Assembly (NCBI GenBank): GCA_944388995.1
Contig: CALXKN010000008.1
Span: 17,160-81,159, forward strand
Source: an uncultured Spirochaetota bacterium
GTDB taxonomy: Bacteria > Spirochaetota > Spirochaetia > JAFGXN01
Length of the DNA stretch: 64,000 nucleotides
Direction: 5' to 3'
This document shows, in pieces, positions 1 to 64,000 of the stretch. Position 1 is the stretch's first letter. Each line of letters opens with the position of its first letter. A program made the position numbers and the translations under genes. The notes beneath the pieces were generated by a model that did no database searches, was not told where the DNA came from, and was given only the letters and a program-made list of their open reading frames with translations.

Positions 1-1
1 G

Positions 2-826
2 CATTCGGTAGCGTTTCAGGGTGAGCACGGTGCGTTCAGCGAAATCGCACTGAAAAAATTTTTCGATCCTGAAAAATACTGCTCTCTGCCGTGTAAAACT
101 TTTCACGATGTTTTCGAATCGGTTCTGAAAGGCGAAGCCGAATTCGGTATTGTTCCGATTGAAAATTCGCTGGCTGGGTCGATTCATACAAACTACGATT
201 TACTGCTGCGCTATCCCGACCTGACGATTTGCGGCGAAACAAAAATTCGCGTTTCACACAACCTTATCGGTATCAAAACCACAGAATTGAAAAATATCAA
301 ACGGGTTTATTCGCATCCTCAGGCGCTTAGTCAGTGCGCGCGGTTTATCGAAGAGCACGGTTACCGGACATTCGCCGTTGTCGATACGTCGGGCTCCGTC
401 GCCATGGTGAAAGAGATGAACGACCCGCAGGCGGCCGCCATTGCCGGCGACGCGGCGGCCGAATACTGGGACATGAAAATCCTCAAACCGGGAATCGAGT
501 CCGATCCGAAAAATTTCACCCGTTTCTACATCGTCTGCCGCAAAGAAAACAAACCGAAAACCGAAAATCCGGACAAAGTGTCGATTGTCTTTTCAACAAA
601 GGACGAACCGGGCGCCTTGCTGAAAATTCTGAAAATCTTTGCCGACGGCGGCCTGAACCTTTCCAAACTCGAATCGCGGCCGATTTTCGGCAAACCGTGG
701 GAATACCTTTTCTACGCCGCTCTCGATACGGACGGAAAAACCGACACAAAGGGGATTTTCGAAAGCGTCAAAGACCACTCCGAATTTTTTAAAGTGCTCG
801 GCAGCTTTAAAAAAATGCAGGACTGA
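2..826 (+). CDS. pheA: prephenate dehydratase, 5' end cut by window edge (PDT domain + C-terminal ACT domain)
   Basis: Frame 2 is open from base 2. Translation reads HSVAFQGEHGAFSEIA..GIVPIENSLAGSI..YSHPQALSQC..TRFYIV..ESRP, which are typical PDT/ACT motifs. The track ORF 287..826 is only the part after an internal TTG. Confidence 0.85.
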   Translation, partial: HSVAFQGEHGAFSEIALKKFFDPEKYCSLPCKTFHDVFESVLKGEAEFGIVPIENSLAGSIHTNYDLLLRYPDLTICGETKIRVSHNLIGIKTTELKNIKRVYSHPQALSQCARFIEEHGYRTFAVVDTSGSVAMVKEMNDPQAAAIAGDAAAEYWDMKILKPGIESDPKNFTRFYIVCRKENKPKTENPDKVSIVFSTKDEPGALLKILKIFADGGLNLSKLESRPIFGKPWEYLFYAALDTDGKTDTKGIFESVKDHSEFFKVLGSFKKMQD

Positions 827-830
827 AATC

Positions 831-864
831 CGGCGGCAGTCAGCAGACTGTCCGCCGTTTTTTT
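831..864. terminator. stem-loop plus T-run between convergent pheA and the membrane-protein gene
   Basis: CGGCGGCAGTC-AGCA-GACTGTCCGCCG is followed by TTTTTTT. Confidence 0.6.
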
Positions 865-2429
865 ATTTTTCTTTTGAAATACAGATAACCAAATGTTATC
901 GGCAAAAAAGCTCCGATCAGTAATAAGCAGGCATAAAGCGCTAAATTTAAAAAATTCCACTGTATTGTTTTCAGAACGGGAAGAACCTGAAAAAAAACTC
1001 CCGCCGCAATTAACAGAACAAGAACAGAACATCCCCATTTGAAAATCAAAACAAACGGAGACCGTCCTAAAACAATTTTATTAACCGTAAACATCTGTAG
1101 CAAATCATACGTTAAAAACGATACGACAGGAGCTGTACTGACCGTTAAAAGCTGCTTATCCGGCGTTTCAAAAATAAGCAGTCCGACAATGGAAAATGTA
1201 AAAATGACGACAGCCTCAATAACAGCGATATACTTTGTCTTTTTATAATTTCCGGTAATATCGATTAAAATTGTAAAAGGAATCCTTATGCTTCTGAAAT
1301 AGTAGTGCGCGGAAAACAGAACCATCAGTGAAATAATCGAATAATCGGGCTTGTCGTGCAGATACCACTGCATAAACGGATAAAATCCGAACAGCAGTAA
1401 TATTGTAAAACAAGTAATCAGAATAAATGAAAAATTTTCATATTTCTTATATATAAGAGAAAACCGTTCTTTATTTTCGTTAAGTAAATTCCCCAAAGAA
1501 TTTTGAGGCGCCCGCAGCATTAACCCGGCAATAATGCTCACATAACCGATTAGCAAATAATAGACGCTGTATACAGAAACCGTTTTTAATGTAGAGAAAA
1601 ATGACAGCAGAATCGGAATTGTATTAAAAACCAATAAATCCGCTATTTTATGCGGAAGCAAGTCTTTTGTCATTCCGAAAATAGATGTGTCTTTTTCTTC
1701 CTTGTGCCTGTATAAAAACGGATAATGTCTGCGTACATAAGTGACGGTTATCAGCGATGAAAGAAAAGAAATCCCCGCTTTACAACATAAAATAACAATA
1801 TATAAAAAATTTTTATCCGTTTCAGGAAAAAACCGAACCGAATAAAAAATAATAATTGAAACCAACGGAATTCCCAGTGATGAAAAAATTCCTAAAATTC
1901 GTTGAATATAACCCTTTTGATTTGCCGTCAAAAACAACGATTCGGGAGCGGAAATAAAATATCCGTATATAGAAGAAAGACCCAACAGTAAAATTGTTAA
2001 AAAAGGCAAAATAAAAGGGAATTGTCCGCTACGGACATCTTTTATAAGAAAAGGATATAAAAAAGCCGCTGTTATCAACAAGGTTGCAAAAACATACCCT
2101 ATGCGTCTCATAATAATTTTTGCGCCGTTAAAAACAGCGCAAATTCTCAGCGTATCCCGCTCCGCCAACGGCTTGTAAAAATGAAAAATAAAAGCAGATC
2201 CGACGCCTAATTCGATAATATTCAAATAAGCCAAAACCTGCCCGGCTGTGCTTTGCAGTCCGTTGATTTCATCTCCCAGAACGGATAAAAAAAGCCGTAC
2301 TTCAAAAAACTTCAGAAATACGGTTCCGATCATAAACAAAGTCGGTATGAAAAAATTATAAAAGGTGTTTTTCTTTCTGGACTCGCCGGCCATGGAATAG
2401 AGTAAAACACAGAAAGCCGATATTGTCAA
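840..2429 (-). CDS. polytopic membrane protein, oligosaccharide/polysaccharide flippase-like (MOP/Wzx-type, tentative)
   Basis: 529-aa ORF, hydrophobic throughout with a dozen or more predicted TM segments. The size and topology resemble Wzx/MOP exporters. No diagnostic motif was recognised. Confidence 0.45.
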   Translation of the reverse strand: MTISAFCVLLYSMAGESRKKNTFYNFFIPTLFMIGTVFLKFFEVRLFLSVLGDEINGLQSTAGQVLAYLNIIELGVGSAFIFHFYKPLAERDTLRICAVFNGAKIIMRRIGYVFATLLITAAFLYPFLIKDVRSGQFPFILPFLTILLLGLSSIYGYFISAPESLFLTANQKGYIQRILGIFSSLGIPLVSIIIFYSVRFFPETDKNFLYIVILCCKAGISFLSSLITVTYVRRHYPFLYRHKEEKDTSIFGMTKDLLPHKIADLLVFNTIPILLSFFSTLKTVSVYSVYYLLIGYVSIIAGLMLRAPQNSLGNLLNENKERFSLIYKKYENFSFILITCFTILLLFGFYPFMQWYLHDKPDYSIISLMVLFSAHYYFRSIRIPFTILIDITGNYKKTKYIAVIEAVVIFTFSIVGLLIFETPDKQLLTVSTAPVVSFLTYDLLQMFTVNKIVLGRSPFVLIFKWGCSVLVLLIAAGVFFQVLPVLKTIQWNFLNLALYACLLLIGAFLPITFGYLYFKRKIKKRRTVC

Positions 2430-2744
2430 TTATTGCAATAACAAGAAGTTCCGTTCAAGGCGCTCCGGTTACCGGCGTATATTCTCCGGTAAGGGAATAT
2501 TGTTTTACCCGGAAATGCCATGTTTATATGCCTCTCCGATAAACATGAAGAAACAAAAAAGAAAGAATTCTTTTTCCAATATCTTTAAACAAATAAGGAA
2601 TCATTTCTTCCTTTGTTTTCGGAAAAAAAGACCTTCGGAATACAGTTCTTTCTAATTTTGTTTGCGTCAAAATAAACAGACAGCAAAAGTTCGCCAAAGA
2701 AACCCACCAATAATCATACATTGCGGTTGCATTATATAATAAAA

Positions 2745-3389
2745 TTATTTCACCTGCAAGAGACTGATAATCGCCTGGTTGCGGTTTAAAACCGGATTGA
2801 CAAGAGCGTAGTCGTAAGCGGTGCGGCCGGAGTAGTCGGTGAGGGAAATGTCGGCGCCGCCGTTAATCAGAGCGATGATAATCTGCGGATTGTAACTTTC
2901 ATCGGCGGCAATCATCAGCGCGGTCTGACCGTCTTCGTCCTGTAAATCGGGATTGGCGCCCGCTTCCAACAGCGCGACAATGATATCCGGATTGCTATTT
3001 TCCTCAGCCGCACACATCAGCGCCGTTTCGCCGTCTTCTTCGACGGCATTCACGTCGGCTCCGAGACGGATCAGCGTTTTAATGATTTCGACATTACGGT
3101 TTTTTTCAGCCGCCATCATCAAAGCGGTCTTCTGATCTTCCTCGCGGGCGTTGACGTCGATTCCGAGTCCGACCAGCCATTCGATCACTTCGGGATGCTG
3201 ATTGCGTTCCGCGGCAATCATCAGTGCGGTTTCCATGTCATCAAAACGGAAAGTGAAGTCGGCTCCCGCGTCGCGGGCGGCCTGCAACTCCTTCACCGTT
3301 GCAACCCGCAGCAAATCTTCAAGATAATTTGCAAAAAGCAGAGACGGTAAAAATAAAAGAACTGCCAATAAGCCGACTTTTTTCATCAA
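2745..3389 (-). CDS. secreted ankyrin-repeat protein
   Basis: N-terminal signal peptide MMKKVGLLAVLLFLPSLLFA. This is followed by five or more units of the form TALMxAAxxNxNPxIIxxLxxxGADVN. Confidence 0.85.
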   Translation of the reverse strand: MMKKVGLLAVLLFLPSLLFANYLEDLLRVATVKELQAARDAGADFTFRFDDMETALMIAAERNQHPEVIEWLVGLGIDVNAREEDQKTALMMAAEKNRNVEIIKTLIRLGADVNAVEEDGETALMCAAEENSNPDIIVALLEAGANPDLQDEDGQTALMIAADESYNPQIIIALINGGADISLTDYSGRTAYDYALVNPVLNRNQAIISLLQVK

Positions 3390-3448
3390 TTAAAGATACC
3401 ACGAGAAATTCTTTTTGTACAGAGCGGCGGTTTAAATATAATGAAAAT

Positions 3449-3781
3449 TTAATCTGTTTTTAAAGGAATCCACAGCTGGTAAGCGGTTTGTCCGTCCTCA
3501 AAAACCGTCCGGAAAACCGCCTGCTCAGGCCGGATTCCGATATTTTTATGAAGACAGAAGCTCTCCAAATCCGCCCGGTTTTGAGCGATAAAATCATCAG
3601 AAAGCGGTTCCCTCGACTGAAGAAAGACGTAAACGCCGCGGGGAATTGTCTTTCCGCCCTCCGGAGAACGGACGTAAAGCGCGGTTTCGCCGAAAAACCG
3701 GACGGTTTCCGCCGCGTTTTCATGACTTGCGGACGAGTAAAAAAAATCTTCGTACAAGCGCAGCCGTTTCCAGTTCAGCAT
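3449..3781 (-). CDS. hypothetical small protein, overlaps the pepD stop
   Basis: 110-aa ORF whose start overlaps the 3' end of pepD by 7 nt (operon-like). No family was recognised. Confidence 0.4.
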   Translation of the reverse strand: MLNWKRLRLYEDFFYSSASHENAAETVRFFGETALYVRSPEGGKTIPRGVYVFLQSREPLSDDFIAQNRADLESFCLHKNIGIRPEQAVFRTVFEDGQTAYQLWIPLKTD

Positions 3782-5196
3782 AGCGATAAAAGCATTTTCA
3801 GAACTTCGTAGGTACGGTCGGCAGAAGCGACGTCAAGAAATTCGCTGACCGAATGGACGTTTTCTGTCTGCGGTCCGAAGGAAATCATGTCAAGCCGCGG
3901 TTTCAGCGAAGCAAAGATTCCGCACTCCAATCCGGCGTGGATGACGGCAATCTGCGGCGGGCGGCCGGTTACTTTACGGAAGGCGGTCTGCGCCAGCTCT
4001 GACAGCGGCGATCGGGAAGCCGGTTCCCACATCGGATATTCGTCGGTTTTTTCGGCCTGAAAGCCGCAGGCGGCAAAAACGGCCGCGGTTTTTTCTTTGA
4101 CGGCGTTCAGTCCGCCGGCCGTCAGCGATCGGACGGAAACGGTCACCTGAACTTCTCCCCCTTCTTTGCAGCGGACAACCGCGACGTTGGCCGAAGTCTC
4201 CACCGTATCCGCAAAACGGCGGCTCATGGTTCCGACGCCGTTCGGCAGCGACGTTAAAAGCCGCAGAAGCGTTCCGCTTTCGTCAGCCGGAAAACATTCG
4301 GTTTCGGAAACCGGTGAAAGTCTGAATTCCGCTTCTTTCGGTAAAAATCCGGAAAGCCGCATCTGAAGTTCGGCCGCCGTCAGAGCGGTATTGACAACCG
4401 CCGACGAGCGCGACGGAATGACGTTGTGTTTGTCTCCGCCTTCAAAAGAAGCGATCCGAACGGGAGAGGTCCTGTTTACCTCCGCCAACGCTGCGGCGAG
4501 TGCGACAACCGCGTTCGGCCGGTTTTTACCGATGTCGCTTCCCGAATGACCGCCGGGAAGTCCGCTCAGTTCAATCCGGAAAAAACCCGCGGATTCTCCT
4601 TTTTCCCGTCTGATTTTCCGTCGGCCGCAAAACGTCGCGCCGCCGGCGCAGCCGACAATGATGACGCCGTCTTCTTCGGAATCCAGATTGATCAGCCGGT
4701 CGAAAGCAAGCGTTTCGGCGGACAGGGCGGCCGCACCGCAGAGACCTTCCTCTTCGCAGACGGTGAACAGCAGCCGCAGCGGCGGGTGAACGGCCTGCGG
4801 ATCATCGCATAACGCCAGCGCCATTGCCAGCGCTATGCCGTTATCGGCTCCCAACGACGTTCCGTCGGCCGAAAGCCGCTTTCCGTCGTCAATAACCGGA
4901 ATCGGATCGCGTTCAAAATCGACCGGCGAGGTTTCCGTTTTGACGCAGACCATGTCCATATGCCCCTGAATGAGGACGCCCGCATGCGTTTCAAAGCCGG
5001 CCGCCGCGGGAACGTCAATGCTCAGATTGCCGGCGCCGTCAACCGAATGCGCAAATTTTTTTTCTTCGGCAAACCGAATCAAATAACCGCGGATTTTTTC
5101 CTCCTTTCCGGACGGCCGCGGGATTTTCGCGATTTCCAAAAAGTAATCTTTCCAAGTCATCGTTCCGATTATACCGTTTTTTAAAAACGCGGACAA
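3775..5196 (-). CDS. pepD: aminoacyl-histidine dipeptidase (peptidase M20C, PepD-like)
   Basis: 473 aa. IPRPSGKEEKI...GHMDMVCVK...GADNGIALA...EEEGLCGA are motifs typical of Xaa-His dipeptidase. Confidence 0.8.
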   Translation of the reverse strand: MSAFLKNGIIGTMTWKDYFLEIAKIPRPSGKEEKIRGYLIRFAEEKKFAHSVDGAGNLSIDVPAAAGFETHAGVLIQGHMDMVCVKTETSPVDFERDPIPVIDDGKRLSADGTSLGADNGIALAMALALCDDPQAVHPPLRLLFTVCEEEGLCGAAALSAETLAFDRLINLDSEEDGVIIVGCAGGATFCGRRKIRREKGESAGFFRIELSGLPGGHSGSDIGKNRPNAVVALAAALAEVNRTSPVRIASFEGGDKHNVIPSRSSAVVNTALTAAELQMRLSGFLPKEAEFRLSPVSETECFPADESGTLLRLLTSLPNGVGTMSRRFADTVETSANVAVVRCKEGGEVQVTVSVRSLTAGGLNAVKEKTAAVFAACGFQAEKTDEYPMWEPASRSPLSELAQTAFRKVTGRPPQIAVIHAGLECGIFASLKPRLDMISFGPQTENVHSVSEFLDVASADRTYEVLKMLLSLC

Positions 5197-5300
5197 GCGG
5201 AGTTAAAAGAGAAAATCGGGAAAAAACGTCCGGAATTTCTGTTTTAAACCGGAAAATTTCCCCCGCTTGCAAGATTTACTTTAAAAAGGTATAGTCGGTT

Positions 5301-6020
5301 ATGGGCGAATTGTACATGGTGGCCACACCGATCGGAAATCTCGGTGACATTACGCTGCGCGCGCTTGAAACGCTGAAATCGGTCGATTTGATCGCGTGCG
5401 AAGACACCCGCCGCACGCTGCAGCTTTTAAACCGTTTTTCGATTGCCAAAAAACTGATCAGCTGCCGGGCTCAGAACGAAGCGGCCGCCGCGCAAACCGT
5501 CTGCCGCGCCCTGGAAGCGGGGCAGTCGGTGGCCTACTGCAGCGATGCGGGAACTCCCGGCGTCAGCGACCCCGGAGCGCGTCTGGCGCAGACCGTCCGC
5601 CGGAACGGTTTCCGCGTCGTACCGATTCCGGGAGCGTCGGCAGTTACTGCGTTAATCAGCGTCTCTGCAACGGAAAGTAAAGGCTTTCGATTTGAAGGCT
5701 TTCTCAGTCCGAAAGAAGGCCGCCGTAAACGACGTCTCGAAGAGCTGATGAACGGCGACGTTCCGTTTATTCTGTACGAATCTCCGTTCCGCATTATTAA
5801 ACTTTTGCACAACATAGCCGATACAGACAGTGAACGGCTTATTACCGTCGGCCGCGAACTGACGAAACAGCATGAAGAAATCGCCGAAGGAACGGCCGCT
5901 TCGATTCTGAATTTATTTGAATCGAGAAATATGATCAAAGGCGAGTGGGTTTTACTGATAAACGGAAAAAAAGAGTTAAAGTCGGAAATCAAAAAAACCG
6001 ATAATAAAAAAGAGAGGTAA
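5301..6020 (+). CDS. rsmI: 16S rRNA (cytidine1402-2'-O)-methyltransferase
   Basis: LYMVATPIGNLGDITLRALETLKSVDLIACEDTRRT is the canonical RsmI N-terminus. Length is 239 aa. Confidence 0.85.
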   Translation: MGELYMVATPIGNLGDITLRALETLKSVDLIACEDTRRTLQLLNRFSIAKKLISCRAQNEAAAAQTVCRALEAGQSVAYCSDAGTPGVSDPGARLAQTVRRNGFRVVPIPGASAVTALISVSATESKGFRFEGFLSPKEGRRKRRLEELMNGDVPFILYESPFRIIKLLHNIADTDSERLITVGRELTKQHEEIAEGTAASILNLFESRNMIKGEWVLLINGKKELKSEIKKTDNKKER

Positions 6021-6022
6021 TC

Positions 6023-6304
6023 ATGTTGGGAAAAATCAACGGAATCAATCCAATTTCTAATACGACTCGAATCGAAGAAACGGTAAAAACGAAATCGGTT
6101 GCGGGATCCGATTCTATTTCGATTTCTTCCGATGCCGAAAAAATGAGCCGCCTTCACGCCCTGTGCGAAAAAGTAGCTCAAACTCCCGATATCCGCCAGG
6201 ACAAAATCGACGAGGTGATGAATCAAATGAAAAATCCGGACTTCATCAACGACAAGGTTTTATCCGTTGTTGCGGATAAGTTAATGGAGATTTTCAAAAT
6301 CTGA
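6023..6304 (+). CDS. flgM: anti-sigma-28 factor FlgM-like
   Basis: 93 aa. The C-terminal DIRQDKIDEVMNQMKNPDFINDKVLSVVADKLM resembles the FlgM sigma-28 binding helix pattern. Confidence 0.65.
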   Translation: MLGKINGINPISNTTRIEETVKTKSVAGSDSISISSDAEKMSRLHALCEKVAQTPDIRQDKIDEVMNQMKNPDFINDKVLSVVADKLMEIFKI

Positions 6305-6330
6305 AAACCGGCTTTTGCCGGTTTTTTTTT
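6304..6330 (+). terminator. rho-independent terminator after flgM
   Basis: AAAACCGGC-TTTT-GCCGGTTTT is followed by a T-run. Confidence 0.7.
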
Positions 6331-6389
6331 ATCTCCGGCGCGGTGAAAGAAAGGGTTGAAAAAACGAATTTTTCCGTCTATAATGCGTT

Positions 6390-7145
6390 ATGAAGTTGAA
6401 AGAGCTTTGCGCCTATTACGAATCGCTGCTGCGGATTTCCGAAACCGACGACATCAGCCTGAACGGACTTCAGGTCGGCGACGACGAGGCGGAAATCAAA
6501 ACCGTCGCGTTTGCCGTTGACGCGGCGAAGGAAACCATCGGAAAAGCGGCCGATGCGGGCGCCGATTTGCTCTTTGTTCATCACGGTCTGTTTTGGGGGA
6601 AGCCGTACCCGCTGACCGGCTCCGTTTACAGACGTTTTGATTTGCTTTTCCGGCGGCCGCTGGCGTTGTTTGCCGTTCATCTTCCGCTGGATCTGCACCC
6701 GACGCTCGGCAACAACGCCCGGCTGGCGCAGACGCTCGGCCTGCGGAATCTCCGCCCGTTCGGCGAATACCGCGGCGTTAAAATCGGTTTCAAAGGGGAG
6801 TGGAGCCAACCGCTTTCAGTTGACGACGTCCTCGGCCGTTTGGGGCTGACCCGCGGCGACTGCCTGAAAGTGTACGGCTTCGGCAAAAAAGAAGTTCGGA
6901 ACGCCGCCGTCATTTCGGGCGGAGCGGTCGACGAACTCTCCCAAGCGGTCGCCGAAAACCTCGATTTGTACATCACGGGCGACGCCGGACACGAGATTTA
7001 CCACTTCTGCAAAGAATCGCATATCAATATGCTGAGTATCGGTCACTACGCAAGCGAAACTTACGGCGTGAAAGCCGTCGCCGCCCAAACGGAAAAAGAC
7101 TGCGGTTTGAAAACGCTGTTTATCGATTGTCCGACCGGACTGTAG
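6390..7145 (+). CDS. Nif3-like dinuclear metal centre protein (GTP cyclohydrolase 1 type 2 homolog)
   Basis: 251 aa with NGLQVG near the N-terminus, the HHGLFW motif and C-terminal GHYASE. This is the NIF3/YbgI family pattern. Confidence 0.8.
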   Translation: MKLKELCAYYESLLRISETDDISLNGLQVGDDEAEIKTVAFAVDAAKETIGKAADAGADLLFVHHGLFWGKPYPLTGSVYRRFDLLFRRPLALFAVHLPLDLHPTLGNNARLAQTLGLRNLRPFGEYRGVKIGFKGEWSQPLSVDDVLGRLGLTRGDCLKVYGFGKKEVRNAAVISGGAVDELSQAVAENLDLYITGDAGHEIYHFCKESHINMLSIGHYASETYGVKAVAAQTEKDCGLKTLFIDCPTGL

Positions 7146-7153
7146 GAGATTTT

Positions 7154-7795
7154 ATGGGAATCATTGCTAAAAAGAAAAAAGACAAAAAAAGTTTTCAAAC
7201 CGTTTTGAAGGAATTTCCGTCCGAAGTGAAAAAAAATTGGAAAATGAAGACGGCGATTTTGATGATTGCACCGATTGCGCTGCTGATCGATCAGATTACA
7301 AAATCGTTGGTCGTCCGCTTCATTCCGCTTTACGGTTCGCTTTGGGGCGATCCTTACGAAGGGATTCTGCGCATTATTCACGTCCGCAATACGGCGATCG
7401 CTTTCGGTTTGGGACGCGGTTTTGCCGACGAGGTGAAAGCGGTTCTGTTTATTCTGCTGCCGCTGATCATCGTCGTCGCGCTGATTGTTTATTCACTTTA
7501 CAAAAACGAACAGCCGCTTTATCAGCGGATTGCGTTTGCGCTGATTATCGGCGGCGGTTTGGGAAATCTGACGGACCGGATTTTCCGGCCCGGAAACGTC
7601 GTTGATTTTGTTGACACGGTTTGGTTCGGTATCGACGCGCTGCGCGATATTCCGCTTCTCAAGCTGCTGTCGTATGAACGGTGGCCGACCTGGAATTTTG
7701 CCGACGCCTGCGTTGTCGCCGCCGTCGCCATTCTTTTGGTCGGAATGATTGCCGAAGAAATTCAAATGAAGAAAAAAAAGAAACGGCCGGCTTAA
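7154..7795 (+). CDS. lspA: lipoprotein signal peptidase II
   Basis: NTAIAFGLG...GGGLGNLTDRI...VVDFVD...WPTWNFADA motifs. The ATG at 7154 follows AGGAG at 7144-7148. The track start at 7127 overlaps the upstream gene. Confidence 0.85.
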   Translation: MGIIAKKKKDKKSFQTVLKEFPSEVKKNWKMKTAILMIAPIALLIDQITKSLVVRFIPLYGSLWGDPYEGILRIIHVRNTAIAFGLGRGFADEVKAVLFILLPLIIVVALIVYSLYKNEQPLYQRIAFALIIGGGLGNLTDRIFRPGNVVDFVDTVWFGIDALRDIPLLKLLSYERWPTWNFADACVVAAVAILLVGMIAEEIQMKKKKKRPA

Positions 7796-8073
7796 ACGCC
7801 GACTGTTTCCGTTAACGCCGCAGTTTCCGCTTGAAATTCAGCAATCAGTTTTTCTTTTTGCTTTTTTGTCAGCTTTTTCAGGCGCGCCTCTTCCTTTAAT
7901 GCTTCCGGCCAGCCGGCTGTTTCGCGTAAAAAAACGACAGACAGCGGCTGACGGCCGCGGGTGTATTTGGCGCCTTTTCCGCTGCGGTGCTCTTCAAGCC
8001 GCGCCTTCCAGTCAGCCGCGGCTCCGGTGTAAAACGTTCCGTCACCGCAGGCCAGAATGTAAACGAATGCCAT
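7792..8073 (-). CDS. GIY-YIG nuclease-domain protein (UPF0213-like)
   Basis: MAFVYILACGDGTFYTGAAADWKARLEEHRSGKGAKYTRG is a GIY-YIG signature. Length is 93 aa. Confidence 0.8.
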   Translation of the reverse strand: MAFVYILACGDGTFYTGAAADWKARLEEHRSGKGAKYTRGRQPLSVVFLRETAGWPEALKEEARLKKLTKKQKEKLIAEFQAETAALTETVGV

Positions 8074-8076
8074 TTT

Positions 8077-9729
8077 TCAGTACCCGTCTGACTGGCTGCG
8101 GTTGATGTCCTTTTTGTACAGCTCGTTGTAGGCGAATCCGCGGTTTCTCAAATCGTCTTTGATTTCCTGCTTAAACGGCAGATACCGCCAAAAAATCTGA
8201 CGGACTTCCTTGTCAAGTTTCTGAATTCCGTGACTTTCCTTGGTAATCCAAATGACGTAATCGCGGATGAAATAATCTTTCAGATTACCTTTGAGTTTGT
8301 TATCATAAGCCCACTGATAGTAATTGCCGGTAATGCCTTCTTCCATCCAGTATTGAGCCGCCTTTTCCTTGGCAGTTTGCCAACGAAGATCGGCTACCGC
8401 AGTTAATACGGCAAATTCCAAATTTTTCGGATACATCGGAACGGCAACGCGGCCGCGGCTGGTAGCGCGGTTGTATTTTTCAAACGGCTCCCAACAGATT
8501 CCGAAATCCCCGTAACAAGGAACGGCAATGACATACGGTGGAATTCGATACTCTTCCCGTTTATACGGTCGCTTGAAAACCCCCGGTTCGATGTCTTCAA
8601 TTTTTGCCAAAATCCGCAAAATGTTTTCCCTGGTTCCCAAATTGTTTTTATCGGCAACAAAGTATGAAGAAAAGAAAATCGGAAAATGGTTTCCCTGACG
8701 ACCGACGCACATTTTCATCATCTGCCGAACGATTCCGAATTCCTCTTTCATGACATCTTCGTCAAAAACTGCGGAACTGCCGCCGGCTTCTGCAAGCGTT
8801 CCTTTCACCTGTTTGAGATTTTCCCGATACCGCTCCAAACTGTTCATGTCGGCGGTTAATTCGGCATCGATAGATTTGGCTTTTTGCATCAACATTCCGA
8901 ACTGATTAAATAGCTGCTTCTGCTGCGCATCATAAGGAAACAAAACACCGGGATATGACTGCGATTCTTTCTTTTGAAGGAAACAGGTCACCAACCGCTC
9001 CAACTCGGATTCCAGCTCCCTGCGCTGTGAAGATTTGGTTTTCGCATGATCGACGGTTGCCTGAATACTGGCTTCCACCCGCTGAATCTGTGATTCAAGA
9101 TGGCGGTTTTTGTTGTTGGCGTTAACGGTTTTCGTCTCGTCACCGGCAGAAGCTCCGATTTGGTTCTGTGCTACGCATTTCAGCCATTCGTCGACGTAAT
9201 ACACCGGGTTGTCGTTTTCTTTATCCAAAATCACGTGCGACAAAAGCAGTTTCGCATCACTGTTCATCAACGCCAAATTCAATACTCCGAAACGAATCAA
9301 ACCTTCCCGTTCCGGCGTCGGCTGCAGAATCATTTCGCGAATATGGTTTTCCAAAAAATTCCAAAAAGCGGAAATAACCTTTCCGCGGTACATGGTTTTT
9401 TCCTGCGAATCGGTCGCTTTTACGAATGCATTTAGATTTTTATGAAGAGCCGCCGCTTCCGTGCCGCCGTTTTCCAACAGCTTTCGGTAATAATCGGAAT
9501 CTTGGAAAAGACCGTTGGGGTCCGCCGAAAAAAATGAAGTAATTTCTTTGAATTGTGTTTGCGTTAAATCAACTGTCAGCCGCGTTTTTTTCTCTGCCTG
9601 CGGTTCATCCTGAGATCCGACCGTTTCTGAACCGCCGATGACATCGGAAGTTTCCGCATCGCGGTCGATTTGACCTTCAAACCGGTCAAGCATATCGCTC
9701 AAATCACCGAAATCATTCTGTTCGTCCAT
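8077..9729 (-). CDS. large hypothetical protein (acidic N-terminus, coiled-coil middle, Trp/Tyr-rich C-terminal domain)
   Basis: 550-aa uninterrupted ORF with good coding texture. No family was recognised. Confidence 0.6.
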   Translation of the reverse strand: MDEQNDFGDLSDMLDRFEGQIDRDAETSDVIGGSETVGSQDEPQAEKKTRLTVDLTQTQFKEITSFFSADPNGLFQDSDYYRKLLENGGTEAAALHKNLNAFVKATDSQEKTMYRGKVISAFWNFLENHIREMILQPTPEREGLIRFGVLNLALMNSDAKLLLSHVILDKENDNPVYYVDEWLKCVAQNQIGASAGDETKTVNANNKNRHLESQIQRVEASIQATVDHAKTKSSQRRELESELERLVTCFLQKKESQSYPGVLFPYDAQQKQLFNQFGMLMQKAKSIDAELTADMNSLERYRENLKQVKGTLAEAGGSSAVFDEDVMKEEFGIVRQMMKMCVGRQGNHFPIFFSSYFVADKNNLGTRENILRILAKIEDIEPGVFKRPYKREEYRIPPYVIAVPCYGDFGICWEPFEKYNRATSRGRVAVPMYPKNLEFAVLTAVADLRWQTAKEKAAQYWMEEGITGNYYQWAYDNKLKGNLKDYFIRDYVIWITKESHGIQKLDKEVRQIFWRYLPFKQEIKDDLRNRGFAYNELYKKDINRSQSDGY

Positions 9730-9761
9730 TTACTCCTCCTTTTTTCTGTCCTCTTCGGGAT

Positions 9762-10583
9762 TCAATTCACTTTTTCGGCTAAAACGGTTCGTTCGCGTTC
9801 ACTCAAATCGGGTTCTTCACCGGCCAGCAGCGCTTTGACCGCTTTTTTCTCTTTTTCCGACAATTTTACGCTTTTCAAAACGTGGTTACGGAACGCTTCG
9901 CATGCATATGGGCATACTTTTTCAGCAATCATCAGCAGAACTTCGGCATAACTTCGAATTTCTTTTTGCGCATGACCGTCGAGCCGCAATTTTAGAAAGT
10001 GAAACAGATTATGCAAATCGATTTGCCAATACCATTCCGTGTATAAACTGAGCGGCAGGTTGATTCGCGACAGTTCACGTGCAATGTTTTCGCCGATCAA
10101 CTTTTCGTAAGAATCGTAAGCGGCAGTTTGCTGATCAATTAAATTTTGCAGAACCGCTTCCCGAAGCACGGCAGGAACTTCTTCCTCCGAACGCCCTTGT
10201 TTATTATTCTGACTTTGAAACGCAATATCTTCGGCGGCCGGAACGTAAAACTCATTACGCATAACAGAATAACGGCCGGAAATTTCGTTCAGCCGCGCTG
10301 TTCGGTGACGAATCCATTGACGAGCAACAAAAATCGGCAGTTTGACGTGAAATGTGAAAACCACCTGTTCGAACGGAGAAGTGTGTTCGTTTCGCAGTAA
10401 ATAATTGATAAGCCCCTGATCTTCCCGAACTGTTTTCGTTCCGTCGCCGTAGGAAACGCGTGCCGACTGCACAATCCGCGAATCGCTTCCCATATAATCG
10501 ACCAAGCGAACAAATCCTTTATCCAAAACGGGAAACGCTTTGTCCAATACGGCTTCCGCTTCCGGAACGACACAATGCGCCAT
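9762..10583 (-). CDS. thyX: FAD-dependent thymidylate synthase
   Basis: WIRHRTARLNEISGRYS matches the ThyX RHRxxSxxxxSxR motif. Length is 273 aa. Confidence 0.9.
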   Translation of the reverse strand: MAHCVVPEAEAVLDKAFPVLDKGFVRLVDYMGSDSRIVQSARVSYGDGTKTVREDQGLINYLLRNEHTSPFEQVVFTFHVKLPIFVARQWIRHRTARLNEISGRYSVMRNEFYVPAAEDIAFQSQNNKQGRSEEEVPAVLREAVLQNLIDQQTAAYDSYEKLIGENIARELSRINLPLSLYTEWYWQIDLHNLFHFLKLRLDGHAQKEIRSYAEVLLMIAEKVCPYACEAFRNHVLKSVKLSEKEKKAVKALLAGEEPDLSERERTVLAEKVN

Positions 10584-10636
10584 AATCTTACCTCAATTTC
10601 GATTATAATATATTGAACGAAATTTGTCACGTCTTT

Positions 10637-11974
10637 TTAAAAAACAACCGAAACCGCCGGCGCTTCCGGCAAAGGCAGAGCGGCGGCTGGGTTTTCCGCC
10701 GCGCCGTTTTTTTGGACAATGACAACGGAACCGTCGGGCGCGTTTCCGTTGTCCGTATCGTAAGTCGAAAAATTGTACCGGTACAGATAATCCTGCATGG
10801 TGCGGCCGTCGGCGTAAGTATAAACGGCCTTTTCAGGATTTTTCAGTTCGCCGTCATAATAGGAAACGTCGTAGGCGTAGACAAATGTGCCGTCCGCACT
10901 GTAATACTCGCCGCGGACAATGGCAGATCCGTTGACGGCAAAAGTGTAGTAAAAAGTGATTTCTCCGGAGGAAGAGTAGTGGTTTTCCTTAATGGACCGC
11001 GGTGAGCCGCCGCTGTAATTGTAAATCCGTTCCTTTGAAAGAACAAAATACTGCGTCAGAAACTCATTGTCGGACAAACCGGCGCCGGTTTCGTTTTCCG
11101 TTCCCGGACGGCGGGTAAAGTATTCGATCCGTTCGATTTTACCGCTGCGGATGACGCGCCGCTCCGTTCCCTCCCACCGCGTGCGGTCGGGTTCGGTTTG
11201 GTTAAAATCTTTCGAATAATACTGATTGATGTTCAGATAGCGAACCTCCGAATCGGCATTCGCTGTTTCTTCTGTTACTGAGTAATAAAAATGGGCGCGG
11301 TAATGCGACGGCTGTGCTTTCGGATCGGTGTAAATTCCTTCATATCTCAAAAGTCCGTCGCTGTCGTAACCGTAAACGATTGTTTCGATATGCCGCTCTT
11401 CGGAGACGCCCGAAACGGAGGTGTAAAGATAATACGTATCTTCTTTTTTGTACAATCCGTCGTTGGTGTAACTGTAAACCGAATAATTTGAATCATCCGC
11501 CCAGCCTGCTTTGATTTGCTTCAGTTTTTGTGTGAACGTTGTCGGCCGCGACCATGTGACGAAGCGATTGCCGGTCGATTCATTGGAGACGGAAGCGCGC
11601 ACAAAATACGTTCCGGCACCTAAGCGATCCAAATACTGTGAATTGTAGGCAATAAACCAGCCGCCGTTTTGCGTAAAGGTTTCTGTCGTAATCAATCGAG
11701 AGGCGGAAAAAACGCCTTGATAGTTGTCGATATGATATGAAAAATCTTCGTTTTTAGAGAATTCCAGATAATAAACTGAATCGGAAATTGAAGTCCAAAC
11801 GAGGGCAGGATAGTAACACTCCCCGTAATCGGTTTTCGAAAAGACAACCGCATTGGTTCCGATCTCAACAGGAAAACCGACGTAATTTCCGCTTTTCGGA
11901 TCAACGGGATTTTCGAATGCAAAACAGGAAAAAAGAAAAAAAACCGACAATAAGACTAAAATTTTCTTTTTCAC
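10637..11974 (-). CDS. lipoprotein with Tyr/Asp-rich YD-like repeats
   Basis: Signal peptide and lipobox MKKKILVLLSVFFLFSC. Repeated segments resemble YxYDxxG (VYGYDSDGLLRYEG, YAYDVSYYDGE, YTYADGRT). Confidence 0.6.
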   Translation of the reverse strand: MKKKILVLLSVFFLFSCFAFENPVDPKSGNYVGFPVEIGTNAVVFSKTDYGECYYPALVWTSISDSVYYLEFSKNEDFSYHIDNYQGVFSASRLITTETFTQNGGWFIAYNSQYLDRLGAGTYFVRASVSNESTGNRFVTWSRPTTFTQKLKQIKAGWADDSNYSVYSYTNDGLYKKEDTYYLYTSVSGVSEERHIETIVYGYDSDGLLRYEGIYTDPKAQPSHYRAHFYYSVTEETANADSEVRYLNINQYYSKDFNQTEPDRTRWEGTERRVIRSGKIERIEYFTRRPGTENETGAGLSDNEFLTQYFVLSKERIYNYSGGSPRSIKENHYSSSGEITFYYTFAVNGSAIVRGEYYSADGTFVYAYDVSYYDGELKNPEKAVYTYADGRTMQDYLYRYNFSTYDTDNGNAPDGSVVIVQKNGAAENPAAALPLPEAPAVSVVF

Positions 11975-12579
11975 AGACTGTTCCTGTTTAAATAAGTCTG
12001 GCGATATTTTTCTTCAGCTGCATTGATAAATGCCGTCTTTTGAGGTCGGTCTCCGGAAAACAGAACCGCCGCCGCAATCAAAAAACCGCCGGCCGCTGCA
12101 GTGCAAACTCCGGCAGGAACCAGACAAGCAACCGTTTCTTTGCGTGCCTGAACGGCAATCGATGTTTCGACAGCGGCTGTGTAGCGGCTGTACGGAACGA
12201 GCGCACCGCCGAACAAGGCGGCGCCCGCAGCCGCCAGCCCGGCGCCGCTGCCGAGAAACTGAAACGCCAACCGATCACGTTTGCGTCTTGTTTCCAGACG
12301 ACCGATTTTTCCATCGGTTTTTTCGCTCTCTTTTGAAACAATCCGCCTCGATACGTCGAAAAATCGGGCAACAGTCGCCGGTGATTCTTCGGCGATCATC
12401 CGGTCAAAGGCGGCCGTCAGCGTTTGAAATTCATGCAGCAGATCTTCGTCTAAAGGCAGCGGATTCGCCAAAGAGGCTTCGGCTTTTATCAAAAAAAGTT
12501 CCGTCCGGCTGCCGTCAATTCTCTGAGCCGCCGCCGAAAGAGCCGTAAAAAGAAAAACCGTTACAATAAAATTTTTCAT
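11971..12579 (-). CDS. hypothetical secreted/membrane protein
   Basis: An internal ATG at 12579 gives the signal-like N-terminus MKNFIVTVFLFTALSAAAQ. The longer track ORF (to 12693) would overlap the upstream gene. Confidence 0.5.
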   Translation of the reverse strand: MKNFIVTVFLFTALSAAAQRIDGSRTELFLIKAEASLANPLPLDEDLLHEFQTLTAAFDRMIAEESPATVARFFDVSRRIVSKESEKTDGKIGRLETRRKRDRLAFQFLGSGAGLAAAGAALFGGALVPYSRYTAAVETSIAVQARKETVACLVPAGVCTAAAGGFLIAAAVLFSGDRPQKTAFINAAEEKYRQTYLNRNSL

Positions 12580-12643
12580 GCCGCAAAAAAAAGCATCAAC
12601 CGTTATTTTAAACCGATTGATGCTTTTGTCACTGATTTTTATC

Positions 12644-13891
12644 TTATTCGGCAACCGTTTCCGCAGCTGTCTCTTCTCCCGTTCCGGCATCATCGGTTTC
12701 GGTTTCCATCACCGAATCGTCGATTCCGTCATCAACAACGGGGGAATCTTCCGGAGGCAGAACAATCTCTTCCTCTTCCAAAATGATTTCTTCTTCGGCC
12801 GCAAGACGGTCGGCTTCATTGTAAACCACGTCGGCCGCGGCAATTTTCTCGTTGAACTGACGGACAGCTTCCTGATTCAGCTGAAAGCCGGTTTCGATTT
12901 CGGCAAACGCCCGGATTTGATCCAACTCAATCGTGTGTTCGGGAATCATCGAATAAACGTAAAAAACAATATAAGCGTTATAATCACTGTAATCGTACAC
13001 AGCGCTGACGCCGCCGTTCGGAACATCTTTCAATAAATCATCCACGTCTTTTGTGTTCTCGGTGATATAAACAAATCCACGGTTGGCTTTGTAGTCTTTT
13101 CTATCAAAATACGGATTGTCTTTCATGTATTTGGCTGCGGTCTTCATAAAGGCTTTTTCGGAATCGATTTTTGCAATATCCGCTTCCAGTTCTTTGAGAA
13201 GTTTTTCCGCAGCCGTCTCTTCGACAACCTCTTCGACGGTTTCCTCAACGCCTTCCACAATTCCGACCGTTTCTTCCGTTCCGTCGGCATTTTCTTCCGT
13301 AATTTCGCCTTCAATGACCTCTTCCGTTACTTCTTCCTCAACCGGTTTTGTAACAAACAGCTGACTGACATAATAACATTTCGGAACTGTGAAAAAATCT
13401 TCTTTTCTTTCGTCGTACCAACTCCGAACCTGATCTTCCGTCGGTTTTTGGTAAGTGTCGGCATAAATGGTTTCAATCAGTTTGTTCTGTAAAAGCGCAT
13501 CGGCCGTCATCTGACGGACTTCTTCCTTTGTTTTTCTTTCATAATAAGGAAACAACTCTTCGGCAATTTCCAGCGTCGGATAACGGCGGGCGCTTAAAAC
13601 AAAGTAATTGTAAATTTGATCGATTTCTTCATCTTCCAACTGAATCTGATACTCTTGCTGTAATTGCTCTACAACTGTTTCCCGAATAAACTGAGATTCA
13701 ACCATGCTTTTGGCCTGTTCTTCAATTCCCGGAAACCTCTCTTCTTCAGGCGGCAGAATATCTTCTACGGCTTTATTGAATTCGCTGACCGTAATGACTT
13801 TTCCGTTAACGGTCATATACGGACGGTTTCCGCAAGCGGCAACAGTCAAAATAAAAATTACGGACAAAGCCGCAAATAAAGATCTTTTCAT
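12644..13891 (-). CDS. lipoprotein, SurA-N / degenerate parvulin (PpiC)-like chaperone with an acidic low-complexity insert
   Basis: Lipobox LTVAAC. It has a SurA-like N-terminal helical region, an E/V/T-rich tract and a C-terminal parvulin-like segment. It is a paralog of 14693..15718. Confidence 0.55.
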   Translation of the reverse strand: MKRSLFAALSVIFILTVAACGNRPYMTVNGKVITVSEFNKAVEDILPPEEERFPGIEEQAKSMVESQFIRETVVEQLQQEYQIQLEDEEIDQIYNYFVLSARRYPTLEIAEELFPYYERKTKEEVRQMTADALLQNKLIETIYADTYQKPTEDQVRSWYDERKEDFFTVPKCYYVSQLFVTKPVEEEVTEEVIEGEITEENADGTEETVGIVEGVEETVEEVVEETAAEKLLKELEADIAKIDSEKAFMKTAAKYMKDNPYFDRKDYKANRGFVYITENTKDVDDLLKDVPNGGVSAVYDYSDYNAYIVFYVYSMIPEHTIELDQIRAFAEIETGFQLNQEAVRQFNEKIAAADVVYNEADRLAAEEEIILEEEEIVLPPEDSPVVDDGIDDSVMETETDDAGTGEETAAETVAE

Positions 13892-13982
13892 GCGTTTTGC
13901 TCCTTGATATCATTTATTAAATTATAAACCGATTTTCCGCCGCCGTCAAGTCATTTTTACGCCGCGCGGAGATTACGGACCA

Positions 13983-14696
13983 CTACCAACAACCGCCGCG
14001 CTCCAAAATCAATGCCGCGGCGGCGGCCGCTGCCGTTTCGGTCCGCAAAATCCGCTCACCGAGAGCGTAAACGGAAAAACCGTAATCCGCAAACAGCCGC
14101 CGTTCATTGTCGGTCCAGCCGCGTTCACTGCCGACTGCCGCCGTTGCCGGAAGTAAAAACGCACTCTGATGCCGAAACGAAACGGCATTAGGCCGATTAT
14201 CGAAAACAAACCGCGGCTCTTCCGGCGGAAGTTTTTCCAAGGCGGCTTTCAGCGAATAAGGAACGGCAATTTCCGGAAGACGGGTTTCTCCTGCCTGAAC
14301 CGCGCCTTCAATCAGAAATTTTCGATAATTTTCCTCCTTCCACAAAGATCCGGCGCGGTAACTTTTATCGGTCAGTTCGGTCTGTGCAAACCAAATCCGG
14401 CCGACGCCCATGGCGGTTAAATCCTTTAAAAGCCGCCGCGCGGTAATCGGTCTTACCATGCCGACAATCAGGGTCAGTGCAAACAGCGGCGGCGATTCCG
14501 ACTGCGGCTCAAACCGGCAAACGCACTCTTTTCCGTCCATCGCCTCGATGTAAGCCGTTCCTTTCATGCCGTTGACAATACCGGCGGAAAAAGTGTCGCC
14601 TTTGCCTTTTTTCAGGATTTCTTTTAAATGACGGTAGCGTCCGTCATCCGAGGGCAGCACAAATGCCCCCGGTTCGAACAAAATCAGGTTCATCAA
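13983..14696 (-). CDS. rsmE: 16S rRNA (uracil1498-N3)-methyltransferase
   Basis: 237 aa with a PUA-like N-terminus (MNLILFEP) and C-terminal GSERGWTDNE...LGERILRTETAA. This is the RsmE/SPOUT pattern. Confidence 0.8.
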   Translation of the reverse strand: MMNLILFEPGAFVLPSDDGRYRHLKEILKKGKGDTFSAGIVNGMKGTAYIEAMDGKECVCRFEPQSESPPLFALTLIVGMVRPITARRLLKDLTAMGVGRIWFAQTELTDKSYRAGSLWKEENYRKFLIEGAVQAGETRLPEIAVPYSLKAALEKLPPEEPRFVFDNRPNAVSFRHQSAFLLPATAAVGSERGWTDNERRLFADYGFSVYALGERILRTETAAAAAAALILERGGCW

Positions 14697-15718
14697 GCCT
14701 CCGGAACCGCATCGTATTCCAAAGAGAAAACGATTTCGGCATCCTCAAAAAGCAAATCGGTGAGCCGGTAATAAAGATTTTCATTTTTTTGAAGCGTGAG
14801 CAGCAACGCCGCCCAATCCCTCCACTGCGCTTCGGGAAGCGTTTCCGCCGGCAAAATTTCCCCGACATAAAAAACGGAAAAGGAGAGCGGTTCGCCCTCA
14901 TACACGGCGGAACATTCTCCCGGCTCCAACGCCCAAACCGTATCAGTCACGGCCTTTCCGTAACCTCGAAACTCCGGCCAAAAAGCGCCTAAAAATGTTG
15001 CCGGATCATCGAATTCCAAATCAGAGTATTTTTTGACGGCTTTCTCGAATTCCATGCCGTTCTCGACAGCTTTTTTCGCTTTTTCAAGCGTTTTTCGCGC
15101 TTTTTGTTTCCCTTTTTCTGTTCCGTCATGACGTTTCAGAATTTGAAAAACGATTTTGCGCTGCGGTTTTTCGGCAAAAGTTTTTCGATTCTCTTCGACA
15201 AATTGATCGATTTCGGCATTCGTCGGCTTTTCAGCTTCGGGCAAACCGGCTAAAAATTTCATCTTTTTATATTCAATTAAATTATCTCGCAGCATTTCCG
15301 AAACGGGAATATTTTTGTATGCGGCGGCTTTTTCAATCCGGCTTCTGTCTTTGTAAACGAACTCCATAAGAATTTCGGTTTGAGCATCTTCTTCGGCCGT
15401 TGTCATCGTTCCGTTTTCAGCCGCTTTTTGATCAAGCAGCAGCGCTTCGGCTATAGACAGTGCAACGGTTTTTCGAGCGCCGCGAATGTCGTCTTCGCCC
15501 GCAAACGGGTTGTAAATAAGGTAGGCGCCGAGTTTGGCGTCCGTCATGTCTTCCGTGATTTCGGTTCCGTTGACGGTTAAAACGACCTGTTCCGGACTGC
15601 CTTCCGGTACTTCCGGAATATTGTCTGAATTTTCTTTTTTGCAGCCGCTCATCAAAAAGAGGGCGCACAAAACAAACACAATTCTGTTCTTAACAAATAA
15701 ATCCTGCAAAACCGACAT
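14693..15718 (-). CDS. lipoprotein, SurA-N plus parvulin-type peptidyl-prolyl isomerase-like domain
   Basis: Lipobox LMSGC. The C-terminal ENGMEFEKAVKKYSD...ALEPGECSAVYEGEPLSFSVFYV resembles a PpiC-type PPIase domain. Confidence 0.55.
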   Translation of the reverse strand: MSVLQDLFVKNRIVFVLCALFLMSGCKKENSDNIPEVPEGSPEQVVLTVNGTEITEDMTDAKLGAYLIYNPFAGEDDIRGARKTVALSIAEALLLDQKAAENGTMTTAEEDAQTEILMEFVYKDRSRIEKAAAYKNIPVSEMLRDNLIEYKKMKFLAGLPEAEKPTNAEIDQFVEENRKTFAEKPQRKIVFQILKRHDGTEKGKQKARKTLEKAKKAVENGMEFEKAVKKYSDLEFDDPATFLGAFWPEFRGYGKAVTDTVWALEPGECSAVYEGEPLSFSVFYVGEILPAETLPEAQWRDWAALLLTLQKNENLYYRLTDLLFEDAEIVFSLEYDAVPEA

Positions 15719-16703
15719 AATCTCCTTTATAAAATACGCAAAGTTGTCCCGGCGTCACGGCGCGAACCGACGTTTCCCATTCGATAACAATACGACCGTC
15801 GGCTTTCACCTCTTTTACGCGGCCGGGGCGGCCTTCGTCGCGGTAACGGATTTTAACGGTTCCTTCCGTTCCGACGGAACACTCTGTCAGAGCCGAAAAA
15901 TTGACATCACGAATAGTGACTGTTTTGCTAAGAAGCATCTCTTCTTTACCGACGTAAACGGTATCCGATTCGGCGTCAATTTTCAATACAAACAGCGGAT
16001 AGCCGATTCCGATATTTAATCCGCGCCGCTGTCCGACTGTGTAACGGTGAATTCCGCGATGGCGGCCGACTTCTTTTCCGTTCGGCAGCTCTATAAACGG
16101 ACCGTCGGTTTCATCGGAAAAAAACCGTTTGTAATCACCGACGCACAAATCCTGACTCTCTTTTTTTTCGGCTGTCGGAAGACCGGCTGCCGCCGCTATT
16201 TTGCGTACTTCCGCTTTTGTCATTTCTCCCAGAGGAAAAATCGTTTTCGCTAACTGCCGCTGTGAAAGCATCGCTAAAAAATACACCTGATCTTTTTCGG
16301 CATGAGCACCCTTTTTTAAGCGATAGCGCCTCATTTTTTCGTCGTAATCAATGACGGCATAGTGTCCGGTTGCAAAACGGTCGAATTCGATTCCAAGTTC
16401 TTCCGCTTTCTCCCAAAAAATTCCGAATTTAACTTCTCGATTGCAGCGGACGCACGGATTGGGCGTTCTCCCGTTTTCATAATCTTCTTTGACATAAGCG
16501 ATAATTTTTTCGCGATACTCTTTTGTCAAATCAATTTCATAAAACGGGATCTTTAAAAATTCCGCCGTTTTCTTGGCGTCACTGTGGTCATCTTCGGAGG
16601 TCAGTTTCATGGTAATTGCCGTCACATCATGTCCCTGTTGTTGCAGCAAATAAGCACAGACGGAAGAATCGACTCCGCCGCTGAGTCCGATAGCAATTTT
16701 CAT
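15690..16703 (-). CDS. mnmA: tRNA 2-thiouridine(34) synthase
   Basis: MKIAIGLSGGVDSSVCAYLL is the PP-loop motif. The remainder, including NPCVRCNREVKF, is typical of MnmA. Confidence 0.9.
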   Translation of the reverse strand: MKIAIGLSGGVDSSVCAYLLQQQGHDVTAITMKLTSEDDHSDAKKTAEFLKIPFYEIDLTKEYREKIIAYVKEDYENGRTPNPCVRCNREVKFGIFWEKAEELGIEFDRFATGHYAVIDYDEKMRRYRLKKGAHAEKDQVYFLAMLSQRQLAKTIFPLGEMTKAEVRKIAAAAGLPTAEKKESQDLCVGDYKRFFSDETDGPFIELPNGKEVGRHRGIHRYTVGQRRGLNIGIGYPLFVLKIDAESDTVYVGKEEMLLSKTVTIRDVNFSALTECSVGTEGTVKIRYRDEGRPGRVKEVKADGRIVIEWETSVRAVTPGQLCVFYKGDYVGFAGFIC

Positions 16704-16792
16704 GTTGTTATTATAACAGAATTCGTGTAAATTTTAAATATTTTTATTGAAAATTCGCCCGTCATCCTCCATAATAAAAATAGGAGTTTTTT

Positions 16793-17659
16793 ATGAAAGA
16801 GATTAAAGGTATTATTCCGGCAATGGTGACTCCGTTTGACCAAAACGGCGAAGTCAATACCGATTCCGTAAAAAAATTGGTCAACGTTTTGATTGATGAA
16901 AACGCTGACGGGTTTTATGTCTGCGGCAGCACGGGTGAATCGCTTTTGCTTTCCTTAAACGAACGGAAACTGATCCTGGATACGGTTTTGGAAGCCGTCA
17001 ATGGCCGCGTACCGGTTATTACGCAGGTTGGCTGTATTGCTACCCGCGAAGCGGTTGAATTGGCGGCGCACGCAAAAAAAGCCGGCGCCGATGCGGTCTC
17101 TTCTCTTCCCCCGTTTTATTACAAATTCTCCGGAAAAGAGTTGGAGACCTACTACAAAACCGTTATGGATGCTGCCGAACTGCCTATGATTGTTTATAAC
17201 ATTCCGGCTCTGACAGGCGTCAATATGTTTTCCCAGTGTCCGAATTTATTTAAAGATGAGCGCGTTTACGGCGTAAAACACACCACAACAGACTTATACC
17301 AAATGTCGATGTTCAGGGAATTAAACCCGAAACTGAAACTTTATTTCGGAAGTGACGAGCAAATGATTGCCGGACTTTCCATGGGAGCCGACGGCGCCAT
17401 CGGTTCAACATTTAACTTTCAGTGCAAAGAAACCGTCGCTTTATACCGAACGCTGCAGAACAATGATTTCATCGGAGGGCTGCCGCTTCAAAAGAAACTG
17501 AACGAAGCGATTACACTGATTTTGGAAACCGGTTTATATAACTCGATTAAATATATTATCGAGAAAAAATACGGCTTCCCGATGGGAGAATGCCGCAAAC
17601 CGTTCGCTTCTTTGCCCGATGCGGAAAAGACCAAACTGAACCGGTTTTTCGGATTTTAA
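16793..17659 (+). CDS. DapA-family class I aldolase, N-acetylneuraminate lyase-like
   Basis: IIPAMVTPFD...GFYVCGSTGES...YNIPALTG motifs of the DHDPS/NanA family. Length is 288 aa. Confidence 0.75.
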   Translation: MKEIKGIIPAMVTPFDQNGEVNTDSVKKLVNVLIDENADGFYVCGSTGESLLLSLNERKLILDTVLEAVNGRVPVITQVGCIATREAVELAAHAKKAGADAVSSLPPFYYKFSGKELETYYKTVMDAAELPMIVYNIPALTGVNMFSQCPNLFKDERVYGVKHTTTDLYQMSMFRELNPKLKLYFGSDEQMIAGLSMGADGAIGSTFNFQCKETVALYRTLQNNDFIGGLPLQKKLNEAITLILETGLYNSIKYIIEKKYGFPMGECRKPFASLPDAEKTKLNRFFGF

Positions 17660-18252
17660 TTGTTTTCGAGAAAGCGGACGCGGGCGGCTGTCAGTTCCGA
17701 AATTCCGCTTCGAAATTCGCCGGCTTTCGACAGCGGAACAACAACGGAACAGCCGACCGTTTCTCCGAAATTTTCTTTTTGCCATTCGCCGCCGTTTTTC
17801 TCTGCAAAACGGCGGATTTTTTCGTAATCGGCGTAAGAAACTTCAAACGTCACAGCCGCTTTTTCCGTCAATTCTTCGGTTTCCAAATGCGTCAGCAGCT
17901 CTTTGACCGCATCGGAGTATGCACGCACCAATCCGCCGGTTCCCAGCTTGGTTCCGCCAAACCATCGGACGACAGTCACCAAAATGTCGGTCAGTCCGCT
18001 GCCTTTCAAAACTTCCAGCATCGGCCGCCCAGCCGTTCCGGAAGGTTCATGATCATCGGAACAGCCGGCAAACTCTCTTCTTGGGCCGCAAAGGAATGCA
18101 TGACAGACGTGCGTCGCGTCGGGATAACGTTCTTTTTGCCGCCTGATAATTTCTTTGACTTGAGCCGGATTATCAATAAGAAAGTTTTCAGCAAGAAATT
18201 TCGATTTGCAGACAACTGTTTCGCTTTGTCCGCTGCCGACAGCTCTTTTCAT
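17656..18252 (-). CDS. yigZ: IMPACT/YigZ family protein
   Basis: HVCHAFL...DDHEPSGTAGRPMLEVL is the UPF0029/IMPACT signature. Confidence 0.8.
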   Translation of the reverse strand: MKRAVGSGQSETVVCKSKFLAENFLIDNPAQVKEIIRRQKERYPDATHVCHAFLCGPRREFAGCSDDHEPSGTAGRPMLEVLKGSGLTDILVTVVRWFGGTKLGTGGLVRAYSDAVKELLTHLETEELTEKAAVTFEVSYADYEKIRRFAEKNGGEWQKENFGETVGCSVVVPLSKAGEFRSGISELTAARVRFLENN

Positions 18253-19289
18253 ACGATCAGCTTTTCAAATAAACTGCCGATTTTGTTCTTCAATGATGGA
18301 TTTTCATTGAATTTTGAACGAATCAGGCGGGAAATCTCTTCGAAACGATATAAAACAATGCGCTCAAAGTTGAAATGTTTTGCCAACACATCGGCAACGG
18401 CAATTTCCGGTTTGATATAATAACGCAGATTTTTCGGCATAAGACGGCGGTATTCTTCCGATAATCCGGGATTCAGCAGTTTTCCGCGGGCTTTCAGGGC
18501 GCATTCGTCCTCTTCTATAAAATAATCGGTTCCGAAACAGCGGCCGAAAATTTTCAGCGTATCCAAATATCCCAAACGGCAGAAACGATCCAGAAATTCG
18601 CTTTCAAAATCAAAAACGCCGAAAAGCGTCGAAATTTTTCCGAAATCAATCGAATTTTTGATGTAAATCAGATTGACGCCTTCGTAATCGGGCGCTTTAT
18701 TCCGTCCCAATCCGGAAATATCGACGGTAATGATGTTTTTGTATCCGCTGTCGCGGACAATCCGGAAAGGGATATTGTCGGCAATACCGCCGTCCATGCA
18801 CCGTTTTCCGTGAAGCGGCTGCGTTTTGATGCCGGGAAAGGCTGTGGCCGCCAGAAGATACGGAATCAGTTCTCCTTCGGGAATCTCTTCGATAAACAGC
18901 TCTTCCTGCCGAAGCCGGGAGAGGTTAAACGTTGTCAGACCGTAACGGATTCCGCTTGTTCTGATTTTTTTCTCGTCAATATGCCGTTCAAGCAGCCGTT
19001 TCAGAGGCGCGGCGCTGACGCCGAAATTTTTAACAACTCCGATAAGGAAATCTTTTACTCCGGCGTCCGGCGGCAGTCCGAGAATTTTTTCGAGGGTAAC
19101 GGCGCGCCACAACTCAAAGGCCGAATCCCAATCGTTTTGCGCCATCAGAGCGCCGTTTACGGCGCCGATACTGGAACCGATAACAACGTCGTAACAAATG
19201 CCAAGCTCCCGCAACGCTTTCCATACGCCGATTTGGTAAATGCCTTTGGCGCCTCCGCCGGCCAAAACCAGCGCATACCGGTTTTCCAT
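18249..19289 (-). CDS. patatin-like phospholipase
   Basis: LVLAGGGAKGIYQIGV (oxyanion GGG), GSSIGAVNG (GxSxG) and a downstream D-G catalytic Asp motif (MDGGIADN). Confidence 0.85.
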   Translation of the reverse strand: MENRYALVLAGGGAKGIYQIGVWKALRELGICYDVVIGSSIGAVNGALMAQNDWDSAFELWRAVTLEKILGLPPDAGVKDFLIGVVKNFGVSAAPLKRLLERHIDEKKIRTSGIRYGLTTFNLSRLRQEELFIEEIPEGELIPYLLAATAFPGIKTQPLHGKRCMDGGIADNIPFRIVRDSGYKNIITVDISGLGRNKAPDYEGVNLIYIKNSIDFGKISTLFGVFDFESEFLDRFCRLGYLDTLKIFGRCFGTDYFIEEDECALKARGKLLNPGLSEEYRRLMPKNLRYYIKPEIAVADVLAKHFNFERIVLYRFEEISRLIRSKFNENPSLKNKIGSLFEKLIV

Positions 19290-19299
19290 ATACGCCTCC

Positions 19300-20673
19300 T
19301 TAAATCCCGGAATTTTCCTGCCCGATTTTCCGTCTCAGCCGGAAAATCAAGGCGGCCGAAATCAAAAGCGTTACGGCTTCGGCGGCGGGAACGGCCGTAT
19401 AAATTCCGTGAATTCCGAACGCTTTCGGGAAAAAGGTCAGAAACAAAACCGGCAGAACCAAGGCCCGCGCTCCGGAAATCAAAAGCGATTCGACGGGCCG
19501 GTGAACGGCCGTCATCCACGCCGAATTAATCATATTAAAACCGATAAAGAAAAACGCAAACCGGATGTACTTCGTAAATTCGCAGCCGATTTCATACGCC
19601 TTCGAAGATTTGTCGTCCAAAAAGAGATGAACCGCCGCGTCGCCGAAAAACGTTAAGAACAGAATACAGCCGGCGGAAAAGGCAAACGCGGTTATCCTCG
19701 AAATTTTTAAAATTCCGCGGATTCGGTCGCGGCGCCCGGCGCCGTAATTGACAGAAACCAACGGAGTAATGGCGTCGCTGACGGCGTACAAAGTCATTTG
19801 CCCGAACCATAAAATGTAATTGATTGCCGTAAAGGCAGCGACCCCGTCCGTACCAAAACCGGCAATCATAATCCGGTTGAAGAGAAAAACCACCACTCCC
19901 GCCGAAATTTCCGACAGAAATTCTGAGGAACCGTTAAACGCCGCCAGAAGCAGTTCATGCCAACGCCCGTCCGGCCGTTTCAGTTTCAGATTTTTCGAGA
20001 AAAAGAGAATGTAAACCAAAAACACGGCTGTCGGTCCGACCGAAGAGAGTCCGGTTGCCAACGCGGCGCCGGAAACGCCCCATTGAAAACCGACAATGAA
20101 CAGCGCGTCCAAAGCAATGTTAATGACAGCCGTCGATAACAAGCCGAACGTTGCCAGCTTCGGTCTGCCGTCAACCCGGATAAACAACGAAAACGTGTAA
20201 ACGAGTCCCCATGTCAGAAAAAACGGACTGACAGCGCGCAAATAAGCGACTGCCAGCGTGTGAAGCGAACCTTCTTTGGCTCCCAAAAAAGAGGTGACTT
20301 CTTCGGCAAAAACGAAAAAGAAAACCGAGAAAAAAATCATAACGGAAGAAACGGCTACAACCGTTTTTGTGAACATGGCGTGCGCTTTATCAAAGCGGTT
20401 TTCACCCAGATATTTTCCGACCCTCACCGATCCGCCGCTGCCGAAAACCAAATTCAGTCCGCTCATCAGCGACATAACGGGGGAAATCAGGTTGACGGCC
20501 GCCAATGACTCTTTTCCGCAAAAATTCCCGACAAACATGGCGTCGATCATGCTCGCCGACGATAACGCCAACAATGAAATGACGTTGGCAATTCCGAATT
20601 TAAAAAAAAGAGGCGTAATGCTTTTTGTCAGAATTTCGTTTTGGTTTTCATTCATAGCCGAAATGTTCGTCAT
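19300..20673 (-). CDS. MATE family efflux transporter
   Basis: 12-TM protein with a MATE-like repeat organisation. The start is placed at the ATG at 20673, because the longer track ORF would cover the divergent promoter of the next gene. The ATG at 20655 is also possible. Confidence 0.75.
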   Translation of the reverse strand: MTNISAMNENQNEILTKSITPLFFKFGIANVISLLALSSASMIDAMFVGNFCGKESLAAVNLISPVMSLMSGLNLVFGSGGSVRVGKYLGENRFDKAHAMFTKTVVAVSSVMIFFSVFFFVFAEEVTSFLGAKEGSLHTLAVAYLRAVSPFFLTWGLVYTFSLFIRVDGRPKLATFGLLSTAVINIALDALFIVGFQWGVSGAALATGLSSVGPTAVFLVYILFFSKNLKLKRPDGRWHELLLAAFNGSSEFLSEISAGVVVFLFNRIMIAGFGTDGVAAFTAINYILWFGQMTLYAVSDAITPLVSVNYGAGRRDRIRGILKISRITAFAFSAGCILFLTFFGDAAVHLFLDDKSSKAYEIGCEFTKYIRFAFFFIGFNMINSAWMTAVHRPVESLLISGARALVLPVLFLTFFPKAFGIHGIYTAVPAAEAVTLLISAALIFRLRRKIGQENSGI

Positions 20674-20774
20674 TCTATTAAATTTACTCCGAAAAGTAAA
20701 GCAACGGAATATTTTTTTCTTGTTTTTCAAAAAAATCATGGTATAATTTTGTATAATCAAACAAGAGGTATTTT

Positions 20775-21587
20775 ATGCATCCGTTTTTTTCTCCGAACCC
20801 GGTTGTTTTGGCTCACCGCGGCGATTCAAAACGTTTTCCCGAAAATACGATGCCGGCTTTCCGTTCCGCACTGCAAATGAAAGTCGATGTTATCGAAACC
20901 GACGTTCACATTACAAAAGACGGAACGGTTGTTATCTGGCACGACGACGACTTGTCCCGGCTTTGCGGAGAAGCGGTTCCCGTTTACGAAAAAACCTATG
21001 AACAACTGCTGACGTATGACGCCGGCTGTTTTTACGTTGACGAAAACGGAAACAAACCGTTTGAAGGAAAAGGAATCACGATTGCCCGTTTTGACGAGCT
21101 TCTTGAGGCGGATGCGAATCAAAGAATCAACGTTGACATGAAAGACCCTAAACCGGAACTGGTGCGGGCCATGGCGGATCTGCTGCAGAAATACAACGCG
21201 GCCGGACGGGTTTGCGTAGCGTCGTTCCATCCGCAGAATATCCTGCTTCTGAGAAAAATCATGCCGGAAGCGTTAACGTCTTTTACTTCAAAAGAGGTGG
21301 CAAAATATGTTCTGACTGTCAATTTGGGACTCGGATTTTTATGGAAGCGTTTTCCCTCCTGTGTGTTTCAGATGCCGGAACGGATGCCGGAAACCAAACA
21401 CGGAATCCGGCTGCTGACAAAGCGTTTCATCAGATATTGCCATAAAAGAGACATCAAAATTCAAATTTGGACGATTAACGAAGCCGACGAAATGCGGCGG
21501 CTTTTGGCGATGGGAGTCGACGGATTGTTTACCGATGATCCGTCGCTGATGCTCGAAGTTCTGAAACGGCCGGTTCAAAATCCATGA
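20775..21587 (+). CDS. glycerophosphodiester phosphodiesterase
   Basis: VLAHRGDSKRFPENT...ETDVHITKDGTVVIWHDDDL are GDPD motifs. It is preceded by TGGTATAAT/TGTATAAT and an AGAGG RBS. Confidence 0.85.
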   Translation: MHPFFSPNPVVLAHRGDSKRFPENTMPAFRSALQMKVDVIETDVHITKDGTVVIWHDDDLSRLCGEAVPVYEKTYEQLLTYDAGCFYVDENGNKPFEGKGITIARFDELLEADANQRINVDMKDPKPELVRAMADLLQKYNAAGRVCVASFHPQNILLLRKIMPEALTSFTSKEVAKYVLTVNLGLGFLWKRFPSCVFQMPERMPETKHGIRLLTKRFIRYCHKRDIKIQIWTINEADEMRRLLAMGVDGLFTDDPSLMLEVLKRPVQNP

Positions 21588-22246
21588 CACTTTCAATCAC
21601 CGGTATTCTGATTCTCTTTGCCCTTTACGCTTTTTTGCTGGCGGATATTTTTGCCATTTCGTTTCACAAACCGTATTTACGGTGGGTTTTGGGGAAACCG
21701 GAACTGATGCCGATTCTGGCGCTGTTCTACTGGTACAATGCGCCGGAAATCAACCCGTTTATTATGGCGGCACTGTTCTTCGGATGGATCGGGGATCTTT
21801 TTCTTCTGAAAAAAGAAAAAACGGTATGTTTCCTTGCCGGAACGGGAGCTTTTCTCATCGGACATATTTTTTACATTCTGACCTTTGCCGAAATTTCCGG
21901 GTTTTACAAAACCGTTCCGCCGTTTGCATGGCTGATTTTAGCGGTCGGAATCGTTTTGTTGTTCGCCGCTTACTTTATTGTTCTTCAATACAAAAAAATT
22001 ATGATCCTTCCCGGACTGATTTATTATTCAGCCGTTATTTTTCTGAATTTCACTATTGCCTGTTGTTATTCTCATTTAAATCAAACGGCTTTCACTGTGA
22101 CGCTTTTAGGAAGTCTGCTTTTTTTGATTTCCGACTCACTCTTGGCTTTGCGCTCCATCGCCAAAAAACTGCCGCCGCATACGCCGTTGATTATTCTGAC
22201 TTATGTACCGGCTCAGTTTTTATTGATTATGGGAACGCTGCTGTAA
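21584..22246 (+). CDS. YhhN-family lysoplasmalogenase-like membrane protein
   Basis: 220-aa 8-TM protein with GWIGDLFLL and ISDSLLA motifs typical of YhhN/TMEM86. Confidence 0.7.
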   Translation: MTLSITGILILFALYAFLLADIFAISFHKPYLRWVLGKPELMPILALFYWYNAPEINPFIMAALFFGWIGDLFLLKKEKTVCFLAGTGAFLIGHIFYILTFAEISGFYKTVPPFAWLILAVGIVLLFAAYFIVLQYKKIMILPGLIYYSAVIFLNFTIACCYSHLNQTAFTVTLLGSLLFLISDSLLALRSIAKKLPPHTPLIILTYVPAQFLLIMGTLL

Positions 22247-22248
22247 TT

Positions 22249-23049
22249 TTACCGCCACAAATAAATTTTGTACAATTTCCTCGCATAAAAATAATAGACC
22301 GCAAAATACAGAACCGTCAGAACCGCCAGAACGGGAAGCCGGTTCAAGCTGTAAATCGCCAGAAACAGGAACGAAAAAACCAGCTCGGAAAACATCAGCA
22401 GCAAATTGTCTTTCAGAGTGTTGACCTTCCGATCCGCCAGATAAATAACAGCCGTCAGCAATTCCAAAAGAATAAAAAGCAGACAAATGTACAAAAGAAC
22501 ATAAGAACGGTAATAAAGTTCCTTTCCAACGGTTGCCGAATCAATCGGAATCAGAACGGAAAGAAACGCGAATCCGACAAGCAGAACGTAAAAAATGACA
22601 TCAAACCGGTTGTTTTCGCTTCCCAGAGAAAAAAACGCGCCGCAAAACGAGTAGAGCGGAACCAGCAAAATCACCGCATAAAAAATTTTCATCCCGTAAA
22701 CGAAGAAAAAATCAAGTCCGGTTAAAATCGGATAATTCAGAAAAAATGTCTTTAAGTGAATGAACAACAGAACAAAAAGGGACAGAATATGGAAAAAAAT
22801 CTCATTGGACATAATCGTGCGGAACCGGTAATAAGTCAGTCCGATAAAACCGTAAATGAGAATCGTCAGAACAAAGAGAAAAACATAAAACGCTGCTATC
22901 GAAAAAAAATCGGGAAAATCGGCAAAACGGTAATCGTAATGGCTGCGGTTCGTCAAAAAAAAGACAAAGTTGAAAACCGATAGCAGCGGCAAAAAAAGTC
23001 CCGCCGCAAAAACGATTTTCAGCAATCGGTTGCGCATTCGGAGTGTCAT
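22249..23049 (-). CDS. hypothetical polytopic membrane protein
   Basis: 266-aa hydrophobic ORF. No family was recognised. Confidence 0.5.
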   Translation of the reverse strand: MTLRMRNRLLKIVFAAGLFLPLLSVFNFVFFLTNRSHYDYRFADFPDFFSIAAFYVFLFVLTILIYGFIGLTYYRFRTIMSNEIFFHILSLFVLLFIHLKTFFLNYPILTGLDFFFVYGMKIFYAVILLVPLYSFCGAFFSLGSENNRFDVIFYVLLVGFAFLSVLIPIDSATVGKELYYRSYVLLYICLLFILLELLTAVIYLADRKVNTLKDNLLLMFSELVFSFLFLAIYSLNRLPVLAVLTVLYFAVYYFYARKLYKIYLWR

Positions 23050-23126
23050 ACTTCATTATTATAAAAAAACGAAAATCATTCAAGGATTTTTTCGTTTTGT
23101 TCGATAATATAAAGACGGGAGGTTCC

Positions 23127-23804
23127 ATGAAGAAATTCGTTTTTATCGCTTTTTGTCTGCTGTCCGCGTTTTCGGCAACCGCAAACGATGTCGCTTCTTT
23201 TGCCAATTTAGGTTTTTCAAATGATTCCCGGTTCTTTTTGTTTGCCGAAACGGGGCAAAATCTCGAAAAAGGGCAAATTTACGCCAACGGATATTTGGTT
23301 GACGTTGTTAAAAATCAGTTTGTCAGAAACGGTATAAAAAAAGCCGTTTACGAAGGATCGGTCAATGCCGGTTATTCCGATGCGGGCGCTTTATTTAATT
23401 TACTTGCCGAATGGAACAATTTTTTGAAACCGTACGCCATCAACCATTTGAACACCGGCCGTTTGATTTATTCGTTGGAACCGGGAGCCGAAGCGAAGAA
23501 CGTTTTGACTTACCGTGATTTTTTTACAAAGAAAAATTACGAAATCGAGCTGAACCAAATGAAAATCGAAAATCCGTTAAAGTCGTCGTTTTTCATTTCA
23601 GTGAAGGTGACGGACGCCGACGGAAACCGGCTGGCGAAAGCGGTCGGAATGCCCGATTTTCAGCGGGAAAATGTTTCCGATTACTTTATCCGGCAAGTCA
23701 TCATATCTCCGGATAACAAACAGATCGTATTTGTAATAGCAAAAACCGTTATTATTGACGGAGAGACCTCCATTCGTTATATGGTGGAAACGCTTTCGTT
23801 ATAA
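23127..23804 (+). CDS. hypothetical secreted protein
   Basis: The ATG at 23127 follows GGGAGG. The signal peptide is MKKFVFIAFCLLSAFSATA. The track start at 23043 is unlikely. Confidence 0.55.
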   Translation: MKKFVFIAFCLLSAFSATANDVASFANLGFSNDSRFFLFAETGQNLEKGQIYANGYLVDVVKNQFVRNGIKKAVYEGSVNAGYSDAGALFNLLAEWNNFLKPYAINHLNTGRLIYSLEPGAEAKNVLTYRDFFTKKNYEIELNQMKIENPLKSSFFISVKVTDADGNRLAKAVGMPDFQRENVSDYFIRQVIISPDNKQIVFVIAKTVIIDGETSIRYMVETLSL

Positions 23805-23893
23805 TATTGTCTTTGAAAGAAGAACGACGCTTTTGTGAAAACCTTTTCGGTATCGTTGACAAAACGCCGTTCTCTCTTTATAATAATTCCATT

Positions 23894-23980
23894 GGAGAGA
23901 TGTCCGAGTGGTTTAAGGTGCACGCTTGGAAAGCGTGTGTACGGTAACACGTACCGGGGGTTCGAATCCCCCTCTTTCCG
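23894..23980 (+). tRNA. tRNA-Ser (anticodon GGA), long variable arm, no encoded CCA
   Basis: The acceptor stem GGAGAGA pairs with TCTTTCC. The anticodon stem-loop is CACGC-TTGGAAA-GCGTG. The T-arm is GGGGG-TTCGAAT-CCCCC, and the discriminator is G at 23980. Confidence 0.9.
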
Positions 23981-23989
23981 TTTCCCTTG

Positions 23990-24082
23990 GGTAAGACGGC
24001 AGACAAATCGGAGCGGCTCAACCCTGCCAGGTTCGGAAGAAAGCAACAGTCGGCTGTTTCCGGTTGTGCCTGTTTTGTTTTA
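23990..24082 (+). ncRNA. ffs: small (4.5S-type) SRP RNA; ends approximate
   Basis: CCTGCCAGGTTCGGAAGAAAGCAACAG matches the conserved domain IV core (CAGGuxCGGAAGgAAGCAgc) with a GGAA tetraloop. The flanks GGCAGAC..CGGCT and AGTCGGCTG..GTTGTGCC can pair. Its position just upstream of dnaX is common in bacteria. Confidence 0.6.
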
Positions 24083-24108
24083 TTCAAGGGTTTTCTTTGG
24101 GAAAAGCC

Positions 24109-25830
24109 ATGTCCTACGAAGTCACAGCCATCCGAAAGCGTCCCCATACCTTTGAATCCCTCGTCGGGCAGGAATTTGTTGTCTCTGCCTTAACGAATTC
24201 CATTGCCAACGGAAATTTTGCCCGCGCCTACCTTTTTTCCGGTCCCCACGGGGTCGGAAAAACATCCGTTGCGCGTATTTTGGCGGCCGCTTTAAACTGT
24301 GAACACGGTCCGACGCCCCATCCGTGCTGCCGGTGCGCTTCCTGCAAAGAAATCATTGCCGGCAATTCCCTTGACGTTACCGAAATTGACGGTGCTTCCA
24401 ACACATCAGTCAGCGATATCCGCGTGATAAAAGACGAAATTCTTTTTCCTCCGAATTCATCGCGTTTTAAAATCTATATTATTGACGAAGTTCATATGCT
24501 TTCCAACAGCGCGTTCAACGCTTTATTGAAAACCATTGAAGAGCCGCCTGAACACGTTGTTTTTATTTTCGCCACAACCGAAGTTCACAAAGTTTTGCCG
24601 ACCATCCGCAGCCGCTGCCAGCAGTTTCATTTCCGGTTAATCGATACCGACGTCGTTAAAAATCTGCTGAAGGACCGCTGTCTGGAAAGAACCATCCGTT
24701 TCGAAGACGACGCCCTGCTCTGGATTGCGAAGGAAGCGGCCGGTTCCGTGCGCGATGCCTATATGCTTTTCGATCAGATTTTAACCTTTTCTAATGGAGA
24801 AATAACGCTTCAAAAAATCCGGGAAAACATGGGCGTCATCGGGTTCGACCGTATCAACGATTTGGTCGTGCTGATGGCGGAGGGAAAGGAAAAAGAAGTC
24901 TTGGAAACCGCTTCCGCAATTCTTTCAGCCGGCGTTTCCATCGAACAATTAATCAACGATTTGGCCGAATATTTCCGCGGAATTCTGCTGATAAAAACCG
25001 GTATTGAAAAGGAATCTTTAATCGGAGTGCGGAAAGACCGTTATCATGCGGAAGCCGTCGGGGCATTCTCCGTTTCCGGAGTCGAAAACGCTTTATCCCT
25101 TCTGTTTTCTCTTTACAGGGATATCCGCTTTTCCGTCAACCCCCGATTTGAATTGGAATTGATTTTAAGCCGTTTATCCCGTCTAAAAGATTTTCTGACA
25201 AAAACGGAAATTTTGGAAGAACTCGGCATTCTGAAGCAACAGCTTTTAAAACAGATTTCCCTGCACGGCTCGTCCGTTTCTGTACCGGAAAAAGAGAGGG
25301 AAATTCCTGCTAAAACAACGGAGCGTCCTCCTGCCGAAGACTTGCTGTCGTCTCCGGCCGAAACGGTTTTCCGCCAACCGCCTGCCGGGTTCGCGCAACG
25401 GTCGGAGCAACCGCTGCCGGCGGCCGCGGAAACACACTCTGCCGGCGGAACGGCGGAACGGCCGCTGACCTCAAAAGAAATTCTGCCGCTTTTAATCCGG
25501 ATTGCGGTCGAAAACAAAAAACCTCTTTTGAAAACCGTCCTGTCGGAAATCAAAAAAGCGCACGCCGACGGAACGCGGCTGACGCTTTACTGTAAAAATG
25601 ATTACGGCCGGGATGCGGTTTGCCAATCGGCTCCGCTGCTTGAAAGAGAGGTTTTTGAGAAAACCGGTATCGCTTACAAAATCGACGCGGAAACCGCCCC
25701 CGATTTATCGGCCAACCTTCAGACGCCGTCGGAAGCGGCCGAACTCGAACTTTTCAGGCAGGTCTTCAACGCCGAACCGGTCGGGAAGAATCCTGTTCCT
25801 TCCGCAGAAAGCGGGGACTTGAATTTTTAA
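24109..25830 (+). CDS. dnaX: DNA polymerase III subunit gamma/tau
   Basis: FESLVGQEFV...GPHGVGKTS (Walker A), a Cys4 zinc module (CxxCxxC region), DEVHMLS and SRCQQF. The start is placed at the ATG at 24109. Confidence 0.9.
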   Translation: MSYEVTAIRKRPHTFESLVGQEFVVSALTNSIANGNFARAYLFSGPHGVGKTSVARILAAALNCEHGPTPHPCCRCASCKEIIAGNSLDVTEIDGASNTSVSDIRVIKDEILFPPNSSRFKIYIIDEVHMLSNSAFNALLKTIEEPPEHVVFIFATTEVHKVLPTIRSRCQQFHFRLIDTDVVKNLLKDRCLERTIRFEDDALLWIAKEAAGSVRDAYMLFDQILTFSNGEITLQKIRENMGVIGFDRINDLVVLMAEGKEKEVLETASAILSAGVSIEQLINDLAEYFRGILLIKTGIEKESLIGVRKDRYHAEAVGAFSVSGVENALSLLFSLYRDIRFSVNPRFELELILSRLSRLKDFLTKTEILEELGILKQQLLKQISLHGSSVSVPEKEREIPAKTTERPPAEDLLSSPAETVFRQPPAGFAQRSEQPLPAAAETHSAGGTAERPLTSKEILPLLIRIAVENKKPLLKTVLSEIKKAHADGTRLTLYCKNDYGRDAVCQSAPLLEREVFEKTGIAYKIDAETAPDLSANLQTPSEAAELELFRQVFNAEPVGKNPVPSAESGDLNF

Positions 25831-25853
25831 CCGAAATTCTCTTTAATACCGGT

Positions 25854-26174
25854 ATGAATCCTTTTGAAGCCTTTAAAAATTTAGGAAAAATCCAGTCCCA
25901 AATGAAAGAAATTCAGGATAAACTTGACCGCCTGTCTGAAACGGGATGTTCATTGGGGGAAACCGTCCGTGTCACACTGAACGGAAAATTTGAAATGACC
26001 GACATTCAGATCGATCCCACGTCTCTGAAGCCGGAAGATTGGGATTTGCTTCCGCCGCTCATCAAAGCCGCCCACGCCGACGCCGTTGAAAAAATTCGCA
26101 GCGCCGTGCAACGAGAAACGGCCGCTTTAACCGGCAGTTTAAATATTCCCGGTTTTCCCGGATTCGGAATGTGA
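25854..26174 (+). CDS. ybaB: YbaB/EbfC nucleoid-associated protein
   Basis: 106 aa in the conserved position between dnaX and recR, with a YbaB-like sequence pattern. Confidence 0.85.
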   Translation: MNPFEAFKNLGKIQSQMKEIQDKLDRLSETGCSLGETVRVTLNGKFEMTDIQIDPTSLKPEDWDLLPPLIKAAHADAVEKIRSAVQRETAALTGSLNIPGFPGFGM

Positions 26175-26175
26175 A

Positions 26176-26760
26176 ATGGACGCGCTTGACGCTTTGGCAC
26201 TCAGTTTTTCCAAACTGCCGGGAATCGGCCGCAAAAGCGCCCGGCGGATTGCTTTCTCGCTTTTAAAAACCGATGACCGTTTCAACGCGCTTTTGGCTTC
26301 TCAAATCATTGAACTGAAAGAAAAAATCCGGGAGTGTTCGGTTTGCGGCGCTTACTGCGAAGGAGAAATTTGTCCGATTTGCGATAACCCGCAGCGGGAC
26401 AGAACTCAAATCTGCGTTGTGGAACAGTCATCCGATTCGGCTTCGATTGAAAGCACGGGAGAATTCCACGGTCTGTACCACGTTCTGCACGGAACCATTT
26501 CCCCGCTGGACGGCGTCGGCCCTCAGGATCTGACCATTGACAAGCTGCTCAGGCGGTGCGACGGAACCGTCAGAGAGGTGATCATTGCAACAAACGCAAC
26601 GGTTGAAGGCGACACGACAGCGCTTTACCTTGTTTCATTGTTAAAAGAAAAAAACGTCAAAGTTTCCCGATTGGCATCGGGGCTTCCTGTCGGAGGCGAT
26701 TTGGAATACATCGACAAAATCACGCTTTCCCGCTCGCTGCGGGGACGAATTGAATTTTAA
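26176..26760 (+). CDS. recR: recombination protein RecR
   Basis: LPGIGRKSARRIAF (HhH), a C4 zinc finger CSVCGAYCEGEICPIC and a Toprim region. Confidence 0.9.
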   Translation: MDALDALALSFSKLPGIGRKSARRIAFSLLKTDDRFNALLASQIIELKEKIRECSVCGAYCEGEICPICDNPQRDRTQICVVEQSSDSASIESTGEFHGLYHVLHGTISPLDGVGPQDLTIDKLLRRCDGTVREVIIATNATVEGDTTALYLVSLLKEKNVKVSRLASGLPVGGDLEYIDKITLSRSLRGRIEF

Positions 26761-26773
26761 CGCTTTGAATCGC

Positions 26774-29700
26774 TTATTCAGTCAGTTGCTGAACAAGAAG
26801 ATCCATTCGGTATTCAGCCGCTTCAAACGCCGACAGATGACGGAAAAATTCTTTTGCCGCCTTTTCGGGCGCGGCACCGCTCAAAACGCGGTAAAAAGCA
26901 AAAACCGCAATCAAATCAAGCATTTTTTCGCCGCGGAACCAATACTTTTCCCGGTACAGATTGACTTCCGCAAACGACAAGATTTTTTTATCTTTTAAAG
27001 CGGAAGCAAGCGTTTTATCTTTGCGGCACAACAACCGCGCAAAAACCGACAGCAAAGCGAATGTCCGGCTGCGATCTGCCTTAACGGAAGAGCGGCCGTT
27101 CAATGCTTCGAAAACCGTTTCAAACAGAATCTGTCCGTTTAAAAACTCTTCGGTCTCGGGAATACCGGCTAAAAGAGACAAAGCGGCGGTAAACGTCCAC
27201 TCTTCATGATAACCGATAAGAGAAGCCAACCACTCTGTTTGTGACGGAGAGGCGTCCGAAAGCGTTTGAGCAATTTTACCGAGCTTTTCGCAATTTTTCC
27301 CGATTCGGCTGAAAATCCGTTCCTTCCGGGTAAAAAGCGTCTGAAAGCGTTCTTTTTCTTTCAGTTTTTCGGCTGCCTTTTCGGTCTCTTTCCGGATTTT
27401 TTCGTCAAATTTCCACTGCGGAAGCTTTCCGGTTTTTTTTCCGAGAACAACGGCCGTCAGTTTTTCAAAATTCGCTTTATTTTTGTCAAAAAACGGTCTG
27501 AAAAATGCCGAAACTGCTTCAAATTCGAGTTTTTCAGCTTCAAACGCGACATCTTCGCAGCCGCTGCCGTTTAACTTCGCTCTCAGATTTTCATAACGGC
27601 CATCGAAATCTTCAACGATATGAAAATCGGTGAACAACTGATATTCGTAACCTGCCAAAAGGCAAAACAAACCGTTGTCAACCAGATCGCGAGCAGAACG
27701 AATGTACGACAAGCTTTTAATGAAATCGGTAAAAATAACATACCGCCGCTCCGTCTCTTCTATTCCGATAAAATCAGCCAACACAGTGTGTTTCATTTGC
27801 CCATCAGCTTTGTCTTTATATAAAACAGTGTGTTTTATGGTTCCGGCTGTTGATTCGTATTTATTGTTGTAAACAACCAATGCGTTTTCGTTACCGCATT
27901 TATTGGAATAGGCAAAAACATTTTCGTTTAGTCGTCCTTCGGTATCATTGAAATTGTAAAGCCGAAAATTGACGACTTCCGAAAATAGATAGCGTTTGCG
28001 AAAAATGGGGAAAATTTCCCTTTCATGCCGGTCTATCAGCCACTGATCGGGTTTTTCGTCCCATTGCGGACGGGAAAATTCCATTCCGTACTTTTCGTAA
28101 AAACCTTCGATTTGACCGTGACCGATCATCGGTAAACCCGGCATGGTTGCCAGGAGCAGACAAACTCCGAAGTATTTATCTCCTTTTCCGAATTGTTCGG
28201 CAGCAGTCTTTTCATCGGGATTGTTCATGAAATTAACATACCGCTTGAGAATATCGGGATCAAACTCCAGTGTTTCCCGAATCAAATAACGGTATTTCGC
28301 ATTTTCTTCTTTTTTGAGCATATTCATAAAAGCGCTGTTGTAAACGCGGTGCATTCCGAGAGTCCGGACAAAATAACCTTCCATCATCCAGAACGCTTCC
28401 GCCAACAGCAGTGTGTCGGGAACTTCCGCCGCCACTCGATCAACCACTTCCCGCCAAAACTCCTGCGGCATAGCTTTATTGAAATCAACCGTCAGCATTC
28501 CGTGTTCGGCACGCGTCGGAATATCTCCGCCTTGCCCGGGAGCAGGGAACCACAGCCGCTGAATGTGACGCTTGGCAAGCGTCATTGCCGCGTCAAAACG
28601 GATAATTGGAAAATTGCGGGCCACATGAAGAATCACCTGAATGACTGCTTCTTTTGCTTCCGTATTCAAAAAATTAATTTGCGCCGTATCGTTCCACGGC
28701 AAACCGGTCCCGTCGTTTCCATGGTAAATGTAACGGTTTTCATTTTTGTTTTTATCGTAGCGGCGGAACACAACGGCGCAGTCTTCTTTGCTGTAATATT
28801 TATCTTCGATTTGAACCGTAATGTTCGGATCGCCGCTCAGATCGGGTCCGTTAAAGTTGTACTGCGGATACGGATTCTCCGGCAGCTGAAGAAACCAATC
28901 CGGATGGATACTGATCCACCGCGAATCGATGGCCGTATGATTGGGAACCATGTCAGCCGAAAGCCGAATTCCCCGTTTGGAACACCGCTCTTTTAAACGT
29001 GTCAACGCCGGCCAACCGCCGAGCGAAGCGGCAATTTCGTAATCGTAAAGGGAATAAGCTGAAGCTTCCGCATCCGGATTTCCGCAAATCTGTTTGATAC
29101 GCTTGGAAGCGGCACTTCGTTCCCACAAACCGATCAGCCATAATGCTGTAATTCCTCTATCCCGTAAAATATCCAATTCGGCGTCAGGAATTTGATCCAA
29201 ACGGCGGATTTCTTTTTCGTATTTTTGCGACAGCTGCGAAAGCCAAACCAGAGTGCTTTTAGCAATCATAATGACTTTTGGCATCCAGTCGCGGTCTTCA
29301 CTGTACGCTTCAAATTCATCCAGTCCCAACCCGTAATCCGGAATTTCCGATGAACCCTCTTCGCCGCCGCTCCAAGGAAGTTTGTAATCTTCCTTGAGCA
29401 TATTGAGCGCCAGCTGCAGATCGAACAAAAAATCGGGAATTAAATCTGCCCAATTTTCAGCAATAAACGCCAACTGATCAAAAATCGAATTTGGAAAGCG
29501 CTTAAACGGTTCCCTTAAAAAATCATCAAATGAAAGCCCTTTCAATTTTCCTGAAGTTTTAAAAACCGCAGCATCGCTTTTGATTTTTTTCCGGTACAGA
29601 CTGTTTTGAAGAAGTTTTGTATTATCAAAAACCGGTTTGTATCTTAAAAGAGCCGGATTTTCATTATTTAAATCAATAATCAGGGATTTAACAAAAAATC

Positions 29701-30076
29701 CTTCAAATAAATCGAATTTTTCTCTTTTTTCGGGAAATTCGGTAAAAAATTCTTTTTTTAAATCTTCCTGTTCGGTTGTTGTCAAAGCCGCGTTTAACGA
29801 TTTTTCCAATCTTTCAGCCAAATCCGGCTGAACGGTTTCTGTGTAAACGCGGACAATCGTCAGATAAACGGCATTAATCAATCCGATGGCGCTGATTTCC
29901 GCCGGACCGGCAAAAGATGTCTCGGAACGACTGTTTAAAGCAAATGCCAATCTCCGAGCAACCGTTGCCGACTTGATTTTAAGATACGTTTCAGGAGAAA
30001 ACTCAAATTCTGTCAACCGATAGCGGGTAACAGCGTTTTTATTTACGGGAATGAAAGAATCTGCTTTCTTTGCCAT
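26774..30076 (-). CDS. large alpha-amylase family (GH13-like) protein
   Basis: The four GH13 regions are recognisable: DMVPNH, IRFDAAMTL, LLAEAFW and FMNNPDE. Length is 1100 aa. Confidence 0.75.
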   Translation of the reverse strand: MAKKADSFIPVNKNAVTRYRLTEFEFSPETYLKIKSATVARRLAFALNSRSETSFAGPAEISAIGLINAVYLTIVRVYTETVQPDLAERLEKSLNAALTTTEQEDLKKEFFTEFPEKREKFDLFEGFFVKSLIIDLNNENPALLRYKPVFDNTKLLQNSLYRKKIKSDAAVFKTSGKLKGLSFDDFLREPFKRFPNSIFDQLAFIAENWADLIPDFLFDLQLALNMLKEDYKLPWSGGEEGSSEIPDYGLGLDEFEAYSEDRDWMPKVIMIAKSTLVWLSQLSQKYEKEIRRLDQIPDAELDILRDRGITALWLIGLWERSAASKRIKQICGNPDAEASAYSLYDYEIAASLGGWPALTRLKERCSKRGIRLSADMVPNHTAIDSRWISIHPDWFLQLPENPYPQYNFNGPDLSGDPNITVQIEDKYYSKEDCAVVFRRYDKNKNENRYIYHGNDGTGLPWNDTAQINFLNTEAKEAVIQVILHVARNFPIIRFDAAMTLAKRHIQRLWFPAPGQGGDIPTRAEHGMLTVDFNKAMPQEFWREVVDRVAAEVPDTLLLAEAFWMMEGYFVRTLGMHRVYNSAFMNMLKKEENAKYRYLIRETLEFDPDILKRYVNFMNNPDEKTAAEQFGKGDKYFGVCLLLATMPGLPMIGHGQIEGFYEKYGMEFSRPQWDEKPDQWLIDRHEREIFPIFRKRYLFSEVVNFRLYNFNDTEGRLNENVFAYSNKCGNENALVVYNNKYESTAGTIKHTVLYKDKADGQMKHTVLADFIGIEETERRYVIFTDFIKSLSYIRSARDLVDNGLFCLLAGYEYQLFTDFHIVEDFDGRYENLRAKLNGSGCEDVAFEAEKLEFEAVSAFFRPFFDKNKANFEKLTAVVLGKKTGKLPQWKFDEKIRKETEKAAEKLKEKERFQTLFTRKERIFSRIGKNCEKLGKIAQTLSDASPSQTEWLASLIGYHEEWTFTAALSLLAGIPETEEFLNGQILFETVFEALNGRSSVKADRSRTFALLSVFARLLCRKDKTLASALKDKKILSFAEVNLYREKYWFRGEKMLDLIAVFAFYRVLSGAAPEKAAKEFFRHLSAFEAAEYRMDLLVQQLTE

Positions 30077-30181
30077 GATGACTCCTTCCAGATTATAGCA
30101 CAGCTTTTAAATTTCGGCTACTTTTTTATTTTTTCTTTTCAAAAGCCATTTTTTATTGTATAGTGATAATGGAGAGAAATC

Positions 30182-31438
30182 ATGAAACAAATTCAAATAG
30201 CCGAAAATACGTGGAAAATCGGCAGTAATTTGGGAAACGAAGAACTTTTTGAAGGAATTTGGCCGACTCCCGACGGAGTTTCCGTCAATTCGTATTTTAT
30301 CCGTGAAGAGAAATCGGTTTTAATTGATATTGTCAAAAAAGACAGCGGATTCATTGACGAATACGAAGAAGAACTGAACGCCGTCGGCGCTTCCCTGAAA
30401 ACCATCGATTATTTGATTGTCAACCATATGGAACCGGATCACACCGGCGCGCTGCTGCAATTAACCCGCTTCAATCCGGAGGTCAGGATATTCTGCACAA
30501 AAAAATCCGTTCCGATGCTCAAAGCGTTTTACGGAATCGAAAAAAACGTGACCGCCGTTTCCGACGGCGAAACTTTGGATTTAGGCAACGGACGGGTTTT
30601 AACCTTTCTGGAAACGCCTAATATTCATTGGCCGGAAACAATGATGACCTACGATTCAAAAAACCAAATTCTGTTTTCCTGCGACGCTTTCGGTTCGTTT
30701 AAAGCGCTTCCGGAGGGAAAAACCTTCGACGATGAAATGACCGGGCAGGAGATGAATGAATTTCAGGCGGAAACGCTGCGTTATTATTCCAACATTGTTT
30801 CGACTTTTACGCCGTTTGTCATTAACGGACTGAAAAAACTCGAGGCTCTGAAGGTTAAAATCATCGCGCCTTCCCACGGAATGGTGTGGAGAAAAAATCC
30901 GCAAACCATTGTTTCCTGGTACCAAAAACTGTGCGACTTTGCTGTCCGCGGCGGCCGGCGTATCACGGTGATTTGGAGCAGCATGTATGGCAATACGGAA
31001 GCGATGTTAAAAACCGTTACCGATACTCTGAACGAAACCGGAATTCCGTATTCAGTCTACCGCATTCCCGACGAACCGAAACTTTCGTATATTTTGGCCG
31101 ACTGTTGGCGTTCGGAAGGCATCATTCTCGGAATGCCGACATACGAATACCGGATGTTTCCGCCGATGGCGCACGTCATCGATTTGCTTGACAGAAGCCA
31201 CATAAAAAACCGGCTGGCGTTCCGTTTCGGTTCGTTCGGTTGGTCCGGAGGCGCCCAAAAACAGCTTGATGAACTGACAGCCAAACTGAACTGGACGTTT
31301 TTGAATCCGGTTGAATTTCAAGGCGCGCCGAAAGAGGAAGACAAGGCTAAAGCTGCCGCTGAAATCCGCGAAATGGCAAACCGGATTAACGCCGGACGCG
31401 GTAATGATTCTCCGCTGAAAGACGGCGCCGTTTTCTGA
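30182..31438 (+). CDS. FprA-type flavodiiron protein (metallo-beta-lactamase-like plus flavodoxin-like domains)
   Basis: NHMEPDHTG di-iron ligand motif followed by a C-terminal flavodoxin fold (ITVIWSSMYGNTE). Confidence 0.85.
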   Translation: MKQIQIAENTWKIGSNLGNEELFEGIWPTPDGVSVNSYFIREEKSVLIDIVKKDSGFIDEYEEELNAVGASLKTIDYLIVNHMEPDHTGALLQLTRFNPEVRIFCTKKSVPMLKAFYGIEKNVTAVSDGETLDLGNGRVLTFLETPNIHWPETMMTYDSKNQILFSCDAFGSFKALPEGKTFDDEMTGQEMNEFQAETLRYYSNIVSTFTPFVINGLKKLEALKVKIIAPSHGMVWRKNPQTIVSWYQKLCDFAVRGGRRITVIWSSMYGNTEAMLKTVTDTLNETGIPYSVYRIPDEPKLSYILADCWRSEGIILGMPTYEYRMFPPMAHVIDLLDRSHIKNRLAFRFGSFGWSGGAQKQLDELTAKLNWTFLNPVEFQGAPKEEDKAKAAAEIREMANRINAGRGNDSPLKDGAVF

Positions 31439-31450
31439 CGCCCGTCCGTA

Positions 31451-31490
31451 AAAAAAATCCCGCGCCGAAAAAAGCGCCGGGATTTTTTTT
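31451..31490. terminator. bidirectional terminator between the flavodiiron gene and jag
   Basis: A7-ATCCCGCGC...GCGCCGGGAT-T8, a hairpin flanked by an A-run and a T-run. Confidence 0.7.
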
Positions 31491-31509
31491 ACGTTAAAAT
31501 ACCGCGGAA

Positions 31510-32184
31510 TCAGGCGTTGAAATTCTTCTTGTAAATAACCCTTACTTTTTTGTAAAGCCCTTCGCCTTCGCTGATGGTTTCAATATCTTCCCATTCCGCC
31601 AACGTCAAATGAATAATTCTCCGTTCAAACGGATTCATCGGATCCAGTAAATGCGAAGTTTTCGTCCGCCGCACGTGTCTTGCCGTTTTTTCCGCCAAAT
31701 CCTGCAGCGAATGCTCGCGGCGGCCGCGGTAATTTTCGATGTCAACGACGATTTTCAAATCTTCTTTTTTCTTGGAAACAAAAACATTCGCCAATAATTG
31801 AAGCGCGTCCAATGTTGAACCTTTGCGGCCGATTAACAGGTTGGTTTTATCGCTTTCAATATTAATGTGAATTTTGTTTTCTTCCGTTTTGTTGATTTCC
31901 AAAGTCGCCGAAATACCCATTTTTTCAACGATATTTTTCAGAAAATCAACGGTTTCCAGTTCGATTTCCGTAATTTCATACGATTCGGCGGATGATTCCT
32001 CCTCCTCTTCTTCTTTTTCCTCAATCCCGTCGTCAATATAAACCTTGATTTTGACGGGGCCTTTTTTGAAAAAACCTTTTTTTTCTACGACTTCAACGTC
32101 AAAAGCGTCTCTTTCCAATCCGAGCTCGTTGACGGCATTCTGAACGGCTTCTTCTTCTGTTTTTCCTGTAAACTCATATGTCAT
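31510..32184 (-). CDS. jag: Jag/KhpB RNA-binding protein (Jag-N, KH, R3H domains)
   Basis: 224 aa located downstream of yidC. The C-terminal R3H pattern is LDPMNPFERRIIHLTL. Confidence 0.85.
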   Translation of the reverse strand: MTYEFTGKTEEEAVQNAVNELGLERDAFDVEVVEKKGFFKKGPVKIKVYIDDGIEEKEEEEEESSAESYEITEIELETVDFLKNIVEKMGISATLEINKTEENKIHINIESDKTNLLIGRKGSTLDALQLLANVFVSKKKEDLKIVVDIENYRGRREHSLQDLAEKTARHVRRTKTSHLLDPMNPFERRIIHLTLAEWEDIETISEGEGLYKKVRVIYKKNFNA

Positions 32185-32201
32185 ATTTTTCTCCTTAAAA
32201 A

Positions 32202-33974
32202 TTATTTTGCAAACGCTTTTTTCTTTCCGGCAATTTTCTTTCCGCCGGAAGAAGAATTTTTATTCCGGGCATTTTTCTTTACCGCGTTGTAAATCAACTG
32301 CTGAATGACCGACAGAATATTCATGACAATCCAGTAAACAAACAGACCGGACGGCATATTGTAAAGCGTAAAAAAGAAAATAACCGGCAGCAGATACATC
32401 ATGATTTTCATCTGTTTATTGGCCGCCTGTTCCGTTCCGATTTGCATGATTTTCATCGACAAAAGCTGAGTGACAATGAACAAAATCGGCAGAATCCGGA
32501 TACTGTTTTGCGAAAACGCGGTAATTAACGGAATATTCTTTTCCCAAGTATAAACCGAATCGGGCGATGAAAGGTCGGTAATCCACCAAATAAACGGTTC
32601 CTGAAAAAGATCATAATCGGAACGCAGTAAATTGAACAGCGGAATTAAAATCAGCATCTGCAAAATCATCGGCAGACAGCCTTTCATCGGATTGATTTTA
32701 TTATCGCGGTAAAAATTAGCCATTTCGGCCTGCATTTTCTGCGGATTGTTTTTGTATTTATCCTGAATTTCTTTGATTTTCGGTTGGAGTTTCTGCATCG
32801 CCGCCGAAGATTTCATTTGTGACATGGAAAAAGGAACCAAAATCAACTTGATAAAAATCGTCAGAAGAACGATGACCCAACCCCAGTTATGAATGTGAAG
32901 AATATTGTGAAAGAAATTCATCACTCCTTTCAGAGCAACCGAAATGATGCCGCGGCCGGCGCCGGCTTTATCCAGCGACATTCCGCTGTAACCGAATGCG
33001 TTGTCATTGCTGTTGTTGTAAACGGCCAAAAAATGTTTGACGCGCGGACCGATGTAAAACCGGTACGTATCCGTAATTTCGATTTCGTTAAAAGGCTTCC
33101 GTTCAAAGAAAATTTCGCTGAAGACATAACCGTTATCGGAATATTTATCCATAACGATTCTGTGAGTTGTCAGTTTCGGTTCGACGCCGATAGCGGCAAA
33201 ATAACGGCTTTCGATTCCGACCCAATCAACCCGCGTCGTAATCAGAACCCGTTCATAGTCGGAATATTTTCTCAGTTTTTCATCTTTATAGATGATAAAA
33301 TCCCTGTAATTGGCCGAACCGGATTTGTTTTTTTTGGAGGTTTCGACAAACGCCGGACCGATTTGCGGTAAAAATTCCAATGTGTAGGAAGGCTGTTCGT
33401 TGGACAAAAACGGAATTTTCGTTTCCTGACTGAGAATTTCAACGGTCAGTTCAATCATGAACTCACCGTTAAAAATCCTGTATTTCTTGTTCAAAGTGAA
33501 AGGAACGCTGTTTTTATCCGTAAAATCTCGGGTAAAAACAACCGATGTTTCATTTTCCTTCTGTTCAACCGTGTAATCAAAAACGGAATCAATGTCGTTG
33601 CCGCGGTAATTCCCGAATCTCAAATCGAAAGCCTTTTCCGTTCCGTTACCGTGAACCAAATCAATCACTTCCTGAGATTTTTCATTCGGTCTGACAAAAA
33701 TATGGGAAACGGTTCCGCCGACAGGGGAAAACACAATATCGTAGACATCGGTTTTAACCGAAAACTCTTCCTTATCTGCCGCATCCTCTCCGATCGGCAG
33801 AACGGGAACGTTGTTAAATTCAGCGTTTTCCGGCCGCGTATCGGCAACAGCGGATCGGTTTTCGCCGACAGTATTGTTCCGGTTTTCGAACGAACGGTTA
33901 AACCAGAAAATAATCAAAAACGAAACGGTTCCCAAAAAAAGGAAGAACATAAAATTCTTTATAAAATTAACCAC
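32202..33974 (-). CDS. yidC: membrane protein insertase YidC (long, diderm type with periplasmic domain)
   Basis: 590 aa. The C-terminal 60-kDa IMP core is recognisable (NPMKGCLPMILQMLILIPLF...PSGLFVYW). Confidence 0.9.
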   Translation of the reverse strand: MVNFIKNFMFFLFLGTVSFLIIFWFNRSFENRNNTVGENRSAVADTRPENAEFNNVPVLPIGEDAADKEEFSVKTDVYDIVFSPVGGTVSHIFVRPNEKSQEVIDLVHGNGTEKAFDLRFGNYRGNDIDSVFDYTVEQKENETSVVFTRDFTDKNSVPFTLNKKYRIFNGEFMIELTVEILSQETKIPFLSNEQPSYTLEFLPQIGPAFVETSKKNKSGSANYRDFIIYKDEKLRKYSDYERVLITTRVDWVGIESRYFAAIGVEPKLTTHRIVMDKYSDNGYVFSEIFFERKPFNEIEITDTYRFYIGPRVKHFLAVYNNSNDNAFGYSGMSLDKAGAGRGIISVALKGVMNFFHNILHIHNWGWVIVLLTIFIKLILVPFSMSQMKSSAAMQKLQPKIKEIQDKYKNNPQKMQAEMANFYRDNKINPMKGCLPMILQMLILIPLFNLLRSDYDLFQEPFIWWITDLSSPDSVYTWEKNIPLITAFSQNSIRILPILFIVTQLLSMKIMQIGTEQAANKQMKIMMYLLPVIFFFTLYNMPSGLFVYWIVMNILSVIQQLIYNAVKKNARNKNSSSGGKKIAGKKKAFAK

Positions 33975-33990
33975 AACATCTCCTTATATC

Positions 33991-34224
33991 TCATTTTAAA
34001 GGATCGTAACCGCCCGGATGAAAAGGGTGACACTTTAAAATTCTTTTGACAGTCAGAAACAAACCTTTAACCGGTCCGTATTTTTTCAGCGCCTGAACCG
34101 CATAAGCGGAACAGGTCGGATAAAACCGGCAGGTCGGCGGAAAAAGAGGAGAGATGCAAATCTGATAGAAACGAATCGGTAAAATCAAAAGAGCCGAAAA
34201 AAACGAACCGGCTTTAACACACAA
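33991..34224 (-). CDS. yidD: membrane protein insertion efficiency factor YidD
   Basis: [40 protein letters not shown]...[11 protein letters not shown] is the YidD signature. The start is uncertain: TTG at 34224 overlaps the rnpA stop, and ATG at 34278 is the alternative. Confidence 0.75.
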
Positions 34225-34555
34225 AAAATTTATTTTTGAGAATTTTATTAAATTGTTTTTCCCGTTCTTCGTATTCATACAGACCCGGATAAACGATAAA
34301 AACAAAATCAAATCCCGTTTTGATTTTTTTCTTGTTTTTTCTGAAAATTTCTTTTAACTGTCTTCTGATTTTGTTTCTTTTGACGGAACACCCGAATTTT
34401 CTGACAGGACAAATTAAAACACGGCTGTAGTTTAAACCGTTTTTCCGATAGCGTAAACTCATCCCTTCCGCAGAAATTTTTTCCGCCTCCGCAAAGAGCG
34501 TTTTTATGTCTTTACGGAGGCGGATAATTTCTTTCTTAGTAAGGCTTTCTCTCAT
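34214..34555 (-). CDS. rnpA: ribonuclease P protein component
   Basis: 113-aa basic protein directly downstream of rpmH, with an RnpA-like RNR-type basic motif ([14 protein letters not shown]). Confidence 0.85.
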
Positions 34556-34685
34556 CGGAAACGGTTAAATTCTTTCTGCCTTTTTTTCTTCTTCTGGCCA
34601 AAACCAAACGGCCGCCTTTGGTTGCCATTCTCGCTCTGAAACCGAATTTTCTGTTTCTTTTAACCCGACTGGGCTGATAAGTCAT
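34536..34685 (-). CDS. rpmH: 50S ribosomal protein L34 (49 aa; too short for the ORF track)
   Basis: Manual translation gives [49 protein letters not shown]. Its 3' end overlaps the rnpA start by 20 nt. Confidence 0.9.
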
Positions 34686-34793
34686 TTTCATCTTCTTTTC
34701 TCCAATTCAGCAATTTATCTTTATATTAAATTAAGACGATTCAGATTGATTGTCCTGTCAGTATAAATTTTACATCCAAGATTGTCAAGGGCT

Positions 34794-35228
34794 TCAATTT
34801 TCCGATATTATTTTTTTGATTTCTTTTATAACGGAATTTAGTTTTTTCTGTTCTTCTTTACTTTTCGGAATCAAGTCGGAGCAGTAGCGGTCTTTAAATA
34901 AATCGGGACGGGAAACATAAAAAATTTCTTTGAGATTTTCACATCCTTTGTTTTTTCTCAAACCGTCAATGATTTTTCCCTCTATGAATTTCATCGTAAT
35001 TTGGAACGATGAATGGGAAACGGCTGCAATCAGTCTGGTTCCGTTTTTATCAAAATATAAAGGATAACTGTTTTCAGCCAAACCGGCGCCAACAATTTCC
35101 TTCCAGTTATGAAAAGGCGATTTTTTTACAATTTTTGATTCTTCCAGTAAAGAAGCGAGTGAAACCGTTTTTATAACTTTTCCGTATTCTTTTAATTTCA
35201 ATTCTTCAAAAAACGGACGACCGTTCAC
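34794..35228 (-). CDS. DUF721/DciA-like protein downstream of recF
   Basis: 144 aa in the conserved position after recF, overlapping the recF stop. The assignment rests on synteny plus size. Confidence 0.55.
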   Translation of the reverse strand: MNGRPFFEELKLKEYGKVIKTVSLASLLEESKIVKKSPFHNWKEIVGAGLAENSYPLYFDKNGTRLIAAVSHSSFQITMKFIEGKIIDGLRKNKGCENLKEIFYVSRPDLFKDRYCSDLIPKSKEEQKKLNSVIKEIKKIISEN

Positions 35229-36291
35229 TGATTTCTCCTCCTTCGACGAATAAAACCGTTGTCTCTTTCTTCATATAATCGCTGTAATTTTCTTCCGGTA
35301 AAAAAGTAAAAAAAATTTGGTCGTAAAAATTCAGTCGTTTTAAAAATCTTTTTCTTTTTTCGCCGTCCACTTCGAGAATTACGTCGTCAAGAAGCAGAAT
35401 CGGTCTGATTCCGGCTTCTTTTAAAAATTCGGTCTGAATCAGCTTCAAAATAAGCGACAGAATGCGTTTTTGTCCTGTCGAAGCGGTTTTTGAAAAGTCT
35501 TTTTTTTCCGAAACAAAAACAAAGTTGTCGCGGTGAGGCCCTTTTGAAGTTGTTAAAAACCGGATATCGTCGTTTCTGGCCCCGCGGATTTCTTTCAGCT
35601 GTTCTTCTTCCGTTTTTCCTTTTAACGAAGAACGGTAAACCAGCTCAATATCTTTTCTTTGGCCTGTGATGTCTTTATAAATTTCCGAAAACATTCCGTT
35701 GATTTTTTTTACCTGTTCTTCCCTGAAACGGAAAACGGAGAATGCCGTTTGAGACAACTGACGGTCGTAAATATCAAGAAGATGGTAGTTTTTTTCTTTC
35801 AGTAAAGTATTCCTTTGGTTTAAAATCAGTTTGTATCTGCGTTTCAAATCGATATATTCGCAGTGATAAAAACAGATAATCTGATCAATGTATTTCCGTC
35901 TCAAATCCGGTTCTCCGGTAATAATGTGAAAATCCTCATGAGAAAACAAGACAACGGGATTAAGACGAATCATCTCCTTTCTGTCTTTTAAAGGATTTCC
36001 GTTCAGTAAAATCTGACGGTTTTTTTCTTCTTTGAAGCGGATTTCGTTGTCTTCGTCTTCTTCAATATTGAATTTTCCGGTTAAAGAACAGCTGTTGGTT
36101 CCGTATTTTTTGAAAATTTGTTCGCTTTTCCGTTTAAAAGAGGAACCGTAAGAGAGAATATACAATGATTCGAGAATGTTTGTTTTTCCCTGTCCGTTAT
36201 TCCCGACAAGAAAAATTTCTCTGGACGGAAAGCGGACGGTTCCGTTCCGGATGTTGCGGAAATTATAAAATGTAACCGATCGGAAACTCAT
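35206..36291 (-). CDS. recF: DNA replication and repair protein RecF
   Basis: FYNFRNI...GNNGQGKTNILESL (Walker A), the signature TGQKRILSL and LLLDDV (Walker B). Confidence 0.9.
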   Translation of the reverse strand: MSFRSVTFYNFRNIRNGTVRFPSREIFLVGNNGQGKTNILESLYILSYGSSFKRKSEQIFKKYGTNSCSLTGKFNIEEDEDNEIRFKEEKNRQILLNGNPLKDRKEMIRLNPVVLFSHEDFHIITGEPDLRRKYIDQIICFYHCEYIDLKRRYKLILNQRNTLLKEKNYHLLDIYDRQLSQTAFSVFRFREEQVKKINGMFSEIYKDITGQRKDIELVYRSSLKGKTEEEQLKEIRGARNDDIRFLTTSKGPHRDNFVFVSEKKDFSKTASTGQKRILSLILKLIQTEFLKEAGIRPILLLDDVILEVDGEKRKRFLKRLNFYDQIFFTFLPEENYSDYMKKETTVLFVEGGEISERSSVF

Positions 36292-37400
36292 TGAGATGCT
36301 GTCATCGGCATAACGATGTGCAGAAATTTCTCCTGAGGCACGCTGTAAACCGTCACGGCTTTTTCCGGATGAGAAAAACGGATTTCGATGTTTTCGGAAT
36401 CAATGATTTTTAAAGGATCAAGAAGAAACATATAATTCAGTGAAATCGTAACGTTACCGCCGCCGGTATAAACGCACGGAATTTTTCCGAACGCCTTTCC
36501 GAACGTGTTTTCTTTATCGGTTTCGACCGACATTTCATTGTCCGTAATCCGCAAGTTGATTCTGTTGGTCTTATTCTCAATCATAACGGAAATTCTGTTG
36601 ATAACGCTGATCAGCTCGTTTTTATTCACAACGATTGATTTGTCGTCGTCTTTGGGAATGATTCTTTCGTAGTCGGGATAGGAATTATTGATGATAAACG
36701 AATACAGATAAGTGCTGCCGAATTTAAAGACGATTTTTTTATCGCCGATCATAATTTCAAAATCACCATCGTTGCCGGTCAGTCTTTTGAAAAGGGTCAG
36801 CGCTTTTTTCGGAATGATGATGTCTTTAAAGTCGGGAACTTCCGTTTCGGAAGAATCAATAATCGACATCTGTTTCATATCGGTGGAAACCATTCTCAGC
36901 GAAGAGTTTTTTTTGCAGAAGAGAACGCCGGTCAGATAAATTCTGTTTTCGTCGTTGGAAACGGAAAACAGAGTGTGATTAATCATTTTCAGAAATTCTT
37001 TTTGTGAAAATGAAAAAGAAACGACATTCTCATCCATACCGATTTCGGGAAAGGTATCGGAAACAGTCATTTTCAGAGTATAAAAAAGACTGTCGTTGTT
37101 TTTTAAAGATACATTGAAATCCGTATGAACCGATTCAAAAAGAAGTTCTTCATCGGGACAGCTTCTCAGCACTGTTAAAAACTTATCGCAGTAAACGACG
37201 GCCGATCCTTCTTCCAGAACATCGACCTTCAGCGAAGTTTCATAACTGAAATTGGAGTCGGTTGCTTTGATAATCAGTATATTGTCGGCAGCCTGAAGAT
37301 AAACGCTCGACATGAAAGAGGCAAAATTCCTCGAAGAAGCAATTTCGTAAGCGATACCGATTTCTTTTAAAAGAGCTTCTTTTTGACAGGTGAATTTCAT
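36288..37400 (-). CDS. dnaN: DNA polymerase III beta sliding clamp
   Basis: 370 aa between dnaA and recF with three-domain clamp-like periodicity. Confidence 0.9.
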   Translation of the reverse strand: MKFTCQKEALLKEIGIAYEIASSRNFASFMSSVYLQAADNILIIKATDSNFSYETSLKVDVLEEGSAVVYCDKFLTVLRSCPDEELLFESVHTDFNVSLKNNDSLFYTLKMTVSDTFPEIGMDENVVSFSFSQKEFLKMINHTLFSVSNDENRIYLTGVLFCKKNSSLRMVSTDMKQMSIIDSSETEVPDFKDIIIPKKALTLFKRLTGNDGDFEIMIGDKKIVFKFGSTYLYSFIINNSYPDYERIIPKDDDKSIVVNKNELISVINRISVMIENKTNRINLRITDNEMSVETDKENTFGKAFGKIPCVYTGGGNVTISLNYMFLLDPLKIIDSENIEIRFSHPEKAVTVYSVPQEKFLHIVMPMTASQ

Positions 37401-37652
37401 AAAATTTCTCCTTATAAACAGATAACGATTAATATATTAATATATATTAATTCATTATCTTTATTACACTGTTGATTTGTTGATAATCCTTTTAAATCCT
37501 TTTAACATATAAAATAAGCTGTATAACAGTCTGTCAGTTAAAAGTGTTTTCATGTATGTAAATTGTCAGTTTCTCCTTTTTCTTTTAAAAAGCATATTCA
37601 TATCATATCAAAAAAAACAGAGTTTGCACAGTTTTTATATAAGTTATCAACA
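37401..37652. other. candidate oriC (AT-rich dnaA-dnaN spacer with DnaA-box-like sites)
   Basis: The spacer is a very AT-rich ~250 bp. It contains TGTTGATAA (37478-37486) and the inverted TTATCAACA (37644-37652), each one mismatch from TTATCCACA. A possible unwinding tract TTAATATATTAATATATATTAAT lies at about 37429-37451. Confidence 0.5.
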
Positions 37653-39029
37653 GTTTTTCAGACTGTTTTGAATTTCATTGATGTCGGATTTTAAAATGGA
37701 GTCAAACTGAATGCGGTTCGAAATTTTATTTTTTGAATTAATGACTGTTGAGTGATCCTGTCCGAAATACTCTCCGATTTCGGTTGTGGTCAGTTCCGTC
37801 ATTTGAGTTGCGATGTAAACGGCGGCTTGTCTGTGTATGATAATATTTTTTTTTCTGCTTTTTGATTTTATATCGGCGGTCGGAATATTGTAAAAGTCGG
37901 CAACTTTTTTGACAATCAAATCCATGGAAATTTTTGTATTGTTCTGAACTTTGGACATATTTTTATTCTCTTTGATATACTCTTTTGCATCTTCCAAAGT
38001 TCCCGTATCCGAATTAAAATCGATAAAGAAGAGAAAGGATTTTAAAATTCCTTCCAAATCACGGACGTTTCCGAAAATATTTTCCGAAAGATAAAAGTAG
38101 ACCTCCTCTTCCAGTTTTAAATTTTTATGATTGAAGATATTCTCTTTTTTCAGCTGTTCGGTTTTCTGCTTTAAAATTTTGAATTTAACGTCTGCCGTCG
38201 GTTCGGAAATATCAACCGTAATTCCGCTTTTAATCCGCGAAGCCAGTCTGTCGGTAAAATTCGGAAGTTCCGAAATCGGTCTGTCGCAGGTAAAACAAAT
38301 CTGTTTTCCGTTATCTTTCAGTTTATTGAAAAGAATAAAAAGTTCATGCTGAAGACCGTCTTTGCCTTTAAAAAGATGAATGTCGTCAATTAAAAAAGCG
38401 TCGGCATTTTCGAATAAAGAAAAACTTGTGTTGTTTTTTTTATCCATTTTGGATTTTACATTGTCGTAAAGGGCGTCAATTAAATCCTGGGAACTGATAC
38501 AGATGACATTCATTTCCGGATTTTCTTTGAGAATACGGTGGGCAATGGCCTGCATTAAATGGGTTTTTCCCATTCCGACCTGACCTAAAATCAAAAGCGG
38601 GTTACAGGCTTCCGATCCGATGTGTGACGCTGCCAGCAAAGCGATTTTTTTTGCGTGGCTGTTGTTCTGTCCTTCGATAAAAGTTTCGAATGTGTACAGC
38701 GGATTCAATTTACAGAATCTGTTTTCCTTGTTTTGTTTTTCCGGTGTTTCCGACGGGGATTCTTTTTTTGACGGATTCGCTACCGCAACCGGTTCTTCGC
38801 TGATGACGTAGTTTAAGGAAATTTCGTCGTCAAAACTGATGTTCAGATAGTTTTCGATATCGGACTGATAATTTTTTTTGATTTTTGATTCGATGAAAGA
38901 AGGACAGGTGATTGTCAGTGTTTTTCCGTTCAGAGAAAACGAAACATAGTCGAAAAAAGGAGTAAAATTTTTCTTTTTAATCTTTTTCAGATAATCAACC
39001 AAGTCTTCTTTCAACTCATCGTTATTCAT
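37647..39029 (-). CDS. dnaA: chromosomal replication initiator DnaA
   Basis: GQVGMGKTHLMQAI (Walker A), LIDDIH and the C-terminal DNA-binding helix (HSTVINS). Confidence 0.95.
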   Translation of the reverse strand: MNNDELKEDLVDYLKKIKKKNFTPFFDYVSFSLNGKTLTITCPSFIESKIKKNYQSDIENYLNISFDDEISLNYVISEEPVAVANPSKKESPSETPEKQNKENRFCKLNPLYTFETFIEGQNNSHAKKIALLAASHIGSEACNPLLILGQVGMGKTHLMQAIAHRILKENPEMNVICISSQDLIDALYDNVKSKMDKKNNTSFSLFENADAFLIDDIHLFKGKDGLQHELFILFNKLKDNGKQICFTCDRPISELPNFTDRLASRIKSGITVDISEPTADVKFKILKQKTEQLKKENIFNHKNLKLEEEVYFYLSENIFGNVRDLEGILKSFLFFIDFNSDTGTLEDAKEYIKENKNMSKVQNNTKISMDLIVKKVADFYNIPTADIKSKSRKKNIIIHRQAAVYIATQMTELTTTEIGEYFGQDHSTVINSKNKISNRIQFDSILKSDINEIQNSLKNC

Positions 39030-39089
39030 AAATATCCCCTCACCATCATAACACAGGATTTGAAAAAGTCCAAGGAAAAAAAGCGAATG

Positions 39090-39118
39090 TTTACTTTTTA
39101 TCGGAAAAAATGTATAAT
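39090..39118 (+). promoter_or_regulatory. gyrB promoter with extended -10, only 5 nt from the ATG
   Basis: TTTACT (39090-39095), a 17-nt spacer, then TG-T-TATAAT (39111-39118). The ATG is at 39124 and there is no Shine-Dalgarno between them. Confidence 0.5.
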
Positions 39119-39123
39119 GACCT

Positions 39124-41058
39124 ATGCAGAAAGATTATTCGGCAAGTAATATTCAGATTTTAAAAGGTTTGGAAGCGGTCAGAAAAAGGCCTGGTATGTA
39201 CATCGGTACGACAGGCGAAGAGGGGCTTCATCATCTTGTTTATGAGATTGTCGATAACAGTATTGACGAGGCTTTAGCCGGTTACTGCGATCAAGTTGAT
39301 GTTTTCATCGAACAAGGAAATATTATAAGAGTTGAAGATAACGGACGCGGAATTCCGACAGATATTCATCCCGAAGAGGGAGTTAGCGCTCTGGAGGTGG
39401 TTTTAACTAAACTTCATGCCGGAGGAAAATTTGATAAGAATTCGTATAAAGTTTCCGGAGGTTTGCACGGCGTCGGTGTTTCTGTTGTCAACGCTCTTTC
39501 GGAATGGCTGGAAGTAACCGTTTACAGAAACGGAAAGATTTTTTATCAGCGTTATAAAAGAGGAATTCCGGAAAAGGCGGTTGCCGTCCTGGGAGAAACG
39601 GAAAGAACGGGAACGGTTGTCAGATTCAAACCGGACGGGGAAATTTTTAAGGATACGCAGATTTTCAAATTCGACATTCTTTCATCGCGTCTGCGTGAAC
39701 TTTCGTTTTTGAATAAAGGAATCAAAATCAACATTACCGATTTCAGAACTCCCGTTCCGAAAGAAAACAAATTTCTGTTTGAAGGCGGGGTAAAATCGTT
39801 TGTGTCGTTTTTAAACGAGAACAAAAAACCGCTTCAGTCGGAACCGATTTATTTTGAATCCGAAAAAGAGACCGAAAAAGGCGTTGTAAAAATTGAAGTG
39901 GCGATGGAGTACAGCGAGAGCTACAACGAGCTGATTTTGTCTTTTGTCAACAATATCAATACGCGCGAAGGCGGAACCCATCTCAGCGGGTTTAAAACGG
40001 CTTTGACAAGAGTTTTTAACGAAAAGTTAAAAACATCCAAAGTCGGTAAGCGTTCGAAGCTGACCGAACCTTTGAGCGGTGAAGATACCCGCTTCGGTTT
40101 GACGGCCGTCGTCTCGGCAAAAGTTCCCGACCCTCAGTTTGAAGGGCAGACAAAAGCCAAACTGGGAAATACCGAAATCAGAAAAATTACGGAAACAATC
40201 GTTTACGATAATCTGCTGCTGTATTTTGAGCAGAATCCCGATACGGTCGAAGTGATACTTTCAAAAGCGGTGGAATCTTCCATGGCGCGGATGGCCGCTC
40301 AGCGCGCGCGCGCGAATGTGCTTCGGAAAAACAGTCTGGAAAGCGGATCCCTTCCCGGAAAATTGGCCGACTGTTCGGAAAAAGATCCGTCGCTTTGTGA
40401 GATTTACATCGTTGAGGGAGATTCAGCAGGAGGAAGCGCCAAAGGAGGGCGTGATAGCAAACATCAGGCCATTCTTCCTCTTTGGGGAAAAATGCTGAAT
40501 GTCGAAAAAGCCAGAATCGAGCAGGTGGTAGACAACGATAAACTGAAGCCGGTGATTCAGGCTTTGGGAACAAACGTCGGAAAGCACTTTAATTTGGAAA
40601 AGTTACGGTATGACAAAGTCATCATTATGGCCGATGCCGACGTTGACGGTTCCCATATCCGTACACTGCTGCTGGCGTTTTTTTTCCGCTATATGACGCA
40701 GTTAATCGAGACCGGGCATGTTTATCTGGCAATGCCGCCGCTTTATAAAATCGAATATAAAAAAAAGCACCATTACGCATACGACGATAATGAAAAAGAC
40801 CGGATTCTGAACGAGATCGGCGTTTCGGAAGAAGAGAATTCTGTAAAAATTCAACGGTACAAAGGTCTCGGAGAGATGAATCCGGAACAACTTTGGGATA
40901 CAACGATGAATCCGGAAACAAGGCAAATGATGAAAGTGACAATGGAAGATGCCGTTGAAGCCGACAGAATTTTTACCGTTTTAATGGGAAGCGAAGTCGA
41001 GCCCAGGAAAAAATTCATTGAAGAAAACGCGTTGTCGGTCACTAATCTGGATATTTAG
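39124..41058 (+). CDS. gyrB: DNA gyrase subunit B
   Basis: LEAVRKRPGMYIG, HHLVYEIVDNSIDEA, EGDSAGG and PLxGK motifs. Length is 644 aa. Confidence 0.95.
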   Translation: MQKDYSASNIQILKGLEAVRKRPGMYIGTTGEEGLHHLVYEIVDNSIDEALAGYCDQVDVFIEQGNIIRVEDNGRGIPTDIHPEEGVSALEVVLTKLHAGGKFDKNSYKVSGGLHGVGVSVVNALSEWLEVTVYRNGKIFYQRYKRGIPEKAVAVLGETERTGTVVRFKPDGEIFKDTQIFKFDILSSRLRELSFLNKGIKINITDFRTPVPKENKFLFEGGVKSFVSFLNENKKPLQSEPIYFESEKETEKGVVKIEVAMEYSESYNELILSFVNNINTREGGTHLSGFKTALTRVFNEKLKTSKVGKRSKLTEPLSGEDTRFGLTAVVSAKVPDPQFEGQTKAKLGNTEIRKITETIVYDNLLLYFEQNPDTVEVILSKAVESSMARMAAQRARANVLRKNSLESGSLPGKLADCSEKDPSLCEIYIVEGDSAGGSAKGGRDSKHQAILPLWGKMLNVEKARIEQVVDNDKLKPVIQALGTNVGKHFNLEKLRYDKVIIMADADVDGSHIRTLLLAFFFRYMTQLIETGHVYLAMPPLYKIEYKKKHHYAYDDNEKDRILNEIGVSEEENSVKIQRYKGLGEMNPEQLWDTTMNPETRQMMKVTMEDAVEADRIFTVLMGSEVEPRKKFIEENALSVTNLDI

Positions 41059-41067
41059 GAGTCGGCC

Positions 41068-43518
41068 ATGGAAGAAACGCAGCCGGGAAATATCATTCCC
41101 GTATCCATAGAAGATGAAGTCAAACAGTCTTATCTGAATTATGCCATGTCGGTTATCGTCAGCCGCGCGTTGCCGGACGTCCGCGACGGACTGAAACCGG
41201 TTCACCGCAGAATCTTATACGCGATGAATGAACTGGGACTGGCGTCAAATAAAGAAACCAAAAAATGCGCCCGCATTGTCGGTGAAGTTTTGGGTAAGTA
41301 CCATCCGCACGGCGATCAGTCGGTTTACGACGCGTTGGTCCGTATGGCGCAATGGTTTTCGCTGAAGTATCCTCTGATTTACGGCCAGGGCAATTTCGGA
41401 AACTTGGACGGCGATTCGGCCGCCGCCATGCGGTATACCGAAGCCAAAATGGAAAAGTACGCTGAATTGATGATGACAGACATCAATAAAGATACGGTTG
41501 ACTGGATGCCGAATTATGATGAATCGACGCAGGAACCGACCGTTCTTCCTTCAGCTTTTCCGAATTTGCTTGTCAACGGATCAAACGGAATTGCTGTCGG
41601 TATGGCGACGAATATGGCTCCGCATAATATCAACGAAGTCTGCGCTGCTGTTTCCGCCTATATCCGGAATCCCGATATTACCGTTGAAGAATTGATGCAG
41701 TATATAAAAGGCCCCGATTTTCCGACCGGCGGTCTTATTTACGGTACAGAAGGAATTAAAAAAGCGTACAGAACGGGTCGCGGAAAAGTTTTGATTCGGT
41801 CAAAGTGTTCGATTGAGACAATGAAATCCGGAAGGATGTGCATTGTTGTTACCGAAATTCCTTACATGGTCAACAAAAAGTCGTTGCTGGAACGGATTGC
41901 CGATTTGGTGAAAGACAAAAAAATCGAAGATATTTCCGCTCTGCGCGATGAATCTTCCGACAGGGTTGGCGTCCGGATCGTTATTGAGTTGAAAAAAGAC
42001 GCCAATGTCAAATTGGCGCTCAATAAACTTTATCTGCTTTCCGATCTCCAGAAAAGTTTCAGTATTATCAATTTGGCTTTGGTGAAAGGCCGTCCGGAAA
42101 CATTAAATTTAAAACAGCTGATTTTTCATTATGTTGAACACCGGAAAGAAGTGGTTACCCGCAGAACGGTTTTCGATTTGAATAAAGCCAAAGCCCGCTG
42201 TCATATTCTGGAAGGGTTAAAAATTGCGCTTGCCAATATCGATGAAATCATCGCCCTTATTAAAGCGTCAAAAACGGTTGATGAGGCAAGAAAGCGCTTG
42301 ATTGAACGTTTTGCCTTTTCCGAAATTCAAGCCAACGCCATCCTCGAAATGAGACTTCAGAAACTGACCAACCTGGAAACGGAAAAAATCCTGAACGAGT
42401 TGGCGGAAATCCTGAAAATGATTGCGTATTACGAAGACTTGCTGACACATGAAGATAAACTGATGGGGGTTGTACGGTCGGAAATCGAGCAAGTTTCCGA
42501 AGCAAATCAGTCAGACCGGCAAACCGAAATTCTGCTGCAGGAAGCGGAAGAAATCGACGCCGAAGACATGATTGCCGAAGAAAACGTGGTTGTTCTGATT
42601 TCAAACAAAGGTTTTATCAAACGGCAGCCCGTTTCATCATACCGGATTCAAAACCGCGGCGGCGCCGGTTCTTCTTCGACAAAATTTCATGTTGACGATT
42701 TTCTTGAACATCTTTTTATTGCCTCAACTCATGAGTACATCGTCTTTCTGACAAACGAAGGACGGGCTTATTATCTGAAAGTTCACGAAATTCCCGAAAG
42801 CAGCAAAGCGGCTAAAGGAACGCATATCAAACAGCTGCTTTCCATTACCGCAAACGAAGAGATTTCCGCTGTAGTAGCTTTAAAGGAATTTAATGAAACT
42901 TCGTTTTTATTTATGGCAACCGGATGCGGAAATGTTAAGCGTCTGGCTACATCAGAGCTGGAAAACGCCAAAACGCGCGGAAAAATCGTAATCCGTCTGC
43001 AGCAGGGCGACCGCCTTGTCAGCGTTATTCCGACAGACGGAAAACGGGAAATGTTTCTCGTTACAAGAAGGGGGCTTGCCCTCCATTTTAAAGAGGAAGA
43101 CGTCCGCGTTATGGGAAGAACCGCCTCCGGCGTGCGCGGAATCAGATTAACCAAAGGTGATGAAGTCGTTGCCGTTCTGTCTTTTAAGGAAAACGAACAG
43201 CTTTTTCTGATTTCCGAATTTGGATTTGCAAAGAGAACTAATCTTGAAAACAGCACTTCGCACTCGCGCGGATCGAAGGGAATCATTTACTATAAAGCCG
43301 GAGAAAAGACAGGCGAACTGGTCGGCGCTCTATGCGTTTCAGAAAAAGACGAATTGGTCTGCATTACCTCTCAAGGAATGACATTAAAATTGAAAGTTGA
43401 TCAAATCCCCGTATTGGGAAGATCTGCTTCAGGCGTGCGTGCGGTTCGCGTAAAAGAACCTGATTGTCTCGTCGGAGTGGCGCGCGTTGTTAACGAAGAT
43501 GCTCCGGATGAAAAATAA
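41068..43518 (+). CDS. gyrA: DNA gyrase subunit A
   Basis: [21 protein letters not shown], the active-site AAMRYTE and C-terminal beta-pinwheel repeats. Length is 816 aa. Confidence 0.95.
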
Positions 43519-43534
43519 TCCGCAGAACGACATC

Positions 43535-43575
43535 AGCACCCCGAAGCCGAATGGCTTCGGGGTGCTTGTTTTATT
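43535..43575 (+). terminator. rho-independent terminator after gyrA
   Basis: AGCACCCCGAAGCC-GAAT-GGCTTCGGGGTGCT is followed by TGTTTTATT. Confidence 0.75.
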
Positions 43576-43590
43576 ATAAAGACAGTACCG

Positions 43591-43614
43591 TCAATGTTCC
43601 ACGTGGAACATTGA
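43591..43614. other. parS: parS centromere-like site 1 (perfect 24-bp palindrome)
   Basis: TCAATGTTCCACGTGGAACATTGA. The 16-bp core TGTTCCACGTGGAACA is within one or two positions of the classical parS consensus TGTTNCACGTGAAACA. Confidence 0.8.
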
Positions 43615-43643
43615 GAGCTTCTTCACGGCTTTATCGATTTTTG

Positions 43644-43663
43644 AATGTTCCACGTGGAACATT
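43644..43663. other. parS: parS centromere-like site 2 (perfect 20-bp palindrome)
   Basis: AATGTTCCACGTGGAACATT has the same core as site 1. The two centres are 51 bp apart. Confidence 0.8.
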
Positions 43664-43696
43664 GACATGGATTTTTATCCGTGTTAATTATACGGT

Positions 43697-44992
43697 ATGA
43701 AACGGTGTGTTTTTCTATTTTTAACGGTTTTTACGGCGTTCGGTTCGTTTGCTGAACAAAATGGAATTCGGATTGAAATTGACGGATCCGGGGAAAAGAC
43801 CGTTGCTGTTAAAGAATCTGAAGTTGCGGGAACCTCTGCTTTTGTTTTTTCTTTTAAAAAACAAGTCGGGTTATTTGCCGATAAAGTTACCGTTGAAGAT
43901 GCAGTGAAGGGGTTTAAATTTTATTCCGAGATTCGGGAAAAGGCAAATTTATACCGCAAAGAAGAAGAAAAAATTCGCAGCGATATTCTTGAAAAAGAAA
44001 AACATTTCAAAAAGGAAGCTGATCGCTTATATGATATTTACAACAGAAAACTCGAACCTCTTGTCCGAGCATTGACCGTTTTAGAAAAAAGCCGCTCTTC
44101 CGGCGGAGAAGTCGATGTAAATTCGGTTAAACAAAAGATTATTGAGCTGGAAACGGCACGCGATGAGGAAATTGCCGGCGAGAGAAAAAAATATTTTCCC
44201 GACGGATTGCAAACGAATATTGAAGTGACGATTGAAGAAACGGTTGAGGAAAAAATTATCGAAGAGTTCCGGCTGAACCGTTCTTCGTTTTCGGGGACAC
44301 AGATGTCACTTTCCGATGTAAAGAATTCCGTTTCTCTTCAAAATGCTGTACTTTCTTTTGTTCCGGTGAAAAATCTTAAATTGATTTATGAAGACGAAAA
44401 GACGGAAACATCATCAACAGTTTTAAAAAACGCAGCGCCGGACTTTCAAGCCGTAGGATTGCGTTTAAATTTTCCGAATACAGAAAAAACGTTTCGTTTT
44501 GACTGTGAAGAATTTCTTCGTTTGCTTTCGTCTTTTTTTGATTCACAAAACACGGCGCCGGTCGAAGTTCCGAAAACGGCGGCGGCTCAACAGGTCGGTT
44601 ATGTACTGAAAGCAAGGCGCTGCCTTCCCGAGGAATTTGGTTTAAGAAAAACACGACGCATCAGCAAAGAGTTGTTTGTTCCTGTTTCATTTGAAACCAA
44701 AACAGCGAACATTTCCGTTTCAGCGGCTGAGGTCGGCGGAAAGCGTTTTGTGTTTGTTCTTCCCGAAAAACAGGAAGGGAGTTTGGCTGAACATGTTTGC
44801 CTGATTTTTGAAGAAGCCGAAGTTGTCCGTTTGATACGGCTGATTGAAGAAAAACAAAAGTCTGTCGGTACGGTTTCCGTTGATTGGGATTTTCTTTCGT
44901 TCGATTCTGATTTGAAGACGGAAGTCGAAATAACGGATAACGGAGCGATTTTTCCCGAAGAAAAAATGAAGCAGCTGTTTCGGATAAAGTAA
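43697..44992 (+). CDS. hypothetical secreted protein
   Basis: 431-aa ORF with the signal peptide MKRCVFLFLTVFTAFGSFA. No family was recognised. Confidence 0.55.
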   Translation: MKRCVFLFLTVFTAFGSFAEQNGIRIEIDGSGEKTVAVKESEVAGTSAFVFSFKKQVGLFADKVTVEDAVKGFKFYSEIREKANLYRKEEEKIRSDILEKEKHFKKEADRLYDIYNRKLEPLVRALTVLEKSRSSGGEVDVNSVKQKIIELETARDEEIAGERKKYFPDGLQTNIEVTIEETVEEKIIEEFRLNRSSFSGTQMSLSDVKNSVSLQNAVLSFVPVKNLKLIYEDEKTETSSTVLKNAAPDFQAVGLRLNFPNTEKTFRFDCEEFLRLLSSFFDSQNTAPVEVPKTAAAQQVGYVLKARRCLPEEFGLRKTRRISKELFVPVSFETKTANISVSAAEVGGKRFVFVLPEKQEGSLAEHVCLIFEEAEVVRLIRLIEEKQKSVGTVSVDWDFLSFDSDLKTEVEITDNGAIFPEEKMKQLFRIK

Positions 44993-44995
44993 ATT

Positions 44996-45021
44996 TACAA
45001 AAAAAGCGGGCCTTCGCCCGC
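44996..45021 (-). terminator. terminator for the Nfu-like gene (hairpin plus T-run on the minus strand)
   Basis: GCGGGC-CTTC-GCCCGC is preceded on the plus strand by an A-run, which is a T-run on the minus strand. Confidence 0.6.
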
Positions 45022-45038
45022 CTGTCGTTAAATCCGAA

Positions 45039-45257
45039 TTAAACCGATTCGACGCCTTCCAGTTCAGGAATATTGTCTTTTAAGTATTTTTCGATACCGT
45101 TTTTCAGAGTCATTTGAGCCATCGGACAGCCGTGACAGCTGCCTTTCAGTTTTACATAAGCGATGTTTCCTTCCATTTTAACAAATTCTACATCGCCGCC
45201 GTCGGCTTGAAGGGAAGGGCGGACATGCTCGATATATTGTTTGACTTGTTCTTCCAT
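45039..45257 (-). CDS. NifU/Nfu C-terminal-domain Fe-S cluster protein
   Basis: VRPSLQADGGDVEFV...GSCHGCPMAQMTLKNGIE is the CxxC Nfu motif. Length is 72 aa. Confidence 0.8.
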   Translation of the reverse strand: MEEQVKQYIEHVRPSLQADGGDVEFVKMEGNIAYVKLKGSCHGCPMAQMTLKNGIEKYLKDNIPELEGVESV

Positions 45258-45369
45258 AAAAATCTCCTTATTTGCAGTTTAACACTTTTTTTGTGCGGAG
45301 ACAAGAAATTTCGATTTTTTTTTGTTTTTATTGAAGAAAAAATCCTTTTTGACTATTATTATTTATAGT

Positions 45370-46131
45370 ATGAAAACAAAAATTACGGCATTTGTCAATC
45401 AAAAGGGCGGCGTCGGAAAAACGACGACAACAGTAAATCTCGGTGCGTATTTAGCCGACGCGGGGAAAAAAGTTCTTTTAATCGATTTTGATCCACAAGG
45501 AAATCTTTCTTCAAATGTCGGTATTGCCGACGTTGAGAAGGGTATTTACGAATTGCTGGCAGGGCAGGCCGATGCAAATGAATGTGTTTATGAAACGCCT
45601 GTTGACAATCTTTTTGTTTGTCCGACCGATATCAATTTGGCGGGAGGAGCTGTCGAATTGATTTCGGTTGATGATCGGGAATTTGTTTTAAAAGAAGCGA
45701 TGGATGAATGGCGCGGCGTTTACGATTATATTTTTATTGACTGTCCGCCCGCATTGGGAGTACTGACTATTAACGCGTTGACGGCAGCCGATGAGGTGAT
45801 TGTTCCGCTTCAATGTGAATATTTTGCGTTGGAAGGTTTGTCACAGTTATTGGATACGATTGAAATGGTGCGGAATACCACTAACCCGAAATTAACATTT
45901 CCTCGTATACTGTTTACAATGTACGATTCAAGAACCCTTCTTTCCCGCGACGTTGTGGATAATTTGAATCAAAACTATCCGGATCGGCTTTTTAAAACCA
46001 TCATTCCTCGGAATGTCAAGTTGGCAGAAGCGCCGTCTCATGGCGTTCCGATTAATTTATACGACAGTTTATGTCTTGGAGCAAAGAGTTACGAAAATTT
46101 GGCAAAGGAGTATATGAACGATGGCAAATGA
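45370..46131 (+). CDS. parA: chromosome partitioning ATPase ParA/Soj
   Basis: NQKGGVGKTTT is the deviant Walker A motif. The start is placed at the ATG at 45370. Confidence 0.9.
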   Translation: MKTKITAFVNQKGGVGKTTTTVNLGAYLADAGKKVLLIDFDPQGNLSSNVGIADVEKGIYELLAGQADANECVYETPVDNLFVCPTDINLAGGAVELISVDDREFVLKEAMDEWRGVYDYIFIDCPPALGVLTINALTAADEVIVPLQCEYFALEGLSQLLDTIEMVRNTTNPKLTFPRILFTMYDSRTLLSRDVVDNLNQNYPDRLFKTIIPRNVKLAEAPSHGVPINLYDSLCLGAKSYENLAKEYMNDGK

Positions 46132-47029
46132 AAATCGTCCTGCAAGAATGAAACGATCGGGATTAGGAAAAGGGATCGAAAATCTGAAACCGAAGGCAGC
46201 GGCTCCTTCCGTAAAAAAGTGGGAAGAAGAGGCGGCCCAAAACGGCGGTATTCGCGAAATTGCGCTCGATGATATTTTTGCCTATACCGATCAGCCGAGA
46301 AAATATTTTGATGAAGAGTCTTTAAACGAACTGGCCGATTCGATTCGGCAAGTCGGCGTTCTGCAGCCGATTTTGGTTATCAGTCGCGAGTCGCGGTATA
46401 TGATTGTTTCCGGAGAACGGCGTTACCGCGCCGCGGTCAAAGCCGGCTTGAAAACCATTCCGGCAGTGGAAATGTCGTTGACTGACGAAAAAGCGGATGA
46501 AATTGCGGTTATTGAAAATATTCAGCGTGAAGATTTAACTCCACTGGAAGAAGCGCGCGCTTATCAGGCGTTAATGCGCCGTTACGGTTATACGCAGGAG
46601 CAGGTTGCCGAAAAAGTCGGAAAAAAGCGTTCGACAATCACCAATGCCGTCCGTTTACTGAAATTACCTGAAGACATTTTAACCGGATTGGAAGAAAATA
46701 AAATTACAGCGGGACATGCACGGAGTTTGGCCGGGTTAAAAAAAGAATCGGAAATGCGGAAGTTTTATCAGATGATTATCTCAAAAGGTTTAAGCGTCCG
46801 CGATATTGAAAAACTTCTGGCAAAAGACGAAAAAAAGGCGGAACCGACAGCGGCCGCCGGAAAACCGTCCAAATCGGAGGATATTCTCGCCGTTGAATCG
46901 CAGTTGATGGAACGGCTGGGAACTCACGTTCTTATCAACGGAACGGAAAAACGGGGAAAAATTGTCATTGATTATTATTCGCTCGATGATTTAAATCGAT
47001 TGATCGAACTGTTGGGAGGCGGTTTTTAA
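46121..47029 (+). CDS. parB: chromosome partitioning protein ParB/Spo0J
   Basis: DQPRKYFDEESLNELADSIRQVGVLQPILV and GERRYRAA (ParB box), plus an HTH (QEQVAEKVGKKRSTITN). Confidence 0.9.
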   Translation: MANENRPARMKRSGLGKGIENLKPKAAAPSVKKWEEEAAQNGGIREIALDDIFAYTDQPRKYFDEESLNELADSIRQVGVLQPILVISRESRYMIVSGERRYRAAVKAGLKTIPAVEMSLTDEKADEIAVIENIQREDLTPLEEARAYQALMRRYGYTQEQVAEKVGKKRSTITNAVRLLKLPEDILTGLEENKITAGHARSLAGLKKESEMRKFYQMIISKGLSVRDIEKLLAKDEKKAEPTAAAGKPSKSEDILAVESQLMERLGTHVLINGTEKRGKIVIDYYSLDDLNRLIELLGGGF

Positions 47030-47046
47030 CCGCCGCGCAGAGAGTT

Positions 47047-48054
47047 TTAAAATTCCAATTCAATCAAAAGCGGGAAGTGATCCGAAACTCCGGTAAATGT
47101 TTTGGTTGAAAACGAACGCGGTTTTCCGTTCCGGTTGACCATAAAATCGTATTCCGGAATTTCGCAGCGAATTAAATTCGGTTTTTGGGTCGGATCGATA
47201 ATCGGTTCATTGACAAAAATGTGATCGATTTTTTCCCATTCGGAGCTGTAAAAATAGCTGCCTTTTTCCGGCGGCAGTTCGCTCCAAATCGAATACAAAA
47301 CATCGCCTTTTACTTCTTCTTTGTTTTCGGAAAAAACCAAACAGCGATTCCGTTCTTCTTTCGGAATACGGTGCAGGTTCTTTTTCGAAACCAGTGCTGT
47401 CGGGTAACGAAACTCCTGTTTTTTGAATTCATACAGATCTTCGTTTAAGTCGCCCGCCACAATCACCGGCAGCGGGTTATTTTGAATCAGCCGTCTCACC
47501 GTTTGAGCTGACAGTTTGCGTTTTTCTTCGGTCTCTTCATCGCCGCCGAGTTTACTCTTCCAATGGTTGAGGATGATTTCGAATTCGATTCCGCGGTATT
47601 CGAAAAAGACTTCATTAATATTGCGTAAAATACTGCGGCCGAGTTCAAGTCGGTGGGTTTTGACTTCGTTTACCGGAATGCGTGAAATCACGGCGGAGTT
47701 AATATTGGAATTTTCCTGATCCAGACAGTAATTAAAACGATACCCGCGCGTCGGTAAATAGAATCGAACAAGAGAGTCAATACAGTTTTGATTTTCGACT
47801 TCAAATAAAAGAACGATGTCGGCATCGGTTTCTCGAATCACCTCTGCCAAATTGTTCAGTTTGTTTTGAAACATTTCCGAACCCCATTGACCGGATTCGG
47901 GATTGTAATTGTGATATTCTCCGCCGTCGGCAACGTCGTCAAAAAGATTTTGAACGTTGTACGACAAAATGGAAAGCGATTCGGCCGGCACAAAACAGCT
48001 GCACGAAAGCAGAAGAACCAAAATCAAAACCGGGAAAATATTTCTTGTTTTCAT
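47047..48054 (-). CDS. endonuclease/exonuclease/phosphatase (EEP) family lipoprotein
   Basis: LSYNVQNLFD near the N-terminus and SDHFPLLIELEF at the C-terminus. The ATG at 48054 gives the lipoprotein signal MKTRNIFPVLILVLLLSC. The upstream ATGs at 48090 and 48102 overlap corA. Confidence 0.75.
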   Translation of the reverse strand: MKTRNIFPVLILVLLLSCSCFVPAESLSILSYNVQNLFDDVADGGEYHNYNPESGQWGSEMFQNKLNNLAEVIRETDADIVLLFEVENQNCIDSLVRFYLPTRGYRFNYCLDQENSNINSAVISRIPVNEVKTHRLELGRSILRNINEVFFEYRGIEFEIILNHWKSKLGGDEETEEKRKLSAQTVRRLIQNNPLPVIVAGDLNEDLYEFKKQEFRYPTALVSKKNLHRIPKEERNRCLVFSENKEEVKGDVLYSIWSELPPEKGSYFYSSEWEKIDHIFVNEPIIDPTQKPNLIRCEIPEYDFMVNRNGKPRSFSTKTFTGVSDHFPLLIELEF

Positions 48055-48092
48055 ATAAATAATAATGCGGTTTTTAAGCGAATTCTGCATTT

Positions 48093-49121
48093 TTACCACC
48101 ATTTTTTCTTTTTAAAATAAATAATCATTCCGAGTGTCACGGCAGTCATCAGCAAAAGGGCAAACGGATAGCCGAATTTCCAACGCAGCTCCGGCATATC
48201 GGTGAAATTCATCCCATAAACACCGGCAATAAATGACAACGGCATAAAAACAGTTGAAACGATAGTCAGAACCTTCATAATGCGATTGACCGATTGCGCG
48301 TTTTTCGAATCCAAAGAGTCAATTAGAAAAGAAAACGAATCGCGCAGTTTTTCGGTGAGGTTGACTGCCTGTGTGACGTTGTTTGTCAAATTAGCAAACA
48401 GTTTTTTGGTTTTTGAAGAAGCGAATGAAAATTCCGGTTGACAGATTTTGTTCAGAATAACAAGGAGAGGCATCAATGAACGGGAGAGTCGTGTCACTTG
48501 TTTCCGAAATGCGTGAAGCTTCGAAATGTCGTCAAAATCGGAGAAAAAAAGCTGTTCTTCCAAATCATCGTAGTAGTCAAGCATGCTCTTTGCCGTTTTG
48601 TACGCATTGTCAATCAAAAAATTGAGAATCGAAAAAAGTAAATAATCAGATCCGAGGGTACGTACGTTGGAAGAGGGGTCGGTTAATCTTGTTAACAAAA
48701 AGTTTAAATCGCTATTGGCTGCTTCGGAGAGCGAAATCAGCAGTCGTTTTTTCCATAAAAAAGACATTTGATTTTCTTCGATACAGTGTTCCTGCTCGTT
48801 CCAATCGACGGCGTTGAGCGTTAAAAAACAGCTGTCGTCATATTCGTCCAGTTTCGGCGGCTGAGGCACGACGGCGGCGTCTTCGAGAATCAGTTTGTTG
48901 AAGCCGAATCGTTTTCCCAATCGGTCGGTGAGTTCCCGAGAAATGCCGCTGCCGCATTCGATCCACACATTATCGGGTTCCGGCAGTTCACTGAGTTCCG
49001 GTAAGTCTATTCGGCAGGCGTATTTTTCTTTCGAGTACTGGTGATAGAGAATTTTTGCCTCGCCCCTCTCTTTGCGTTTGGAAACAGCGGCCGGCGGCTT
49101 CTGTTTTTGTAAAGAATTCAT
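48093..49121 (-). CDS. corA: CorA-family magnesium/cobalt transporter
   Basis: The YGMNF motif plus two C-terminal TM helices. Length is 342 aa. Confidence 0.85.
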   Translation of the reverse strand: MNSLQKQKPPAAVSKRKERGEAKILYHQYSKEKYACRIDLPELSELPEPDNVWIECGSGISRELTDRLGKRFGFNKLILEDAAVVPQPPKLDEYDDSCFLTLNAVDWNEQEHCIEENQMSFLWKKRLLISLSEAANSDLNFLLTRLTDPSSNVRTLGSDYLLFSILNFLIDNAYKTAKSMLDYYDDLEEQLFFSDFDDISKLHAFRKQVTRLSRSLMPLLVILNKICQPEFSFASSKTKKLFANLTNNVTQAVNLTEKLRDSFSFLIDSLDSKNAQSVNRIMKVLTIVSTVFMPLSFIAGVYGMNFTDMPELRWKFGYPFALLLMTAVTLGMIIYFKKKKWW

Positions 49122-49195
49122 AAAAAACTCCGAAATACGAAAAACCGATGGAAAAAATTTTTCCTTTTATATATTATATCGGCAAGAGGGAAAGA

Positions 49196-50356
49196 ATGAA
49201 ACAGAAAATTGTTTATATTGCCGGCTTTCGTCAGCATGCCGGAAAAACAACCACCTCGCTCGGCATGATCCATTCGTTGAGCCGAATTTTCGATCCCGAC
49301 GACATCGGCTACATTAAACCGGTCGGTCAAGAAACCGTCGAAATCGAGGATGGAAAAAAAATCGATAAAGACGCGGCTGTCATCAAAAAATTCTGTCTGC
49401 CCAATCTCGACCTACGCTATGTTTCTCCTGTTCAAATTGCTTCCGGCGTCACGAAACAGTATTTGACTTCAAAGCATAAATCGCATTTGACAAAAGAGTA
49501 TGCGCAGAAAATTGCCGACTCCGTCGAAAAAATGAAAGATAAAAAAATCATTATCGCTGAAGGAACCGGACACCCCGGCGTCGGCAGCCTCATCGGATTA
49601 TCGAATGCCGACGTCAGCAAAATGCTGAAAGCGCCGGTTTTGTATTTAGCAGGCGGCGGCTTGGGTAAAAGCCTCGATATGCTTTCGCCCGATTTGAGTT
49701 ACTTCACCGTCAACGGCGCCGATTTCCGCGGTGTGATTTTCAATAAACTTTTTCCGCAAAAATTGGATGAGATGAAAGGATACCTCTCCGAAAAAAATAT
49801 CAACGACATTTACCGCCGCCGTCGCTCACTGTCGGTGCTCGGCTATTTTCCCGAAGACGATATTTTGAATCAGCCGTCAATGGCGCTGTTGGTCCGCAAA
49901 TTTCCCAATGCGTATTTAACGGAAATTGTCAGTGAAAAACAGTGGGAGAAGCCGTCGCGTTCGGTAAAAATCATCACTCTTCCTCATCAAATTTTCGAAC
50001 CGGAAGAGTATCTTCATGCCGGAGATATTGTTCTTCTGAATGCGGCTTCGACAAGAAGGTTAAAGAAGATTTTGGAATTCAACAGTGTTCTTGAAGATAA
50101 ACTCGGCGGCATCATCCTCTCTTGCAGTGACAAACAGCCTCGGGAGGTTTTAGAGGAAAAAGCAAAGCTGCTTGAAAAACAGAATCTGCCGTTCTTTTTC
50201 GTTCCGCTGACAACAAGTGAAATTGAGACAACAGTCAGAAAAGCCGCTGAAAATACAAAATTGCAAATCTACGACGATGATAAAATCGCCAAAGTCAAAG
50301 CCATGTTCGATCACTATTTTGACTTGGAAAAATTTCGGAGAATTTATAAAATATGA
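49196..50356 (+). CDS. stand-alone BioD-like P-loop plus DRTGG-domain protein (like the N-terminal half of long phosphotransacetylases)
   Basis: The ATG at 49196 follows AGAGGGA. IAGFRQHAGKTTTSLG is the P-loop. The architecture resembles the Pta N-terminal regulatory region, and no PTA catalytic domain is present. Confidence 0.55.
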   Translation: MKQKIVYIAGFRQHAGKTTTSLGMIHSLSRIFDPDDIGYIKPVGQETVEIEDGKKIDKDAAVIKKFCLPNLDLRYVSPVQIASGVTKQYLTSKHKSHLTKEYAQKIADSVEKMKDKKIIIAEGTGHPGVGSLIGLSNADVSKMLKAPVLYLAGGGLGKSLDMLSPDLSYFTVNGADFRGVIFNKLFPQKLDEMKGYLSEKNINDIYRRRRSLSVLGYFPEDDILNQPSMALLVRKFPNAYLTEIVSEKQWEKPSRSVKIITLPHQIFEPEEYLHAGDIVLLNAASTRRLKKILEFNSVLEDKLGGIILSCSDKQPREVLEEKAKLLEKQNLPFFFVPLTTSEIETTVRKAAENTKLQIYDDDKIAKVKAMFDHYFDLEKFRRIYKI

Positions 50357-51177
50357 AAAATCCCAATGAAGACTTTAAACGCATTACGGTTGACCAAAAT
50401 CTCTTCGACACCATTCGCCGAAAAAACGCCTTTATCTGCGATATGGATGGTGTTCTGTATCACGGCAATCGCCTGATTCCCGGCGCCAAAGATTTTATCG
50501 AGTGGCTGAAACGGGAAAAGAAAAAATTCCTGTTTCTCACCAACAGCTCCGAACGATCACCGCAGGAGTTGGCTGACAAACTGCACCGGTTGGGAATTGA
50601 TGTTGATAAGGAGCATTTTTATACCAGTGCTCTGGCGACAGCCGAATTTCTGGCGTCCCAAAAACCGGGCGGCAGTGCCTATATTATCGGGGAAGCAGGA
50701 CTGATTAATGCTCTTTACAATGTCGGATATACAATCAATGATGTCAATCCCGATTATGTGGTAGTCGGAGAGGCCCGAACCTACAATTTGGAGGTACTGA
50801 CTCATTCCGTCAATCTGGTTCGACGCGGCGCACGGCTGGTCGGCACCAACCCCGATATTACGGGACCGGTTGAGAAAGGAATTATGCCGGCGACGGGAGC
50901 GCTGGTCAAACCGATCGAGCTGGCAACGGGGAAAAAATGCTACTTTGTCGGAAAACCGAATCCGCTGATGATGCGCACCGCTTTGAAAAAATTGGGGTGT
51001 GTGCGGGAAGAAACGGCGATTATCGGCGACCGGATGGATACCGATATCCTCGCCGGCGTCGAAACCGAAATGGATACCGTTCTCGTCTTATCCGGCGTCA
51101 CATCGCCCGAAGAAATCGACACCTATGCTTACAGGCCGAAAATTGTTATCAATGATGTCGGGGATTTTGCCCGGTAA
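50353..51177 (+). CDS. HAD-IIA family hydrolase (NagD-like)
   Basis: FICDMDGVLY (DxDG), LTNSS and GDRMDTDI motifs. The start overlaps the upstream stop by 4 nt. Confidence 0.8.
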   Translation: MKNPNEDFKRITVDQNLFDTIRRKNAFICDMDGVLYHGNRLIPGAKDFIEWLKREKKKFLFLTNSSERSPQELADKLHRLGIDVDKEHFYTSALATAEFLASQKPGGSAYIIGEAGLINALYNVGYTINDVNPDYVVVGEARTYNLEVLTHSVNLVRRGARLVGTNPDITGPVEKGIMPATGALVKPIELATGKKCYFVGKPNPLMMRTALKKLGCVREETAIIGDRMDTDILAGVETEMDTVLVLSGVTSPEEIDTYAYRPKIVINDVGDFAR

Positions 51178-51324
51178 CAGATAACCGGGTTATATCCGAA
51201 AAAAGAGAAAAAAACGGACGAAATATGAACGTCCGCTTTTTTTATATTGACAGAAAAATGAACATAAATTATATTTGTAGTGAGTGTATCACTCATTTTA
51301 AAACATTTTTTATGAGAGGAAGAG

Positions 51325-53007
51325 GTGGAGTTTATGGGAAGTTTTTCTGTTCGGAAACGGAAACAGTTCGTTTGTTTTTCTGTATTAAAAGCGTTGACAG
51401 CAGCAGCCGTCTTAACGGTCATGTCGTGCGGCGGAGCCGTAGCTGTCGAAAATGTCAAAGTCACGCCGACGGCACTGTCGCTGGGCATCGGCGAAACGGC
51501 GGTTTTAAAAGCGGAAGTGGAACCGGCAGACGCCTCCGTGAACGCGGTGCTTTGGAGCGTTACGCAAGGAACGGCCGTCACGGTGGACGGATACGGCAAG
51601 GTCACGGCAATGACAGCCGGTACGGCAACCGTCACAGCGGAAACGGTCGACGGCGGTAAAACGGCTTCGTGTACGGTGACGGTCGGCAGTATCAGCGACG
51701 GAACAGGCGGAACAGACGGAACAGGAGAAACAGGCGGAACGGTGGCCGTTGAATCCGTTACGCTTGACCGTTCGTCGGTGACGCTGGGAGTCGGCAACTC
51801 GGTCACGCTGCAGGCAACGGTCGAACCGGCGGAAGCAGCCGCCACGGTGGTCTGGAGTCTGGCTTCCGGTGACGGCATTGTGACGGTCGACCAGAAAGGA
51901 CGTATTACGGCAAAAGCGATCGGTGCGGCAACTGTGGCTGTCGAAGCCGGCGGTGAAACGGCCACCTGTCTGGTTACGGTCATTCGGGAAGGTGTCATTG
52001 CCGATTTGGCTTTTATTGACGCGGTTGAAAGAGATATGCAATCAACTTGGGGCCTTAACGACGGTTGGGTTAAAGAAATTGACGGAACCGTACGGATGAA
52101 TTGGCGAAATATGAAAATCGTTAAAGAGGTTACAGAATTGTACTTGAGTAATGAAAATCTTTCTTCTTTGGACGGAATCGAATATTTTACCGGTTTGGAA
52201 TTGTTATCCTGCAGCAATAACCGGCTGACAGCATTGGATGTCGGAAATTTGCACAATTTAAAAACATTGTATTGCGGTAACAATCAGATAGAAACAGGGA
52301 AGCTGATTTTACCGCCGCAGCTTACCTATTTGAGCTGCTCTGATAACCGGTTGGAACAACTGGATGAAACGGTATTACCGGCCGGTCTGACGGAATTGTA
52401 TTGCCAAAATAATCCGCTGACAAAATTGGAAGTGGGAACGCTTACGAAACTGACAAAATTGGACTGTGCCGGAGGACAATTAACACGATTATCGGTAAAC
52501 GGATTAACCGAATTGACCTATCTGGCCTGCGGTTTTAACAATCTTTCTCATCTGGATATAGCAATGGGTAGAGAAGAAATCAATTCAAATCTGGAAACAT
52601 TGTACTGTCAGTATAATAATTTGGCTTATATAAACGTATATGAAATAAAGACATTGAAAGTTCTTGTCTGTGACAATAATAAAATCAGCAGTTTGAACCT
52701 ACCGTACTCGACTTCCACAGAGCAAAGTCCGTTGTACTATCTGACATGTTCCGGAAATAATATAAGCCGGCTGGATGTGGCAAAGTACATAAAGCTCAAC
52801 GCTCTGGATTGCGAAAAAAATGAAATAACCGAATTAAATATTACTAAGCTGACCGGTTTAACATCAACATCTTTTTTCCGCTGCGGAGGGCAGAGAAATG
52901 AAAGCAATCAAATGGTTTTACATCTGACAAGTGATCAGAATACTTTATGGACAAAGAATTGGAAAAAATATAACAACGGTGTCGAAACCCGAATCGCAGA
53001 GCCGTAA
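51325..53007 (+). CDS. surface lipoprotein with three Big_2 Ig-like domains and a C-terminal leucine-rich-repeat array
   Basis: Lipobox LTVMSCGG. There are three units of the form VxVxPxxxSLxxGETxxLxAxVEPAxA...TVTA. These are followed by about ten 22-23-aa LRRs (LxxLxCxxNxLxxLDV). Confidence 0.8.
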   Translation: MEFMGSFSVRKRKQFVCFSVLKALTAAAVLTVMSCGGAVAVENVKVTPTALSLGIGETAVLKAEVEPADASVNAVLWSVTQGTAVTVDGYGKVTAMTAGTATVTAETVDGGKTASCTVTVGSISDGTGGTDGTGETGGTVAVESVTLDRSSVTLGVGNSVTLQATVEPAEAAATVVWSLASGDGIVTVDQKGRITAKAIGAATVAVEAGGETATCLVTVIREGVIADLAFIDAVERDMQSTWGLNDGWVKEIDGTVRMNWRNMKIVKEVTELYLSNENLSSLDGIEYFTGLELLSCSNNRLTALDVGNLHNLKTLYCGNNQIETGKLILPPQLTYLSCSDNRLEQLDETVLPAGLTELYCQNNPLTKLEVGTLTKLTKLDCAGGQLTRLSVNGLTELTYLACGFNNLSHLDIAMGREEINSNLETLYCQYNNLAYINVYEIKTLKVLVCDNNKISSLNLPYSTSTEQSPLYYLTCSGNNISRLDVAKYIKLNALDCEKNEITELNITKLTGLTSTSFFRCGGQRNESNQMVLHLTSDQNTLWTKNWKKYNNGVETRIAEP

Positions 53008-53042
53008 TCCGCACCGGACTTATTGATTCAACAGATAAAACG

Positions 53043-53068
53043 AAAACGGCCCGGATTCGGGCCGTTTT
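53043..53068 (+). terminator. rho-independent terminator after the LRR gene
   Basis: AAAACGGCCCG-GATT-CGGGCCGTTTT. Confidence 0.7.
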
Positions 53069-53403
53069 CGATAAGGAATATTGTGCGGAAAGCGGATCAT
53101 AAAGAGAGAAAACACTCATTATAAATGAGATAAAAATTCAATTTAAACAAGGACAAAAAAGAAATCCGTTCGGGCATTCCGAATACTTTAATGAGTACAT
53201 TAATCATTTAAAATGAGTAAACCGGCCGTCTTCCGGGTTGCGCCGGAAAAATGTCTGTTTGTCCTTGGCAGAAATCACTGCCGTCGGAAAGAATCGCCGA
53301 CAGGTTAAACTGTCGACGGTCTGATTCGGTCGGCATGGTTTTACAGCGGCTTTTCAAACCGATCGAGGCGGCGCCATTCTGCCTGAGCACTCATAAATGA
53401 TTC

Positions 53404-55218
53404 CTATTCTTTTTTTTCGAAAACGTATCTGATGTCAAAACTGTCGAGAGCATCAAATGTCACATTTTCCCATTTATTGCGAACGGCCAAAAACGCATAC
53501 GGCCGCACCAGATAAACCAGCGGCACCTCTTCCCAAATGATTGACTGGTAACGGTCCCACAACGCTTTCGCCTTTTCGGCATCCGCGGTGTAGGAGGCTT
53601 CCGTATACAGACGGTCGATTTCGGCTTCCCATTCGGTTGCCGGCGTTTTCTGATTTGGATACCACATATGGAGGTTGCCGCCGCTCGGCCACACGTTGAC
53701 GCCCTGGCTCGGAAACAGGTTGCTGCCGGAAAGCGCAATCGACAACGACTGCCAATCGAACGAGTAGAGGAGGGAGTCTACCATTTTCGCAAAATCGACC
53801 GTGCGGATTTCCATCGCAATTCCCTGTTTTTTCAAATCATCGGCATAAATGTTGGCAATGTCCGACAGCTGCGGATTGTCAGCGGAAATCCAAAAGTCAA
53901 ACGCGACGGCGTTGCCCTCTTTATCGCGTAAAACGCCGGCAGAGTCCTTCTCCATTCCGATAGACGTCAACAGCGCGGCCGCTTTTTCCGGATTGTAAAA
54001 ATAGTTGAAAACAAGACTCTCCTCAAACACCGGCGAGGCTTCATGAAAAAAGTGGGTGACCGGTTTCGCTAAACCACGGTAAACATTGCGGATGATTTTT
54101 TCCCGATCCAGAAGGCAGCTCATTGCCTGCCGGAACTCTTTCTGTGAAAACCAATTATAATACTTGCGAGGCAGCGCACTGCGGTTAGGGTTTTGATTCC
54201 ACGTGATAAAAGCCGCTGTCGGAGCCGGACCGCCGTTAATCACCTCGTAACCGCCTTTTTCCTGTTCGGACAGCACGGAATCCAAATCGGCAGGCATCAC
54301 CGACAGCGTTTCCAGTTCGCCGTTTTTGAAAAGCAGCAGCTGCGTTGAAGGATTGGAAACGAACGAAAAACGCACCGTATCAAGGTAGGGCAGCCGCTGA
54401 CCGACGCTGTCTTCCAAAAAATAGTGCGGGTTGCGCCGCAGCTCCAAAACCAGTCCGGGCGTGTAACGGCTGATGTAAAACGGTCCGGCAGTCGGAACGG
54501 TGCTCGGATCGGTATTAATGGTAATAAAATCAATGACACGTTGAGAGCCGCCTTCCTTCTTTGCCGCCTCATAAAGAAACCGCGGCCCGATTTGCAGATT
54601 CGCCGCCAACAAAGGATCGGCGACAATTCGCGGAAAAGTCAGCCGAAACGACGAATCGGTCAGCTTCTCCGCGGTAATTTCGCCGCGGCTCCCGTCCGGC
54701 ATCGGCACAAACATCCCCGAATATTCAGCCATATTCAAAGCCGGATCTTTGATGATTTCCTCAATCCAAAAAACAGCGTCGTCGGCATTGAATGCGATTG
54801 TTTCGCCTGTCTTCGGCACAAACCAACACAAACCCGACTTAAATGTGAAATCAACCTCGGTGACCTGACGCTGCTCATCAACACGGACTTCAAAATCGGC
54901 AATGTGCCCCGACCATTTTTTTTCATAAACATCATATTCCAACAAATACGGACAAAGGTAACTCATCACAGCGCTCGTTGGTAAATCATTGATACGCGTC
55001 AAATTGAATGTCGACGGGTCCGACTCCATCGCCTCGTTCCAAACCCCACCGTAACGTCCGATTTTCCGCTCTCCGCCGCCCGGCCGAACCGTCATCTGCG
55101 ACAGAAAGCCGTTTTGGGCTTCCGCCCGCAAAGCCGCCGCCTCCTGCGTCGACACTTCCTTTTTCGGACCGCATGAAACTGCAGCCGCCGCCAAAACCGC
55201 CAAAAAAAAGCCCTTCAT
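53404..55218 (-). CDS. ABC transporter substrate-binding lipoprotein, family 5 (peptide/nickel, OppA/DppA-like)
   Basis: Lipobox AAAVSCGP. The 604-aa size and sequence texture fit SBP_bac_5. No cognate permease genes lie in the window. Confidence 0.75.
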   Translation of the reverse strand: MKGFFLAVLAAAAVSCGPKKEVSTQEAAALRAEAQNGFLSQMTVRPGGGERKIGRYGGVWNEAMESDPSTFNLTRINDLPTSAVMSYLCPYLLEYDVYEKKWSGHIADFEVRVDEQRQVTEVDFTFKSGLCWFVPKTGETIAFNADDAVFWIEEIIKDPALNMAEYSGMFVPMPDGSRGEITAEKLTDSSFRLTFPRIVADPLLAANLQIGPRFLYEAAKKEGGSQRVIDFITINTDPSTVPTAGPFYISRYTPGLVLELRRNPHYFLEDSVGQRLPYLDTVRFSFVSNPSTQLLLFKNGELETLSVMPADLDSVLSEQEKGGYEVINGGPAPTAAFITWNQNPNRSALPRKYYNWFSQKEFRQAMSCLLDREKIIRNVYRGLAKPVTHFFHEASPVFEESLVFNYFYNPEKAAALLTSIGMEKDSAGVLRDKEGNAVAFDFWISADNPQLSDIANIYADDLKKQGIAMEIRTVDFAKMVDSLLYSFDWQSLSIALSGSNLFPSQGVNVWPSGGNLHMWYPNQKTPATEWEAEIDRLYTEASYTADAEKAKALWDRYQSIIWEEVPLVYLVRPYAFLAVRNKWENVTFDALDSFDIRYVFEKKE

Positions 55219-55224
55219 GCCGCC

Positions 55225-55253
55225 ATAGTAAAAGAAAGCCGCCGTCCTGTCAA
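55225..55253 (-). promoter_or_regulatory. sigma70-type promoter abutting the start codon of the SBP gene (leaderless geometry)
   Basis: On the minus strand the sequence is TTGACA, 17 nt, TACTAT, GGCGGC, then ATG (55218). No Shine-Dalgarno is present. Confidence 0.5.
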
Positions 55254-55254
55254 C

Positions 55255-55421
55255 CTTTTCGTTTTTTGGGCGCGCGCCCCTGCGGGGCGCCGGGCTTTCC
55301 GCTGCAATTCGCAGCCTCCCTGCGCCTTCACCGCGGCAAAGCTGCCGCTTTGCCCTGCGCCTTCTCTCCGTCGGCAGCTCATTTCCGCTTCAATCCCTCG
55401 CGCCTTCGGCAAGGTGCTGCG
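55255..55421. repeat. GC-rich structured repeat, copy A (167 bp)
   Basis: Identical to 56426..56591 apart from one extra T. It contains the hairpins GCGCCCC-TGC-GGGGCGC, GCTGC-AATTC-GCAGC and GCGGCA-AAGC-TGCCGC, plus internal sub-repeats (TTTCCGCTnCAAT, CCTGCGCCTTC). Confidence 0.9.
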
Positions 55422-55631
55422 GAAATCGGCATTTTATTGTTTTAGTGTAAAAATGGGAACTTCCGAAAACAGTCAACCGTTTTTCGGAAAAATAACTGCC
55501 CTAAACGTATTTTTGTGTTATAATAACTCCAATAAAAATTTCGTATGGCAAACACAGCAAAAGCAAAACCCGAAAAAAACGCCGATTAAAACCGGAGCGG
55601 AAGATTCGGGAGAAACTTGGAGCGATCGGGT

Positions 55632-55922
55632 ATGAGCTGTAATCTTCCTGAAAGCGTGGTTTTCGATATTGAACGATTCGCAAAGAAAAACAAGATTAAA
55701 AAGGTCGTTCTGTTTGGCTCCCGCGCGAGGGGCAATCATTCGGAACGAAGCGACATTGATTTGGCGGTCAGCGGTGGAAACGCGGCGGATTTTTATTACG
55801 ACGTCAATGAAGAAGCGCGGACTCTTTTAATTTTTGATGTGGTCAATCTGGACGGACCGGTCAGCGGCGAACTGCGCGCCGAAATAGAAAAGGACGGAGT
55901 TTTACTCTATGAAGAAATTTGA
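55632..55922 (+). CDS. minimal nucleotidyltransferase (MNT), antitoxin partner of HEPN (HI0073-like)
   Basis: LFGSRARGNHSERSDIDLAV carries the GSxxRG...DxD NTase motif. The ATG at 55632 is used, whereas the track uses an upstream TTG. Confidence 0.85.
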   Translation: MSCNLPESVVFDIERFAKKNKIKKVVLFGSRARGNHSERSDIDLAVSGGNAADFYYDVNEEARTLLIFDVVNLDGPVSGELRAEIEKDGVLLYEEI

Positions 55923-56304
55923 CAATTTTTGCAAAGCGCTTTCGAATTTGCGGGAAGGATTGCAGCTTGAAGAACCGTATTCTGTCGTCGAACGGACGGG
56001 CATCATCGGGCTGTTTGAAATTTGCTTTGAGCAGGCATGGAAGCTGATGAAAGCGGTTTTGGAAGAGCACGGCAGGACAATCGACCGCGTCGGTTCCCCG
56101 AAAGTTGTCATTCAGCTTGCATATCAGAGCGGGATGATTGACGACAGCGAAAAATGGCTTTCCCTGCTCAGAGATCGAAATATCCTTGCTCACACCTACA
56201 GCGACGAAGATTCGCTTGCCGTGATTCGAACGTTAAAGACGGACTACGAGCCCTTGTTCGCCACCCTCAAAGAAGAGATTGAAACGCGCCGGCTTTCGGC
56301 GTAA
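55909..56304 (+). CDS. HEPN-domain toxin / nucleotidyltransferase substrate-binding protein (HI0074-like)
   Basis: 131 aa. It overlaps the MNT gene by 14 nt and carries the RNILAH Rx4H HEPN motif. Confidence 0.85.
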   Translation: MKKFDNFCKALSNLREGLQLEEPYSVVERTGIIGLFEICFEQAWKLMKAVLEEHGRTIDRVGSPKVVIQLAYQSGMIDDSEKWLSLLRDRNILAHTYSDEDSLAVIRTLKTDYEPLFATLKEEIETRRLSA

Positions 56305-56425
56305 AGCGGAGGCGCGAAACAACTGAGTCCGGTATGAAAGTAGAAGAAATGGGAGCGAAAACTCTTTCAATCGCCACTGATTCTGCCAGCATCTTTACAT
56401 TTGGCTCCGCCCCCCCTCGCTGAAT

Positions 56426-56591
56426 CTTTTCGTTTTTTGGGCGCGCGCCCCTGCGGGGCGCCGGGCTTTCCGCTGCAATTCGCAGCCTCCCGCGCCTTCA
56501 CCGCGGCAAAGCTGCCGCTTTGCCCTGCGCCTTCTCTCCGTCGGCAGCTCATTTCCGCTTCAATCCCTCGCGCCTTCGGCAAGGTGCTGCG
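56426..56591. repeat. GC-rich structured repeat, copy B (166 bp)
   Basis: A direct repeat of 55255..55421 in the same orientation, on the other side of the MNT/HEPN pair. Confidence 0.9.
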
Positions 56592-56655
56592 AAAGAGGCG
56601 TCTGAAAACTATAAATATGAGAACAATCTCATTTAAACCTCATCCATTTTTATCT

Positions 56656-59541
56656 TCAGCAGAAATGCGCCATATCGCGCGGATAATACTTGCAGTCGTG
56701 CAGTTCCGTGTCGTCAAGCCCCAGCGCCTTTACCAGGGCAGCAGACGCTATGCACCAGTACCCGCGGTACTGGTTCTTTTTCAAGTCAAATTTTGTTATA
56801 AGCCCATCAGTCTTCGTGTGAATCCACTGTCTTTTAAGATACCGTTTTAACCGCTCAACAGCCGCCGCTTTATTCTCTTTTGAAAGCAGTACCACCTCAT
56901 ATACCGCATTGGAATATTTCGGACAGCAGAGCTTTTCCGTGCGTATCTGCCAGGATGAGTCCAGCGTCTGCATAAGGAAATCCAGATAAAAATCCCGCTG
57001 TTCCGATTTTTGTAACAATTTTCGATAGTCATCCAGAAATTCAGTCCTGTTAAAAAGCATAATCAAGTACAGAACAGTTTCCATATCTTCATAATTATCA
57101 TTGCCGTCCTGTGCGTCTATCAAATGACGCAAAATCAGGTCTACTTCGGGAAGCAGCTCATGCATATCTAGCCCTAAGGAATATCCTGTATAAAATTTGT
57201 AAAATGCATAAGTATATATTTGATATTTAAACGCTCTTATGTCCGATTCTGCCTGATGTTCATCAGTCTCAATATTATGATGATGATACGTTTGCAGTAT
57301 TTCTTTCAGCTTTTGGGAATCTTTCTTGAATCTTTCGTCAAAATATTCCTGGGGTTTGACTTTATCCCTCATCATTCTTACCCGGGGCGGAAGTTTTTCC
57401 CGCTCCTCCTCCGTAAGAAATTGCGACAGTTCAACTAAAAAGGGCTCTATAAACTCCGACATGAGTTTCGCTTTATTCCCGGCTGAGTGATCATAAGGTA
57501 TTTCAATTGCCGATGTCCGCCGTTTCTCATCCTTCCACAAGCGTCCTATTTTAATAAATGAACCGCCTTTCTCAAATATGTACAACGATATAATCAGTGT
57601 GCAGTCTTCATACTCACATTCTATATAATCTTGCTCCCCCAAGCAGTAATCTCTGTAGGTAAGATTCCTCAAAGTGGTTATTATCCAGGGTATCCACTCT
57701 TTTTTGATGACAACACTATCCCATGACTGCCATGACCCGGTACCGAAACGGCTGCCGGTTCTGGTGTTGATTCGTAGTTCGCCTTTGGGACTCCAGGGCG
57801 TGGGAAGTTTTTTCCGTTCTTCTTCAGGAAGAAATTGTGACAAGGCCACTAAGAAGGGTTCTATAAATTCCGACATGATTTTCAAGTCGTTGTCCGATTC
57901 TTCAAAATTAAATTCGAAACGGGTATAACGCCACTTTGATGTCAGGGTATAACTCTGCTCATTTTTTGCATGCCAAGGAAAATAAGGTATTTCAAGTGCC
58001 GGCGATATCTTCTTTTCATCCTTCCACATGGGAAATATTTTTATATAGGAATACCCATCCCCTATAGGACAGATACTTAATGTTAATTGGCACGTTCCCC
58101 ATTTATTTATGATGCTTTCAACTCCTGTTTGATAATTATCAACACTAAGATTTCTCAATGTGCTTATTATCCAGGGTATCCGGTTTTTTTGTATAACAAT
58201 ACTTTTCTGCTGCCCGCCGCCGAATGTACCGGTTCTTTTTCCGTTAATCCGTAATTCATCGTTATCTAATTCCTCGAAGCTGTATTCAAAATCGGCATTC
58301 AGAGTTTTTTTGCTTTGATATTTTGTTATCTTCTCTATTTTGGCTACTATCGATTCGTCGTCCGACTTATCGGTTTCGCCTGCATACCAATCTTTGCCTT
58401 CGAGCCATACCCCGAACCAGAAAGGAAGATCCCCCCAAGGTCTTTGACAGAGTTCTTTCTTTTCGTTGACACTCCAGGGGGGCGACAGTTTACCCCTTTC
58501 TTCTTCCGTGAGAAACTGCGACAATGCAACCAGAAACGGCTCTATAAATTCCGACATTAATTTTGTTTCTTTCCGGGATACATAGGGTATTTCAATATTC
58601 CATGAACTCTTATTTTCATTTTTCCAGACAGGATAAATTTTGATATAGGAATAATCAAAGGGTACTACATTTATAATAAAACTTAAATTACAGTAACCGT
58701 ATTCATATACGAGAGTTTGCGGGGTGTTATAATCGTCGATAGTGGCATTTCTTAGTGTGGTAATGATCAAAGGTATCCACGCTTTTTTTATGATAATACT
58801 TTCCCATTGTCCCCTGCCGAATGAATCTGTTCGCTTTGCATTGATTTCCAACTCGTCATCATTTAATTCTTCATTGTCAGCTTTTTCCTCAAAATAAAAT
58901 TCGAAATGAACATTCCCGCCCTTACTGATCAGGTATTCTTTTTCTGCCAGTCCGTATTGTGTTATACCGGTCATTGCTTTGAAAAAATTGAGGGAACCGC
59001 TTTCCTTATCGGCAAAAATGATGTTCTGTTTTTTGTTTTCCCTCCAGGGAGGCGGAAGTTGTGTTCTTTCTTCTTCGGTAAGGAATTGTGCCAATTCAAC
59101 CAAAACAGGTTCGATAAATTCCGCCATTAACCTGCTTTTATCCCAGGGTAGATATGGTATTTCAATAAACGGTGTCGTTTTTTCCTTCGGTTCCTTCCAT
59201 ATGGGCATTATTTGAAGGGTCGCATAATCTTTGGCAGATGGTAAAAACTCCAGATTGACTTGACATTCTTCATATTCGTGAACGATATGTCTGTTCCAAA
59301 TCCCTTCCGGAAAGTTGATGTCGTAATCCTCAAAAGGAAGGGTTCTCAGTGTGGTGATAATCCGGGAAATCCACGCTTTTTTTATGACGATACAGTAATA
59401 CAAAGGCATACGTTCCGCTTCATCCAACAATGGAAAGGTTATTTTTTCGAAAATCCGTATTTCGTCGTTGTCCGATTCCTCAAAATGAAATTCAAAGGTA
59501 TCGGATATTTCGGCATCTCCCCTTCTGCCTGTAATGAACAT
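56656..59541 (-). CDS. 961-aa fusion protein: four tandem copies of an unrecognised ~150-190 aa module plus a C-terminal PoNi-like (DUF1910/DUF1911) immunity domain
   Basis: Repeats lie at about aa 15-166, 212-356, 417-523 (+541-583) and 588-719. They share FEFxFEExDNDELRIN, IIKKAWIPxIITTLRN, YIKIxPxWKDEKK, IEIPY and KLMSEFIEPFLVxLSQFLTEEERxKLPPPW. Residues 723-961 begin MRDKVKPQEYF and end YRGYWCIASAALVKALGLDDTELHDCKYYPRDMAHFC. Confidence 0.65.
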   Translation of the reverse strand: MFITGRRGDAEISDTFEFHFEESDNDEIRIFEKITFPLLDEAERMPLYYCIVIKKAWISRIITTLRTLPFEDYDINFPEGIWNRHIVHEYEECQVNLEFLPSAKDYATLQIMPIWKEPKEKTTPFIEIPYLPWDKSRLMAEFIEPVLVELAQFLTEEERTQLPPPWRENKKQNIIFADKESGSLNFFKAMTGITQYGLAEKEYLISKGGNVHFEFYFEEKADNEELNDDELEINAKRTDSFGRGQWESIIIKKAWIPLIITTLRNATIDDYNTPQTLVYEYGYCNLSFIINVVPFDYSYIKIYPVWKNENKSSWNIEIPYVSRKETKLMSEFIEPFLVALSQFLTEEERGKLSPPWSVNEKKELCQRPWGDLPFWFGVWLEGKDWYAGETDKSDDESIVAKIEKITKYQSKKTLNADFEYSFEELDNDELRINGKRTGTFGGGQQKSIVIQKNRIPWIISTLRNLSVDNYQTGVESIINKWGTCQLTLSICPIGDGYSYIKIFPMWKDEKKISPALEIPYFPWHAKNEQSYTLTSKWRYTRFEFNFEESDNDLKIMSEFIEPFLVALSQFLPEEERKKLPTPWSPKGELRINTRTGSRFGTGSWQSWDSVVIKKEWIPWIITTLRNLTYRDYCLGEQDYIECEYEDCTLIISLYIFEKGGSFIKIGRLWKDEKRRTSAIEIPYDHSAGNKAKLMSEFIEPFLVELSQFLTEEEREKLPPRVRMMRDKVKPQEYFDERFKKDSQKLKEILQTYHHHNIETDEHQAESDIRAFKYQIYTYAFYKFYTGYSLGLDMHELLPEVDLILRHLIDAQDGNDNYEDMETVLYLIMLFNRTEFLDDYRKLLQKSEQRDFYLDFLMQTLDSSWQIRTEKLCCPKYSNAVYEVVLLSKENKAAAVERLKRYLKRQWIHTKTDGLITKFDLKKNQYRGYWCIASAALVKALGLDDTELHDCKYYPRDMAHFC

Positions 59542-59780
59542 TGCATCTACCAGTTTAAGAAAAGCTTTTGTATCAGCGGATTGGGCAGATTCTTCATGTT
59601 GATCGTCTTCTTTATTATATTTTATTCCGACTCCTAAGGAACGCAGCCGTCATATCGAAGGGGTGCAACGGTATGACGGCCAACACTCCGCTTTCACGCG
59701 GTGGTCTTATGCTGTTCATGTCGATACCGGACCGCTTCCGACACAACCGAATGAAGTTTTCCGATTTTCCGAATCAATTT

Positions 59781-60486
59781 CTAACAGAAATGGGTCATAT
59801 CGTAGGGATAGTATTTACAGTCTTTCAGTTCCGTATCGTCAAGTTTGAGGGCTTTTACCAAAGCGGCGGCGGCGATGCACCAATACCCCCGGTACCACCC
59901 TATTTTCAGATCCCGGTTGGTTATAACACCTTCGGTTAATGACATAAACCACTGCCTTTTAAGATACCTCTTTAACCGCTGGACGGCTTCCGCCTTGTTT
60001 TCTTTTGACAGCATTACCACCTCGTATACCGAATTGGTCTCTTTGGGGCAACGAAGTTTTTCCGTACTTATCTGCCATGTGGAGTCTACTATCTGTACAA
60101 GATAATCCAGGTAAAAATCCCGCATTTTCGATTTTTGTAATAACTCCTTATATTCATCCAGAAATTCTGTCCGGTTAAAAAGAATGATTAAGTATATAAT
60201 CATTTCCATATCATCATAACCTCTGTCCCTTTCTCTCGTTGTATCAATCAAATTTCTTATGATAAGGTCTACTTCGGGAAGCAGCTCATTCATACCAAGC
60301 CCCAGGGAATAGCCTGCATAAAATTTACAAGCTGCTTCCATATATATGTGATATTTAAACGACCATACATTATATTTTTCCGGATGGCTTATTCTCTTCA
60401 TATTTACTCATCCGTTCAGCAAGATCAGACGCATCCTTATTATATCTTTCCCTAAAATATTCTTCTGTTTTTATGGTGTCTCTCAT
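59781..60486 (-). pseudogene. PoNi-like (DUF1910/DUF1911) immunity gene, apparently split by a 1-nt frameshift; the 206-aa ORF 59781..60401 may still be expressed
   Basis: ORF 59781..60401 aligns with aa 770-961 of the 961-aa protein. The missing N-terminus (MRDTIKTEEYFRERYNKDASDLAERMSKY) is encoded at 60486..60400 in another frame and stops at 60370. Confidence 0.6.
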
Positions 60487-60489
60487 CTG

Positions 60490-60630
60490 TTATTCCTTGT
60501 GTATTTTGTAAATTTTTGGTTTATTCTCGTTATACATAACATTGCCATTTTCATCAAGTTGGTAATATGTTACTTTTCCTCCCTTCGGAACGCCTGCGGC
60601 GTGGCTACAATCCTTTGTGCGAGAAGATTT
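60490..60630 (-). pseudogene. start-less 46-codon remnant, probably the C-terminal tail of a toxin, ending 3 nt before the PoNi-like ATG
   Basis: The open frame KSSRTKDCSHAAGVPKGGKVTYYQLDENGNVMYNENKPKIYKIHKE* has no ATG/GTG/TTG. It begins right after TGA TAA at the edge of the 58-bp repeat. Confidence 0.4.
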
Positions 60631-60642
60631 TTATCAATGGTG

Positions 60643-60700
60643 TCCGTACACACCCATTGATGTTGTCAAAGAACTCCTTCTGTACGGAGATAGGGGGAGG
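60643..60700. repeat. 58-bp junction repeat, copy 1
   Basis: TCCGTACACACCCATTGATGTTGTCAAAGAACTCCTTCTGTACGGAGATAGGGGGAGG is identical to 63943..64000. It contains the 8-bp inverted arms TCCGTACA and TGTACGGA separated by 30 nt. Confidence 0.9.
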
Positions 60701-60701
60701 G

Positions 60702-60929
60702 TTATTCAAAAGTTATTACCATATGCGAACCTGCCGTTTTTTCGGTTACTTTCTGTATAATCTCTTTTTTGTCATCTTCAGTTAATGGCTCGTTTTCTGG
60801 AACAAGCCAATTTTTCATTGAACTTTTATAACAGACAAAACCGCCTACTATCATTTCGCCTGCGATTCTCGCAGTTCTGCCATCGAGTTCTACATCTATG
60901 TATGTGTTTGTTCCGGTTATTTTTGTCAT
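60702..60929 (-). CDS. small hypothetical protein (75 aa) in the immunity-gene array
   Basis: The ORF lies 9 nt downstream of the DUF600 gene. Its first 10 codons are duplicated at 62353..62324. Confidence 0.5.
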   Translation of the reverse strand: MTKITGTNTYIDVELDGRTARIAGEMIVGGFVCYKSSMKNWLVPENEPLTEDDKKEIIQKVTEKTAGSHMVITFE

Positions 60930-61036
60930 ATATTAATCCTATGCATTATCCCATTCGTCTTGAAGAGCCTGATCCCATTCAAAGGTCATATCAAAGTGAC
61001 CGTTCTTTTCAAGGGTGTAAATAGCTTTGTTCCATT
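60899..61036. repeat. 138-bp segmental duplication, copy 1
   Basis: Matches 62323..62460. The first 64 bp are identical and the rest is roughly 85 percent identical by eye. It spans the 3' end of a DUF600 gene, the spacer and the 5' end of the 75-aa gene. Confidence 0.85.
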
Positions 61037-61271
61037 GTGCAAAATGTAACTCTTTTGCACTATTATGAAATTTTATTAAATCAATTTTTGTTTCTCGATT
61101 AAGTGCTAAGTTTAAAGCATTTTTCCATTCTCCATTAATCTGATATTTTGCATTCGTACCAATATATTTATCACTACATTCAATATTCAGTTCAATTTTA
61201 TCCCAAGAGGAATCAATACTATCATTCAATTGCGAACCAATATTTTTATATATATCTTCAATATTTTTCAT
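60939..61271 (-). CDS. DUF600 / YezG / EsaG-type immunity protein
   Basis: 110 aa, starting 11 nt after the nuclease-domain stop with an AGGAG RBS. The overall pattern (acidic, WDKIELNIE...W..A.Y.L...G.F...F) fits DUF600 antitoxins of EsaD/YeeF nucleases. It is a paralog of 62363..62686. Confidence 0.7.
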   Translation of the reverse strand: MKNIEDIYKNIGSQLNDSIDSSWDKIELNIECSDKYIGTNAKYQINGEWKNALNLALNRETKIDLIKFHNSAKELHFAQWNKAIYTLEKNGHFDMTFEWDQALQDEWDNA

Positions 61272-61282
61272 AAATACTCCTA

Positions 61283-61648
61283 TTAATTTAAGAAGAACAA
61301 ATTTTCTGTTTTTTCTATTTTTCCATCCGATGTTTTTATAATGTATGTTACATCAAAATCTGTCGGTCTTAGATTATCAGCATAGTTTATTTTTATATCA
61401 ACTTCAACCTTTTTTCCCTCTGAAAGTGCATCGTTCCATTTTTTTTCCATGGTTTTCCATTCACCATTATTTAGTGTGGCGGTTTGTGGAACATAATTTA
61501 TTTGTTCTCCAGGACCATTGAAAATTCTTGCAATAATATGTCCGCCCTGGTCATCACCTTTAATACCATCTTTTATATCAACTGATTTTCCTTGTTGATA
61601 AACATTTCTGTCTTTTGTTTCAAGTTTTAATTCTCCGCTTACTTTGTT
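61283..61648 (-). pseudogene. orphan, start-less C-terminal nuclease toxin domain (EsaD/YeeF-type, Endonuclease_NS_2-like)
   Basis: Manual translation gives NKVSGELKLETKDRNVYQQGKSVDIKDGIKGDDQGGHIIARIFNGPGEQINYVPQTATLNNGEWKTMEKKWNDALSEGKKVEVDIKINYADNLRPTDFDVTYIIKTSDGKIEKTENLFFLN*. The frame opens after a TAA at 61649-61651 and has no ATG/GTG/TTG until codon 68, so it is absent from the ORF track. Confidence 0.7.
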
Positions 61649-61731
61649 TTACAACTATTTTCTTTTACTTGCAATTGTTCCAAAACGATTAAGTGCAGCA
61701 ACAATATCTTCATAATCAGCATCTATTTCAT

Positions 61732-62262
61732 CTAACTGTCCCAGATTTCCTTAAATTTTAAACCTTTGATACTGTTTTTCTTAACAATATCTATAAACTC
61801 ATCTGTTACAAAATAATCTCGAATAATTAATTGATTTTGTAGTTTAACTTGAAAAAGAGGTGGATAATTGTTTTCCTTAAAATAATATTGCTCAACACCT
61901 AAAATATCATTCTCAAAATACTTATATTTAGTTTTTTTTCGATCTAAGCAGTCCAAAACAGTTAAATTATTTAATAGTACAAAATCGTCATTAAGCGGAA
62001 CAAATCTTATATTTATTTGAGAAATGTCAGAAAGTACTGCCATAAATTTTTTATTTATGAAGAATCCTCTACAATCATAACATTCACAAATATCCCCTGC
62101 AGGATTATTAGAATCTCTATCGTATTCTAATTGAAAATCAGAAGGAATGCTTATTTCTATACCTTTATTAAACTGACGTAAAATTTTTCTATCAGTTTCT
62201 TCGTTTTTTATATAGCATCCTTTGTAATTATCAATATCTGTTTCTAAAATGTATATTTTCAT
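61732..62262 (-). CDS. hypothetical 176-aa protein, immunity-protein-like by context (family not firmly recognised)
   Basis: An AT-rich ORF within the immunity array. Its size and composition resemble DUF1629/Imm-type proteins, but no diagnostic motif was identified. Confidence 0.45.
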   Translation of the reverse strand: MKIYILETDIDNYKGCYIKNEETDRKILRQFNKGIEISIPSDFQLEYDRDSNNPAGDICECYDCRGFFINKKFMAVLSDISQINIRFVPLNDDFVLLNNLTVLDCLDRKKTKYKYFENDILGVEQYYFKENNYPPLFQVKLQNQLIIRDYFVTDEFIDIVKKNSIKGLKFKEIWDS

Positions 62263-62299
62263 ATATCCCCCCCCTAATTGTGAATTTTTAAGAAACCAC

Positions 62300-62353
62300 T
62301 CAATAATTCCTTTCGGATTGTTTGTATGTGTTTGTTCCGGTTATTTTTGTCAT
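62300..62353 (-). pseudogene. 17-codon relic of the 75-aa gene
   Basis: MTKITGTNTYKQSERNY*. The first 10 codons are identical to 60929..60900, after which the sequence diverges and stops. Confidence 0.6.
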
Positions 62354-62460
62354 ATATTAATCCTATGCATTATCCCATTCGTCTTGGAGAGTTTGATCCC
62401 ATTCAAATGTCATATCAAAATGACCATTCCTTTCAAGAGAGTAAACAGCTTTGTTCCATT
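62323..62460. repeat. 138-bp segmental duplication, copy 2
   Basis: See 60899..61036. Confidence 0.85.
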
Positions 62461-62686
62461 TATGCTCAGGCGACATAGATTCTTGAAGTTCAAAAACGCT
62501 ATCCATTAAAGTATTTACAGTTAATAAAGGAAACTTTAATTCTTTTTTTTCAAACGATGATAAAGTATATTCTGCCTGAAATGAACACATTTTATTTAGA
62601 CTTGATTCTATTTTTACAGTCACTTTTTCCCATTTACCGGAAATATTATCTTGAACCGCCTTGCCTAATTCTTTATATAAATCCAT
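62363..62686 (-). CDS. DUF600 / YezG / EsaG-type immunity protein, second paralog
   Basis: 107 aa. The C-terminal KWNKAVYSLERNGHFDMTFEWDQTLQDEWDNA is nearly identical to the C-terminus of 60939..61271. Confidence 0.7.
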   Translation of the reverse strand: MDLYKELGKAVQDNISGKWEKVTVKIESSLNKMCSFQAEYTLSSFEKKELKFPLLTVNTLMDSVFELQESMSPEHKWNKAVYSLERNGHFDMTFEWDQTLQDEWDNA

Positions 62687-62732
62687 AGCATCTCCATTAA
62701 TTGTTGAATATTTTTTTGAATAGTTGGCTCAT

Positions 62733-63842
62733 TTATTTCTCTTTATTTAAAATAAACAGATACTCAGAGACGTGTATATTACGGTTATTCAAATTTCTGC
62801 TTCCCCGGAATGTATTATAAGTCATTTCAACGGTTTTCAGTTTTCCGTAGTGTTCCAGCATTGTTTTCATTTGCTCAAAAGTAATAAATCCTTCAGAATT
62901 ATAAGAGATAATGACAAACTTTGAATCAATTTTATCTATGATTTTTTCCATGGATTTTAAGGCTGAATAAGGTTTGTTGAATTCCGAGCGGTTCCAATCC
63001 TGAGTTATCCCTGAAACTTTACTGATTTCAGCATCCAGCCTGTTCTTTATGATAAGATTCAGCATAAAATAATTTGAACCATAGGGATGCTGGTTATACG
63101 GGGGATCCAGATAAGTAATATCTATTTTTTTTAATTCCCCGGCAAGTTCCACAGCATCTTTTTTATAGATTTTAACCTTTGAATTGAAATTGCTTAAAAC
63201 CGGCTCTTTCAGTTCTATTTTTCCAAAAATGCGGGTTAAAGCGTTTTTCCCGGCAGCGCCGAAACATCCGATTCCGGTATTTTTGTCCTTGTAAAACCCT
63301 TTGAAAACCCCGCTTGTATTGACATGAACCGAAGCCTCCGTTACGAGCGGCGCTAAAAAAAATTTTTTCATGTCTTCTTCCTGCACCACTTTATCAATCA
63401 GACTGCGGTAAGTGTCGATTAACAGAGCGTTCTCATGGGTATAAAAAACCCTTTCTCCTCTTTGAATATTTCCGTCATCCTGAGGGGCATAATTTTTTGT
63501 GATAATTCTCGGTTCTTTTTTGCTGCGGCACATTTCTTCTATTATTGATTTATATTCCCGCCATTTTTCATGCGGAAAATCTTTTTTGTCAGTCAGATAG
63601 CATTCATTGATGAGGCGGGAATATTCTTCCAGATCATTGGCAATTAAAACACTGCTGTATTTTTTCAGCATCCGGGCAACAATTCCCGAACCGGAGAAAA
63701 TATCCGCACAAACAAGTTTTTCTTTTCCCAATAAACCGGCAATTTTTTTGACTTCTTCTTCTATATTCCTGATAAGCTGCCGTTTGTTCCTGATATAAGT
63801 AATGATCTGTGCAGTAAGATATTCTTTATTTTCTTCTTTCAT
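62733..63842 (-). CDS. N6-adenine DNA methyltransferase (SAM motif then DPPY), no cognate endonuclease visible
   Basis: DIFSGSGIVARML (FxGxG, motif I) near aa 48 and YLDPPYNQHPYGSNY (motif IV) near aa 244. Length is 369 aa. Confidence 0.8.
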   Translation of the reverse strand: MKEENKEYLTAQIITYIRNKRQLIRNIEEEVKKIAGLLGKEKLVCADIFSGSGIVARMLKKYSSVLIANDLEEYSRLINECYLTDKKDFPHEKWREYKSIIEEMCRSKKEPRIITKNYAPQDDGNIQRGERVFYTHENALLIDTYRSLIDKVVQEEDMKKFFLAPLVTEASVHVNTSGVFKGFYKDKNTGIGCFGAAGKNALTRIFGKIELKEPVLSNFNSKVKIYKKDAVELAGELKKIDITYLDPPYNQHPYGSNYFMLNLIIKNRLDAEISKVSGITQDWNRSEFNKPYSALKSMEKIIDKIDSKFVIISYNSEGFITFEQMKTMLEHYGKLKTVEMTYNTFRGSRNLNNRNIHVSEYLFILNKEK

Positions 63843-63877
63843 GGCTGTAAAGATTTATATTGTTCCAAATTTCCGGT

Positions 63878-64000
63878 TTATTCTATGCTTTTTGACAGAC
63901 CTTTATACTCAGTATCCCTCTCCGCAAAAATCAACCCGGATTTCCGTACACACCCATTGATGTTGTCAAAGAACTCCTTCTGTACGGAGATAGGGGGAGG
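63878..64000 (-). CDS. 3' end of a gene whose body lies beyond the window edge; its last 40 codons include the 58-bp repeat
   Basis: Only one minus-strand frame is open from 64000: PPPISVQKEFFDNINGCVRKSGLIFAERDTEYKGLSKSIE*. It stops 35 nt before the methyltransferase ATG. Confidence 0.45.
   Translation of the reverse strand, partial: PPPISVQKEFFDNINGCVRKSGLIFAERDTEYKGLSKSIE
63943..64000. repeat. 58-bp junction repeat, copy 2 (may extend past the window)
   Basis: Identical to 60643..60700. Confidence 0.9.

Follow-up and report, generated by a model that had tools for sequence, protein, structure and literature searches.

A solitary D12-class adenine methylase in a toxin-immunity island of a Treponema-like spirochaete, probably left behind by an EcoRI-type restriction-modification pair

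The window analysed here, a stretch of 64,000 nucleotides from a gut Treponema-like spirochaete, carries close to its end the gene for an N6-adenine DNA methylase (Table 1). The protein matches the D12 class profile of Pfam (PF02086) over residues 16-324 with 65.3 bits (cut-off 22; E 9e-18) and the Type II MTase model of PADLOC (MTase_II) with 4e-118. Motif I reads D47-IFSGSG-53 (FxGxG, here F49-S-G-S-G53) and motif IV reads D246-PPY-249, both numbered on the window translation and both invariant across the family. They stand in alpha-group order, with motif I followed by about 190 residues which contain the target-recognition region and then by motif IV. An earlier note on this DNA had described a 369-aa N6-adenine methyltransferase with DIFSGSG and DPPY in an alpha/Dam-like order, and the profile match and the motifs confirm this description. 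Because the methylase belongs to the D12 family, its chemistry follows as AdoMet-dependent methyl transfer onto adenine N6. The named homologues are annotated as "DNA adenine methylase" and come from Treponema. An AF2 model of modest quality (pLDDT 64) has E. coli Dam as its top Foldseek matches (E 5e-5), at low confidence since the TM values are only 0.35-0.47. The PDB sequence search gave no match to the methylase, neither with the single sequence nor with a profile, and none of the Imm family profiles of Pfam matched it. A scan for promoters and terminators returned the same counts as in shuffled sequence.

Table 1. Features of the methylase region, in window coordinates.
Feature	Coordinates	Strand	Remarks
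Upstream 58-bp repeat copy	63943..64000	minus	Tail of a duplicated segment of ~311 bp, with Imm74 just past the window
Methylase 5' leader, presumed promoter region	63843..63942	minus	From junction alignments (blastn)
Methylase ORF	62733..63842	minus	369 aa; D12-class (alpha-group, Dam-like) N6-adenine DNA methylase
R stub	62697..62732	minus	12-codon ORF including the stop codon, MSQLFKKIFNN
YezG-like (DUF600) gene YezG107	62363..62686	minus	107 aa; PF04634 23.4 bits, cut-off 21.7
Imm11-like gene	61732..62262	minus	Below the Pfam cut-off
Endonuclease_NS_2 toxin C-terminal fragment	61283..61450	minus	55 aa
Second YezG-like gene	60939..61271	minus	Just below the Pfam cut-off
Downstream repeat copy of ~311 bp	60643..60953	minus	Imm74 (60702..60929) and 58-bp tail (60643-60700)

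On its downstream side the methylase is followed on the same strand by the YezG-like gene YezG107, which starts 46 nt past the methylase stop; this is the DUF600 gene that the earlier note had placed at that distance, and the match to PF04634 bears it out. The genes between 60939 and 62262 are orphan toxin-immunity cassettes, and the array continues with Imm74 and then with two PoNi proteins. Truncated and chimeric toxin C-termini are present in the island. An identical Imm74 protein and a copy of the Imm11-like cassette with 99.5% identity recur behind a full-length AHH toxin of 286 aa; this locus adjoins an eCIS gene and lies on contigs of 720 kb from the same cohorts. Imm74 and the Imm11-like cassette also recur at locus L104, one gene away from an intact pair of methylase and restriction endonuclease.

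Two copies of a duplicated segment of about 311 bp, each consisting of 25 bp, Imm74, and 58 bp, flank a 3.3-kb block that holds the methylase. The 58-bp tail of the upstream copy (63943-64000) is an exact repeat of 60643-60700. The sequence beyond the window was accessible through contig L001, which was found by exact-protein look-up, is 99.9% identical to the window, and reaches 7.5 kb further; its positions 7277-7586 match window positions 60953-60643 at 93%. The true upstream gene is a second copy of Imm74. The earlier note had assumed an upstream gene which carries the 58-bp repeat in its coding tail, and had considered a restriction enzyme or a toxin with a trafficking domain for this neighbour. 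The repeat is there, and a stop codon at 63878 does precede the methylase ATG by 35 nt, but the supposed gene is a 43-codon ORF across the repeat which has a TTG start and was not called by the gene caller, and the 58 bp do not encode the end of a toxin. Beyond the upstream Imm74 follow an Imm11-like gene, an ORF that is a chimera of a YezG N-terminus and AHH, a 212-aa Endonuclease_NS_2 protein, and then transporter genes; no restriction enzyme is encoded in the 7.5 kb past the window end, and neither is a full-length toxin that has a trafficking domain. At loci L101 and L104, the sequence after Imm74 runs on as window positions 60642-60576. The leader of the methylase is common to its sister alleles up to about 63941 (about 100 nt 5' of the ATG) and to relatives with a restriction-modification pair up to 63905. 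On its left side, the methylase block has its recombination breakpoint at 63942/63943.

In the closest relatives of the methylase, all from other genomes, an ORF of 241 aa begins on the same strand 0-18 nt past the methylase stop. This protein, referred to as R below (and the methylase as M), matches the EcoRI family PF02963 at about 1e-13 as well as REase_II of PADLOC, and aligns with EcoRI crystal-structure sequences at 6e-6; NCBIfam has no model matching the methylase or R. The PD..ExK segment of EcoRI, which is catalytic, is kept in R (PDGGI, AEIK/AEAK), and so is GNAIER, which contacts AATT. The earlier note had named a canonical type II restriction enzyme as a neighbour that would speak against a link to toxins. 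Such an enzyme does exist in the relatives, but its gene lies downstream of the methylase rather than upstream.

The relatives with R include, by amino acid identity of the methylase, L015 (93%), L098 (91%), L100 (89%), and L104 (86%), and further L016 (85%), L017 (80%), and L018/L019 (75%). L015 is from a MAG of Candidatus Gallitreponema excrementavium. R accompanies every relative at 86-93% identity and 7/9 distinct relatives at 75-93%; between 75% and 85%, two of the six distinct relatives are without an intact R. In the clade at 61-73% identity, all 17 distinct methylases are solitary. For 69 distinct methylases from genome or metagenome loci, enough downstream sequence was available: 54 are solitary, as are most family members at 44-73% identity, and 13 occur with an EcoRI-like R, which is the sole recurrent neighbour there. 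An EcoRI-like R is also found in 46 of the 79 IMG/VR loci of the family, giant-virus MAGs included, and in the distant viral loci the side and orientation of R relative to M vary. A 6-kb plasmid from Paracoccus carries a methylase at 44% identity, annotated as DNA adenine methylase, together with an annotated EcoRI family type II restriction endonuclease. Scanning a genome collection with peptide patterns that proved too specific returned only three loci. Because the pairing of M and R recurs near and far, the methylase family is the modification partner of EcoRI-family nucleases.

In the window, the TAA of the methylase is directly followed by ATGAGCCAAC (62732-62723), which in a junction alignment that also included L017 matches the opening 10 nt of R from L015 and L016 without a mismatch. 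Past 62723 the window is abruptly unlike the R genes and switches to the leader of a YezG-like gene, which sets the breakpoint at 62723/62722; the blastn alignments with L015, L016, L098-L100, and L104 all stop at 62723. The end of the resulting stub ORF (62697) is separated by 10 nt from the start of the YezG-like gene. A tblastn search with R found no homologue elsewhere in the 64-kb window, so the earlier description as an orphan methyltransferase without a visible restriction endonuclease holds. Since the 10-nt start of R is kept at the methylase stop and the window has no other R, the deletion took out R where it stood, starting with its 11th nucleotide. The solitary state of the methylase is recent, because the gene keeps the R start codon as a scar. 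Two relatives represent R losses that are independent of the window lineage: a remnant of 30 codons is left of R at L011, and at L009 both R and the neighbouring RmuC gene are gone, in a context that is otherwise 98-99% identical to that of the R-bearing L016.

Sister alleles (P0362, P0363, and others) were taken from the same 90% cluster as the window methylase. They show the same R stub and YezG107 (L113-L119), and upstream of their blocks lie either a 263-aa ORF and an MmeI-family enzyme or an HpaII-like restriction endonuclease. All alleles of the lineage have YezG107 linked to the methylase, whatever the upstream context, and exact-protein look-up found YezG107 only after the methylase. 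The fact that the same junction of M, stub, and YezG107 adjoins differing upstream genes indicates that R was lost once in the window lineage and that the block was moved afterwards by recombination; the linkage between M and YezG107 is due to one deletion junction.

The probable source of the methylase is a mobile type II restriction-modification operon, with M directly preceding the gene for an EcoRI-family endonuclease. In the window lineage, a deletion or recombination took away R from its 11th nucleotide on, and this event fused a 3-codon stub with the leader that precedes YezG107. The M-stub-YezG block was then shuffled by recombination within the polymorphic-toxin immunity island, and the copy in the window ended up between two repeat copies containing Imm74. 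We consider the methylase to be the M half of an EcoRI-type restriction-modification pair which was orphaned by deletion of R, with its position in a toxin-immunity island being due to chance, and assign a probability of about 85% to this reading.

The sequence after the 10 nt kept from R was also considered as the tail of a deleted toxin, with FKKIFNN and its stop codon, the ribosome-binding site, and YezG107 representing the last codons of a removed toxin gene and what followed them. The layout resembles other toxin-YezG junctions. A copy search and the exact-protein look-up found no independent copy of this tail and no YezG107 behind a toxin. That one deletion removed both poisons, R and a toxin, is a weak conjecture.

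Compared with its R-linked relatives, the window methylase has low overall dN/dS values (0.06-0.09), and its reading frame is unbroken. During most of its past, purifying selection acted on the gene. Two of its residues are unusual, R18 (AGG, codon 63791-63789) and R112 (AGA, codon 63509-63507). Glycine is invariant at both positions in 120 homologues, and the window protein is unique at both. From the sister allele P0362 it differs by G18R and G112R only, the DNA showing eight synonymous and two non-synonymous differences. The N-terminal Gly-x-Lys motif (YxGNKR in the family), which has its glycine in P0362, is broken in the window methylase (Y16-I-R18-N-K-R). In a weak hhalign alignment, G18 falls on G12 of KWAGGK in Dam; in alpha-group methylases, the N-terminal motif lines the cofactor pocket. 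With randomly placed replacements, the chance that both hit invariant columns is P = 0.14, and a branch-wise dN/dS analysis gave no clear relaxation on the window branch. The pattern fits a recent relaxation of selection, which it does not prove. Because the invariant glycines are replaced, this copy of the methylase may be inactive or catalytically impaired, for which we see slightly less than even odds, with the two substitutions as the sole basis. The assignment to the D12 family stands despite the broken N-terminal motif.

The recognition site of the methylase probably has an AATT core, as the partner R keeps the AATT-reading GNAIER motif of EcoRI. Methylation of a palindrome with this core would have shielded the genome from the EcoRI-like partner. 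The site is perhaps RAATTY, which is the motif of known orphan D12 methylases from spirochaetes. Orphan type II methyltransferases give RAATTY m6A in 6/6 Spirochaetaceae studied (Blow et al., 2016; PMC4752239). The RAATTY enzymes in the supplement are TDE0706, which is the only type II m6A enzyme of Treponema denticola, Tresu_2158 from T. succinifaciens, Spica_0084, Spiaf_1714, and Spith_1825 from Spirochaeta thermophila, which is annotated as D12 class; T. caldaria is also among the hosts of RAATTY enzymes (PMC4752239). The RAATTY motif has also been reported in Campylobacter jejuni (Murray et al., 2012, PMC3526280; PMC4294202), and the enzyme responsible is annotated as D12 class (PMC4294202). 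By analogy, the window methylase is predicted as a likely member of this spirochaete/Campylobacter family of RAATTY orphans. A homologue search that started from the distant family member L046 returned no named protein from T. denticola, T. succinifaciens, or Campylobacter. In a test for palindrome avoidance, GAATTC and RAATTY came out as not depleted in the window and the R-bearing relatives. CAATTG is low in the window (3 vs. 14.7 expected), an effect that is weak after multiple testing.

The earlier note had offered two readings of the locus, neither of which we consider likely. According to one, the methylase is part of an intact restriction-modification system with its R out of view, past the window or elsewhere in the genome. 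The window does stop 158 nt upstream of the methylase gene, and the part of the genome that was examined amounts to roughly 72 kb. However, the 7.5 kb past the window are made up of toxin-immunity cassettes and transporter genes, and in L015, L016, L017, L098, L100, and L104, R comes immediately after M and in the same orientation. In the window, the R start codon, with 10 nt, is still in place. Furthermore, a methylase possibly crippled by G18R and G112R would be lethal beside an active R. A functional partner out of view is highly improbable. The other reading, which the note called more interesting and in which the methylase acts as an unconventional immunity factor and shields self DNA from a DNA-targeting polymorphic toxin, would be in keeping with its place inside an immunity island, with the tight linkage to a YezG-like gene that every allele of the lineage shows, and with the nuclease nature of the island toxins (AHH, Endonuclease_NS_2). 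Yet both of these domains are non-specific nucleases, with YezG-like, Imm11-like, and Imm74 genes beside them, and no adjacent toxin has a restriction endonuclease fold or a trafficking domain. The methylase family pairs with an EcoRI-like R, the immunity genes of the island are absent from all of the approximately 148 other loci of the family outside the window lineage, and the deletion junction accounts for the linkage to YezG107. The methylase appears to be functionally unconnected with the toxin and immunity genes around it, and a role in protection against a toxin is hardly credible.

A different question is whether the solitary state is itself the functional one. The methylase might be a conserved spirochaete RAATTY orphan with a Dam/CcrM-like role in epigenetic regulation, which is found in the island only incidentally. 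Members of the family are abundant in Treponema-like genomes and for the most part solitary, as exemplified by 17/17 at 61-73% identity; they stand in varied genomic contexts, many of these housekeeping (L009, L013), and a conserved, active RAATTY orphan methyltransferase is described in the Spirochaetaceae literature. Low dN/dS values and the persistence of orphan sister alleles in many samples point in the same direction, and solitary life, being common in the family, may itself be selected. The window gene, however, nests among R-linked relatives (all of those at 86-93%, 7/9 at 75-93%), and the R start codon scar marks its solitary state as recent. Two radical changes at invariant glycines are unexpected in a selected housekeeping enzyme. 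The clade at 61-73% is found at other genomic positions, so that a housekeeping copy distinct from the window gene may exist in the genome. We regard a conserved regulatory orphan as unlikely. An intact M-R module circulates in co-resident Treponema-like populations of the same cohort (L104, L016). Immunity islands might be seen as collections of antidotes, among which the methylase would be kept as a vaccine against this selfish module. If so, the methylase would lessen post-segregational killing and open R-bearing neighbours to the DNA of the strain, and methylase and orphan immunity genes would be retained for one ecological reason. We rate this idea as improbable. On the preferred reading, as M half of a disrupted EcoRI-type pair, the present role could at most be that of a solitary methylase, in epigenetic marking or in protection against incoming copies of the same restriction-modification module.

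The import of the locus beyond annotation is small. It represents a clean and datable origin of an orphan methylase, by a single deletion that has left the R start codon as a scar, and a restriction-modification remnant that was carried along as the cassettes of a polymorphic-toxin immunity island were shuffled. It also draws attention to an abundant and mostly unnamed D12 family from gut and termite-gut metagenomes, present in viral contigs as well, which is tied to EcoRI-family nucleases and would by inference be tied to AATT-core (RAATTY) methylation. The pair of alleles with and without G18R and G112R is a natural test of whether activity of the orphan is needed.

The known enzymes closest in lifestyle are the RAATTY orphans M.TdeV (TDE0706), M.Tsu2489I (Tresu_2158), M.Tca7334II, M.Sth6578II, and M.CjeNI (Cj0208). 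Like these, the window methylase is of the type II m6A class, is solitary without an adjacent R, and comes from a spirochaete; among them, M.Sth6578II and the C. jejuni enzyme are annotated as D12 class. Unlike the RAATTY orphans, the window copy was orphaned recently and still shows the R scar, resides in a toxin-immunity island, and carries G18R and G112R. With the EcoRI and RsrI systems (GAATTC), the relatives of the window methylase share an R of family PF02963 with PD..E-x-K and GNAIER, and the presence of the module on a small plasmid and on viral contigs is as for mobile restriction-modification units. R has 277 aa in EcoRI and 241 aa in the relatives, and is deleted in the window. To our knowledge, M.EcoRI is not of the D12/alpha-group, whereas M is Dam-like here. 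Related specificities are those of MunI, which cuts CAATTG, and ApoI, which cuts RAATTY.

E. coli Dam, T4 Dam, and DpnM (D12, GATC) share the Pfam family and the motif order with the window methylase. Dam provides the best structural matches of the AF2 model, and the xYxGNK of the family aligns with its KWAGGK. Compared with Dam, the window methylase is about 90 aa longer, has about 12% identity, and differs in the target-recognition region; its site presumably differs from the GATC of Dam. Polyimmunity or orphan-cassette loci of polymorphic toxin systems have reportedly been described by Zhang, Iyer and Aravind. The island resembles such loci in having YezG-like, Imm11-like, Imm74, and PoNi genes, truncated or chimeric toxin C-termini, and junction repeats involved in shuffling. 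In contrast to their constituents, the methylase belongs to no Imm family and lacks a cognate toxin, being a passenger that stems from another poison-antidote system. As an orphaned methylase of a restriction-modification pair it is of a well-known kind, and what is unusual is its location and the very clean scar.

The methylase of the window, a 369-aa D12-class N6-adenine enzyme, carries Arg at residues 18 and 112, both of which are Gly (GGA or GGG) in 120 of 120 homologues and in the sister allele P0362. Each of the two Arg codons (see the table) represents a first-position G-to-A change. Presence and absence of R, the 241-aa EcoRI-family restriction endonuclease gene, can be compared directly between two other loci, L016 and L009, which share a genomic context of 98-99% identity. 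In L016 the methylase is followed by R and an RmuC gene, both of which are missing from L009, and 226 bp of the region upstream of the methylase occur a second time after R. The methylase family is also frequent, at 39-57% identity, in viral contigs from IMG/VR (L121-L200), including many giant-virus MAGs; an EcoRI-family nuclease adjoins the methylase in 46 of these 79 loci, in varying orientation.

Under a Markov expectation, several palindromes are scarce over the whole window: CTAG (1 observed, 10.6 expected), GATC (152 vs. 270) and CAATTG (3 vs. 14.7). These low counts hint at other restriction pressures, past or present, for example of a MunI-like type. A MunI-family R-M system adjoins a methylase remnant in locus L011.

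Coordinates of features in and near the window (window positions unless stated otherwise)
Feature	Position	Strand	Basis or remark
Direct repeat pair, ~173 bp	55252-55424 and 56423-56594		repeat comparison
961-aa PoNi protein	56656..59541	-	domain matches and repeats
PoNi paralogue, 206 aa	59781..60401		
Matches to L101-L110	60576-60940 and 61736-62326		720-kb contigs, same cohorts
R112 codon AGA	63507-63509		
R18 codon AGG	63789-63791		
'AHH' ORF, 142 aa	L001 6316-6744		just outside window

The 961-aa protein is a multi-domain immunity protein in which four tandem repeats of ~190 aa precede the domains PoNi_N and PoNi_C. Between its gene and an SBP_bac_5 gene, two direct repeats (98-99% identity between the copies), which contain the GC-rich palindrome GGGCGCGCGCCCCTGCGGGGCGCC, flank ~1 kb and may mark the border of an island or form a small repeat element.

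On L001, the near-identical contigs which extend beyond the window, a YezG-like N-terminus (MADLYKELG…, resembling that of the 107-aa YezG-like protein YezG107) and a C-terminus of the AHH nuclease type are fused in the 'AHH' ORF, a recombination chimera of the sort typical for orphan-cassette arrays. In L101-L110, a full-length 286-aa AHH toxin, the gene of which lies immediately downstream of an eCIS_core gene, is followed by an Imm74 protein identical to that of the window and by an Imm11-like cassette with 99.5% identity. This toxin may be a payload of a contractile injection system, and the island in the window may hold orphan copies of its immunity genes.
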